Positions 1 to 64,000 of a stretch of 64,000 nt of DNA are shown here, piece by piece. How positions within the stretch are numbered: the first letter of the stretch is position 1; the number at the start of each line of letters is the position of its first letter. The DNA comes from Paraphysomonas bandaiensis. Its lineage: Eukaryota > Protista > Chrysophyceae. A program made the position numbers and the translations under genes. The DNA is taken from the NCBI GenBank assembly GCA_965644295.1, contig CBFFRP010000075.1, forward strand, positions 62,001 to 126,000, given 5' to 3'. Below the pieces are notes generated by a model. The model had not been told where the DNA came from. It saw nothing but the letters and a program-made list of their open reading frames with translations, and made no database searches.

Positions 1-464
1 GCTACGCAATAATGGAAGGCTGAACTTTTGGTACGCATGCTTCTCTAAGATAGGACTGTAGAATACAATATAGACAGATTTCTGTATGTAATGGTTACAG
101 GGTATGTGACCTACTATGATAAAGTATAATATGATGGATTCTAGTTCTCCTAGTAGCAGACGTGATACATTGCTTAGTTTTAGTGTCGCACTTGTTTTAG
201 TTGTATTTTGTGGGTAGTTTTTAGTAAGTTATTCTTTACAACTGGACAGCAACAATGTCCAACCACAGCTACATATACATAGTATAGATTTAAAACACAA
301 GAGTAAGACAAGAAAGCCTATACTATTGTGGAATAAGTATAAAAGCTATGTGCCATACAAGGCAACTTTGCCCCGATACATATACAATTTCTGAATCTAG
401 CAATGCTTCGCACTATACTACACAGAAACTGATATACAATAATAAATCCAGTATGTACATGGCT

Positions 465-1490
465 CTAAGTCGTTACATGATTTCCGGTTTCTGCGTTTTG
501 GCTGCAGTCTGCCTTCACTTCTTTGATTGCAGAAGTCTTCTTTCTGTTTGACTTTGACGACGATAAGAAACCCTTCTTCATTCCACGGAACATGTCGTTC
601 GTGTCTTTAGAGGGCTCGGGCTTCTTCTTTAGTTGTGTTGAGTTGAGTAGCGGTGCTGACGAGAGAGGTGTGCACTCAAGTATATTTCCAGACGGAGAGG
701 CGACGAGCTTTATTGGGACAACTACTGGGGCATTTTTCTCCGCCACTCTAAGTCGCATATTTACACTTTTGCAGGAGGGCATTACCCCGTAATCAAAAAG
801 AGACATAGAAGGTGATATGGGTCGACCATCCTCCATTGTGAGTACAAGTTTCAGATCGGGAGGGCAGGAAAAACCAAACTGTCTCTCTAAAATGTCAAAG
901 GCGTAGCAGAGGGAATCACCAACTTCAAGAGAGAATTTAGCTGTTTGACCATTTGGTAAAGTTAAATTGACGTCTATCTCACTCCTAAGGTTAATAGTAC
1001 GGGACAAGTATATAATGGGAGGGGAATAATTACGGCTGGATTGTTTGCAACGTTGCAGAAAGTGGTCTCCTAGCAAGTAGCTATCGTGCATGACGCGGCC
1101 ATTCAATATCATGCGCTGTTCACCAGGTAACAAAGTTGTACTCTTCATTGTGTACAAACGCCTTTTCAATTCAGAAACCCGCATATTGATTGGAAATTTA
1201 GCTGTGGCACAACTGCGGCCTTCTTTAACGACTACCTCCACTGTCTTAGAAGCAGTACATCGTATTATGACGAATCTTTCAGGCCCAGATGATGGGGATA
1301 TCTCGTCAGTGTCCGGACATATTTTGCCCTTGTAAATTATAGATATATCGTCCTTTCCGATTATGGAACCTTCACAGAGTTCGCGCTTCAAATCAGACAC
1401 AGTTCTCACACTCGTCGACGGGACGCAAATGGTCTTATTACAGAGTGTTTTCACCTTTATATGAGTAGACTTCTTCCGTTCTATTGTCAT
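465..1490 (-). CDS. Multi ubiquitin-like (UBL) domain protein
   Basis: 341-aa ORF with 2-3 ubiquitin-fold-like repeats (TVSDLKREL...IIYKGKIC; RVSELKRRL...EQRMILNGRVMHD; DGRPISPSMSLFDYGV). Confidence 0.65.
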   Translation of the reverse strand: MTIERKKSTHIKVKTLCNKTICVPSTSVRTVSDLKRELCEGSIIGKDDISIIYKGKICPDTDEISPSSGPERFVIIRCTASKTVEVVVKEGRSCATAKFPINMRVSELKRRLYTMKSTTLLPGEQRMILNGRVMHDSYLLGDHFLQRCKQSSRNYSPPIIYLSRTINLRSEIDVNLTLPNGQTAKFSLEVGDSLCYAFDILERQFGFSCPPDLKLVLTMEDGRPISPSMSLFDYGVMPSCKSVNMRLRVAEKNAPVVVPIKLVASPSGNILECTPLSSAPLLNSTQLKKKPEPSKDTNDMFRGMKKGFLSSSKSNRKKTSAIKEVKADCSQNAETGNHVTT

Positions 1491-1996
1491 CTTTTCCTTT
1501 CCAATTGCAGCAAGTACTCTAAATGAATGAATAACGAGGTTGATATCTATATATATGTGCAGAGGTTTTATTATGAGTTTACTGTGTAAGTGTCTGTGCA
1601 GTGATGTGTGTGTGCGTCGAATCTCTATTGAAAAACGTGTTAGTTTCTTTTCTAGAAATGCAGAGGAAAAAAAACAACTGCCATGTCCATGTGAGTGTCT
1701 TGCTGAATTTTCCTGTTCGATTCCGCACTTCTCTGTTTCAGGGTGTGTGGACTACAACATAATACTGTTTGTATACTCTACTCTCGACTACAACGGTATA
1801 CTGCTGTACACACACATCAAGAAACGGCCCAGCATGATATTGTACGTATATAGCGTTTAGCATAGCAGCACAGAGCTTTACATAATCATCCAACCAGTGA
1901 TTGATTAATCTCATAGCACTGCTGTGTACATAGTTGACAGAGTGAAAGGCTTCGTATTTCTTACTGTTGATTTCAACAAGCTGTGCAGTTAGTATA

Positions 1997-3145
1997 ATGC
2001 AGAGTGATCCCGATGTGCCTACCGAAAATGTAGTCTCCTTTGCAGACGAAGAAGCCCCACACTCTAGTCGTGATTATGATCAAACTGGTCTTTCAAAGAA
2101 AAAATCTAAATTCCAAGTAGATATTAGAGATATTGTTGATTTTGTTTTTCCTTCGATATTGCAGCACCCGTTGGCTGCTGGACGATTATTCGCTTACGGA
2201 CTTTACGGCCCACTGGATGAAAGAAATACACTTAGAACTGGGCCGCAAGGACGTCACGAAATATCAGTGTGGGAATTGGATTCAATGTGCAAACAAATTG
2301 AAAGAGAAGATGTCATGAGCATATATTTGCACAAGCGTGGCAACATGGGCCTGCTCTCCACTGAAGAACAGGAATCCCTTATCGCGCAGGCAGATACTCA
2401 TCTGAAGAAAGCCAAAGGAAGAGCGATGCTTCCGCAAATAACGAAGGAGGATATATACGAATTATTTAAAGTAAATATGTGAAGTCGTGTCGTCTGATTG
2501 TGCATTTATATACGTGCTGCAGGATGTGCCACGTGATAAAGATGGATACTGTTCATTTCATGATATTCAAGGCATCATTGCCGAATATCGGGAGGCACGC
2601 ATTCAAAACTTTAAGCTGGTATACCCTCAGCTGACATCGAAAAAGTCCAATTCAGGTACAATGACACAAACTGGTGGATCTACTCAACTGCCCAACCTTA
2701 AGGGTAGCAAAGGTAGTTCCTTAGGTATGAGTAGACGGAAGAAGGGTAAAGTGTCAACAGCCGTCGCTCCTCCGACCATGTTTCAACGTAATGCTGGCCA
2801 GACGAACCCTGATATCATTAAACAGGTACTTGTTACGCCACTATGCTATACTCTTGCCCAGTTTTATTGTTTGTGGCATCCATTCAGACGAATAGTTATC
2901 TGAGCAAACATGCCTACAAAATATGCGACATCGATGCAAGTGATGAGAGCTCGATGACGTGTAATGTGCGCCTTTTGCGTGAAGTGGAGCCCCGCTGCCC
3001 CGATCCATACACTGATCAAGTAACAGGACAATCAATTAGAGAGAAATGGAGTGATACCTGCAATCTTAAAGGTACTCATATGGGTAGTATGGTAAAAACA
3101 ATTCCTTCCAGTACAACCTGGAAGCGGAACACAACATTGGCCTAA
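1997..3145 (+). CDS. Hypothetical protein, 3 exons, possible degenerate EF-hand
   Basis: Three ORF pieces join in frame through GT-AG introns 2471-2522 and 2826-2887; ITKEDIYELFK-DVPRDKDGYCSFHDIQ resembles an EF-hand loop. Confidence 0.55.
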
Positions 3146-3669
3146 ACCAAACGATATTGTAATAGTGTTTTGCTTTATGTGGAGTAGATATTATTTCCTT
3201 GTGTGGTGCTGTAGAGCTGTAATATAATTATGTTTGGACTAAGTGTAAGTTGGCATAATTTTTTTGCGCGGAAAATATATTCCTAGTTGTCAGCAGTACT
3301 GTTTTAACAACTCCGTATATTATATATTATATTTTGAACTGTGTTTTGCTAAGCATCAAAGAATATCCTATATTTCATAGTTCATAGAATACAGTATATG
3401 TACTCGGCGTTGTGTGTCGAGATATATAGGAAGGTACGGGGGAAAATGATATACATTTATATTAACTCCACTAAATTTACAAAACCAATAATATCTAATC
3501 CAGTCGGCTACTGATATACTGATGTCTTATGTTAACTGCTGTCGCTTTCATAAACTATAAATGACAGTTACTGTAAAAACCTTATACAATCTATCTCATT
3601 TTGGACTTATACACAATGAATTCACTGGTCCGCGAGTAAAGTAGTTCTCAAGTGACCACTACAACAGCA

Positions 3670-4844
3670 CTAAATCTCCATTTGATCAATGATTCCAGCA
3701 ATCTCGCTATCACTTAACAGCCATCCATTCTCTGAATCTAACACCTGGTTGGCCACTTCGATATCTTGATTCATATGTAGCTCACTCTTCGTCCCGCTCA
3801 AAGGGTGTATATTCAACTGCATTAAAAATCGAAAAAATACTTGGGCTGGTGTTTTAGAATGTTTAGTCGCCACTCGGTGAACAGCGTCACTGCAAGAAAT
3901 ATCTCAAAGTCAATCACATGCTACATATGAAATTCTGTAGGCAAACATATTTATCCATGTGTAAACGCCGAAGTATGATTGCATTTATCATACCTGTGAA
4001 GTATATTTTTATTTGCAGTGAGGCTCCAGAATGACTGGTACACGATCCCATGATTGTTACAAAAGTCCCTTATTTCTCTGTCGTAATGTGTCTTGGAGTA
4101 AAATCGATTCTGTATATATGATGGCTTCACCCTAGCCGAGTTGTACAATCTTTCTAGGGTGGGTAGGTCGTATATATTACTGATGCCAAGAGCTTTAACT
4201 CGTTGCTCATCATGGAGTGATTCAAATACCGACCAGACTTCCATAGTTTCCTCAAACCTAGTAAAAACCCTACTTAGTACAGCAATTGCATGTAATATTT
4301 AGTCAAGCAGTATCAATGTACTCAGTAACACATTTCATATGGCCAATTCTATGCTTTCGACGACATCATACCTTGGCATAGGAGAATGCAGCAATAAGCT
4401 GTCAATATAGTGCGTGTTCAAATTATACAAACTGCGAGAAAATGACTGGCGCACTTGACTAGCGAGAGGTGCATCGATATCATAGGGAATATTAGTGGGG
4501 TCCTGACCGTGCACAGAGGTAAATTTAGTTTGTATAAATATATCCTCTCTGGTCACTATTCCTGAACTATACAGATTATGAAGAGCCACCCCAACCCCTG
4601 CCTCATTATAATGCTTCGGTTGGCATGCTGTGTCAATAGCACGAAAACCATTTTGAACCGCCTGATAGACTAACTCAGCTGTGAGGTCTTTCTTCCATGC
4701 AGTGCCGTATATGATCCAGGGAACACTCATCTTGTGTGTCGTTCCGAGTCTTAAATTAGAATATGAGCAACTAGCAACCCATAGATGGAGGTGGAGTATC
4801 AGCCACAGGAAGTGTGCTGTTTGTTTGGGAGATGTTGAGCTCAT
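3670..4844 (-). CDS. Aldo-keto reductase family protein (3 exons)
   Basis: IIYGTAWK, GFRAIDTA, REDIFIQTKF, IDSLLLHSP, LGISN and TPAQV AKR motifs spread over three ORFs separated by short introns; hydrophobic N-terminal extension. Confidence 0.85.
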
Positions 4845-5270
4845 AGTGAGGAGGAAGTGATGGGGCTCATAGATACTAGCCTACGTATACACTTACAGGA
4901 GTACGTGTGCAGAACAGAACCTTGAAAATATACAGCCGTATATAGCAGTATGTGCATATATAGCAGTGGAGATTGACTTCGTACAGAGTGCAACTCCCGA
5001 TATACTACAGCACACGTATATTATGTCCCCTTTGCTTTGTACCTCAAACAGCAGCCAGTATGGATGCAAGGCAAGATATTTCTCACACCAGTTGAAAGCG
5101 TAAGTCATCTAATTTCACGCTCAGTATCGAGAGATGTATACACTATACAGTAAGATGTATACAAGCGTAACACTAAGCGATTTATTGAATTATTAGAATG
5201 AAATTCACATGGCACTCTCTCGGGTCAACTATATGGAATAAAGTCTGCTATCATTCTGAATGAACTTATA

Positions 5271-5609
5271 ATGGAGATCTCAAAGCAGAACCTAACGAAC
5301 GAAAGCTCTCTTTCTGACTCGTTTCTTGTGATAGGCTCAGATGGAAGTACAATGGGAGAAGATGGATTGAAAGAGCAGAGCTACGAAGTATGTGACAACT
5401 CATTGGGTAATGGATATGAAGAAGATGAGTCTTCTAACCCCAAACAATTTTCTTTTGATATGAGGATTGAAATATCGGAAGATTATATCAACACATTGGT
5501 TAACAATACAGAATATGATGATGTTGATTCCCACGTGGCCATTTTGGCAGATAAGAGCCGCTGTAATAATAAATGGGAGACGCTGTGTTGCCGACAAAGA
5601 TTCCACTAA
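5271..5609 (+). CDS. Small acidic hypothetical protein
   Basis: 112-aa ATG ORF divergent from the AKR gene; no recognisable domain. Confidence 0.35.
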   Translation: MEISKQNLTNESSLSDSFLVIGSDGSTMGEDGLKEQSYEVCDNSLGNGYEEDESSNPKQFSFDMRIEISEDYINTLVNNTEYDDVDSHVAILADKSRCNNKWETLCCRQRFH

Positions 5610-5787
5610 CGTTTACTAGAATAATGTTGACAGATTATCGTTGATCTTTGATATGTCGTAATATTTCTTGAAAAAGTTATAGTAAGGTGTTGTTTTAATA
5701 TAAGACATGTTATTCAGTTTACCGAATACAAGGATATCACACTATTAATTATAGGCAATAAGAACTCATTACGTATTAGTTTATGCT

Positions 5788-6290
5788 CCTCTAGGTACTT
5801 CGGTGTGCCATATAAGCCACCTACCTACAGGTACTTCGTGCATACCTATTAGGTACCTAGCTATAGGTTTTCCTAGCCATAGATGCCTATTCTTCACCTC
5901 ATTTAGATACCATAAAATTATACCTATAGGTATTCATCTACCTGTAGGTGCTAGCGCACATTACCTAAAGGGACCATAACATCATACCTATAGGTGCCTC
6001 AGCGGTAGGTATTAGAAAGTTAGTTAGTACCTATGGGTACGTATTAGGAACTTGTTTAGTACCTGTACGTCAAAATATTAATGCCTAATATAGGTTCCTC
6101 ATGCAATTATTTGGAACCAAGAAAAAGGGCACACCAATAGCTTGTCTTGCTACCTAGAGGTGGTACTATTTGAAACTCCTACAGCCAGGTGATCGGTGCA
6201 ACGTAGAGAGCTATAGTGTACTTATAAGTACCAGGAGGGTTAAATATAGATCTCCTATAGGTAGCTACCTGTCTAGTGGCACTTTTTTGA
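5788..6290. repeat. Tract of degenerate TACCTATAGGTA-like palindromes (probable non-autonomous TE)
   Basis: Many copies of acct/aggt-centred palindromes (tacctataggta, tacctgtaggtg, tacctacaggta, tacctagaggtg) within about 500 bp. Confidence 0.45.
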
Positions 6291-6582
6291 GATTCACCGA
6301 TATCGTGATCCCAAACCCCAAACTACTTTCCTTTATCATTTTTGAAATCTATTCATGCATGAGACAGTATAACGTTGTGATTATCAATGTTGTATTGATA
6401 TATCAGCACGATATATGAGGAGGGATTAAAATATTTTCCCTGCTCTATAGATACGCTATACGCTAGATATTACAAATAGTCATACATTTGCCAAGAGGAA
6501 TATAGAGGGTACCAATGTATGTGTAAATAAATTATATATTATATACATGTATTACACTTTATTCCATATATACATCGAATAC

Positions 6583-7434
6583 CTACTGCTGCTTCTTTGA
6601 ATATTTAGATTTCAGTGAATATATTTTATCTAGTATGCTTCTATCAATATCGACCTTCACATTCGAGTCTTGAATTCGTACTCCGTTGACAGGAACACCA
6701 TCCTCAGCAATAGTCTGTTTAACACGAAGAGGGTATTCAACGCCTCCAATATTAATCAAAATCGTGGAACCCGTGGTAAGAGAAGAGTATTTATTGATTT
6801 CATTCTCTAATATGTTGTTGATATTGTCCTTAGCAGATGACAAAAAGGTATCCCAGTCTGTAGAAAGTGGCTGTAAAACTACACTGGAGACCATTTTCAG
6901 CTTCACAAAACGAATGTCAACAAGATCGTATTTCTGTATCCTTAACGTTGACATCAACCACTTCGGTAAATATATGTAGTTCTCTGGAGAACGAAAATCC
7001 AAGGGACCTATATATGCCTTATTGACCCAATGGGGCGAAAGTATACTTCTTTTCGGAGGGGTAGGCATCGCATCGTCCCCAGAATAACTACTATTTCCTA
7101 CTTTGGACACTTCAAATATCCAAGGCATATCATATTTATCAAACAATTCGGATCCAAGTGATTTCGGTAAGCTGCACTTATCGCCGTACTGCTCTTTTCC
7201 TGTCATCGAATTGTACTTCGACGGAACAAACGCTGACGTCAACGGAAGAACAATAAGACGGCGATGGGGTGTCTTATGACACCTCAACACAGTGTTGATG
7301 TCATCTACTCGTTGTTCCTGCAGTGTTTGCCTCCACGCTCCCACATATGAATTTACAAATCTAGATCCCAAACTCCCCTTCACGCCCCATATTATACAAC
7401 ACAGAATAAATGACCGAAGTAGTATTCGGAACAT
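6583..7434 (-). CDS. Ufd1-family protein with signal peptide (SELMA sUfd1-like)
   Basis: GDKCSLPKS, LDFRSPENYIYLPKWLM, VVLQP and LENEINKYSSLTTG are UFD1 N-domain motifs; N-terminal hydrophobic signal MFRILLRSFILCCIIWGVKG; no long C-terminal tail. Confidence 0.75.
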   Translation of the reverse strand: MFRILLRSFILCCIIWGVKGSLGSRFVNSYVGAWRQTLQEQRVDDINTVLRCHKTPHRRLIVLPLTSAFVPSKYNSMTGKEQYGDKCSLPKSLGSELFDKYDMPWIFEVSKVGNSSYSGDDAMPTPPKRSILSPHWVNKAYIGPLDFRSPENYIYLPKWLMSTLRIQKYDLVDIRFVKLKMVSSVVLQPLSTDWDTFLSSAKDNINNILENEINKYSSLTTGSTILINIGGVEYPLRVKQTIAEDGVPVNGVRIQDSNVKVDIDRSILDKIYSLKSKYSKKQQ

Positions 7435-7825
7435 CTAGTTTTGACTCTGTACAGTCGACTTAACTGTAGCACAGTGTACCTTTCAATACTTGTGAAGAGT
7501 AACAATGAATGGCAATCATATTGCATAGATTTGAAAAACCCACAAATATCAGGAAATCAGCAGTTTAGTGGTACTTAAAGAGAATTTCAAAGAAAATAGG
7601 CCTCATAAAACCAGAGAAAATGCATAAAATATACAGTATATTATCGACAGTGTGTTCCATTCATGACAGCATGATACTCGTAGTATATGTCAGTCTACAC
7701 CTAATATATCAACAAAGACGGGACGGGGCGTATTCAATACTATTATATTGTTCACTATAATCCACCTGTACTTTCTGACGGTGAAGTTGACTTGTATAGC
7801 AACGTTGTGATATTTTCTTGAGGAT

Positions 7826-8537
7826 ATGTCAGCAGAAACTACAGGAGGCTCTCAGTCTCTCACTCAATCTCAGTCTCAGTCCTCTAGTGCATCACAAGAA
7901 TCAGGAAATTCCTCCAGAATGGGAATAGAAGTTGTTGTACAGAACATTGTGGCGACTATTAGTTTAGGTGTTACTGTAGATCTGGAAAAGGTTGCAAAGA
8001 CCGTCAACAATGCAGAATACAGGTTATTAATGTTTTATGACTATTGTCGTGTGTATATTCATATCGCTTTGTAGCCCAAGACGGTTTGCTGCTGTAATTA
8101 TGCGCCTTCGGGAGCCGCGGGTAACAGCGCTGGTATTTAAGACAGGGAAAATGATTGTAACCGGGGCTAAAAATGTGAAGGATAGCGAGACTGCTGGTCA
8201 GAAGTTTGTAAGAATAATCCAACGGTGTGGGTTCACTACGGCTAGCTTTAATGACTACAAAATCCAGAATATATCAGCAACTGTATCTATGGGATTTCCG
8301 ATTCGATTGGAAGGTTTATTATACGCACACGCAAACTGCTGCACATACGAACCGGAGTTGTTTCCTGGTCTTGTTTATAGAATGACCAACCCCAAAGTTG
8401 TACTTTTAATATTTGTTTCCGGAAAGGTGGTACTAACAGGAGCAAAAGATAAGGATTCTCTTCTTCAGGCTGTCACTAAAATTCATCCTCAGCTGCTTAC
8501 ATTCCGGAAACATAGTATCATTATGACTATGACGTAA
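7826..8537 (+). CDS. TBP: TATA-box binding protein (intron 8023-8074)
   Basis: [43 protein letters not shown] and YEPELFPGLVYRM...LLIFVSGKVVLTGAK; all four DNA-intercalating Phe are present. Confidence 0.95.
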
Positions 8538-9094
8538 AGAGCTGTGTGTATGGTGAATATGTTCCTCAGATGTTGTAGGCATGTTGATCGATAGATAGCT
8601 GGATGCAAGCGCAAAAATGTAATGAACATAATATTATAAAATTGTGTAATAATTGAAAGTGTGATATTTTGAGACATGATTGAAGACGTCCTTGTTGTCA
8701 AAAAACGTGCGAACTATTAGTAACTGTATGAAAGGTATTGCAAACTGTGTCTTCAAAGCGACACATATTTAGAAGATGTCAAGTATATATTGGATAATAT
8801 AGTCGTGTCAGGTATTACAATTTATCCAGCTTCCAGTGTCCTAATTTTCATATATCAACTAGTGACTAATGTCTACACATCTATGTCACTTAGCGGAGCG
8901 CAAACAGTAATAAAAATATAGTAAATGTATAAAAAAAAGTAAATTGTTCCGTAAATAATAAGTACTAACTAATAGCTATCAGGCTAATAGCTATACTAAT
9001 GCCAATATGCCAATGTATATTGTATATTGGTAACAAGACATTGCTTTTCACCAGGGATAGGGAACAATATATTGCAATATATTGTAAAATATAT

Positions 9095-12000
9095 TATTGA
9101 ACTACAACCAACTCCTACGTGCGTACTTGAAGTTTGGTAAAGCCAATCGCTAGTAGTTATCCTGTATTCTATGTAGCAATGAAATACAGAATATACATGA
9201 CTACAGTATAGGAGTAGCTATTACAAGTATACAAAGAAACTGAAAATATAGTAGCTGTTAAAGATATGATTTGTAGAACAGAATGTTGATGTTGGTGAAT
9301 GACGTGGTTCCTAACTCATAGGGCTACAACATCATAAACTTACTATATCTCCTATAATATCAATCAGTCAATATTGCACTAACTAAAAGCGTAAATTAAT
9401 ATGGCAGCGGATGGAAATTTCACGAATGTCGCCTCAGGCTCAAAGGTACCTCCCTTCGAGGAACTGAACTTCAAGAAATTCAAGAAGTTCTTCACCTCAT
9501 TCCTCATGAGACACAATCGAGCTCATCTTGTCCTCTCAAAGGATAAACCAAGGCACATTCATGATCTAGACTCTACAGTCCCAGCGGGAGCTCATATGAC
9601 TGATGCACAGAAGAAGCGACTAGGCAAAGCGAAGAAACTCTGGAACACCCGGAACGAGACCGCGTACTCCTTCCTGATGGAAGTGTGCAATGCTCACCCA
9701 AAAGCAGGCACAACAGCGGCTCTCTACGAAGGAAGTACAGCAAAAGGGTTACTACAGGCACTGGAAGAGAGATTTCTCAATGTTGAAAAGAATACAGTAC
9801 AGGCAGAGGTCACAAAGTTCAATTCAATGAAGATTACCTCAAGTCAGTCAGGAGCAGAGTTCGTCGACAGCGTTGAAGCCCAGGCCAAGATTCTCGAGAA
9901 TCTAGGTCGTGAAGTCACGGAAGACGACAAGCTCACTCGACTAAAGGAAGGTCTCACAGACAAGAGATATTCCCAACTAGCACACAGCCTGTATACAGCA
10001 AGCGATGTGACATACGCAAGAGCAAGCAGCCTAATCAAAGGGTATGAAAACACATCATTCGGCAAGCATGCGTTGCAAAATTCAGGGGAAGACAGTGTAA
10101 ATCAAGCAGTGGATGACAGTAAATGGAAAGAGCACAAGAGAAAGGGCAGATGCAATAAGTGCAAGAAACTTGGCCACTTTGCTAGGGAGTGCAAGACTCC
10201 AGAACATGTCATAAAGAGGATGAAGGGGACAAGATCACAGAGAAAAGATAGAGATCACAGAAACAGGGGTGATAACAAAACAAAGCTACCTGTGTGTGAG
10301 ATATGTGACATCCCAGGCCATCAGACTAAAGACTGCTTCCACTTGAAGACTGCTAAAGCTGCAGTGGTCAGTTCTAAACGGGGGCGAGACTCTAGAAGGG
10401 AAACGGCACCCTACAAGAACAAGAAAAAACCGCGAGTGTCTGTACATGATTCAGAAGATGAAGCGGGATACGAATCGATGATATGTGTGGAAGAAGAGGT
10501 GAATCTAGCACAGAGCATGTCAGATGTTATTTATTTAGACAGCGGGTGCAACAAGATGATCCTTACCTCCAAAAACCACATGACCAACCTTCAGCGCGCT
10601 GATAGGCAGATGTCCACAGCGAACAAAGGTAAACTGTCAATACACAGTGTTGGCGATGTAGGAAGCTTTAAGAAGGTGTACTACGCACCTGAAGCAAGTA
10701 AGAACCTCGTAGATATGAAGAGTATCACAGATAGGGGCTGTGTTGTGACGTTCGATAATGATGAAGTCGTCATTCGAAATAAGACTACGAACAAGACACT
10801 CATTAGACAGAGAAGTGTTAATGGATTATATCCAGTTCGACTCGAAGACTTACTTCAGCTTGGAGAAGAATCCTCAGCAGCACTTGAGGAGCAGGGGTTT
10901 GATGACCAGCGAATTCTATGGCACAAAAGACTTGGCCATGTCAACTATGATAAACTGACTGAGTCCGACCGCCGAGGCCTAGTTGATGGAATAAATCTGG
11001 ACAAGAAATATTTCAGAAAAAAACACAAAAAAACGATATGCAAATGTAATACCTGCATGCGATCGAAACTCACTAGAAAGAACTTCAGGACTCCACGCCA
11101 GTTGATGAACTTAGACAACAACCCAAAGGAGAGAGGGGTGCTCAGTGCAGATACGATGGAAGTCCTAAACACGCCATCGATGGAAGGCTACAAACATGTG
11201 TTACTATTCAAGCACAGTGATGCAAAACATGTATGGGCTTATGGGTTGAAAAACAAGACTGGGAGTGAAGTGTTAAAGTGTATGAAGGACATGGTAGAGA
11301 CCCAACTTGTCAAAGAAGGATTGCAACTACGACGATATCATGCAGATGGCGCAGGAGAATTAGTAGGGCAACATGTCAGGCAGTACTTACGTGAAACCAC
11401 CAGCACAAGGACTGTACAGGTTACTTGGACTCCACGTGATACACCCGAAATGAATTCGCTATCGGAACGCACTAATCGTACAGTGAAGGAGATGGCTCTT
11501 GCTATATTGCTCGATAGTGGCATGCCATCAGTATTCTGGTTCAAAGCTGTCTTGCATGCTGTATATCTGATCAACAGGTTACCTACGAAGACAACGAAAG
11601 GATACATCTCACCTTTTGAGTATATTACTGGAACTGCACCAGATGTGAGTGACTTGAAGATCTGGGGCTGCAAGGCATGGGCTATCGTGCCGAAGGAGCT
11701 GCGCCGCAAAGAGTGGAAAGAAAAGGGAAAGCCTGGATACTATATGGGTCAATGTCAACAACCTGTTGGACACCAAATATATATTCCAGACCTGAATGCT
11801 ATTATTGTTGCAGTCAATGCACAGTTTGATGAGTCTATTCCAGAGCGTTCACAGGAGTATTTCGACGAAATAGATAATCTACAAATTGACACCTCAGAAA
11901 CAGCAGAGAGTGTAAATGATTATCAGTACCTGGTGGGCCTTAGACATCTTGATGGACACCTGCGTTATGTTACCACCAGAGTGATAGAGAGAAGAGGAGT

Positions 12001-14273
12001 CATTGTTGCATATAGGAAACTAGATACTGAAGGAAATACTACCGAGGAGCAAACTCCAATTCATATCAAAGATGTAGTAAAGATGACTCACTCTACAAAG
12101 TGTCAGACCGACAAGTTTAATAGTTTGCGAAATGAGTTGGATCAGACTTGTAATGACAGTGACAATGAGCAGAGGACTCCTGACCGCTCATATCGGGGCG
12201 CATCTTCAACAGGTGGGGCAGATCGAAATCCCAGAACTGAAAAACGACCTCGAAAAAAACGGCACATTGTTAACGTTGGTGTCCTCGGCGATGTCTCATT
12301 GTTTCTTGATTCCTCCAACAGCACAATTAAAGAGCCACAGACGCTGGCAGAAGCAAAGAAGACTCCACAGAGAACATACTGGATTGAAGCTACCAGGAAG
12401 GAGGTGCACAAGCTTGAACGAAGGACATGCTGGAAGATTGTCCGAAGGCCGAAACACCGAAAAATCATAAAATCTAAATTGGTCTTTAAAGTAAAGCGCG
12501 ACCATCTTGGAAAAATTAAGAAGTTCAAAGTTCGACTTGTGGCGAAAGGGTTTACTCAAGAACAAGGAGTCGACTATAATGAGACATTCTCCCCAGTAGC
12601 TAAAGGTGTATCATTTAGGCTAGCACTGGCACTGGCTCTGCGATACAATCTGCAACTCCGTCAACTCGATGTAGAAACGGCATTTCCGTACGCAGATCTG
12701 GACGAAGATGTGTTCATGTCTCCACCTGCAGGAATAGATATTCCACAAGGCTGTTGTTTGAAGATTCTGAAGAGTTTGTATGGCCTAAAACAAGCGCCTC
12801 GAAATTGGCATTCAATGCTGAAGGACAGTATAAAGGCGATGGTGTATAAACAATGTGTTCTTGACCCATGTTTATTTGTCCTCAAGGGCACTGATACTAA
12901 CCTACACATGATACTTGTGTATGTAGATGATATCATTGTGCTCAGCTCTGACAGCCGTCATATTGAAGAAGTCATCAGCGCTTTTAAGACTCAATATGCC
13001 ATGCAAGATATGGGGGATCTTAAGCATTATTTAGGTCTTACCATTGAGCGTCATAATGGCCAGATTAAGTTACATCAGTCTGCATATGCTAAAGATGTTG
13101 TGGCCAGATTCAATCACTTGTTGTCAGAAAAGAAGAGACGGTGCAAGGCAACCACACCTCTACCACCTGGCCTAAAGTTGTCCAAGGATGCAAAAGAGGA
13201 AGAAACTCGAAAACAGAGAGAATACGTTGATGCATTTCCCTATCAATCTGTTATTGGTGCCCTAATGTATTTGGCAGTGCATACTAGACCAGACATGGCA
13301 TATACAGTAAATCTTCTCTCCCGGTTCACCACAAGACCCACGTACGCTGCATGTCAAGCTGCTCTGCATACTTTATTGTATTTAGACAATACAGTTGATC
13401 AAGGTATCATATTTCCTAATTTCACAGATGAAGACCCTCTATGTGTGTACTCTGATGCAGATTGGGCCGGAGATCTGGATACATGCAGATCCACTACAGG
13501 GTATATCGTATATCTGTGGGGTGCTCCAATTGCATGGCAGTCCAGACTGCAGCCAACAGTGGCTACGTCGACTATGGAAGCTGAATATATGGCTGCATAT
13601 GCTGCAATTCAGGAGATTGTATGGATACGAGGGGTGATGACAGAGCTCGGAATTCGTGGATTTGAGCTCAGTAAGAATGCGTCTCCAACAATCTTGAATA
13701 TGGACAGCAAGAGTGCGATTGATCTAGCTCAGAACCCGGTAAATCATAAACGTTCCAAGCATATTCGGATCAAGTATCATTGGATTCGAGAGCAAGTGGG
13801 AGGCTGTATCGTCAGGCTGAATCATGTGCCAACGGCAGAGATGACAGCAGACGTGATGACTAAAGCCTTGTCCGAGAAGCTGCACTATCAGCATGTGCAC
13901 ACTATGGTATCGCACTAAGTAGACCTGCTTAGTACAGTATATTCTGATATGTTCATTGAGTGGGAGTATTGAACTACAACCAACTCCTACGTGCGTACTT
14001 GAAGTTTGGTAAAGCCAATCGCTAGTAGTTATCCTGTATTCTATGTAGCAATGAAATACAGAATATACATGACTACAGTATAGGAGTAGCTATTACAAGT
14101 ATACAAAGAAACTGAAAATATAGTAGCTGTTAAAGATATGATTTGTAGAACAGAATGTTGATGTTGGTGAATGACGTGGTTCCTAACTCATAGGGCTACA
14201 ACATCATAAACTTACTATATCTCCTATAATATCAATCAGTCAATATTGCACTAACTAAAAGCGTAAATTAATA
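9095..14273 (+). mobile_element. Intact Ty1/copia LTR retrotransposon
   Basis: 307-bp LTRs at 9095-9401 and 13967-14273 that look identical by eye, 5-bp TSD tatat, PBS-like tggcagcgg at 9402 and PPT gagtgggag before the 3' LTR. Confidence 0.95.
9401..13918 (+). CDS. Copia Gag-Pol polyprotein (single ORF, 1505 aa)
   Basis: Two CCHC knuckles, protease YLDSGC, LWHKRLGH, integrase HADGAGE...SERTNRT, RT YGLKQAP/YVDD and RNase H YSDADW...KHIRIKYH, in PR-IN-RT-RH order. Confidence 0.97.
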   Translation: MAADGNFTNVASGSKVPPFEELNFKKFKKFFTSFLMRHNRAHLVLSKDKPRHIHDLDSTVPAGAHMTDAQKKRLGKAKKLWNTRNETAYSFLMEVCNAHPKAGTTAALYEGSTAKGLLQALEERFLNVEKNTVQAEVTKFNSMKITSSQSGAEFVDSVEAQAKILENLGREVTEDDKLTRLKEGLTDKRYSQLAHSLYTASDVTYARASSLIKGYENTSFGKHALQNSGEDSVNQAVDDSKWKEHKRKGRCNKCKKLGHFARECKTPEHVIKRMKGTRSQRKDRDHRNRGDNKTKLPVCEICDIPGHQTKDCFHLKTAKAAVVSSKRGRDSRRETAPYKNKKKPRVSVHDSEDEAGYESMICVEEEVNLAQSMSDVIYLDSGCNKMILTSKNHMTNLQRADRQMSTANKGKLSIHSVGDVGSFKKVYYAPEASKNLVDMKSITDRGCVVTFDNDEVVIRNKTTNKTLIRQRSVNGLYPVRLEDLLQLGEESSAALEEQGFDDQRILWHKRLGHVNYDKLTESDRRGLVDGINLDKKYFRKKHKKTICKCNTCMRSKLTRKNFRTPRQLMNLDNNPKERGVLSADTMEVLNTPSMEGYKHVLLFKHSDAKHVWAYGLKNKTGSEVLKCMKDMVETQLVKEGLQLRRYHADGAGELVGQHVRQYLRETTSTRTVQVTWTPRDTPEMNSLSERTNRTVKEMALAILLDSGMPSVFWFKAVLHAVYLINRLPTKTTKGYISPFEYITGTAPDVSDLKIWGCKAWAIVPKELRRKEWKEKGKPGYYMGQCQQPVGHQIYIPDLNAIIVAVNAQFDESIPERSQEYFDEIDNLQIDTSETAESVNDYQYLVGLRHLDGHLRYVTTRVIERRGVIVAYRKLDTEGNTTEEQTPIHIKDVVKMTHSTKCQTDKFNSLRNELDQTCNDSDNEQRTPDRSYRGASSTGGADRNPRTEKRPRKKRHIVNVGVLGDVSLFLDSSNSTIKEPQTLAEAKKTPQRTYWIEATRKEVHKLERRTCWKIVRRPKHRKIIKSKLVFKVKRDHLGKIKKFKVRLVAKGFTQEQGVDYNETFSPVAKGVSFRLALALALRYNLQLRQLDVETAFPYADLDEDVFMSPPAGIDIPQGCCLKILKSLYGLKQAPRNWHSMLKDSIKAMVYKQCVLDPCLFVLKGTDTNLHMILVYVDDIIVLSSDSRHIEEVISAFKTQYAMQDMGDLKHYLGLTIERHNGQIKLHQSAYAKDVVARFNHLLSEKKRRCKATTPLPPGLKLSKDAKEEETRKQREYVDAFPYQSVIGALMYLAVHTRPDMAYTVNLLSRFTTRPTYAACQAALHTLLYLDNTVDQGIIFPNFTDEDPLCVYSDADWAGDLDTCRSTTGYIVYLWGAPIAWQSRLQPTVATSTMEAEYMAAYAAIQEIVWIRGVMTELGIRGFELSKNASPTILNMDSKSAIDLAQNPVNHKRSKHIRIKYHWIREQVGGCIVRLNHVPTAEMTADVMTKALSEKLHYQHVHTMVSH

Positions 14274-15933
14274 TATATTGACTGGTGGACTGGTCAAATA
14301 TTCCATCAATAGTGTTTCTGTTAAAAGAGCTCACAATACTATTGCAATATATTGCAATCAATATTATGATAGTCATATAAGAGAAGATTCTCAACTGTAG
14401 GGTGCAAAATGGATATAAATAACCGAGAAATTGATTACAACACTACAAATGATAATGAAGCTGATGTTGACTATGCGACTAAAAATCTTCAGTCAGCTCA
14501 AAAAATTAAGAAACGTACAGATCCACGAGTCATTAACGGTTGCCTGGCATTGGTATGTACTTCCAATACATGGGAACGTCTGTTCAGCCCAGCTGAACAT
14601 ATTATATCAGTGTTGCGCAAAAGTTTCCATCCTACCTAATATGCTGTTGTTTCTGAAAGCCATTCGATAGTTATGGCCGGATACTAACATATTTCAATTA
14701 ATTCTGTGGATGAATATTGTGAAGTTGACCTCACCGATGATGGCTCAGAGGATGAGGGCGAGGTGGATTTTTAGTAGCTATATAAGCAGCAGTTGGTTTG
14801 GTTGTCATGTGATCTTAATGACTAATACTAAAAATGAAATCTACGGATGTGTTTACCTACTGATTAGTCATACTAATATATTGCAATACATTGACAATAT
14901 ATTGCAATATATTGTAATTGTATTGTTTGGCCTGTTTAAAAATTCCATCAATACTATTGATGGAACGCTATCTAACAATAGTATTGCAATATATTGTTCC
15001 CTATCCCTGCTTTTCACTACTGCATTATGATGGAAGGCCCAGCCATTCCTTAATGTATTTCTTGTAAAGTTCAGTTGAATTTACTTTGGTAAACAATTTT
15101 ACAGTTTTTGCATAAATTTATTTCTGTATTTAACATTAGTGTTTTCATTGAAGTTTTCATTGACTGTGTGAAACTTTTTTCCTAATAATAATATCAATCT
15201 TATTATTTTATAATACATTTCACACTATATTAGCAATTACAGTGGCTGTATACCTATGGTATGTATGGATATTAAGACAAGACTAACTCTATTTGACCTA
15301 TAGCATGCGGATAACTAAAAACGCTTCATGTGATGGCAGAGGATATGCTCTGGTTAAGCCTTCGTAGTTGTACTCTCACACTTATTAACATGACGTTTCG
15401 ATGACAACAGTATTCGGACCATACAGTCGTTTTTGAGTATATTACGTATGTCTGTAAGAATGAAATCTATACGAATGAACTTTAGTGGTATTGGGCTATG
15501 CAACTTACTTCCAGTATTGCCATCACAGAATTCTATGACGAAAGGAATTGATGCTGAAATAGAAATGATTCAAAGAGATTAGTGGGATCTCGTCAGGGCA
15601 CCATTCGTTTCATTTAGGGAGACATTTCGCCAGTAATAATGCAGTAACAATTCACTGGAGACTTAATGGGACAAGAAGCACAATCCTCCCTCCCTTTCCA
15701 ACAGCTATGCACACAGCGTATACGTACAGTACAGTGCTGTATAACTCCATATGTAAGAATCAGGAGCAGCAGTGTCAAGATGCTAACCCCAACCCCTTCA
15801 AGATACGAATATATTTCAAACTCTCTGCTTTCGTTTTTGAAAATATGAGCTTGAAGGGTCACTGCAGGAAGTGGTGAAGAAGAATTTCAAAATCACTTAG
15901 AACCATAATTTGCATTGGTATAACATACTCATC

Positions 15934-17020
15934 ATGGCAGCGTACACCATTGACTATACATTCAACAACAGGGTGTTGTCTGTGAAGCCTGTGGATTCCT
16001 TGTATCAGATACTGAGGGCTTCTGTCAATGGAGATAGTGTTCCTAAAGAGGTGCTTAGAGTACTCACAGAGCAGGCGCTGTCTTCATGTGTTGGTGCTTA
16101 TTGTTCTCCTATGAAGGGGAAGAGATGTCCCTCTCCTGAGCTTCCTGCATCACCTATAACGGTGTCGTGCCTATCAGATGATGTGTGTCCTAGCGAGCCT
16201 TTGTATGATATGAGAGTTATCTCTAGACTGCGTGAGATTATCTTCTCTTCAAATAGCATTATGAAAGCATTACCTGCTCCAAAAGAACACCAACCAATTC
16301 TCATTAGCATAGAAGGGAATATCGGGGCTGGTGTGTGACATCCAAGACATATACCTCCAATTATAACTGTATATTTGCAGGAAAGTCGACTTTGTTACAG
16401 TCATTGAGAGAGGACCACCCAGAGTGGACTTTCATAGACGAACCTGTTGACTTTTGGACCGCCTTGAAAAATGATGATGGAGAATCTCTATTCGAGGTAG
16501 TTTTTAATATGTAAAAGTATCCTCAAGTAATGTGTGATTTTAGCTCTACTACCACAACCAGGACAGATGGGCATACACTTTCCAGAATTGTGCTGTTTTA
16601 AGCCGGTACCAACTGATAGAGCAGACTGTTAACAAGAACCGGGCATCTATTCCTGGAAAGCATGTTTATATTACAGAGCGCTGTTTGGAAACTGACTATC
16701 AAGTCTTTGCCAAAAAATTGCACGCAGACGGAAAGCTAGACTCCCTTGAGTTTGACCTTTATGAGAAGTGGATACAGCAGCTGCAAAAGACTTCCACGGC
16801 ACTTGCCGGGGTGATACTTGTCGACACACCGGCTAGTGTATGCGCTGATCGAATCAAGGGACGGAATAGGGATGGAGAAGAGGGCATCCCTCTGGGTTAT
16901 CTTGAGGAACTGGAGACCTACCAAAGTCGATGGATAGACACCCTCCAAGTACCATGTACACGAACTACTACCGTGCAAGATATAGAAGCTTTTGTGGCGG
17001 ATTTGCTACAGCAACACTAA
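15934..17020 (+). CDS. Deoxynucleoside kinase (dNK family), introns 16331-16380 and 16497-16543
   Basis: ISIEGNIGAG/KSTLL P-loop spans intron 1; also DEPVDFW, RWAYTFQ, ITERCLETD and RIKGRNRDGEEGIPLGYL. Confidence 0.9.
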
Positions 17021-18223
17021 ATGGCATATTCACTGTGTGTTGTATAGCCCTTTGCCATGTGCGTTTGCTCGTCGCATGGAGGAGGAGATGCCCTTAATAG
17101 ATTCGCTGTGTAGAGTGGGTTGAATAGCTCAAATGTGTGCAACAATGTCATGTTTTCGTAGAGAAGACTGCGTATGAATGCGTCTTGTATTTAATTTTTA
17201 CCATTAAGTTATCTATCTTTGTGATACTGTGTAGTATTGTCTAATAATTATTGCAAAATTTCTTACTATTAGTGAGTGAAATCTTCCATTTATTTGCTTT
17301 TTAAATTGTACTCTTTAAATTACGCATTTCTACTACTAAATATTAATATTCTACTGTTATGCACGAGGGGTGTTTTAAATATTGCTTTGATTCATGCTTG
17401 TCGTTTTATGTTAGTACTATGCCTTCATGATAAATGTTTGTAAGGTTTGTTGTGTGTAGTGAAGCTAGAGGATATGTGAACATTACTGTTTTACTCCCAG
17501 TAGTACTCTTTGGTACTAGTATTTACGAACTCATTGTTAAGAGGATTGTATTTTTGCTATCTACTATGTACTCCAGAATTGGCATATATCCAACATTATG
17601 ACAGTGTCATTTCGTATCTGCGGTTCAGACTATTCAAACAGGCCAGATGTCACTTATGAAAGATATGGTGGACACAATACTGAAATATATGCAGTCTCGT
17701 ATATGTAGCGAATGTCGCCGAATTAATCCCCTAGAATCGCAGGGACATGTGCGCATGTGGAGGATTCGGAGAATATCTACGAGCATATTATCGCATCCCA
17801 AGACAATAAAACCGATTTATTTACTTGTCAATGGCCGCTGTTTATCAAGGAAAGCAAACTTAATGGAGGACATGATCACACAAGAGAGCATTTGTCCCAT
17901 TTCTAATTGTTCATAACAATACAGTTCTGTATTCCCTGACTACCGGAGTCATGAAAATAGTCTGGAAGTAACTGTATACATGTGTAGTATGCAGGTATAC
18001 AGGTATTCCACTGTGAGCAGAGGAGTAGAGGGTAGAGGTATATATATACACTGTACATAGGCGTATACCCTACGTATAGATACTTATAGGAGTACACATA
18101 CCTATAGGAGTAGAGGCAGGTATACACAGCAGTGTATATGCATATAGGCTCAGAGTATCTAGTCATACACACACCTGTGATGTCACCTCCTCCACCGGCT
18201 CTGTATACATTTATCTGAGCTAG

Positions 18224-19921
18224 ATGGCCAGCTACAGGCTTAAAGAGATCAGTTTCTCAGGCCGGAGGGTTAAGATACTGTGTCAGAATGAGAATGGCCC
18301 GTGCCCTCTGCTGAGCATATGTAACGTACTGCTATTGAACGGAAGCATAGCTATTCACCCTGATTATGGTGAAATATCTTTGGAAAATGTTATTCAGATA
18401 GTGGCGAATCGCATAATTGAATCGAGTCAGAGTGTTAATGCATCCGAAGAGGTTAAATTAATGCAACAGGAGCGAGCAGGGGAGGTCATTTCTATCCTCC
18501 CAAAGCTTCAGTTTGGTTTAGATGTCAATGTGAAATTTGACGGTGTCGGTAACTTTGAATATACCCGCGAGTTGGACTGTTTTGATGCTGCGGGAGTTCC
18601 TATATATCACGGTTGGATTCTGGACCCCCAAGATCGCGTAACTGCTGAAGTTATTGATAAAATGTCATACAACCACTGTATATACAAGCTAGTGGAGTAT
18701 CGCACTCTGTGCGATGAAATTAAGACAAAGGAAGGTAGTAGTGAATCGAAAGATGGCAATAGTACCTCCAGTATAGCGCTGAGCGCCGCACAAGAGAAGT
18801 TAATGCATGACGGAAGAGTTATAGAGGCATTTCTGAATGATACTGCCTCTCAGTTGACGTACATGGGACTCCTGGCTTTGCACGATACAGTTAGAGAAGG
18901 TGAAGCTGTATTGTGTCATGAGTGTCATGTCTCTGTGATAAGTACATATCCACAATGTTGAAGTGCTATACTATCGTCTGACAATGATAGTATATGCAGG
19001 CGTTCTTTGTACATTCTTCCGCAACAATCACTTCAACACCATGCTAAAGAGAGACGGCAAGTTGTACTTGCTGGTAACGGACCTGGGCTACATCCATGAA
19101 CCCAGCGTAGTCTGGGAGCTACTGGATGAGATCGATGGGTAGGTGTCAGTATGCTTTGTGTATTATTCTAGACCGTCTTATACGTGAGATATATTGAGGT
19201 TGAAGTGCTCAAAAATAGATGTACTTACTAGAATTGCTGTACCAGGAATACGGAACTTATGGACAGCTCGTTCCTGCCGAGTGGGTCCGCTTCTGCGCTA
19301 GATACGTCAAATCAACCTGCTGCTGCTAGTAGCTCCCCAATAATAGGCAACAATATAATCGATCCCGACGTTTTACTTGCCATGCAGCTCTCTCAGGACG
19401 AGAAGAGTAGTGAACCACCTACACAAAATGCAGCAAATTATATCACTGGAGTTTGTGCACCTGCTTCTCGTGTGCCTACTTCTCCTGCTTCAACCAACCT
19501 CGTTCCTTCTCAACCAGAGATGCCGAATGCGAATCCTGATGTTGCGGATAGCTCTGGTGAAATTGTTGATCAGGAGAATGAAGACAGAAGACATGCCGAG
19601 TCGCTTCAGGATGAGTGGAGAGCACAGGAGGCTCAATATGAAGCGGACAGACAGGAGGCCATGCGTTTGCAGCAAGAGATACAAAGAGAAGCACTTCCAC
19701 AAGACGATAACGCGGGTTTCAATATGACAAAACAGGAGGTAGAAGCATATAAAAAAGCAGAAATGGAATATTTTCGACAAAAAAACAGTCAACAGTGTGA
19801 TGTTCGTCTAAGCTCGAATAACTTACAGCAAGGTTCGGAATCGGCATCTCCTGGTCAGAGGGGAAGAATGTACCGCGAAAATCCGGAAGCAAAATCATCG
19901 TCTTCGTGTGTCGTTTCATAG
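18224..19921 (+). CDS. MINDY-1/2 family deubiquitinase (introns 18900-18999, 19139-19245)
   Basis: QNENGPCPLL catalytic Cys motif, GLDVNVKF, YHGW, FFRNNHF, LVTDLGY, MIU-like DVLLAMQLSQ and C-terminal CaaX (CVVS). Confidence 0.92.
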
Positions 19922-20879
19922 CAGTTGGTAGTTTCAGTTTCACGCCAATGTTCCAGGTATTATATACCTTGTTGGGTTAAACAACCCGTATTCATATCTG
20001 TTGCGGAATATTGTTATCCAGGTCTTACGTTTTGAAGTTTGATATACTCGTTAAGGAGTAGTTGTTGTAATCTATGAGCCTGCCTATTTTCAACACAAAA
20101 TAAATAAATGAGGGCTCTGTATATCCCAACACTAATAAATCAAAGTATGAAAGCATTAATATATGCCATCAACTCCTATACTGTGTGTTCTAAATGCATC
20201 AAGCAAGAAACTCATATCATTTTAGTTTTTTGCTGTTGTTGCTCTTCTGAATATTTCAAAGTAATCTAAGCCAGTTTGAAGTCTCACGAACTTCACCAAA
20301 CCTATTGGTACAATAAGTTTTTGACACTGAAACAAGGTCACAATGTCATTTATCTCTGCACCGCCCAAATATTTTTTCACGTATTGTTAATAGAAAAAAA
20401 ATACTATAGTTAACTAATACCATATAAAATTGGATAGGAAAATTGAATATACCGCCATAGCACTATACATACTAGCAAAAAAATATGCTTTGGTTAAAAA
20501 TACATACATATATTTAAATATTCATTTTTGGTATAAATAGTGTGCCAATTAATTGGCTTGCTTATAATTATATTTAATAGATTGCATCTTAAGCTGTATA
20601 AATAGGTACAAAAAGCTCATTATCTGTAAGCATGGAAGAACTAGGATGTATATATGTGCACAGCTACTTTTTTATCTTGTTATTAATCAAAACGGTGGAA
20701 AGTAAAAGAGTCAGAATACACTTTTAATATCAGCACGACAGAGTATTCACATACATGTCAAAGATCGTTGTCATATAATAAACTGAGCACTCTGACAGCG
20801 ACCGTCGTGATACATAATATTATAGGATAATATCCGGATACAATTTTTTGATAATTTCACAACTTGTCTTGAGGTGTTC

Positions 20880-21120
20880 TCGATGATAAGTATCGGAGAG
20901 ATTTCTTTGGTAAACTATGAACTAAAAAACAGAGACAGCAGATAGATACTACTTTGTGTGGTACAAGAAGGGCGACACTAAAAAGTGTCACTTGTGTAGA
21001 CGTCTTTTGGCCCTCACGAATAAAAAGGCATCCGAGACTGGTGGACCCACCTGAAGGGTATCCAGGGTAGTGGGCTGCCTGCTGAAGTCAAGCATCCGGG
21101 AATGTTCCCACCTTAATGAC
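20880..21120 (+). mobile_element. SINE-like dispersed repeat fragment (core)
   Basis: tgtgtagacgtc...ggcatc...gggctgcct...aagtcaagcatccggg...cacctt is shared with 54600-54740 (+) and 45400-45560 (-). Confidence 0.65.
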
Positions 21121-21631
21121 ACAAAATCCTGAAGTCTATATGTCCATGTTCTGACAGCAATTGCAACAATACAGATTTCTAGAAAGCAGTGTAGAGTTAG
21201 GATTCAGCGAGATATAAAGAATTACAGGTCCCTGCAGACAAAAGTGAATTCGATAATGTATATATAGAGAGAAAGAGAATAATGAGGAAGAAGACGAGGC
21301 CGTTTTCACTTAAACACAAACGAAGGCGCAAGAAAGCACGTACCAAACTTCCAACACGATATCATTGTATGAAACACTACCATGTTTGTGAGTTTTTTTA
21401 AGCTAAACTAAGAACGATTTGACTGATTTTCGCAAGTGAACCACACGTTAAAATAAATGTTGATGTTTCTGCGTGCAGTTTTTTGTCTGAGGTTGTAGTT
21501 CACAAGGTTTTTCGAAAAAGAAATATAATTGAAGGCTACTAATTTCTAATAATTGGATACTTGATAAATAATTACTTTTATTATTTTTGGATACCTCTCA
21601 CCAACTAATTGTTACGCAAACCTGCTAAAAG

Positions 21632-21744
21632 CAGGGGCTGGTAACCGTTAATGACCCAATAATGGTATTCCGGTTCCCGGCAATTATAATGGCATTAATG
21701 ACAAATGTAAGGGAAATTATAATGGCATTACCATTAGGCCCTGG
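21632..21744. mobile_element. Small MITE remnant (CAGGG...CCCTG ends)
   Basis: caggggctggtaacc...attaggccctg; a related end lies inverted at about 47100-47140. Confidence 0.45.
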
Positions 21745-21800
21745 CTAAACGAAGGCTATCTAACCAAAATCATTATAGCCAGTTACAACACACTTGATAT

Positions 21801-21890
21801 CAGGGCTGCGTATCAATTAATTGATTTTCAATTAATTGCAATTAATTGTCAATTATTGAAATTGCAATTGTTGAAATTGGGACATCTTGA
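21801..21890 (+). mobile_element. MITE end fragment, family of 55065-55497
   Basis: cagggctgcgtatcaattaattg...gaaattgggacatc matches the ends of the 55-kb element. Confidence 0.6.
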
Positions 21891-21962
21891 TATATAGGTG
21901 ATCGATCCGACTATAAAATTAAAGATTTAACGTTACATATTATTAAAGATTTTGAAGAACGA

Positions 21963-24900
21963 CTATTTCCGTTTGAAAGTTAGTGATAACTGAAATTCGT
22001 ACACACCCGGTTGTAGGAGGTTGTCATCACTAACACGCAGTGACCAATTATCACCACTTCCAACCCCCATGACGTAGGGGTCGATGTTTACACACGTGAA
22101 ACTATTTTTGCATCGATTTACATCTCTAATATCATAAGCGGTGGCCACATCTTCTGTGAAATACGGCTGTGCGCGAAAGTTAAATGGCCTGCAACAACTA
22201 ATATCAAAGCTCCATGGTTTGTTCGCACTTATCCCTTCCAGCTCATCAGGTGAAGTACCACCAATCGACGCCCCGTATTCGCAATAATCTGTATCACTGA
22301 GATCAGGGTGCACTGTTGCATGACACCCTTCCTCAAATTGCAGCCGTCTAACGTTATACCTATTCGAGTTATCTACAGGAATTATGTATGGTACATGCAA
22401 CGCTTCTACAGGAGCGCGATGAAGAGCAAATATCGACGAAGTCTTTCTATCCTGCAACATATATAGAACAATGAGATCAATCTGCTACGACATGTACACA
22501 AACCGGATAGTTCTCATGAGGACCATTTCCAAGCCATGTACAAGAGTCAAAGCAGTCTTTGATATTCATATGTACTCCAATTCTTGGTGGTGGGCAAGGG
22601 AGAGACGATAAATCAACGAGAACTTTAATAAGAAACTATTGACGGAGATATGAGTGTGGATAGAGTGAAAAACAATTTCTTACATTCGCGTGACAATCAA
22701 ACACGTACGATACACTCCATCGCACACTAAAAATTCTACTGCAGTCAGAGGAATCCGATTCGCAGACAGGTACACTAGACTCGTTGTCATCTGTAGTATC
22801 ATAATGAGATTGACTATACACTGCCATCCCTATTTCAGTATCAACTTCATCGTATCTCATATTTGCCAATGGTCGAGACGACATCACTTCAACGTACGGA
22901 ATCACTGATGAAGGGTAAAACGAAAGCTTCCACAGTCTGACTTTTGCGGATTCTTCTGGGCCGCGAGTATTACTACTTTCACTGGGTAGAATAGTTTCTT
23001 TTCCCAATCCAAATGAAGAAGCGAGCTTAAAATATGATTGAAAAATGAATGAGTGTGTGCTTGCGCAGTTACCTCGTGCAGAAATAGCTCCTGTCCATTT
23101 GACCGAACCTCTATGACAACAGATCGTGTGCTGCTGTCGTTCACAAATCGTTGGACTTGCAGAAGTATCATCACTCTACCTCTGTTATAATATATACATA
23201 AGTAATATGTGAGAGCAAATTTTTCATACCTATCTATCTGCATCGGCGTCATATCCCAGGTACAGCGAACGCCCTCGCCGAAGTACATATCGCTGTCACC
23301 GGGAATGGCGCTCTTTTGATGAATGAAAACGTGATCCACATCCATAAATGTTAATTCTGTGTGACCACAGACTGGCATTCCTACGGTAGGTGGTTTACTC
23401 GGATTTGAGTGACGAGCCATTGGAATATTCCGCATTTCTCTGTCCATACCAGCAGCTTTCCAGGCAGAAGCATAACCCTTTTGGTCAACTGCAGTTGGGG
23501 CCCGGTGAATACTAAATCCGCAAGATGTTCTCACGCCATCGCACACCGCCGGTTCAGCCAAGACATTAACTCCGTCAATGTGTAGAGACTCAAGACAACC
23601 TTTTTGAGAGCTCACGACTGCTTCAACGAGTTGTGGCTTTCCTTCTAATTCCACAGCCGTGTATTCTACACGCATCAATATTATAAGAACACATGTTGTA
23701 ATACAACACAAACCTGCGCGCAACAATATATTAGGTTCAATGCACGCCTCATGCGCAATCCAATTTAAAGTAATATTGAAGGTTGGAGAACTTCCTACTT
23801 GCTTATTGCAGACTTCACAGTCACGGATAGCTGGGTGTCGTATGGGCTCTTCTTGAGGGTGTCTAGTGTGGATATTCGCATACAGTTGACGCGGATGGAT
23901 ATACACCTGCTTAAACCCAATAGGATATCCTGCAGGGGCAAAGGATGTGGGACTAACTAATCGACCAATAAGAACAATGCTCCATACTGTTTGCTTCGTA
24001 ACTTGTACAGACTGGAAGCTAGAAGATGCAATCGAGCTATCCAGTTTCTCTTGTAGACGTGATAGGCTGTATGGCGACATATGCAATTCCTCGGGCCATG
24101 GAATTCCACGTGCAGACACTTCAGAACTTCCGCAGGGCGGATGATTTGGGCATCCTACATGCACTGGAACCTCAAACCCACATATGCCCTTTAACTCCTG
24201 ATAGCTACGTCTTCCACCTACCTCGTCTCCTCCTAGGTGCCTGTGTACAAGAGCAGATTTCCGGTGTATGAACGGTGCACATGCAACAACAGCACCATCA
24301 CATAGCAATATGGAGTCAAAATAAAATCTTGATGTTAAATCCTCAACATGGTCCATAAGATTAGATATTCGAAGTTTTGCTGTTATAGCCACAGATGTAT
24401 TTCTCTCAGCTGATTTCTCGACTGTCAAATACTCTTGAGTAAAATCGACGTGGTAAACAGAACAATCAAAGTACTTCATAGATTCTTTTGCTTCTAGAAG
24501 TTGAGGTTTCAGCAGAACTCCCTTAGTTTTAAAGTCATGGAAAGCGAAGTCTGTTGAAGTCCACAAACCACAGGGACGGATCCCAACAGGTGAAACCAAG
24601 GAAGTACAACCCTCAGATTCATCATACAGTATAGAGTCTATACCGCGATGTGGCCATGTTAGTCCGTTCAATAAAGTAGAACCAGGAACGTAATGATCAC
24701 CATTGTCCCCACTGTAGTGCCACGAGCGACCAAAATAAGAGCTTGTTGTGACTAACCCTTGATCTGCCCACTCATACAGGAAACCGCCCTGTAGTCTAGT
24801 GAAAGTGTGAAACGCGTCCCAATACTCCTGTAGTCCGCCCCCACTGTTTCCCACCATGCGACAATACTCGCTCAGCACAACTGGCAAATCCGGAAACCTA

Positions 24901-26875
24901 TTGGCCATTACAATACAGTCGCCCACTTGGGCATGCATAGGACAGAGAATATCAGTGGCCATATATCGTGACTGCAGCGTAGAGCTCGTTCCATTACGAG
25001 GACCATAAGAAGCAGGTTCATACATTACCAACCTAGAGGGATCTCGCTGCCTTATGTACTGTGCCATTTTATCATGGATTTTTCCGTAGCCGCTTTTACT
25101 GCCAAGTGACCATGCAATCACACTGGGATGTATCTTGTCTCGCTCATACATACGAATTAAGCGCAACATACACGCCATCTCCCAGTCAGGAGCATCCAAC
25201 AGTCTGTCTAGACTGGAGAAATATATCTCCATATTTGCAACATCCACAACATAGATACCATACAGCGTGCAAAGTTCATATATCCAAGAATGATGGGGAT
25301 TATGTGCAGTTCGCAGTGCATTAAAATTATTTCTCTTCATCAACTGAATATCAGCTTCGATCAGCTGTCTGGACGAAACCGACCCAGATACAGGGTGGTG
25401 TTCACTTAGATTAGTCCCACGAATGAGTATCGGTTTACAGTTCACTCTGAGAAGTCCGTTGCTAATATCAACTGTGCGAAGCGCAACCCGACAAGATTCA
25501 GCTTGAATAGTATTCCCATCAGCCGAATTCCTCAACATAATAACGAGAGTGTACACGTAAGGCCTCTCGGCAGACCATAACTTCGGATGCTTGACAGAGT
25601 GTGCATGTGTAATGGTAGATGTCCAAAGTGATTGGGATCCAACTTCTAGAAATGTAGCGGAGCTTGAACTGATACCAGGCTGATCAGTGCTTTCCTGAGA
25701 GAATATCGGTGGAGGAGTGACAAGCTCCCTCACTTTCGACATAGGCTGTGTCTTGGGGTTATCAAATGCGAAGTATTGGGCACCATCTATGGGCCCAGCA
25801 GTAGATGCAGTCATTACACCCTCCTCATATAGAGCCGTACATACCGACCACTCAGCAGACGTATAGAAGAGATTTCGTCTTGGGTACACGCCGCCGTACT
25901 GAGCACTATCTGCCTGTGATATACGTCATTGCGGCAAAATTTGCACATCACATACTTACCACCTCCGTACTGAAATATGTATCAGGAGCAGCGGTGTCCC
26001 ATTCCAATTTGATTGAGATGAAGACTGTAGTTTTACCGTCTATAGATATCCTAGAGCTGTCATCCATTGACCAACTACATACAAAATATATAATTAACCT
26101 ACTCACAGTACATGTAGCACTTCGCATACCTGAAATCACATATACGTACAGGTTGTGGTAAGCTAACTATGTACACCTCCCGACATAAACCACTTAATTT
26201 CCAAGTTTGCTGGCTCTCCAGGCAACTACCGTCCGAATATTTCATAACAATAACCTCTAGACTGTTGGGGTGCCCATATTTTACATGGGATGATACATTG
26301 AACTCAGCAGGAAGTTTTGAGTCTTTTGAAAATCCCACAAACTGTCCATTAACCCATACGTATAGCGCACTATCGGCCCCACCGAAATGTAACCTTAGCT
26401 GCCGACTTATCCATTCACGTGGTACAACAAAGTCGTATTGGTAGTAACCGGCAGGGTTATCCGGCGGCACCTCACATTCGGGGTCTACATAATTATGTCG
26501 ATGTTGAATACTATCTCCACTACTTTCAAGTTGCCACGGACGTGGAACACAATAAGTACGACTTCGCTTGACTTCTCTGTCCCCCAGCAAATTGATAGCA
26601 TCTGTAAATGATTTGCACAGGCTAAACGCCCACTTGTTATCTAGAAAGAGAACAAACGGCGAACACTTAGGCTGTAGTACAAAATTGCGGGCGTCGATTT
26701 CGGATACAAAGCCCATCAGTGCACTGTGCGTCTCCAGTCTGTCCGTACCCTGAACCTTAGGGTTTAAATGATGGAGTTTTCTGTTCTTTCTTTTCCTGCG
26801 AACAACAGCTACAAGGAGCCAGCAGGAGGCCGTGAACAGAGCCATCTCCATCCATGAATTCATGGTCGCAAACAT
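21963..26875 (-). CDS. GH2 beta-galactosidase (LacZ-like), multi-exon, N-terminal TM anchor, degenerate active site
   Basis: FGGADSALYVWVNG, DSKLPAEFNVS, PKLWSAERPYVY, MKRNNFNALRTAH, LSEY, GNGPHENYPDRK and MGVGSGDNWS; exon boundaries only partly resolved. Confidence 0.85.
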
Positions 26876-27539
26876 TTACAAGATCTAGTTAAACTCCCTG
26901 TCAATACACCTCTTCTCCACTCTATTGACAACCTCTTGGACTGTCATCGATCATCACCGACACAATGCGAGGAAAGAATGATGTGTTTGAATTATATCAA
27001 CCATATCCAGTGGACTGGACCGTATGTTAATGAATAGAGAGGCGAAGCTGCTCGTATGACTCCATACATACACATATATACGCATATGTGGAGAGTTTAA
27101 CGAAGTGCTACTCTGCTATTGGAAGACACGCACACTTCATATCACTTATTATTTGGACTTTTTATCAATTGTTAAATTCGAAAAGTAGAAAATATGCTAA
27201 ATACCCTGAGATTTTGCCACCTGGAAAGTCGTACATTGGAAAAAGTGTTACACTGCTGATTGGTATAGGAATTCCGACATGTACTGTAAATACTGCTGTA
27301 TATTCTGTGTATACGATGAACCGGTGTACGGTATATTTCTGGATATACGTATATACGGATCATACTGATGGTTGTGTGTGTGGTGTCTTGGGGGTGTAGG
27401 ATTGCTGTGCAGGCGAAGGGTTTGTGGGCAGATACATACATACCAGCAACTCTGTACGGTATCAGACGGCAGATCATATCCACTAGTAACTACTGCTATT
27501 ATACTCTCGCTCCGTATATATCCATCCACCCTTATTGAG

Positions 27540-29765
27540 ATGCAAGACAATAGACTGGTGTGTGTGTGGCTCTCTGCTCTGTGTATGTTCATCTAGTGTA
27601 GGATGCTATCCCAGGGTGTGATAAGGACAATTGGGGTCAGCCGCATCAAGAAAGGAAGCCGTTCAGCACACGATACAACACCGATATAAAGGAGAAATGT
27701 GCGGCAGTGTTTGCCGCCAAGACACCTGCTGCTGATACGCTTGAAGGTAATCGCTAACATCACACTGGATCGTTGATGAGGTTTATTGGTAGGTGCTGAG
27801 GTAAACTATTACCCAACCACTGAACATTTCGGGCATTTCGATGGAATCGATATGGTTCCTGAAAATCATGATTTATTTCCCGCATATTCTCCATGGAGTA
27901 AGATGGACGCATCCAAAACCAAACCAGGTACAATACTGGGGAGAACATGCGACGCTGAGCAGGATGACGGTAGCGTTTGGACAGTAACTCGACTTGGCCC
28001 GTTTCGTACAACAGGTTAGATACCTTTGAAACGGTTTATTGTTTTATTTCTGTTTAGGATGCTACGATTGGACTCAGGTTGGATGGGATAATGCGTTTGA
28101 CATGGAGGAGAAGCTGAAAAAGTATCCAGATGGTGTATTTGTTGTTGAACAATTTTCTGGCCCTGTGACGGAGGTGAAATAACCACAATTGATATAAAAA
28201 TTTGGCTGACTGTGTTGTAGGACGGAACTCGTCTTAGCCACCCGCCGATACATATCCATCACATTCATGTTGGACCAAAGCCAGGAATTCGTCAGCGGCA
28301 GGATGGAGTAAAATGTATGCTCTCCGATAATTATGATGACTGCTATGACCCAACTAGGTACCGCTAGTGTTATGAAGTTCTCCCTGACATTTTAACAATT
28401 AGTTTACATTAGAGTTCTGGAGCACCATGGGGATTACCAATGCACAGAAGAAGAAGGAGGGCTAGACTGCCTGTCTGAGACTGTTCCCGATGGATATGGG
28501 AAGCTGATCACATACCCTCTTGGTATAGAGGGCGATATGAACGATGTACGGGCGTGTGGAAGCCCTCCTCTTGAGTACTACTACCAGTTGGGTGTGAGAT
28601 GGGTACCTAAAGTCGCTGCGGATGGAACAGTTTCACCTTTGAAACCCCTGAACTTTTACAACTTCATTGGTCCAGGAAACATGAACTTCAATGACCAACT
28701 CACCTACATCATGACATACCAGAGCCCCACAGATCGGGATACTCTATTCTGGTGAGTTTTGTTCATGGTAATAGTTTGTCTTTGTAAATTTTCGTTTGAT
28801 TTAGGTACACTGGTCGAATGCCACACTCGGGTGAAATGTTGAGAAACAAAGTTCATGTCCACAACAAGATTTTCAAGGAGGCTTTGGTCTTTGCTGCAAC
28901 TCCACATGAATTGGGCCTCACAAAGCAGAATAAGCTTATGCCAGATAAAGCTTATAACACAGTTGATATTAAGGCAGCTGGGTTTTCTGACCACGATGCT
29001 GTGAAAAAGTTCCTCCTTCGCAATCTGGATGAGTCAGGAAAAGCTTACGACTCGCGTGTGTCTACTACAAAAGTGTCAGATTTTGACTACCTGACCGATG
29101 ATTTTCACAGCAGAGAACGCCCGAAAGCTGTATGTCAAGTACTTCAGAGTCTGGAAGAGCATGACGGCTACTTTTATGATCGCCGGGAGCCAACTTGCTG
29201 CGCTCCGTGGCATATTAAGAAGGGCGACATTTTCACGGTGGTGGGATTTAACGCGAAACTTGATTACAAAGTTGGACCTCACACCGACAAGATTCCAAAG
29301 ACATCTCCTGCACATGTTAGCCTGTGGATGTCGTGGGCGAATGAAGAGGATCCTCCAGTTAGTCGTTTTGGGATTCGAGGGCATAATCAAGAGCCTAGTG
29401 GAGGACTTCTGAATCCAAAATTTTTTCCAGCGACCCAAAAGATAGCTTACATGCTACATGGAGGAGTCATTTCAAACCACCAGGCCGTTTATCACGACAA
29501 GTACATTGAAAGTACTGTTATTATTACAGTCCTACGTAACCCTATCTCTTCGCTTCTCTTGCTTGTCGGTGTTGTAGCCCTTTCGATATACAGTTGTGTT
29601 CGCCGATGTTCTGGGGGGAAAAAGGCTGTTACACGCAAGGAGTTTGAAATGACGGGCCATGCGACGAAAACATGTCCTGATCCTGAGTCTCTTGTTCGCA
29701 CAGTGGCAGATGCAGTGACAAAGTCTTCAGAGGAAGAAATGGTTCGTGCGATGAAGAGTAACTAA
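27540..29765 (+). CDS. Multi-exon hypothetical protein with His clusters and a C-terminal TM helix
   Basis: Several short GT-AG introns join open frames containing PPIHIHHIHV, EHHGDYQC and KVHVH; TM segment ISSLLLLVGVVALSIYSCV; the start is uncertain. Confidence 0.6.
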
Positions 29766-30199
29766 TGGAAGTGATGCGCAAGTGAAACATTTGCTTTCTG
29801 TCCAGTTTGATGCAAGTTGCATATCCTGTTTAAAATACTGTGACGGCAGTTAGAATAATTTAGTGATAAAACAAGATGAGCCTATCGTATATCAAGTCGG
29901 CGTTCGAGTTTTATGTACTCCAGAAATTCTCTAAGTTAAAATACAACAAGTATTATGATTACTTAATTTTGGGTCATGAGCAAAGTAAAAAGCAGCGGCT
30001 AGTGTATCTTATCAGAGCTATGTATATGTTACAATGAATAGAAAATAGACTAAAAATACGACCATGAAAGTATGAAATAAGAAACTACGTGGTTACCGAA
30101 AGTGTCATAGCAGTGTTGTAACAGAGGCCCTCAACATGTTGGAAATTGCTCATTTTAAGCTAGATCACAGAGAGAATTTGTCGTAAGACTAGATAGATT

Positions 30200-32660
30200 T
30201 ATTAATAACGTTTACACGAAGTTGTGATAAACAACACTAACTCATTTTAATCTACGCATAATACCCTACATATGCGAACCTCTCGTTACTGAACATATCT
30301 TGAAAGATCAAACTATTTCAGTTTCTCAATATATATCATCACAGCATTTGTACATCACTATATTTCACTGTATTCTTGTACATTGTCTTCAAGTGACATA
30401 CTGAATATATACTAGAATAAAATCCATATTCTAATACTCCCACTTAATGTAGAATGCAGTGAGACAAAACAACAGTGATCACAATAATCTTTATGCTATG
30501 ACTATCTAGTCCAATTTAGGTAAAATAGATGTGAAATCTTTTAAAGATACATATATTATAACTAGCAGTCAATGTAGGATTTTCACCCACTAAAACACAC
30601 CTTTAACCTCTTCGGGGTCGTTTCTTCTGCTGCTCCTCCAATCTGTTTGACACACTCCTCTTAACCCCGGTAATCGTTTTCTCATGACGGCTGAAGATCT
30701 TCGTGGACAATGCCTTTGTAAAAATATCAGCCGCCATATCATCCATAGATACATGAATCAACTTTGCTGTAGGAAAGTTTCCATTAACATGTTCTCTTAT
30801 CCAGTGATACTTGATGTCAATATGCTTCGACCTCTTATGATACACTGGATTCTCTGAAAGATCCTTTGCACTCTTACTATCCATAAAGAATGGAGTCGGC
30901 TTCGCTACCAAGAGTCCGAGCTTCTTGAACACCCCCCGAAGCCACACCAGTTCTTGCATAGCCGCATACTCCGCCATATTATACTCAGATTCCATGCTTG
31001 AAGTCGCAAGTTACTGTGGTCTGAAGCTTGGACTGCCAGGCCAAAGCGCCCGCACATAAAAACACGATGTAACCCGTTGTGGATCGCCTACTAGCCATCC
31101 TATCACCAGCCCAATCTGAATCACTGAATACATGTAAATCAAGCTCACTCCCACTAAATCTGAGGCCCTCATCAACTGTACCACGTAAATATTTGAACAA
31201 ATGAATAGCTAATCTGTAAGCCGCATATGTTGGAGGAGTACTAAATCGAGCTAATAAAACCCCACAGCATAAGCCAGATCAGGTCTAGTATGAATCGCCA
31301 AATGCAACACCGCTCCAATAATTCCTCTATACGGAAATGATTCAACCCATTGCTTCTACTCCTCCGTCAGCTCACGTTGCTCTGCCAACAAACCTGAACA
31401 TTGGTAGGTAGTGGAGTCTCCTTGTTCTTACTGCTCTTTCCCATAAACGAACTGAATTTCTTGACAATAATATTATTGGCATATATTCCGATTGATCTCT
31501 AACATTATGATATGTACCAGTCTTCACCTCTCGTGATTCTGATAGGATATATATTTAAAAACCTTTTGCACACACCCAAATCGTGCGTCTCAAACGTTTC
31601 GCAGAACCTACGTTTTTATTAACACTTTTTCTAAGTAGGTGAGATCAGCAGATGCAGCAGATGCAAAAAAATGCAAAGTGTAATTGTTGACCATCATTAT
31701 ACTCCATCATCGCATATATAAGCATGTATCTAAAATGCAAGCAGTAAAATGTAACGATTTGATAAACTAGTCAATATTTTTGTTCCACTGCCTCGGTGAG
31801 GAGGACTGCAATCCATACAATGCCTTGATCAATTGAAAGCATCACCCCGCTGGCAATTCTTTTTCAGGTGGAGGTGCCATATAAACATCCTCTTCAAGAT
31901 CGGCATAACAAAACGCTGATGATACGTCCAACTGATGCACGTGCATATGAAACATAAACGCTATTGCTAGGACCAGTCGAATGGTTATATCCCTTTCATC
32001 ACTCACTGGAGCAAACGTGGACTACTCCTCCTCCGTTTTCTCTCTTGTAGATTTCCTAAATTGCAATCAGCAGCGCCTTATACTTATTAACTATATTCCC
32101 CAGAATATCTCTCTTCACCGTGTGCACGTACTTTGCTCTCACCAATTTCATTCCACGTGGAGTCCGCACAATCTTTAAGACACGTCTCTTCAGCAGTGAA
32201 GTATTCTTCACCTTCCGAACTTGTCGCCATTTCTCGTACTGTGGAGATCTCTCTGCTTCGGCATACGAGTCCGGTATCTTAATATTATCCTCTTGTTTCA
32301 ACTCTGCATGTTGTAATTTTTAGCAGTATATAATATGCATCTGGCACCTCTACCATATTTATCTCTCCCAATACCGATGCATTCGCCAATCTACGCTGCA
32401 GCCGTTTCCTCCGTATACGACCATCACCATCTAGTTCAATTGGTCGACGAGGTATATACGAACCCCTACCTTCTTGCTCATCCTGAGCCCGCAAATTTTG
32501 CGGTGTGGGAGGAGCCCCGCTCGCACCCCCAGACCCACGGTCTGTCGAGGTCTTCAACCTCACGACTGTCTCTTGACAGGTTGGGTCAGGACTCTCCTCT
32601 GGAACTCTCTAGGTCTTCCCTGGTCCAGCTCCCTGGCTGGCGTAGTACTCAGGGCGTCCA
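30200..32660 (-). mobile_element. Decayed, 5'-truncated copia element (second family) with one 3' LTR at about 30200-30436
   Basis: Frameshifted RT/RNase H (FSDSDW, RRSTTG, KRSKHIDIKYHW, ADIFTK), PPT agtgggag (minus, 30437-30444), LTR apparently bounded TATT...AATA. Confidence 0.85.
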
Positions 32661-32971
32661 CTAGTGAAATAATGGAGAAGTTCAAAAGAAGTTTAAAAGA
32701 AGTTCATAAGGTAGTTCGCTCAAGTTCAAAAGCAGTTCATATTCTGGAGTATATTCTGGATACGAGTGTATGTATAGGAGTTCTATGAGCTATATACGAG
32801 AACAAAAGCGTCGTTTTTTCATCGCCTTATCCAAAAAAACATACCGCAGAAGCTAATCAGAAATGGAGATTTTGTCAATAAAAAAGAGTCCCTCCAACAC
32901 ACTGTGGGGACACGAATCTTTGTCGTGATGATAACTTGATTGCAGTGAAATTGTGATTGTATAGGAATAGC

Positions 32972-33279
32972 TATTAATTTAAGCTTTTAGTTAGTGCAAT
33001 ATTGACTGATTGATATTATAGGAGATATATAGTAAGTTTATGATGTTGTAGCACTGTGAGTTAGGAACCACGTCATTCACCAACATCAACATTCTATTCT
33101 ACAATCATATCTTTAACAGCTACTATATTTTCAGTTTCTTTGTATACTTGTAATAGCTACTCCTATACTGTAGTCATGTATATTCTGTATTTCATTGCTA
33201 CATAGAATACAGGATAACTACTAGCGATTGGCTTTACCAAACTTCAAGTACGCACGTAGGAGTTGGTTGTAGTTCAATA
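32972..33279 (-). mobile_element. Solo LTR of the 9.1-14.3 kb copia family
   Basis: Reverse complement of the 307-bp LTR with few differences; flanked by 5-bp TSD atagc on both sides. Confidence 0.95.
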
Positions 33280-34269
33280 ATAGCAAATGCTAGGCGGCTG
33301 ACTAAAGTGTGACGTCGAACAGAACATTGAAGTATTGACAGCGTTTTGGAACTCCAAGAAGCAGATTAGGGATGGTTTGAGGGAACAAGTTATCGTCATC
33401 CAGCTGAAATCTTGATGTCGTGTTGCAGAAACCGCAACTTCAATTTTGAAGTAGCAAATGTCACGTACTTAGTTAGTAATTTGGAATTCCAATAAGCAAT
33501 TTGATTTGTGCTATTATTAACTGTAAGTTCGTATAGCAAGCTTCAATTCTAACTGTCTATGCGGGAGAGCTATTTATCGACAGTTAGAATTATCGACAAA
33601 ATGAGCGTGACAAGTGGGTTCCCATGACCTGTAGAAATGTGAGAGTGTATGTCTCGAGGTTATTGAAGATGACGCAAGCACTATGCCTATTAGTATTGGA
33701 GGGGAGTAAAGCATTAGAAATGCGCAGTGAAAGTTCAGTCCGAGTACGTCGTTGATTATTGTGCTGATTTACAGCATTAAACCGTGTTTGAAATGGAAAA
33801 AGAAGACCATGCAGGTGAGGTAGTGGATATGCTCAACTTACTGAGCAATGCTCTCAGTCGTGGTATAAAGAGAAATGCATCAGAAATGGCTTTCAGCTCC
33901 AGAGACTCCTGGCTAGTGTCAGGTAATAAGTAGTGGTAGTAGAGACCTAGAGACTAGAGTGTGTAGCTGGAGTACTATTGGGCTGTTGAGTAATAATCAG
34001 TTCATTCATTGTATGTTCAGTTATTGCTTTTCTGTTACATGCGCAAGCAATAATGAGAACTAGATGGTACTGTAATGAACTATAAGATTAGGTGAAATTT
34101 CTATATGCTCAAGATTTGTCGTTAATTTGCAGCAAACGCATGCATGTGTATGTATGTGTGTATGTTTCAACCCGTAGATAGTATGCATAAACTATTAGAA
34201 ATGATACAGCACAAACTTACTCAACTACTCTTAACTCTTAACGATACTATGTCTATCTGCTATAGGCAT

Positions 34270-35068
34270 CAGGGATAGGGAACAATATATTGTATTGCAA
34301 TACATTGTACAATATATTGCAATATATTGTAAAATATATTGATTGGTGGACTGGTCAAATATTCCATCAATAGTGTTTCTGCTAAAAGAGCTCACAATAC
34401 TATTGCAATATATTGCAATCAATATTATGATAGTCATATAAGAGAAGATTCTCAACTGTAGGGTGCAAAATGGATATAAATAACCGAGATATTGATTACA
34501 ACATTACAAAGGATAATGAAGCTGATGTTGACTATACGACTAAAAATCTTCAGTCAGCTCAAAAAATTAAGAAACGTACAGATCCACGAGTCATTAACGG
34601 TTGCCTGGCCTTGGTATGTACTTCCAATACATGGGAACGTCTGTTCAGCACAGCTAAACATATTATATCAGTGTTGCGCAAAAGTATCCATCCTACTTAA
34701 TATGCTGTTGTTTTAGAAAGCTCTTCGACAGTTATGGCCGGATACTAACATATTTCAATTAATTCTGTGGATGAATATGGTGATGTTGACCTCACCGATG
34801 ATGGCTCAGAGGATGAGGACGAGGTGGATTTTTAGTAGCTATAAGCAGCAGTTGGTTTGGTTGTCATGTGATCTTAATGACTAATACTAAAAATGAAATC
34901 TACGGATGTGTTTACCTACTGATTAGTCAAACTAATATATCGCAATACATTGACAATATATTGCAATATATTGTAATTGTATTGTAGGACCGGTTTAAAA
35001 AATCCATCAATACTATTGATGGAACGCTATCTAACAATAGTATTGCAATATATTGTTCCCTATCCCTG
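34270..35068 (+). mobile_element. hAT-family non-autonomous element, copy 2 (uninterrupted, 799 bp)
   Basis: Same TIR as copy 1, 8-bp TSD ataggcat (34262-34269 / 35069-35076); it shows the empty tatat site. Confidence 0.93.
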
Positions 35069-35119
35069 ATAGGCATCATAAACACTATATAGTATAAATA
35101 ACTGTACATTCAAGTGAAG

Positions 35120-35228
35120 TATATAGTGTTACTAAGTTGTTACTAAGTGTGAATAGAAGTAAGTTTTCATACTATATAGTGTTACTAAGTTGTTACTAAG
35201 TGTGAACAGAAGTAAGTGTTACTAAGTA
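35120..35228. repeat. Short tandem duplication
   Basis: tatatagtgttactaagttgttactaagtgtgaa(t/c)agaagtaagt occurs twice, plus a partial third gttactaagt. Confidence 0.7.
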
Positions 35229-35477
35229 TCATATATATTCATATCACTACTTACACATGAAAATATATCACATGTAGGTCTCGACTGGCCACATGGGGCA
35301 GTCTGTTATTTTTAGTTGAACAAATACTGACTGTCCTGCTTACTACTATACACAACTAATTGATAGCATATCAAAACTATGGTCAGTAAAACCTGGTAAC
35401 ACCACACTAACGATACCACATTGTCTACAAGGAATGTGGTAGCGTAGATATCCATCGTAGTAAAGCTATCTAAGGCT

Positions 35478-36927
35478 TTAATTACTACTATTGCGCTTGC
35501 GTTTTTGAAGCGCACGTGACTTGCTATCTCGCACATGATTCAATATTTTCTTGACACCAGTAGTCAACCCATACTTCTTTGCATCTAACTCTTCCAACCA
35601 CCTCGCCTATACAGCGTCAATAACAAATATCTAAAAAAATGTAATGGGTCACCTCCCGCTCCCCATCTGCAAAGGCTCCACTCCACTGATCTTGAAGAGA
35701 TCGACGAACTTTAGCTTGCAAAGCACCAGCATCAACATAAATTACAAATAAGTGCATAAGGTGACGTTGATGAGAAAATATATGCACCAGAGGAGAATCG
35801 AATCGTCGCACCTCCAGCACAGGGAAACGTTTAGATGAATCGTACTTCGTTTTGTACTCAGGGCAGCATTTGCTATCCTCCACCTGCATATCATCCGGTA
35901 ATCCGGTGAATATAATGCCGAAGACTGATTGTAAAGTGCTGAGAGCACTGCACCAGTTGGGGGAAGTGTCAATATCGGATATTTGCAATGAGGGAAACTC
36001 CCACTGTCCAGCAAGGAGACCAGTAGTCGGGCGCCTTACAAATAAGAACCGCAGGTTTGGGACGTTAGAGGAGATGTTTCCGGATCTCACGCATACGACG
36101 CTGATAATAAATCTTACATCGACCGGTGGCTTCCGAGGTGCTTTCACTGGGAATGCAGTAACAGAGGAAATACAAAACGCATTATCAGCATCCTCAATAT
36201 CAATTTCTGCCCCCTCTTGCTCCACCCCACACAGCTTTTGAGCAATACACATCCGGTGCAACGGGCAGTTGTCACAATTTGGATTCACTGGCTTGCATAC
36301 TGTGGCTCCCAATTCCATTAAAGCTTGATTGAATGCTCCGGGCTGACTCGGATCAACCAAATCCTGTGCAATCACGCGACTCACTTTTTCCAATTTCGAC
36401 CCAACCGGAATACTAATCGCTCTTAATCGGGAAAGAACTCTCATTACGTTCCCATCAACAGCACATTCAGGTAGATTGTGTGCAATGGACAATATCGCTC
36501 CTGCAGTATATGGACCAATTCCTGGAATTTTAAGTAATTCTTCACTAGTTCGAGGAAGACAGCCGTCATACTTGTCCATAATAACCTGTGCAGCCTCTAA
36601 CAGTTGCTTGGCACGTCTGTAATACCCCAGACCTGCCCACACTGCATTAACATCGTCAAGAGACGCGGCTGCAAGGGCAGATACAGTGGGGAATATCTTC
36701 ATCCAGTTAAACCAGTAGGAGATAACTGTCTCCACTCGTGTCTGCTGTAGCATGACTTCACTGATCCATGTGCCATATTCAGAACAAGGAGGGGGAGGCG
36801 GATAGCCGTCTATCTCATCTCCTCTCCACGGCAGCTTACGTCTATTTATATTATACCAATCAACCAGACGCTTTCTGATAATAATGATATCAGCCTCTGA
36901 CAACAAGTACTTCTTATCTACTGTCAT
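35478..36927 (-). CDS. MUTYH: A/G-specific adenine DNA glycosylase MutY/MUTYH (one 3' intron)
   Basis: RRKLPWR, WISEVMLQQTRV, WAGLGYYRRA, IPGIGPYTAGAI, VDGNVMRV, 4Fe-4S CKPVNPNCDNCPLHRMC and GLLAGQWEFP; likely start MTVDKKY at 36927. Confidence 0.93.
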
Positions 36928-37016
36928 CTGAAGAATCACGCCGACGGCAATGAATAGATATGAAGTGCAGCTGAATCGACCCCTCCAAGCTATACCCACA
37001 CAACACGATGTACAGA

Positions 37017-38126
37017 ATGTATGTATGTATGTATGTATGTATGTATGTATGTATGTATGTATGTATGTATGTATGTATGTATGTATGTATGTATGTATGT
37101 ATGTATGTATGTATGTGTGTATGTATGTATGTATGTATGTATGTAGGTATGTAGGTATGTATGTATGTATGTATGTATGTATGTATGTATGTATGTATGT
37201 ATGTGTATGTATGTATGCATGTATGTATGTATGTATGTATGTATGTATGTATGTATGTATGTATGTATGTATGTATGTATGTATGTATGTATGTATGTAT
37301 GTATGTATGTATGTATGTATGTATGTATGTATGTATGTATGTATGTATGTATGTATGTATGTATGTATGTATGTATGTATGTATGTATGTATGTATGTAT
37401 GTATGTATGTATGTATGTATGTATGTATGTATGTATGTATGTATGTATGTATGTATGTATGTATGTATGTATGTATGTATGTATGTACTGTATGTATGTA
37501 TGTATGTATGTATGTATGTATGTATGTATGTGTATGTATGTATGCATGTATGTATGTATGTATGTATGTATGTATGTATGTATGTATGTATGTATGTATG
37601 TATGTATGTATGTATGTATGTATGTATGTATGTATGTATGTATGTATGTATGTATGTATGTATGTATGTATGTATGTATGTATGTATGTATGTATGTATG
37701 TATGTATGTATGTATGTATGTATGTATGTATGTATGTATGTATGTATGTATGTATGTATGTATGTATGTATGTATGTATGTATGTATGTATGTATGTATG
37801 TATGTATGTACGTATGTATGTATGTATGTATGTATGTATGTATGTATGTATGTATGTATGTATGTATGTATGTATGTATGTATGTATGTATGTATGTATG
37901 TATGTATGTATGTATGTACTGTATGTATGTATGTATGCATGTATGTATGTATGTATGTATGTATGTATGTATGTATGTATGTATGTATGTATGTATGTAT
38001 GTATGTATGTATGTATGTATGTATGTATGTATGTATGTACTGTATGTATGTATGTATGCATGTATGTATGTATGTATGTATGTATGTATGTATGTATGTA
38101 TGTATGTATGTATGTATGCATGTATG
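37017..38126. repeat. (TATG)n microsatellite, about 1.1 kb
   Basis: Near-perfect tetranucleotide array with recurring variant units. Confidence 0.98.
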
Positions 38127-38342
38127 TTGTGTGTTTGTTGCGCATGATTGAAGTGATGTATATATATGTCTATAGAGTAGTGTTGGTGTTTGTTATATTG
38201 GACATTCCCACCGCAAGCGTTAAGGGATTTTATATTATTTATTTTCTGTATCAGCAATCGTCAAATTTAATTTAAAGGGAGTTGAGGATATCATTAGTTT
38301 GTTAAGTTGTGACGAGGTTTGTCTTACACTGATATTGAGGCT

Positions 38343-39477
38343 ATGTGGTTCGGCTCTCCCGGCAGTGGCAGTGCATTAACTGATGCACAAAAAGCAGGAG
38401 ATAGCCAGTACTCTACTGGCGGACACGAAACCATCCAGAGCATATTTAATTCAACGACATGTTTTGATTTGATGCGGAACAGCAGCAAGGTTCAGACACT
38501 TGAACTGATTCATTACTGAATATAAGCTTTCTTTCATATGCAGCTTGTCCTCTTTGAAAACACTATACCATTTCAGCTCGCGTTTCTGGCACTAGTTGAA
38601 CATGGTGAGTGTTTTATAGTTATGTCGTCCTCGTAAGTGACATTGATACTCGATTTCTACAGACACAGATGTAGCGCCGATTTGGGATCCTGAGAAGCGG
38701 ACTTTTATTGCGCTATTGACGGCGAGAGACTTCATTTTCACCCTGTATAGAAGACTACTTAATGCTACTGATAACACTGTAACTAGTGCAGTCACATTGC
38801 CGATTTCTGAAATACTTGTCCTCGAAGACCCTATTTTTGTTCACAATGATTTTAACAGTATGGATGCTGAAGATTCTGTGCACCAGCTATGCGCATCACT
38901 GGGACGGTTGGATGCAGAGTATGTGCCAGTAGTGGATCCCGATGAGGGAAGCCTGGTAGCTATTCTGGGGTATATGGACATCCTTCACTTGCTAGTTCAA
39001 ATGGCCCAGCGGATGCCGACGATGTTCTCCACCTCTATCCATGCGGCCTCCATAGGGCGGGTGCGCGCTGTGCCGACTGCCTCAAGGACTTCTACACTAT
39101 CAGAAGTGCTCGCGGTGATGGATGACAGGGACATGAACTGTATTCCTGTCACCGACGCTGCAGGAAAGGTTGTCGGTCTCTATCAGCTTTCCGATGTAGC
39201 GTACATATCCAAACAAATTACCGCGGAGACTGGGGCTATTAATTTTGATGAGTACTTAATTGGGGACATACTGGATGTCCAGCAGCAGTCAAATGGGGCC
39301 AGTCCTCTGTATTCGTGCACGTGCACGCTACAGGATAGTCTTAAGACAGTGATAGAAAAAATGGTTAATGGTCGACTGACAAGGCTTGTGTGTGTGGATG
39401 CTTCGGGATGCTGTATTGGAATTTTGGGCGTTAAAGAGGTGATAAGTTATATTTTTCCTGATGACAGTCCAATGTAG
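38343..39477 (+). CDS. AMPK gamma/SNF4-like CBS-domain protein (introns 38490-38543, 38605-38662)
   Basis: The spliced sequence TCFDLMRNSSKLVLFENTIPFQLAFLALVEH...APIWD...LLTARDFI matches the first CBS domain of AMPK-gamma; further CBS repeats follow. Confidence 0.85.
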
Positions 39478-40151
39478 AAGCAATGTCCTATAGCGCTAGT
39501 CATTTTTAAGGTTTCTTATGCCTTACTATTGTGTCATATTCTAGTTTCCCTCCTACCTGATCATTATGTGATTAGGCTGTCGTATCGAATATTACTACTA
39601 TTGTAGTTATACTGAAAGTTAGAATAATAATTTGGGTGAAGTATGATTGGTCTTGTTTGCTTCCTTCACTATTGTAGACACCCATCCTGCCTTTTTTTCT
39701 CTCGGATTATTAACTACAGCCTACTCTGAAGTATGAACTTGTAGCTTGTTGATGTTCGTTGCTCATCGCTAGTAGCCATTAGCCATCCCGTGTTCTGTGT
39801 AGGATATAAATACATAATCTACAAAACCTAAACTACAACAAGAGGGAAAGGATAAAATAAAATACAGGCGGTAGCAATTAAATATTATGACTTGTAGAAA
39901 AAACTAATGCAAAGCCTATCCAAAAGCAGGCACAACGAAGGAATAACAGCAAAAGGGCCATTAATCATGAAGTATTAAGTTACGACAGGCACTAGAAGAA
40001 ATATTTCTTAACCGTTTAAAGTTTACAATTTGTATTCATCTTTACAGCGATTATCATTCTAATGAAATTAAAAGATATAGTATATAATTCTATAATATAT
40101 TATATATAAGAAAGTAAAAATGCTTCTGATAATCTATAGAACTCCTCTCCT

Positions 40152-41118
40152 CACCCAAATAAGGGAAACTGCATTTCAATTGCATAAAAATGTGCTCCAC
40201 GAAATACAGAGAACTCAGACCTTACCCAACTGGATCACATCTGCACTACGGAGACTCTCCAGCAGAGCCTGGAATCCCTCCATCCCACAGGTCGAGAGAT
40301 ACTGGACTGGAACCATCACAGCAGCCCAACTGGAAACGGTCTTCGGAGATGCCATACACAACCACCTGACGGCACACAGTCTACGGAACCTAGAAACAGC
40401 GGTTATTAATCTCCTGCAACCGCTTTACACTGCAGCGAAGCTTATGTTACAGGATCGCGGTTGTCGCTATATCACCATGTCCAAAAGGCCGCCCAGGCTA
40501 CTCCCGAGACCCCGTCCGAAACGCAGTCAGTCAAGACAACGCCCGAGAGTCCTTCGCTTACTAGGGGTCCAACGACGACCCCCCACAGCGTATTCGACTC
40601 CAGACACACGTGCACACCTCACAGGTCCTACCCGACAGAGCACTGGACTGCCCAGACCTCCACAACGCCGACGGCTTCGACAACTCTATCTACACCCGCG
40701 GCCCCACAGGAGCACAGTAACACAGACTACAAACCCTACCCCTCCTCCCAACAATCCCCACCACCCTCAACCCACACATCTGGAACTAGGTGCACTCAAG
40801 ACCCTAATTCAGAACGCTGAGCCCCCTCCAAAACCAATGGAGACCCATCCCAAAGGGAGACCCCCAGATCAATAGCGCCGGTGAGTCCCAGGACACACGA
40901 TCATGGCGAGCCTCATAACACACACTAAGAACGGAAGTGGTTGCACCTTGGTGCTTGCGGCGACGCACAAGCAGCTTCTGTAGCGTTAAATAGTAGGATA
41001 AAAGAGTTTGTATTGATTAGTTACGGGTAGTGGTCTAACTAGTATGACTAGCATTCTTCTAGCCACTAATTTATGCAAGGTCTCAACGCCTATTGCTAAA
41101 TAATCAGACATTCCCTAC
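40152..41118 (+). mobile_element. 5'-truncated non-LTR (LINE-like) insertion
   Basis: 15-bp direct repeat tagaactcctctcct at 40137-40151 and 41119-41133; ORF fragment ending KGRPPDQ plus about 240 bp of 3' UTR shared with the 46-kb copy. Confidence 0.8.
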
Positions 41119-41175
41119 TAGAACTCCTCTCCTGATATCCTTTCGTCTATATATCCTTTAAGTGGATGATAGTAT

Positions 41176-41225
41176 CAGGGCTAGGAAACAATATATTGAA
41201 TTGCAATACATTGCACAATATAGTA
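41176..41225 (+). mobile_element. Isolated end of the hAT MITE family
   Basis: cagggctaggaaacaatatattgaattgcaatacattg resembles the 34270 TIR; a shorter fragment lies near 58768. Confidence 0.5.
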
Positions 41226-41365
41226 TCTAGGTTCTTAATATATCTCTATATTGATAATCAACTATATAATAATAATTCATATCATATGCCAGTAATGTAG
41301 CTATGCACCCCAATACTGGTCATATTTTACGTGCAAACCAAAGTGAAGGGCAAACGAGCATTATA

Positions 41366-43231
41366 TTAATTATTCAATTCTATCGTTGCTGCTTTATAAG
41401 TATCCACAATAGCAATGCACTCAACCACGTCATCCACACACACAACAGAAAAATCCCATAGCGTAATAAGGTGAAGCAAGAGCAAATGCCTCATTTGATT
41501 GTTAACTATATACGGTGCAAACCTTCGAGCAAAGACTTTTGCAGCTGAAGCAACATACCCATCGGCAAACACAGGAAAGGAATGCACAAACGCGTTCCAA
41601 AGTTTCATAAACTTTTTCTCCTTGAGAGATATAACATCCACATACTCGTCAATCATATCTTCACTCTGTTGAAGAATCCAATCACTCGAAATATCCTTGT
41701 CACTATCATAGGTGTCCTCAGTATGCGCCACCGGAAATCCATTGCAATGGTAATATTGCCTAGCAGGCGTGGGGTTGTTGGAATTCAATGAGCTGCCATC
41801 ATTCGCTTCTTTCATACCTTCAGCGTTATTGTAGAGCGATTCGTGATCCGGAATAGCATGCGAAATGAATTTCGGCTGTGATTCATCACTACTACGACTA
41901 GCAACACTCAATGCTTGTGTTGTAATTTCAGGACATTGTGCAACATATTCCTCACAATCTGACAGCATACCTCTCCAACTACCTCCGAAAAATATAGCCC
42001 CTTCTCTTCCCCTGCTTGCCACTCCTCCAGGATCATCATCACTATTCCTTGGTCTGGAAACAATTATATGCAGTCCCCCATCCATGTCCGCGGCGTATTC
42101 ATAACGAAAATGGCTGTGAAATGTTCGTAAATGAATAACAAGGGCTGAGAGAGCCCGTCTACTCGCTAGAGTCCATAAGCACGAGGCCGATGTTGTAGAA
42201 ACACTAATTGAAGAGGACTTAGCTTTCCGTTTCCGGTTACCGTTATTAACAGAGTCACTGCTCAAGTCCCGAGGTCTTTTGCCACTGTTTTGAGAGTTCT
42301 CTTCTACGACGTGTTCCCCTTTTCCAGAACAAGCAGCAAGCAGGGGAGTAATATATGTACACCCCGAACACCATGGACAGACAAGTCCATCATAATATGA
42401 GATACGATTTCTCATCTGAGGTGGAGAAATAATTTCACTATCCCAATAAGTATAATGATAAAATACAGGCCGTGCATTTAACCTCTGTGCACTGCTACTA
42501 GAACTACTGTCACCACTATAGCTCGAACTGTCAGAGTTATTCCGAGTTTGACACAGAGAATGTACTTTTTTCCTTTCAGTGGCATTGAACCACTTGACCA
42601 TCAATGTTAGACCCAGATCTTTCCTTTCATTTGTTCTCTGTGGATATCGACCATTCCTGTACAATGGTAGAAATATGAATTCTTCAACACACCCAGGAAT
42701 AAACGCACTTCTAGTCTCATTGTGAAGAGACCTGCCTGAGGATGAACACAGCGGGAGGAGTTCCACCACTCCGAACTTCGGTGAAAAACGACACGAAGAT
42801 GGACCGAATAGGCGACCCACACACTCGGACACAGTTCGACTCGCAGGATTTTGATTATCATCCTCTATCAAACATGCCACAATCAACAGTGTGCCTTTGA
42901 TGGTGGTGGTATTACACATCAAAGACATTACATGTTCTGTTCGGTCGAAGTTTGTATGTTTGTATTCCAGAGTACCCAGTATCTTCATCGTTGACAACGG
43001 ATTAAGATCTTGAAATTGAATAGACACGGCTCCAAATATAATCCTGTGCTCAATATTCCTGAACACTGGATTGAACTTAAAGGAGAGAATTTTCACTCGT
43101 TTGGATCGCGGGCTCCACCTGACATTCCGACGAAGTAAACACCTAGAAATACTTTGAGATCTATTAATAAAGGAGTAAAAGGATGTGGGCCCTCCATACT
43201 CCGCATTAAAACTATCACACTGGCGATCCAT
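41366..43231 (-). CDS. SUZ12: Polycomb PRC2 subunit SUZ12-like (C2H2 zinc finger plus VEFS box)
   Basis: CPWC...HLRTFHSHFRYEY finger; RQYYH, DSDKDIS, EKKFMKLWNAFV and HLITLWDF VEFS-box motifs. Confidence 0.85.
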   Translation of the reverse strand: MDRQCDSFNAEYGGPTSFYSFINRSQSISRCLLRRNVRWSPRSKRVKILSFKFNPVFRNIEHRIIFGAVSIQFQDLNPLSTMKILGTLEYKHTNFDRTEHVMSLMCNTTTIKGTLLIVACLIEDDNQNPASRTVSECVGRLFGPSSCRFSPKFGVVELLPLCSSSGRSLHNETRSAFIPGCVEEFIFLPLYRNGRYPQRTNERKDLGLTLMVKWFNATERKKVHSLCQTRNNSDSSSYSGDSSSSSSAQRLNARPVFYHYTYWDSEIISPPQMRNRISYYDGLVCPWCSGCTYITPLLAACSGKGEHVVEENSQNSGKRPRDLSSDSVNNGNRKRKAKSSSISVSTTSASCLWTLASRRALSALVIHLRTFHSHFRYEYAADMDGGLHIIVSRPRNSDDDPGGVASRGREGAIFFGGSWRGMLSDCEEYVAQCPEITTQALSVASRSSDESQPKFISHAIPDHESLYNNAEGMKEANDGSSLNSNNPTPARQYYHCNGFPVAHTEDTYDSDKDISSDWILQQSEDMIDEYVDVISLKEKKFMKLWNAFVHSFPVFADGYVASAAKVFARRFAPYIVNNQMRHLLLLHLITLWDFSVVCVDDVVECIAIVDTYKAATIELNN

Positions 43232-43782
43232 TTAACTACTAGATATAATTAGGTCCAGCATGAAACTCAATGCGAGTGAGACGTCATGATGACCTCTCTG
43301 GTGAGAGCATCATTTGTAAGGGAGCGAATATCTGCATCTATACATCCACATACATGTGTGTGTGTATATATGCAGGTTGTGTTTGATGTGTTTGAACAGC
43401 ACACTCAAACCCACTCCAATTATACCATACTATACTGCTGTATACAGTCCCAGAATACACGCTCTGCGACACACATACACAGCACTGTATGCAGGAATAC
43501 AGTCTACAAGTGTATAAAATTTCGATATCACGAGCAGCAGGGCAAGTAGAGTGTGTATTGGTATTGTACTCCATGTACATGTACTCTGTATACCGGTATA
43601 CGGGGTACAGCTATTGATGCAGGCAGAACATGCATGTATCCTCAGTCTGATATCCTCATAGACGATCTCGTCCATATCATATCACCGCATCGTATCATAT
43701 GCATCTCAGATCACTGCAGTGTCTCCCGCCTATACAAGAACAACCCAATAACATAATCATACATTCAACGTAATAACTCACT

Positions 43783-44909
43783 ATGTTGTCTAAGGTATTA
43801 GGATCGGCCATGTTCTTATTGGAACTGTTTTTCTCCCGTCAGTTCATAGTTCATCGCGTGGCCGGGCTCCTCTATCTCGTGCAGTGGGTAGCTGCACTGT
43901 ATTTGTATTTTGCGGACTATGAGTACTTCTATAATTCGATATTAGTTTGGTCGCTTCCTCTTAACGGATTTGTTCAGTCCGTTATTGCTACTATGAGTAA
44001 GCCGCTTGCGTTTAATTCTGTTACTTCTGTTGTGATATTTTGACTCACAGCTTTTACTTTCCTTCCAAAGAAGCAACAAGATCCTGGATATTATGGAGAC
44101 AAGTCTACTCTGTCTTACAATTTTGTAATGGAAAATATATTTTTCTCTGGTTTGTTGCTCTTTCAGTGCCTCTATATGCATGATATCTACCGTGCTTATA
44201 TACAAAACTTAATTCCTGTTGCCATCGAAACGTCGTTCGTATTCCTTCCTTACTTTGTCTTTCGCCCATTTTTTCCGAAAACATCTTTTCGAGATTCGCT
44301 CGGTAAGGAACGGAATAAGACTGACAAAAATAGAGCCTTTTTTATTATCGTCACCTGGGTAACGAAAATATTTTACGTTTGGGCAAAGCATTACATCGGA
44401 TTCTTTCTTAATTATGCTCGATTTATGGACCGGATCACACCTTCTCAAGTGCGACACATCTATCTTATGCTAATATTCTCCTGTGCTGCTACTACGATAA
44501 GCATGTTTCTACATACCTTAAAGTTTAAGAAGTACATTGGCCCAAAAACTTCTTACTTGTGGTACATGGCTTCCTACATGGCTACGTTTTACTCGTGGGT
44601 ATGTACATGTAGTGATGATGAACTGAAATATTGATGCGATTATTTTGTTGTGTTTCGTAATTTCTACACATGTCTATGTATTCGAATAAACTTACTGTTC
44701 AGGTTCGCATTGCTGACGTTTTTGTGATATCCTGGGACCTCGCATTGCTAACTCTAATAGGAGTTGCCCTTAATTTCGGGCCCCAGGCTCCCCAATTTTT
44801 TCATCAACTTCTATTAGCGGGTATATTTAATACTCACCGAATGGGTTTGCTTCCTCCGTATATCTCGGAGTACTTATTCGCTGCTGATGCTCTTCCAATG
44901 GCGTTGTGA
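43783..44909 (+). CDS. Multi-pass membrane protein with His motifs (3 exons)
   Basis: Hydrophobic ORFs joined by GT-AG introns; HRVAGLLYL, KHYIGFFLNY and FLHTLKFK. Confidence 0.65.
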
Positions 44910-45239
44910 GTTGGCTGTACTCTTTATACTCTAAATGGAGCACTGTCACTATTACTAGTACAGTATTGAATAAACCGTTACAGTGCCTTCCCGTATGATG
45001 CATACTCACAGTGTGGAAATACCACTAATCTGCTTCGCTCTACCTGCTTTAGGGTGCAGAGTAGTTCTGATTTGCATGAATTTATAATATGTGCATTAAC
45101 AATGTGAATGAATAATACATAAAACGTAGTTATTTAAATAATTTATATCCGACGAATCCATGAACTGATATTTGTGTCAAAAATCAAAGTAAAAGGTATA
45201 CCTCAGTAAGGTGTGATTGTTGTGAATGTCTTATTATTA

Positions 45240-45600
45240 TCAAGAGTCAGTGCTTAACTCTGATATCATACTACTTAATGCTTCGAAAGCTGCTTGTGAG
45301 TCACCGGGAGCACTAAGGTGCAACCACTTTCGCTCTATCACTGAAAGTAAACGCAGTGAACAATACCTGACATCTACTGCCTTCATGATTATTGAGTCTT
45401 TAAGAAGGTGAACATCCTGGATGCTTGACTTAATCAGGCAGTCCAATACCCCAGATGCGCCCATTCCTTGATGCCTATTCGTAAGGCTCAAAGACGTCTA
45501 CACAAGTGACACTTATTGGTGTCCCTTGTACCATACAAGCATTTGATGTGAGAGGGCAGAACAATATCTGCTGAATATTATAGTATAGAGCTAGATCACA
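45240..45600 (-). mobile_element. SINE-like repeat copy (core plus LINE-derived tail)
   Basis: The reverse complement contains the core and aagtggttgcaccttagtgctc...cacaagcagcttt, matching the LINE 3' UTR. Confidence 0.7.
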
Positions 45601-46330
45601 GTTCACAACTCATAGGTCTAGATATAAGTAGAATATATATACTCAAAATGTGACAGCTATGAATTATTTTGAAAGAGGTCGTTGAGTTGATGATGTTGGA
45701 AATTGTATAGAAATTATTATAATGTACATAAAGTATATTATAAGTTCAGCGCTATATCTACAACAACTCTAGTCGTTTTCCTCCTCAAGTGTATTCCTAA
45801 TTCCTAGTATCAGGGTTGGGTATACTCAGACGGACCAATAATAATCGTTCCTAAGTTGTGTGTGCTTGTGGCTGTGATGAAGCACGTAGGCGTTATATGC
45901 ACTGTGCAATGCATTTTTGGGTCATGCAGCGGTGTAATAACCACACCACATTCTTGGACCCACTCCTTATCTGGTGATACCGGAGGTCCTATGGATACAT
46001 AATATCCTCCGTGTTGATTTGAGGATGATGATCTGCAATAGTATATATAATATAGTATTATATTGATACTACTATGTTGTCGTATTGTTTATATTGTAGT
46101 TTGCATTCTAAAGAGAGGCAAATGCAGCTATATATGAGAATATGATATTACAAAACACAAGTAGCAGGGCCAACTTGTGAAACGCAATAAATAATGCTAA
46201 TAACAACTATAATTGCGACTTTTTCTTTATCTTTAACCTCTCAGATACGAATTACAGTAAAATAATAACTCAATAATTAGGTATGAGACCTGGTGAAATT
46301 ACTTTACCAGGTTTTGGTATTACCTCAACT

Positions 46331-46985
46331 GATCCAAGATCCAAGATCGAAGTAGAAGATACGTTACCCTACAGAAAGGTCCCCCAAGGATACTACCGCG
46401 GCCGCGTCCAAAACACAGACAGAAACGGAAACGCCCAAAGGTGCTAAGATTACTAGGAATCCACAGGCGATATATGAACCCTACCAACCATACGCAAAGG
46501 ACCATAGCACCGGACCGTATGAAACCAACAGGCCCTAGACAACGGCGACGACGTCTCCGGCAACTCCACCTATGCCCAACGCCCAGACGGTGCATGGCGG
46601 CACCGCCACATTCCACCACACCATCGACCTCTCAGTACACACATCTAGTGCTCGGTACACTCAGGACCTTAATACAGAACCCTGTACCTCAGAGCCAGGC
46701 GGAACCTTATCCCAAGGGGAGACCCCCGGACAACACGCGCCAGTGAGTCCCTCAGACACACGAGCAGGGCGAACTCACAAATCACATTAAGAACGGAAGT
46801 GGTTGCACCTTGGTGCTTGCGGCGACGCACATGCAGCTTCTGTAGCGCTAAATAGTAGGATAATAGAATTTGTGCTGATTAGTTATGGGTAGAGGTCTAA
46901 CTACTAGTAGATCTAGCATTCAACTAGCCACTATATCGGAACGAGTTTTTAGCGCCTATTGCTAAATAAAAAGACCTTCAATAGA
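46331..46985 (+). mobile_element. 5'-truncated LINE-like insertion, related copy
   Basis: 13-bp TSD tattacctcaact (46318-46330 / 46986-46998); ORF remnant ending PKGRPPD and a 3' UTR near-identical to 40925-41010. Confidence 0.8.
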
Positions 46986-47178
46986 TATTACCTCAACTTT
47001 TATGGCCATTAATGGGCCATTTTAATGATGGTAAATACCATTCCAATTACCAGGACCTATTTCATTCATTCCATAGTAATTGTGGGGAACTGGGCACCCA
47101 GCACCCATTAATGGGCCATGCATTAATGGTTACCAGGCCTAATATTTATATATATTGTACTTCGAGGTAGTAATAAGT

Positions 47179-47793
47179 GAGATATATTATTCAACCTAGT
47201 CAATTAGGTTGAATTTTCTAGTAATACTATTTTCGGTGTAAAATCCTAGTCAAAGCAATAAATGACTCAACCTACTAGCCAATTATAGTATTAAACCTAG
47301 TCATGAATTGTACTCGCATATAGTTACGCATTACAGGCCTACTATAGCTACACATTACAGGAATATAGCTACGCACTACAGAAGCATGAGGTCATAAAAG
47401 GTGACGTAGAACCAATGCAACATACAGAAATGAAAAAATTCTTCGCTGGCAGTGTTGGTTTTCTGATGCTCCTGATCACATCCTGGCTCATCCGAAGATT
47501 ATGGGGTTCGATGCCCATGAAATGAAGATTGCTGTAGAGCTACACTGGACTTGGTCATCAGAAACAGCCCAATATTCATTCGACTGTGACGACGAAGTGT
47601 AAGGCTTATATCATTTGAATTTATGGCTACAGTATGCTCCCCTGTTTGACTAGGTGAATACCCACTTCCACCTAGTCATTGTAATGATAAAAGTCTAATT
47701 ATTTAATGACTAGGTCTACCTTCTAGGTTTTTACACCAATTTTGGTGTGACTAGGAAATTCCAATAAATTGACTAGGTCAAAAAATAGATCCC
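47179..47793. mobile_element. Mutator-like (MULE) non-autonomous element
   Basis: About 70-bp imperfect TIRs (gagatatattattcaacctagtcaatt / aattgactaggtcaaaaaatagatccc) and a 9-bp TSD gtaataagt. Confidence 0.8.
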
Positions 47794-48074
47794 GTAATAA
47801 GTAATAAGGTAAACCGATACTGTTGAACGAATATGAAGATGATGCTGTGACAGGTACACTTCTATAACAGTTTTCAAAGTCTTATAACATACTTATTGTT
47901 CAAAGTCTGGAAAGCTGAACTCATCATGTTAAATATCGGCGGTTAATGTCAAACTACATAATTTACGTGGAAGTGATACAGGCGATAATAATTTTGCGCT
48001 AACGAAACCATGTACCACGTATATCTCGTATAAGACGCTACTCGTCACAATCGATTATTCTTTTTTTAATCAGT

Positions 48075-49290
48075 CTAGCCACTTCGTTTCCTTTTCTTGT
48101 GTTTTCTGTCCTTCTTGTCATCCTCTTTCTTGTCTTCCACGGCATCCCACATATCTGCCAATCTGGCAAGGTCTGGATGCCTTTCTCCCAACAAGCGCCT
48201 CCATTTTACAGCCATCTTTTTTCGTCCCTTTCTAGTACGAATCCATACCCGCTCGAAATTTGCGTGGCTGCAATAGTTCTGGGTCACGGCTATTGAGTCT
48301 TCTAAGTTGAGTACTGCATGCCACCATCCTCCAGGAACGAACACAGTCTCCCCAGGGTACTGTGTGAATATACGCATATCTAAGTCAGGGTGACGTTCCC
48401 GTAATCTCGGGAGAAGATCCACAAAATAGTTGATAGCTTCATCATCTTCACCTTTGCGAATAACATCCAAGGCTTTAGCTATGCGCTTATCTGTGGAAGG
48501 AGGGAATATTACCCAGAGTTTAAGGCCCTGTAAGACTGTGTTCCAGGCGGAGGTTCCAAGAGGATCAATGTGCACAGTAGATCCTAGAAACAAACCAAAA
48601 TAGTTCCAGTTAATAGGTATATCAGGTATTATAAATAGACCGCATACCACTTCGCTCTGGCCCTACCAAAAACCATCGATAAGGAGGTCGACGCCGTTCA
48701 CCGACCATGGCGAAAAGATCTTCCGGAAAGTACGATGGTACAGAATAGTCGTTAAGAAGGGACTTGCCAACAGAATCGTTTTCAAATCTGCTGTCGAAAA
48801 TATACAAGGGGGAGTCATCTTTAGTGTGCCTCAAGTACTTCAAGAAATACTTAAACCTCATCTGTAGAACTATAAGTTCGCTGGGGCAGCAACATCATAT
48901 CATCCAACCGACCTTGACTGAGTACCCATCATCATCTTCACCAACTTTAAAATAGCGGTCTTTAATATGACGAAATGAATCGAAATTCCAGTATCGTGCA
49001 GCCTTCCAGTTTTCGTGTGTTGGAATATCGGATATAATGCACGGTATGGACTTCATTTCATAGGACTTGATGAAGTCCTCAACACTCAACTCTGAGGCTT
49101 TTATTCTATCAATACATCTGTCAACTTCAGGAGTGGTGTATATTTCTTTCAGTCTCATGAAATCTGCAGCTCTTGTAGTGGCGAACCCGTCTCGCTCCCA
49201 GTCTCTCAATTTAGGCCTATGCTTTTTCTTGCATTCATTGGCCCGTCTTTCCCAAGTACGTAAACGACCAGTCTTGGAGTGCGATGGCAT
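48075..49290 (-). CDS. JMJD6: JmjC protein JMJD6-like (3 exons)
   Basis: FKVGEDDDGYSVK/MRFKYF, DDSPLYIFD, RRPPYRWFLVGPERSG, HIDPLGTSAWN and PGETVFVPGGWWHAVLN. Confidence 0.92.
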
Positions 49291-49875
49291 TGGACCCTGG
49301 TATCTCTAGCCTAACAGTTGCAATTGGAGTGACAGTTGTGTGCAATGACCTCTTGCCTTCCATGCCATCTATACGTACTGTACATGTACGGCCCTCTATA
49401 TGTATACAGTTACTGTATATATGGTATACCAATACAGTATTCCACTCAGCCGATCATTCTCTGACCATTCCACCCATCATCATCATCAGCAGCAGCAGCA
49501 ATGCTTACTGCTGTGGTGAACACACGACACATACACTGTACATGTATATCTACTCTGTACGTGGGTACCCTTCACAAAAATTCAACAACTCCAAAATATG
49601 GTGTTTATTAGAATGAAATCGACCAGATGATTTGAAAATCCCCACTTTTCTGTTTTAAAAGAGTTGTCAAAAATTCACTTCATGGAACATACAGCCAGCA
49701 GACAGCAAGTGGCATCATAACACTCTCAGGACCCGCACACATACACTGTAACTACACCCAACAGACTGCACTGCACTGGCTCCTACTTACATCCAGTAAA
49801 CAATGTGTTCTCATCTTTGGCCATCAACCGGAATAGAGTGGTCTACTCCTGCTGTAAGAGTGGTGTAGTATCACT

Positions 49876-52800
49876 ATGAAGGAGGCCTCTGTGCAGAGGA
49901 CATACGCATATAACGCACCCCGCATACTTCTAGAGGTGATATCAGCCAGAGCTACACTGGTATGTGCTTATCGATAGAGATAAAATATTCGAGTAACTGT
50001 TATCGTGCAGATCATTCTAGGGGCTACTTATGTGGTGTTTATTGCTGCTTTTCTTTATGATGTCTTGAGTACTTTGCAGAATTTTGATGGTGGAGATAGA
50101 ATTTTACCGACATATCCCTGCGAGGACCTTAATATAGACGCCAGGTTAGCGTGGAGATATGATGGGGAGTGGGGTTGCATTATTGATAGTGAGGATTCAA
50201 GTGGTGATTCTATGTGGATTGGTCGTGTTAACAACATTACTAATGTGATATCCATCGGGCTTCGATATAGTAAGGAGAATATCACGGCAATTTCATTCTA
50301 CAATGATTCGTTGTTATACGTGGATGATAAGGAGGATGTGGCATATCTAAGTAACGAGATGCAGGAGCAGTATATAGACTTCAGTGTCTCTGTGTATGCT
50401 TGTTTCCTTCGTAACGGTTGTCGTGAGACAGGAAGCGATACTCAAAGCTCCTGGCACCACGTACTTACAATGATTGATCGTCGTATGTGGGCATACGAAC
50501 TCATTGCCCCAGATATGAAATCTGTTCATCTTGACGTCTTGGGTAACACTTTTCAAAATCAGGAAGCACTCCCAACCAGAAGCAATGTGAAATCCTACTT
50601 AGTTTTCGTGCAGTATACCGGTGCCGTATCACTCTTAGGCAACAATCAGTACGACACCGGGGAATATCGATTTATGTCCATTTCGCGCCCCCGAGACAAT
50701 GTGATGGGTTTATTGCGACCTATCCTTATGGGTATTACTATTGTGACAGCTGTTCTCTATTGTAGAACCCTCTACCTTCACAGTCCCAATATTGGTAAAT
50801 GGCTACACGAACGAAAATGGATTGTATTCTATTTCTTTGCGTTGATTTTATATCAGAACCCAGTATATTGTGTCATATGCCGATTAGAAAATCCTTCCAG
50901 CCAGTGGGTTTTTGCCTCATATGCGTTAGATGCCTTCTCTCAAGCTTCTTTTTTTCTCGTGTGGCTTCTTTTTTCCGATGGGTTACGACGTAAATCCCAT
51001 TTCTATTCGTTTTATATTCCCAAGCTTGTAATGTGTCTACTTATATTTGCTACTAACATGGGTATATTGGTGATGCAGTTTCCTTCTGTGAATAGAGTTT
51101 CTGGACGATCTCCTTCTTTAGCGGTATATAACTGGTCACGTGGTACCAAAGTTATGTTTATAGCTTTTTCGCTATCCTTCTTCTCACTGCTCATACTGTG
51201 GTGTATCTGGTGGTTCCGCTCACTGTGGACAACTGCATCAGTTCTTCAAAAAGTTCCGTATATGTCAACGCGCTACCTCCAACTCTCGTTTCGTTTTTTC
51301 TTCTTGCAAGCGACTTTCGTTGCGACCTACTATATTCTGGAGTATGGGGTAGTAATTTACCTCATTCTACGTAATTCACCTCCTGTTATCCACCAGCACC
51401 TGGACAATATATCGGATAACATTAACACTCTATTTCGACATCAAACTCTTCTCGTCGGCAAAGTTGTATTCCTTAGTGTGTACTCTCTAATCCTCGCCTT
51501 CTTGTTTTTACCGGCGGCTCAGGTGGACTCTGTAGGTGAGGCTTTCCACACTTTGGCCGCGACATACACAATCACAGAAGAAGAAATGGAGGCTGAGGTT
51601 AAAGCGCGTAGACGGATTATGTCAAAGCAATTGGCTCTGAGTAACTTAGCGCATACCAAGGCAGAAGTTTATTGCCTGTCCTTGGCTCAACAAATGCTGG
51701 ATGCATCGTACGAGGTGTATTATGATCTTCCAGGTATAGACACGGATAGTGGATTTGGCCCCGCAGATTGGTTTCGGCACGGCTACTCGGTCATAGATCA
51801 TGTTTATGATAAAGCTTACGACACATATTGCTGTATCGTCAGGCATAATGAAACGAACAAGGTCGTGGTAACATTTAGAGGCTCATGCAGTGCTCAGCAT
51901 TGGCAGAATAACCTTCACTATGGGCTGAAGGAGGTTGACCTTGGCTCCTTAAATCTTCCCTGTATAGATGCTTCCGACGGTCTAGATGTTGCCCAATATA
52001 TTGGTATGTTACTCAACTTGTACATTTTATTTGTCTTGATGTAGTGGGGAAGAGTGAATTGCAGTCTTGCGATTTGATTGTTTTTTCCTGCTATAATTTA
52101 ACCAAGAACTAAAACAATGTACACACAGAGCTAGATAATGAAGATATAGAGAGTGATGATGAAGAGGGGAATAGGGGTGAACGAAAACGGGATGGCAGCT
52201 CCAATCCTGTGATGTTGGTGGCAGATACTCTGAGAGAGGTATAATGCATTACCAATGTGTCGGAACATTGGATAAGAGTATTCGTATTTCGATATATACA
52301 TATCATGCATCTTACCATGTTTATTGGTGTTTGATATTTACGCTGCATCGATACCACTTTGCATAGTGTGTTTCTTTCTGGACAACGGGGCTTACACATA
52401 TCCAAGTTTTCGTAATGATTATATGTGTGAAATATAGGTCGTTGGGGCTACTCAAGGCGCTGTTGTCGGCGCCACCAATACCGTTGTTGGTGCAACAACT
52501 GGATTGATCACAGCTGCGGTTGCTCGTACTCCGGGCATAAATACTACCGTTAAAGCTTACGTGCATAGGTAATGTGTATAACTTTTTAGGATAGGGACAT
52601 GGAAGTTGCCTTGTCTGTATTGTCGCATGACTTCATTGGTGTAATGTTTTTCGATCTCTTGGTAATTTTGTCGTGGTGTTGCAGTGGTTTCTGGGAAGCA
52701 TATGTTGTAGCGCGGGAGTTCATACACAGGACCTTACGTACAGCACTGACTGAATCTCCAGCCCAAGTATTCTTTACTGGACATTCTCTTGGTGGAGCAC

Positions 52801-54021
52801 TTGCTACGTTTGCTGCTTTAGACTTCTCTATGCATTCTCTAACACGGGTAAACAAATATATTAAATATAAATCATTGAGGTGAGTTCTCCCTGACCGTGT
52901 CGTTTTCTTGGTGCGTTTCTCAAGTACAATATATTAGCTCCTTTTCCCAAGATTTGCCCCTCAAGCTAAACGTCCCACGACAACGACTAGTGAAGGTGGG
53001 CATGTATAATTTTGGTGCTCCGAAGGTCGGAAACTGGATATTCGCAAAGACATACGACAAAATTGTACCGAATAGTTTTCGAACTGTTACAGATGGAGAT
53101 ATCGTTTGCGGACTTCCCCCAACTATGAGCTATTTTCATATTGGCACACAAGTACTGATTGATCCTCTCGGAGCAGGCAGCATTATTATCGACCCATCGT
53201 TCGTTGAGCGCCGCTTGAGAACCAGTGTGAAATCCTCCATATCGGTTCACACGATGGCTGTGTATCGTGTTGGAATTGATGGGATTCTGGATGCTTCAGC
53301 GTTTATGCAGCAGCACGCTGGAGCAGATGATGGGAGCCCTCTAGACAGAATTGACCTAGCATTTAGTCGTGATAGAAAAAGTTGGGACTCATCATGGGCA
53401 CGTTCTGTAGATTCATCATGGCATAGTGTTCGTGGAAATAAATTTGAGAGACTTTCACAGAGCTCTGTACACTCCACTGGGGACTTGCGTGATACAACGA
53501 TTGATGCTAGCGAGTGGGGTTACACAATGGATGCTTCTACTTCTAGTGCAGCTTTACACTCATTCCCCACAAATTATAGCAAAGATGAGGAAAATATAGA
53601 TAGTCACAGACACAGCGGTAGTCATAGATATAATAGTGCATATAGGGAGCATAGTACCGTGGTTAACCCAACTCATACAGACATGGATGATGGAGATTGT
53701 GATCGACTCGACGAACTGTCCCGAATAACTGTAGATTCTGAAGATGAATCGTTTATGGGGTTTGGAGCAGACCTGGCCAGACTGCAGCGCCTACTCTCAG
53801 TCCGTACTCTTGGGAATGTGTTAAATACCTTCATTACTGTACCTCAACGGGCAGTGGAGTCTGTTCTGGTGGGTACTGGAGTAAAAACCCTTGATGATGA
53901 GGACATGGAAGGCATCGTTAATAGTACTGTTCCCCGAAGAGTAAATAGAAGAATTGAGCCAGATAGAAGTAGTAGTGTAGAGCTATACTCCTCTGAAATG
54001 TTAATACATGGTACGGAATAA
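49876..54021 (+). CDS. TMEM181/Wntless-like multi-pass domain fused to a class-3 lipase (multi-exon)
   Basis: First intron 49960-50010; ERKW...LILYQNP, FYIPKL and LQKVPYMSTR resemble TMEM181; lipase motifs VVTFRGS, FTGHSLGGALA, YNFGAPKVGN, GDIV and VHTM. Confidence 0.8.
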
Positions 54022-54489
54022 TGGTGTACCCATTGTAATTATGTAGGAATATCTTTTGGTTTGATTATAGTTCCAGCGAATTCCTGGTTCGTAGTATACG
54101 TACTTCGATATAGCGATATAGTCGTGGATTGTTTTACGTGAATTTATATTATTTGTCACTAATCTGTGTGTAGTTTATCATGATCTTCTTGTCTTGAAAT
54201 GAATTCTTTTGTTCATTCCGTATTCCATAGACATTCTTATTATGCTTGTCAATTTGTTGATCTTTCTAGGATAATGATAAATGTTTTCTACTTACACGGT
54301 AGATGACTTTGCTGTGAGCGCATCACACATTCACAATTTCGTATAACTCTTAAGTCTAAAGGTGTTGAATTGCAGAACTCGTGCGAATGCTAGCATACAG
54401 TAGCAGGGCTAGCTGCTGCCTTATAGCTCTTCCGTGTCAATGATATATATATTGGTCCCTCACACAAAGTCGGACTCGCACCTTTTGTG

Positions 54490-54918
54490 TATATTCTGAG
54501 AGATACGTACCGGAGATATTTCTCCGGGAAGCTAACGTGAGCCGCATAATATATAGTCAACAGATACTGTTCTGCCCACTCATAGCCAAATGCTTGTGTG
54601 CTACAAAGGACACTAATTTGTGTGTAGACGTCTTTGGGCCTTGACGAATAATCAGGCATCCTGGAATGGGCCCACCTCAAGGGCATTCGGGGTATTGGGC
54701 TGCCTACTAAAGTCAAGCATCCGGGCAGTTCACCTTAAAAGGACAGAGAGCAGAGAGCGAACGCGGCTGAACATTGGTACTTGCGGTGGCGCACAAGCAT
54801 CTTTCGTAGCGCTGAATCGTATGATACCAGAGTTAAGCAGTAGATAGTTAAATTGGTTTGCTACAATAGTTCTGACTCTTAAACGCATATTATTGCTAAC
54901 AATCAGACATTCACTACA
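54490..54918 (+). mobile_element. SINE-like element, most complete copy
   Basis: Core plus tail ending tattgctaacaatcagacattcactac, like the LINE terminus tattgctaaataatcagacattccctac; the 5' boundary is uncertain. Confidence 0.7.
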
Positions 54919-55064
54919 TAAATATTAATGTTACAAGACAACGGAATTCGTTTACTGACATTTTAACATTTTGTCGGTTTAGGTGTCGTTAGACTAGATT
55001 GCTGTATAGGAAATTATGTGTTTTGTGTTGTCATCTAAAATGTAAAACATATCAAAACTGCCAG

Positions 55065-55497
55065 CAGGATTGCGTATCAATTAATTGTCAATGATTGAAA
55101 TTGCAATAATTGAAATTGGGACATCGAATTATAATTGCAATTACAAATGACTCCAGCTAGCTTCCATTAATTGATATAAAAATACCACCTTTTTATGCTA
55201 AAAACTGTTAAAGAACGGCATTTTTATTCACTTAATAAGCAAACTCGTTACCGCAGCATGATGACGCACTTGGTGTTCAGTAGAGCTAAGATTGTTATGG
55301 CGGGTTCGCGCAAGAGCTACTTATATTTTTACGCATGAATCGTCGCATCTTGAATGAAATGACAGTTGAGGTAGCTATATTGGCAGCTACTGTAATGATT
55401 TCCATTAATTGCAATAATTGAAATTGAGACAGCAAGAAGTAACAACTGCAATTATAATTGACTACAACCTCCGTCAATTAATTGATACGCAGCCCTG
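55065..55497. mobile_element. MITE with CAGG...CCTG TIRs (hAT-like)
   Basis: caggattgcgtatcaattaattg ... caattaattgatacgcagccctg; no TSD seen. Confidence 0.7.
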
Positions 55498-55787
55498 TCA
55501 ACAACATATATATTTTTATATTTCTTTCATATCAACTACTGATCAACTTCAATGATACTTCATTTTCACAGTTATAGCTGTACAGTATTCTTATTACGTA
55601 TTACAGTTTTTTAGCATTGTATTTCAGTATTCCAACATCCCTAAATCACTTCTTATATATTTCGTTGACTTATTGATTATGGCGAATTAAGCGTGCAGAG
55701 GGGCACTACTCATTCATGTAATAGGACTTATTCTTTACAAAGTATTATACATATATGATTTTTATTCGAAATACACACATACAAACA

Positions 55788-56774
55788 CTAATCTAGCAAC
55801 ATGTGCATTACACTATCATGTGTGAGCATATCCCTCACATGTTTCCAATCAATCTTCGAATAGTTACTATAGTACCATGCATTAAGAAACTTTACAGAAA
55901 GATCTGTCCACTTGTCAATAATGACAATAGGAAACCCCATATCTCGCAAATCTTCAAATGCGGGCATGCGAATGGTGACCGGCACTGTGCCCACCATCCA
56001 ACACTCAGCAAACTTTGGTGCTTGCACCCCTAAACCGGCTGGGGCGAGAAAGAACTTGAACTGCGATAGTTGGAACCAGTACTCTTCGTGAGACCACATA
56101 GAACGGTTCACCCATTTGACAGTGCGCATGTAGGCACTGAACAAACGTCGAGGATAAAATGAATCTATTTTGGATACCTTGCCCCATGCCGCAGCAACCA
56201 GAGAGCGATTAGATCTAATATCAGACAATGAAACCGCTCGCTCAATATTATTAAGTCCCGATCGCAGCAGATAGTATGAGGTAAATCCCATAGGAATAGT
56301 CCGAATTTTATCGGAACGGACGTCTTTAGCTTCGTACCAATAATGAGAAAACTGATTCCGGCGTAGAAACACACTTATGAACGGCATCACCTTTAAAAGT
56401 CTCACATCTTCTCCAGCAAAAACAACTGCGCGCTTTTCATTTCTCTTCAACTCAGGCAGGGCGTGTAACACCCTTAACGAGTCATCACGCCGCAACAACA
56501 GAGGACTAAACACAAGAACTGTTTGTGGATTACTACATGCTGTTTTACTGACGTTAGGAAGGTTCCACAGCACCCAGTCAAAAGAGGAAAACACATGCAA
56601 TGGGTGACGCACGAGAGCGAGGTTGGTCTCATTTAACCCATCAGTGAACCAGGGGTGCTGAGGCTGATAGCGGAAACTAATATACCTGTAAAGAAATGTC
56701 TCATTATAACGCAGCGTAATAACTGGAAAAAAAAGGAGAAGACTACATAAAAGTCTGACGGATAAGAATAGCAT
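55788..56774 (-). CDS. Exostosin/GT47-like glycosyltransferase domain protein
   Basis: N-terminal signal anchor; IPMGF and YWFQLSQFKFFLAPAGLGVQAPKFAECWMVGTVPV, typical of the GT47-like C-terminal motif. Confidence 0.65.
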   Translation of the reverse strand: MLFLSVRLLCSLLLFFPVITLRYNETFLYRYISFRYQPQHPWFTDGLNETNLALVRHPLHVFSSFDWVLWNLPNVSKTACSNPQTVLVFSPLLLRRDDSLRVLHALPELKRNEKRAVVFAGEDVRLLKVMPFISVFLRRNQFSHYWYEAKDVRSDKIRTIPMGFTSYYLLRSGLNNIERAVSLSDIRSNRSLVAAAWGKVSKIDSFYPRRLFSAYMRTVKWVNRSMWSHEEYWFQLSQFKFFLAPAGLGVQAPKFAECWMVGTVPVTIRMPAFEDLRDMGFPIVIIDKWTDLSVKFLNAWYYSNYSKIDWKHVRDMLTHDSVMHMLLD

Positions 56775-56827
56775 GTAATACACCACTCACACCACACTAT
56801 AAATCTTAAGCTACACTCATAAAGGAA

Positions 56828-57009
56828 CATACATACATACATACATACATACATACATACATACATACATACATACATACATACATACATACATACATAC
56901 ATACATACATACATACATACATACATACATACATACATACATACATACATACATACATACATACATACATACATACATACATACATACATACATACATAC
57001 ATACATACA

Positions 57010-57043
<34 letters not shown>

Positions 57044-57210
57044 CATACATACATACATACATACATACATACATACATACATACATACATACATACATAC
57101 ATACATACATACATACATACATACATACATACATACATACATACATACATACATACATACATACATACATACATACATACATACATACATACATACATAC
57201 ATACATACAT
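56828..57210. repeat. (CATA)n microsatellite, about 380 bp
   Basis: Near-perfect array with the same unit as the 37-kb array on the opposite strand. Confidence 0.98.
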
Positions 57211-57532
57211 CATCAGTACGTAGAAATTTCAGTATTCGGTTTTCTGTTTCTCCTGAAGATTCCTTATTTCTCTGAAAACTAGTATGTTTTAGAGGGAAGT
57301 CAAGTGAGCAAGTGTCCGGTGAAGTGTATACGAGTAGTTAGTATGTAGAATTTGTAGAAATAAACTCGCAGTTAGAAATCACTCTCAGCGTGTTCGAACA
57401 CCGACAACAATACATATCTCCGACCTCCCTCGTGATCAGAGGATATACTATAATCGTTGACAGTTGCCGGGTATGTCTCGTTGAGTGGCATTCGATCGTC
57501 GATTGGAGTGTAGAGAATATACATACGCAGTG

Positions 57533-58435
57533 ATGATTGAGAAGCCGCACCTCAACTTATCGTGCTCCACACTGGGCATGGAGACTCTCACACCTATTGC
57601 TCCGCCCTTCTTAATGCCGCGTCCTTATGAGATTACGAAGCCCGTGTGGTGCCAGTCCCCTTCCAACAGAGTCAAGTTTGAGGAGTGTGGAACTGGTCGT
57701 GAACGAGACATTGGAGAGGAGGCTTTTTACGTAATCGGCCGTAATGAAAGATGTAGCATCATTCTTGAGGAACTTATGGTTTCAAGGTGTCATGCTGTTC
57801 TACTTCACAGTGGTGTAGGGGATGTATACCTCATTGATCTTGGGTCTAGTCACGGCACTTTCATTGGCACTCACCGATTGATTCCCTATACTCCAACGCT
57901 TGTTAAAAGGCATTCTGTGATGAGATTCGGCTCATGGGAGAAGCAGTATATTATTCGGGAATACCCAAAGCCGGATGATGTTCTCGCGAAGTCGAAGTAT
58001 TGCGAGTCCGTTGAGGAGCAGTTGGCGATGCTGAATGCTTTCCGCAACATCACTTGCCTTTCACCCACCAGCTCTCAGGATTGCTCCATGAGCGTGGATG
58101 AGCCCCCAGCGCAGATGCCTGTACAACTCACGGAGCCCTACCGCCCAGCACGTCGGTGCTCGTATGCGGACCTGGGAGATAGCAAGCGGGAGGTGATTGA
58201 TATTACTCATGAGGACGCACTGCACCTACAGCTTGCTCATGCGCAGGAGGCCTTGCTTGTTCGCAAGAATATGCGTCGTAGCTTCTCACTTGATAGCAGC
58301 TACATAAGTCCCTGTGTGCGCCGCTTGTCTTCGAATTGTGGTGATGGTGGAGGGATGTGTCGCAAGAAGGTGCGATTCTCTGAGGGAGACCTCTCCGTGT
58401 ATACAACAGATGCAAGTCGAACACTGGGTAACTAG
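57533..58435 (+). CDS. FHA-domain protein with RVxF motif (NIPP1-like PP1 regulator)
   Basis: YVIGRN...VSRCHAVL...LIDLGSSHGTFIG...MRFG FHA motifs; C-terminal RKKVRF. Confidence 0.8.
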   Translation: MIEKPHLNLSCSTLGMETLTPIAPPFLMPRPYEITKPVWCQSPSNRVKFEECGTGRERDIGEEAFYVIGRNERCSIILEELMVSRCHAVLLHSGVGDVYLIDLGSSHGTFIGTHRLIPYTPTLVKRHSVMRFGSWEKQYIIREYPKPDDVLAKSKYCESVEEQLAMLNAFRNITCLSPTSSQDCSMSVDEPPAQMPVQLTEPYRPARRCSYADLGDSKREVIDITHEDALHLQLAHAQEALLVRKNMRRSFSLDSSYISPCVRRLSSNCGDGGGMCRKKVRFSEGDLSVYTTDASRTLGN

Positions 58436-59299
58436 AAATGTAACAGATTTGTATTGCTTCGATTGCCGGTGACGTGGTCATTATAGTGACTTGCCACTTC
58501 TCATGTTATAGATATGTGATATCATAGATCATCGTTTCATATTTTAAACACATACTTCTTTAATAATAGTTGTTCTCAACACAGATTAGTTATGTAGTTG
58601 TATTTTCATTTCGCAATATATAATGTCATTATGGAAAACTTCTCTTCTGTTACTGGTAATGATCGTATTAAATATTTAATTTCTTGACAGTCGTTCTCTT
58701 TAAGGTACTACAGTAGCAGCAAAATCAAAAGTAGTTGTCCATTGTTAATACATTTGGTTAAGTACGTCATGGCTAGGGAACAATATATTGATTCGTGAGC
58801 TTAGTATATTACATTAGTGTACATTCATTTTCGTATTACTCACTCTTATTTTCAATATTCTCTTTCATGGTCAAAGATTGGGATGCTGTAACCCATATGA
58901 GTCTTTGCCTATACTCCTATACCTCAAATGTGCATACAGCGTACATAGTACATGTACATATAACATACATATCTAGTTGTTGAGGTGCTTTGTGTGTTCA
59001 TCTGGCATTAGTCATTCAAACAAATGTTTTCGTTCTGTGTGGCTATCCTATTATCATCTATATATTCTTCGATTTCACTAATGCCTATTTACCTCATTGC
59101 ACTATCTCTAGATCACATCCATAACGCAGTCCATATGCTAAACAATCACACATTCGGTATCTATCGTAAGACACATCGCACAAAGCTACTATATATTTAA
59201 ATCAATGTGTTTTATTAGTGTTGTCACAATGCTAGAAAAATATTTGCATGTCCCATTTAAATTTTTGCCACGCAAACAGATGTCGGTCAACAGCTACTC

Positions 59300-60447
59300 T
59301 TACGCACCAAGGATGGGATGAGTCTCATAAACATTTCCAGCGGTTTTGATAACAGCAGGTGCTTTTACGATCTCAGCAATGTCGGCCTCTAGCTTAGCAG
59401 TAATGTTGTGTACTTTGTGGTCCTTCGCAGAGAGTCCAGCACGGTAGTCAGCGATAGCCTTGGCATACACCTCACCAACAACATCCTTTCCACGCTTGCC
59501 ATTTGGTCCAGCAGCGAGTGTGGCAATGGCTTGAGAGAGTGCAGCGTCCTTCACTTTACGATCAGAGGAGACGACCTGAAAGGCCTCCGACTTGATAGTT
59601 TGCATCATATCCGTGCGGATAGCGGCATTAGTTGCCTCGTTGAGTGAGGCTAGTGCATCCAATTTCTTCTGAATGGCGCGATGTAAGTCGTTCTGGTTGG
59701 TGAGGTTGAGGGCAGTAGCTTGAGCAGCGGCAACCTCATCAATACCAGTGAACATATCCTTGAAAACATCCTTGGCGTCGATAAATCCTTCAGAGCTGTC
59801 AATAGCATCGTTTATCTCGGCAACCGCCTTGTCATCGACGTCCTTCCAAAAGTTGGCGATATACTCTCCGATCCAGCTTGTCTTCTCCAAGTAAATAGGT
59901 AGCACCACCATGTCATAGGCATGCCACATCATACAGAATGCTCCGACAAGATAAAATTTATAGTCGACCACTATAACCTGTAATACATATATTCAAACTC
60001 GAGCTTCATTGTATCAAAAACTTCACCTCATGAGCGATCATCGGGGAAGCGAGAGAAATCGACACAGGGAGTGCCCATTTCCAATCGTCAAGTCCCAAAT
60101 ATTGGAGAATGCCAACATCCTTACTATTAACTTGCTCTTTCTTGGACTCTAATAGAAAATATATTAAATATAGCAATATATGTGCTCGTAAACTGACCGA
60201 TGACATTAATCAGCGCCTGCTGTTCCTCGTCATGCTGCTCTCGTGCAAGAATCTCTTCCATCTGAGCCCTCAATCTAGCTTTTCTTTCATGTTCCTGACG
60301 ACGAATATACGACACCTCTTCGCCTTGCTCCTTAGTTGCAAGGTCGACCATGTGTCTGGATACAACAGCCAGGCGACCATTATGCTTTAACCCACTCCTC
60401 ATCTGAGGGGCAAGGGCAGTCACGCCTCTCCTTAATCCATTCATCAT
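59300..60447 (-). CDS. Mitochondrial ATP synthase subunit b-like with N-terminal IF1-like segment (exons 60198-60447, 60027-60148, 59300-59977)
   Basis: Arg-rich presequence, charged IF1-like helix, two hydrophobic segments, then a long Ala/charged helical stalk (AIQKKLDALASL...KVKDAALSQAIATL); both GT-AG introns keep frame. Confidence 0.75.
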
Positions 60448-60919
60448 GTTGCTTATTCGACAGTGAGAATGTAGGGGCTGCTTGCTGTGCTGCACTACAC
60501 AGTAATAACACCAAACAGTAAACCAAACCAACTGATTTATTAATTAATTTATGTAGTCACTGTACTGCTGTACGTGTGTGTTGATGGTGCTGTTTTTTCC
60601 TATAGCAGTGTGTTATATACTGCTGTACACTGTACCATCCCAGTAGGCTCATAGCATCCTCATTCGAACTTTCAACAGACACATTGAAACTAAAACTGAA
60701 AATATGGAACAGATATATACAGCAGTAACCGACCTGTACATGTACAGCAGTACGATGTACGTATATATCCAGAGTGGGTCTCATATATCTGCAGCACAGT
60801 GTTCTGGTACGTACCAGAACATATCTCAAATTCAACCCGTTTTTTTCTTGTTTGAGTGCGAAGCTGCTCTGCAGTTGTCGTGTAGGTGTATCCCGCACCA
60901 TCACATCCCATTAAATATC

Positions 60920-61744
60920 ATGGCCACATCACTAAGAAAGAGGACTAGAGAGGCTCTTGAAGAAGATGAAGTTCGACATGCAGCAGAAGTAGGATATAGG
61001 GTCGATAGTGGTGTTCCGCTACACCCGGCTGTCACCACACAATTAGCTGAGATATCAGGAGAGATTGAGAGACTGCGGGAACAGTTTCAGGACTTTAGAG
61101 ATAAGTTGCCTGACATTATTTGTGATGCAGTTTTATCCAAACTCCGAAGTCGATTGCAACTTCGCGGTGCCGTGACAGTTACACCTCTGGTTTCGAATTC
61201 ATCAATTTCGACCTCGGAAGAACGAGTCATTCAAACCATCCAAGATGTATCGACATCCAGTAACCGAACTCCTGCTCTGCCGCAACAGTGTCATATTTCT
61301 GGAACAGAGGAAACCCAGGAATGGTGGCGAACTTTTCGTTGGAACGACGACTTAATAGATCATTTCGTTCCTCCTAATTGGCATTTTCCACAACGCATCA
61401 GTGTAAAGACTTTGTGGGACCTCTGGCTTTTTGGTAATCGACGAGAAGGAATCCGACCCTATCGCCTTATAAATAGACTACACGATTTGACAAAGGCTGA
61501 TAGAAATGGTCCTCATCTACGAGCAAGAAAGACTATGGAATTCCTTCTTCAACGAGTATGGGAGTGTACTGAAACTCATATCCGTGACATTACTCTTAGT
61601 AATGGAGATGATTTATTTGGTAGGGTATATGAAAATGCTTTGAAAGAATTGTATAGCGATGTGGGAACTGAATGTAAGGATATTGGGAATTTGAGTTATG
61701 GTAGTTTCTATAATAGGCTATGTTCTAGTAGTAAAAGTAAGTGA
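60920..61744 (+). CDS. Protein resembling the C-terminal domain of stramenopile Crypton elements
   Basis: SGVPLH plus a coiled coil, then HFVPPNWHFP...LWDLWLFGN...IRPYRLI; no tyrosine recombinase domain. Confidence 0.5.
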   Translation: MATSLRKRTREALEEDEVRHAAEVGYRVDSGVPLHPAVTTQLAEISGEIERLREQFQDFRDKLPDIICDAVLSKLRSRLQLRGAVTVTPLVSNSSISTSEERVIQTIQDVSTSSNRTPALPQQCHISGTEETQEWWRTFRWNDDLIDHFVPPNWHFPQRISVKTLWDLWLFGNRREGIRPYRLINRLHDLTKADRNGPHLRARKTMEFLLQRVWECTETHIRDITLSNGDDLFGRVYENALKELYSDVGTECKDIGNLSYGSFYNRLCSSSKSK

Positions 61745-63216
61745 GTATCGTAGGCTGCATATTTTCTATAATACTATGATGTACTATTAATAAACAAGTG
61801 ACTTAAGTAAACAGTAGGTTGATCTTGTAGCATAGCAATATCTCGTTTATTATGCTACTAATAACTAATACATTATTTGTGGAAGGTCAGCTTAGTGCCT
61901 ACTGTAACTAATAAGCGCTATTGATGCCAGTATAAGCTACGCCAGCATGAAAGTAAGCCCTGCTTATATAGCGTATAAAATTGTGTAGTACACAATTTGA
62001 TTCGGATCAAGCGGAAGACCTATCTATACAGCTTTATGTAATAATTAATATATATCCTTTAATATAGCTTATAGTAGTGATATATCTCATCCTCAAGGAA
62101 GTGTTATTTTGAAATTAAGAAGACTTCGTTTACCCTAGTCAGAGCCAGATCAGTAGATGGATGAACAAACTAGTCGAATAACATTTATACATATAAATTC
62201 TGTTTATTAGCAATAGGCGTTTCAGAGTATGAACCAGCCTAGTAACTAGATGAACAGACTTGTTAAAGCTAGTGTAGCTATAATACCCTAATCGAATAGT
62301 TTTGTATGACGGGAGATTACACTCGACTCGTGCCATTGGAGTATTCTGGTTTGGGGGAATCGATTGTCCCACAACGTTGTAATGTTTTGAAGCAATATTG
62401 ACGTGAGTATCGCGTGGATTTCGAAAAGTCCATATACTTCTTACTTGATATTATCAAAATTCGTTTTGTTGTGAATAGAATGGTGAACAAACAGGCATTC
62501 TTGAATTAATGATATATTAAAATTAAAAAGGGACTTATATAACCACCTCAAAAGAAAGCTTACTGATTACTAGTGAGCTGTTAATTCAAATAATTTAATA
62601 ATAACCTAACGTTCCGACAGAAAAATAAATATGAATCGTCAGGAATCATCCGTGTGTTACCGCATGATCTGCTGAAGATCATATCTGGTGGGTTGAGTAG
62701 CTCCGTGGTTCCTCTTCGACAGCGAGGGTCTGGAGTCCGACGAGAACACGATCCTGACATTCACCAAATGATGAGGTGATGTCTTCGGAGTAACGCAAGG
62801 CTCAATATGGAAATATTGCGGAATTAATCATCTGTCATGACATCGATAGACCTTGTCTCAATCAAAGTAAGGAGCACAACCGACTCATAACTGGAGTAGC
62901 TATTACACTTCCCTTCCTGCCTTTAGTTTTGGACAGCAGTGATGGTCTGACCTCACATGTCCAGGCATGCTCAGTGACATTGGCCCAAAAACGGGGGCAC
63001 AAACACACCTTCAACGGACACACACTGAACGGAGATGATGCATTAGGTGAACCGTCATACATCGTATGGTATGGAATACACACTCCACACGCACCCAGCT
63101 CATATACATGTCTGTATACTGTGTATGCACGTATAACACGCAAATGAGGAGTTTGAGCTGAAGGCCGGGACGTCGTATTGGACCCTTAATACGACCTGAT
63201 CTGAATATTGTCAATA

Positions 63217-64000
63217 ATGAAGTTACGTCACCTGGAGAGTGCTCTGGATTCAGTAGATGTGTTTGAGGACCCTAAGATTCATCTGGAGCAGATCCCCACA
63301 TCTGCTCATCTAGCCTCACGAATGATACACACCGCCGCCGAGACATACGGGGACATCGACGAGAGATTTGTTGGTGATTTCGGGGTAGGGACGGGTATGT
63401 TGGTAAGAGAATGAGGCGCATATACTGTGCTGTCTGTCTTGACTCGTCTTCTCCTTATCAGAGCATAGCCTCCAGATTGATGGGTGCGTATCATGTGGTT
63501 GGAGTAGATGTCGATCAAGAAGCTCTGGATACTGCATGGGTAAATTTAAAAAAGAATGAAATAGATTGTGTAGATCTTATTCAGAGTGATGTTCAATCTA
63601 TATCTTTCTCCTGGGGTAAATGCATCGACTGCGTACATTTGTCTTATGTAATGATTGCGTAAATAGATTTCGACACAGTCGTAATGAATCCTCCGTTCGG
63701 AACAAGAAATACAGGAATAGATACACTTTTTATGTGCAAGGCAATGGAGGTATGGAACTATTCTACTGCGCATATTTTGTTTTAATACCCCCTCAGAGCT
63801 CATCTGTAGTGTACTCCCTACACAAGACTAGTACTAGACCGGTATGCTCATTAGTCCTGGTCATTACATAATAATTGTCTTTACAGCATTTTTTGAAATT
63901 GGCTGAGAGGAATGGCTGGACACTGGAAGTTCTCGCGGAAATGCGGTATGATATACCACGAACACACAAGTTTCACAAACAGAAATCGAAGGACATTGAA
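63217..64000 (+). CDS. METTL5: rRNA N6-adenosine methyltransferase METTL5 (multi-exon, runs off the window)
   Basis: MKLRHLESAL...FEDPKIHLEQ, VGDFGVGTGML, GVDVD, FDTVVMNPPFG, VYSLHKTSTR and AEMRYDIP. Confidence 0.92.

Follow-up and report, generated by a model that had tools for sequence, protein, structure and literature searches.

Can a subunit of the mitochondrial ATP synthase carry the inhibitor of its own enzyme within the same polypeptide? The question is raised by a gene of the chrysophyte Paraphysomonas bandaiensis located in a 64,000-nucleotide stretch of contig CBFFRP010000075.1 (hereafter the window, meaning this whole stretch), where the initial annotation, made from the sequence alone, proposed that a helix resembling the inhibitor protein IF1 is fused to the N-terminus of ATP synthase subunit b.

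The gene lies on the minus strand and is composed of three exons (60447-60198, 60148-60027 and 59977-59300) whose joined frame remains open for 349 amino acids and encodes in one protein, in this order, a presequence, an IF1-type helix, a helical spacer, subunit b and a C-terminal extension. Both introns are 49 nt long with GT-AG borders and have GC contents of 0.24 and 0.31, vs 0.46-0.50 in the exons. Intron 1 (60149..60197, phase 1) lies between the IF1 module and subunit b and is spliced in the RNA runs X8, X11 and X17; intron 2 (59978..60026, phase 0) is defined by the frame and the RNA contigs. Both splice junctions are present in contigs of these three runs and absent from the DNA run X6, and a single 1176-nt contig from X17 spans all three exons, which corroborates the proposed joining of exon 1 to exons 2-3 across the 60198/60148 junction. 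The RNA contigs outline a transcript at 59196..60524, an extent whose true starts are not fixable from contigs; its end at 59196 is a loose one of the poly(A) type. The spliced product is identical to a protein (P0223) from the MMETSP1103 transcriptome, labelled Paraphysomonas (Chrysophyceae). We searched the exons separately and carried out the full-length analyses through the database proteins P0001, whose N-terminal domain is near-identical, and P0223. Our results confirmed a three-exon gene transcribed as one mRNA with one reading frame. Mis-splicing and chimeric assembly were ruled out by the RNA contigs of the three runs together with relatives of the same architecture, and a single-genome oddity by the presence of the module in 41 of the 44 relatives found through the b domain.

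The first exon encodes three elements. Residues 1-32 (60352..60447, minus strand) form a predicted mitochondrial presequence, judged from its composition (six K/R, no D/E) and the R-x-M-V processing-type site at its end; it is poorly conserved in orthologs, and being Arg-rich and free of acidic residues it agrees with the mitochondrial type named in the initial annotation. Residues 33-59 (60271..60351, minus strand) make up the IF1-type inhibitory helix, assigned from profile matches, conservation and the AlphaFold models, both of which predict a helix for this segment. The conserved helical spacer, residues 60-83, reaches the end of the exon (60198..60270, minus strand), as outlined by conservation and the models. 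The helix originally singled out was located at 60342-60271 on the minus strand, where it corresponds to residues L36-L59 in frame after the presequence. In register with residues 19-45 of bovine IF1, L36 corresponds to F22, E44 to E30, Y47 to Y33 and I48 to F34.

To what extent the databases recognise this helix as IF1 depended on the kind of search. Exon 1 alone retrieved nothing relevant in Pfam or PDB, and the ESM Atlas had no match for the N-terminal domain; for a full-length relative its only match was subunit b. The cut-off of the Pfam IATP family (PF04568, 25 bits), whose model includes regions missing from the fusion, was reached by none of the family, with 11.7 bits for the P0001 domain and an E value of 4.2e-5 for the best member. 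IATP nevertheless matched 12 of 18 domains at E<=1 and 33 of the 71 N-terminal domains at E<=0.1; every other Pfam family matched three of the 71 at most. When a profile was built from these 71 sequences, the top 11 of 177,635 PDB sequences were all IF1 chains (best E 2.1e-4), their molecules being named ATPase inhibitor or IF1 and including the chain of the Toxoplasma entry, and the match to IF1 was gap-free over residues 22-50. With a full-length profile, all 28 PDB matches were subunit b, IF1 or the plant P2 protein. The predicted IF1 signal is thus present at the profile level and falls below the Pfam cut-off. The N-terminal profile also weakly matched the plant complex I subunit P2 (At2g27730; PDB 7a23_n, E 0.3), the zeta inhibitor (E 0.69) and an IF1-labelled chain in the mitoribosome entry 6yw5.

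Next, we examined which positions of the helix are kept. In bovine numbering, the family has L/F/I at position 22 (96%), K/R at 25 (100%), E at 26 (87%), E/D at 29 (100%), E at 30 (100%), Y/F at 33 (100%), I/F at 34 (97%), R/K at 35 (85%) and E/D at 38 (100%), figures that are partly circular because members were picked by similarity to the domain. Selection through the b domain gave a consistent picture, as 41 of 44 long relatives carry the module. Among these relatives, mean conservation, as majority fraction, is 0.58 for the IF1 helix, 0.54 for the stalk and 0.25 for the presequence. The IF1 core pattern is found a single time when all six frames of the window are read, and never when the mature N-terminal domain is shuffled 200,000 times, a weak control since the pattern was written after the family was seen. 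The homology to the long inhibitory helix (residues 21-47) includes E30, which forms a salt bridge to beta R408, and Y33, the two residues credited with most of the F1 binding (PMC10066207). The column conservation also upholds the E-x-x-E-E-x-x-Y pattern among orthologs. As for the gap-free alignment initially put forward, E26, E29, E30, Y33 and R35 stand, but Q27 (15%) and E40 (30%) are unconserved in the family, as is L42, and the bovine L42 is not kept here. A charged helix merely resembling IF1 and gained as an N-terminal extension could account for the low scores (24 bits at best against PDB) and for the failure of exon 1 alone to find IF1, as charged helices give spurious matches; this reading by convergence or chance is largely refuted by the fact that IF1 accounts for every one of the top 11 PDB matches, that the register is gap-free and that the fusion partner is a subunit of the same complex. 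Judged by its sequence, the N-terminal module is derived from IF1.

The module is not a complete IF1. Of 31 full-length orthologs, 26 have a processing-type site of the form R-x-[MFL]-[SV] just ahead of the helix, so the mature protein is predicted to start near IF1 residue 19-20, and the presequence would be cleaved there. With such a start, the short helix at positions 14-18 that contacts gamma would be missing; this region is absent or different in the IF1 structures of Toxoplasma (PMC7785744) and Euglena (PMC6930080). The short helix is part of the minimal inhibitory region as published (A14-K47), and bovine IF1 lacking residues 1-19 is a weaker, reversible inhibitor that keeps partial directionality through F22 (PMC10066207). 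None of the 71 members has a His at the column equivalent to position 49, and the long C-terminal coiled coil is missing from the fusion. The metazoan type of IF1, a separate soluble protein with an oligomerisation coil and the pH-sensing His49, therefore does not describe this module, which is fused to b. In common with IF1 (ATP5IF1, yeast Inh1; PF04568), the protein has a presequence followed by a long inhibitory helix in gap-free register, with the five residues named above and hydrophobic positions 22, 34 and 45 kept. It differs in being covalently joined to a membrane subunit, with a fixed 1:1 stoichiometry with the enzyme, and in the predicted lack of residues 1-19, of His49 and of the coiled coil. 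It is an IF1 homolog in its helix, not a canonical IF1.

The region between the helix and subunit b had been described as a linker of about 35 amino acids. Its in-frame connection to b was upheld, but most of it is a conserved helical segment rather than a plain linker. The spacer has conserved hydrophobic positions and a conserved K62-equivalent; in the alignment-based model the helix is extended, then comes a turn followed by a second amphipathic helix, at odds with the one continuous helix of the single-sequence model. Exon 2 (60027..60148, minus strand; residues 84-124) then encodes a charged linker of low model confidence, the N-terminus of b and the first transmembrane helix. This linker comprises about 12 variable residues (~84-95) with no conserved Arg-based processing site, and in the present protein it has no Arg at all. 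Across orthologs the distance from the motif to the b core is 56-65 residues; Arg is missing from the 16 residues ahead of the b core in 23 of 38 orthologs, P0001 as the closest relative among them, and the sole linker Arg column, occupied in 37% of orthologs, is followed by an acid.

The C-terminal part is ATP synthase subunit b by every test run, as had been claimed. The first part of exon 3 (59510..59977, minus strand) encodes the second transmembrane helix and the long peripheral-stalk helix. Exon 3 scored 30.5 bits against Pfam Mt_ATP-synt_B (PF05405, cut-off 21.7), and a profile of 44 relatives matched solved subunit b chains in PDB (best E 1e-9). Hydropathy supports two transmembrane helices, the alignment-based model (H108-124 and H132-264) shows them with a stalk helix of 130 residues, and the top two Foldseek matches were chain B of the Tetrahymena and Toxoplasma ATP synthases (E about 0.1). 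What the earlier reading missed is that the last part of the exon, down to the stop codon (59300..59509, minus strand), encodes a further ~70 amino acids that form two helices in the same position as the subunit-h (F6) extension described on b for all SAR lineages (Sinha and Wideman 2023, PMC10214729), and that are present and conserved in relatives. For this extension, an F6 chain ranked third (E 0.087), and two relatives matched Pfam ATP_sub_h (E 0.11) and ATP-synt_F6 (E 0.063). These matches are weak, and the correspondence to the SAR subunit-h fusion is taken from the published work. The protein shares with SAR b-h a nuclear-encoded b, two transmembrane helices, a long stalk and a C-terminal extension that is probably h-like, and differs from it in the extra N-terminal IF1 module, which is limited to one clade. 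The pan-eukaryotic survey reports the b-h fusion only: its section on b-h contains no such N-terminal domain and its text does not mention IF1 (PMC10214729).

To place the fusion in a phylogeny, we built quick trees of 45 and 130 rows from the b-h region alone, excluding the module. All module-bearing proteins, among them those named as Paraphysomonas (two cultures) and Chromulina nebulosa, fell in one clade (SH-aLRT 95 and 93, respectively). The module is absent from Fibrocapsa japonica, which we take to be a raphidophyte, and from about 30 other full-length SAR-type b proteins. Inside the fusion clade, P0056 and P0095 lack the module, the latter loss being seen in three samples (L010-L012), and P0069 and P0093 have an eroded motif with the spacer helices still in place. 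The simplest reading of these sequences would be one gain, two losses and two erosions. Since four clade members have lost or eroded the motif, it appears dispensable in some lineages. P0056 comes from a transcript-type contig (L001:37-939) in which the presequence is in frame with b and exactly the IF1 module and spacer are missing, with a short A/G-rich repeat at the join; its nearest relatives, P0045 and P0053, have both elements. Such a contig may stem from true loss, from a paralog or splice variant, or from a template-switch artefact. Two further sequences, P0003 (filed under Symbiodinium microadriaticum) and P0077 (MMETSP1396), nest among chrysophyte sequences and are probably chrysophyte contaminants of those data sets.

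An equivalent phase-1 intron right after the module was deduced in loci L002-L005 and in many read-through fragments, which fits an origin in which a one-exon IF1 gene with its presequence was joined to b-h, and the fusion presumably arose in this way. We also searched for a free IF1 paralog. The search returned 28 short proteins, and those examined were exon-1 read-through fragments, with subunit b directly downstream in the loci examined; no free paralog of the module was found among proteins of 41-131 aa sharing exact words, a result that does not show absence.

A gene for a TLC-family ATP/ADP transporter (PF03219) lies beside or near the fusion in three different relatives, at L004:2635-4114, L005:3760-5282 and L008:1-113, and is not beside the fusion gene in the window. 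There, an intronless-looking ORF of 316 aa with an FHA domain (57485-58435, plus strand; Pfam E 1e-14) is convergent with the fusion gene, and an ORF of up to 346 aa (60704-61744, plus strand) is divergent from it. The 269-aa core of the latter had no Pfam match; by eye we presume a resemblance to stramenopile transposon-associated proteins. Upstream of the fusion gene, the region 60560-60830 contains a CAGCAGTA-type unit in short repeats of direct and inverted orientation, and DNA contigs pile up over it with loose ends at 60783 and 60829, which suggests a dispersed repeat. A long TATG-type tetranucleotide microsatellite at about 56800-57200 yields spurious MYVC-repeat ORFs.

Inhibitors held on the ATP synthase are known from other organisms. 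In Toxoplasma, the IF1 C-terminal helix stretches from F1 as far as the partner monomer's subunit b, locking one rotational state (PMC7785744); in Tetrahymena, ATPTT2 anchors the helical hairpins of IF1 to Fo, and its authors propose that binding is permanent instead of switched by pH (PMC7583250); in Euglena, IF1 density reaches subunits b and d (PMC6930080). As in these systems, where particular alpha/beta interfaces are inhibited, the chrysophyte module would hold IF1 near the membrane sector, in Toxoplasma likewise via subunit b; unlike them, it forms one polypeptide with b, whereas their IF1 is a separate, non-covalently bound protein. The Tetrahymena IF1 also ends in a helical hairpin, and no homology between this hairpin and the spacer was detected. 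In bacteria, the epsilon C-terminal domain and the alphaproteobacterial zeta are inhibitors that sit permanently on the enzyme and act as a pawl against hydrolysis, as the fused inhibitor would. Epsilon, however, is unrelated and belongs to the rotor, whereas the fused inhibitor is IF1-derived and on the stator; zeta is a separate subunit, not part of the stator b. These intrinsic inhibitors are reviewed in PMC9317440.

We propose that the N-terminal module is a low-affinity inhibitor held one-to-one beside F1 by a covalent tether, a reading to which we assign a probability of roughly 60%. An IF1 module comprising presequence, inhibitory helix and short helical tail in one exon would have joined b-h via the phase-1 intron in an ancestor of the clade that includes Paraphysomonas and Chromulina. 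After import, the presequence would be removed and the inhibitor left starting near IF1 residue 20, with the beta contacts equivalent to E30, Y33, F34 and F22 predicted to be kept and the gamma-locking short helix gone; it is expected to be weak and reversible, like bovine IF1 cut likewise. Since subunit b has its N-terminus at the matrix face of the membrane, each ATP synthase would have a single copy of the inhibitor, which the spacer would keep close enough to reach one alpha/beta interface, either of its own monomer or of the partner monomer in the dimer. There it may work as a pawl, entering F1 upon rotation in the hydrolysis direction and being ejected once the proton motive force returns, and proximity would replace control by pH-dependent oligomerisation or by expression level, as in the bacterial epsilon and zeta subunits. 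We infer both inhibition of F1 by the helix and its continued attachment in vivo. That IF1 can span the distance from F1 to the membrane sector follows from its non-covalent Fo anchoring in Toxoplasma, Tetrahymena and Euglena, and by analogy the reach from the spacer to F1 is plausible. Against a tethered inhibitor, the two models disagree on the shape of the spacer, the short helix of the published minimal region is missing, the bovine L42 is not kept, the Pfam IATP cut-off is reached by no member and four clade members have a lost or eroded motif.

Other readings accept the IF1 ancestry of the module and assign it a different fate. Fungi and plants have mitochondrial polyproteins that matrix proteases cut, and by this analogy the IF1 module could be cut from b after import and act as a free IF1, the fusion serving co-expression or co-import, as the initial annotation had also considered. 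The variable linker of low model confidence at ~84-95 would offer room for such a cut, and exon 2 opens with a charged stretch resembling the mature N-termini of unfused b proteins. However, the linker and spacer lack a conserved Arg-based processing site, the one Arg column precedes an acid, the spacing of the motif to the b core is constrained, and a released peptide, being similar to the Delta1-19 form and having no coiled coil, would inhibit poorly on its own. We consider cleavage quite unlikely and, on the missing processing site, favour the tether, one of the two readings originally offered. The module may instead no longer be a brake and have been co-opted for dimer bridging, crista shaping or assembly of F1 with the stalk. 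The persistence of the spacer helices in P0069 and P0093 agrees with this, the Toxoplasma IF1 contributes to the dimer interface (PMC7785744), IF1 affects oligomerisation and cristae (PMC12989075), and the weak match to plant P2 (E 0.3) suggests that IF1-like helices can be redeployed. But the best-kept positions form the F1-binding face (E30, Y33, F34), and binding at this face blocks catalysis in all the solved structures compared, so that structural co-option appears unlikely.

A gene with exon 1 as a self-contained unit of presequence and IF1 could also yield, by retention of intron 1 or alternative splicing, a free IF1 or an IF1-less b in addition to the fusion. The P0056 contig, which lacks exactly the module that its close relatives have, would fit such a second product. 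Among the RNA runs X8, X11 and X17, however, there was no intron-retaining or alternative contig, and the depth over the intron bins equals the exon share alone; contigs drop rare variants, so their silence is compatible with a dual product, which we nonetheless regard as highly improbable.

The IF1-b fusion of chrysophytes is real, conserved and apparently undescribed, as we found no description of a natural IF1-b fusion in the full-text literature available without subscription. In the mitochondrial literature compared, every IF1 stands as its own protein, and how many ATP synthases are braked depends on its dose, pH state or anchoring. A covalent IF1-b would instead place the inhibitor in a one-to-one ratio on every enzyme, including those making ATP, and this fixed ratio offers a natural test of the debated question of whether bound or nearby IF1 hinders synthesis as well or hydrolysis only, with the natural losses inside the clade as built-in comparisons. 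Several chrysophytes can be cultured, which makes cryo-EM feasible. The fusion would add a covalent tether to a series that begins with free IF1 in mammals and continues with non-covalent Fo anchoring in alveolates, and would represent a ready design for a one-directional motor. If such an intrinsic pawl has truly taken the place of free IF1, the chrysophyte ATP synthase would be the first mitochondrial enzyme whose inhibitor is covalently built in, and the fusion would serve as a molecular marker of the clade. For the chrysophytes, which are abundant bacterial grazers, we tentatively suggest, at slightly less than even odds, that a stator-bound pawl has replaced the free, regulated IF1 in their mitochondria, and that IF1-b-h may thereby make the ATP synthase, one-to-one, an essentially one-directional enzyme.
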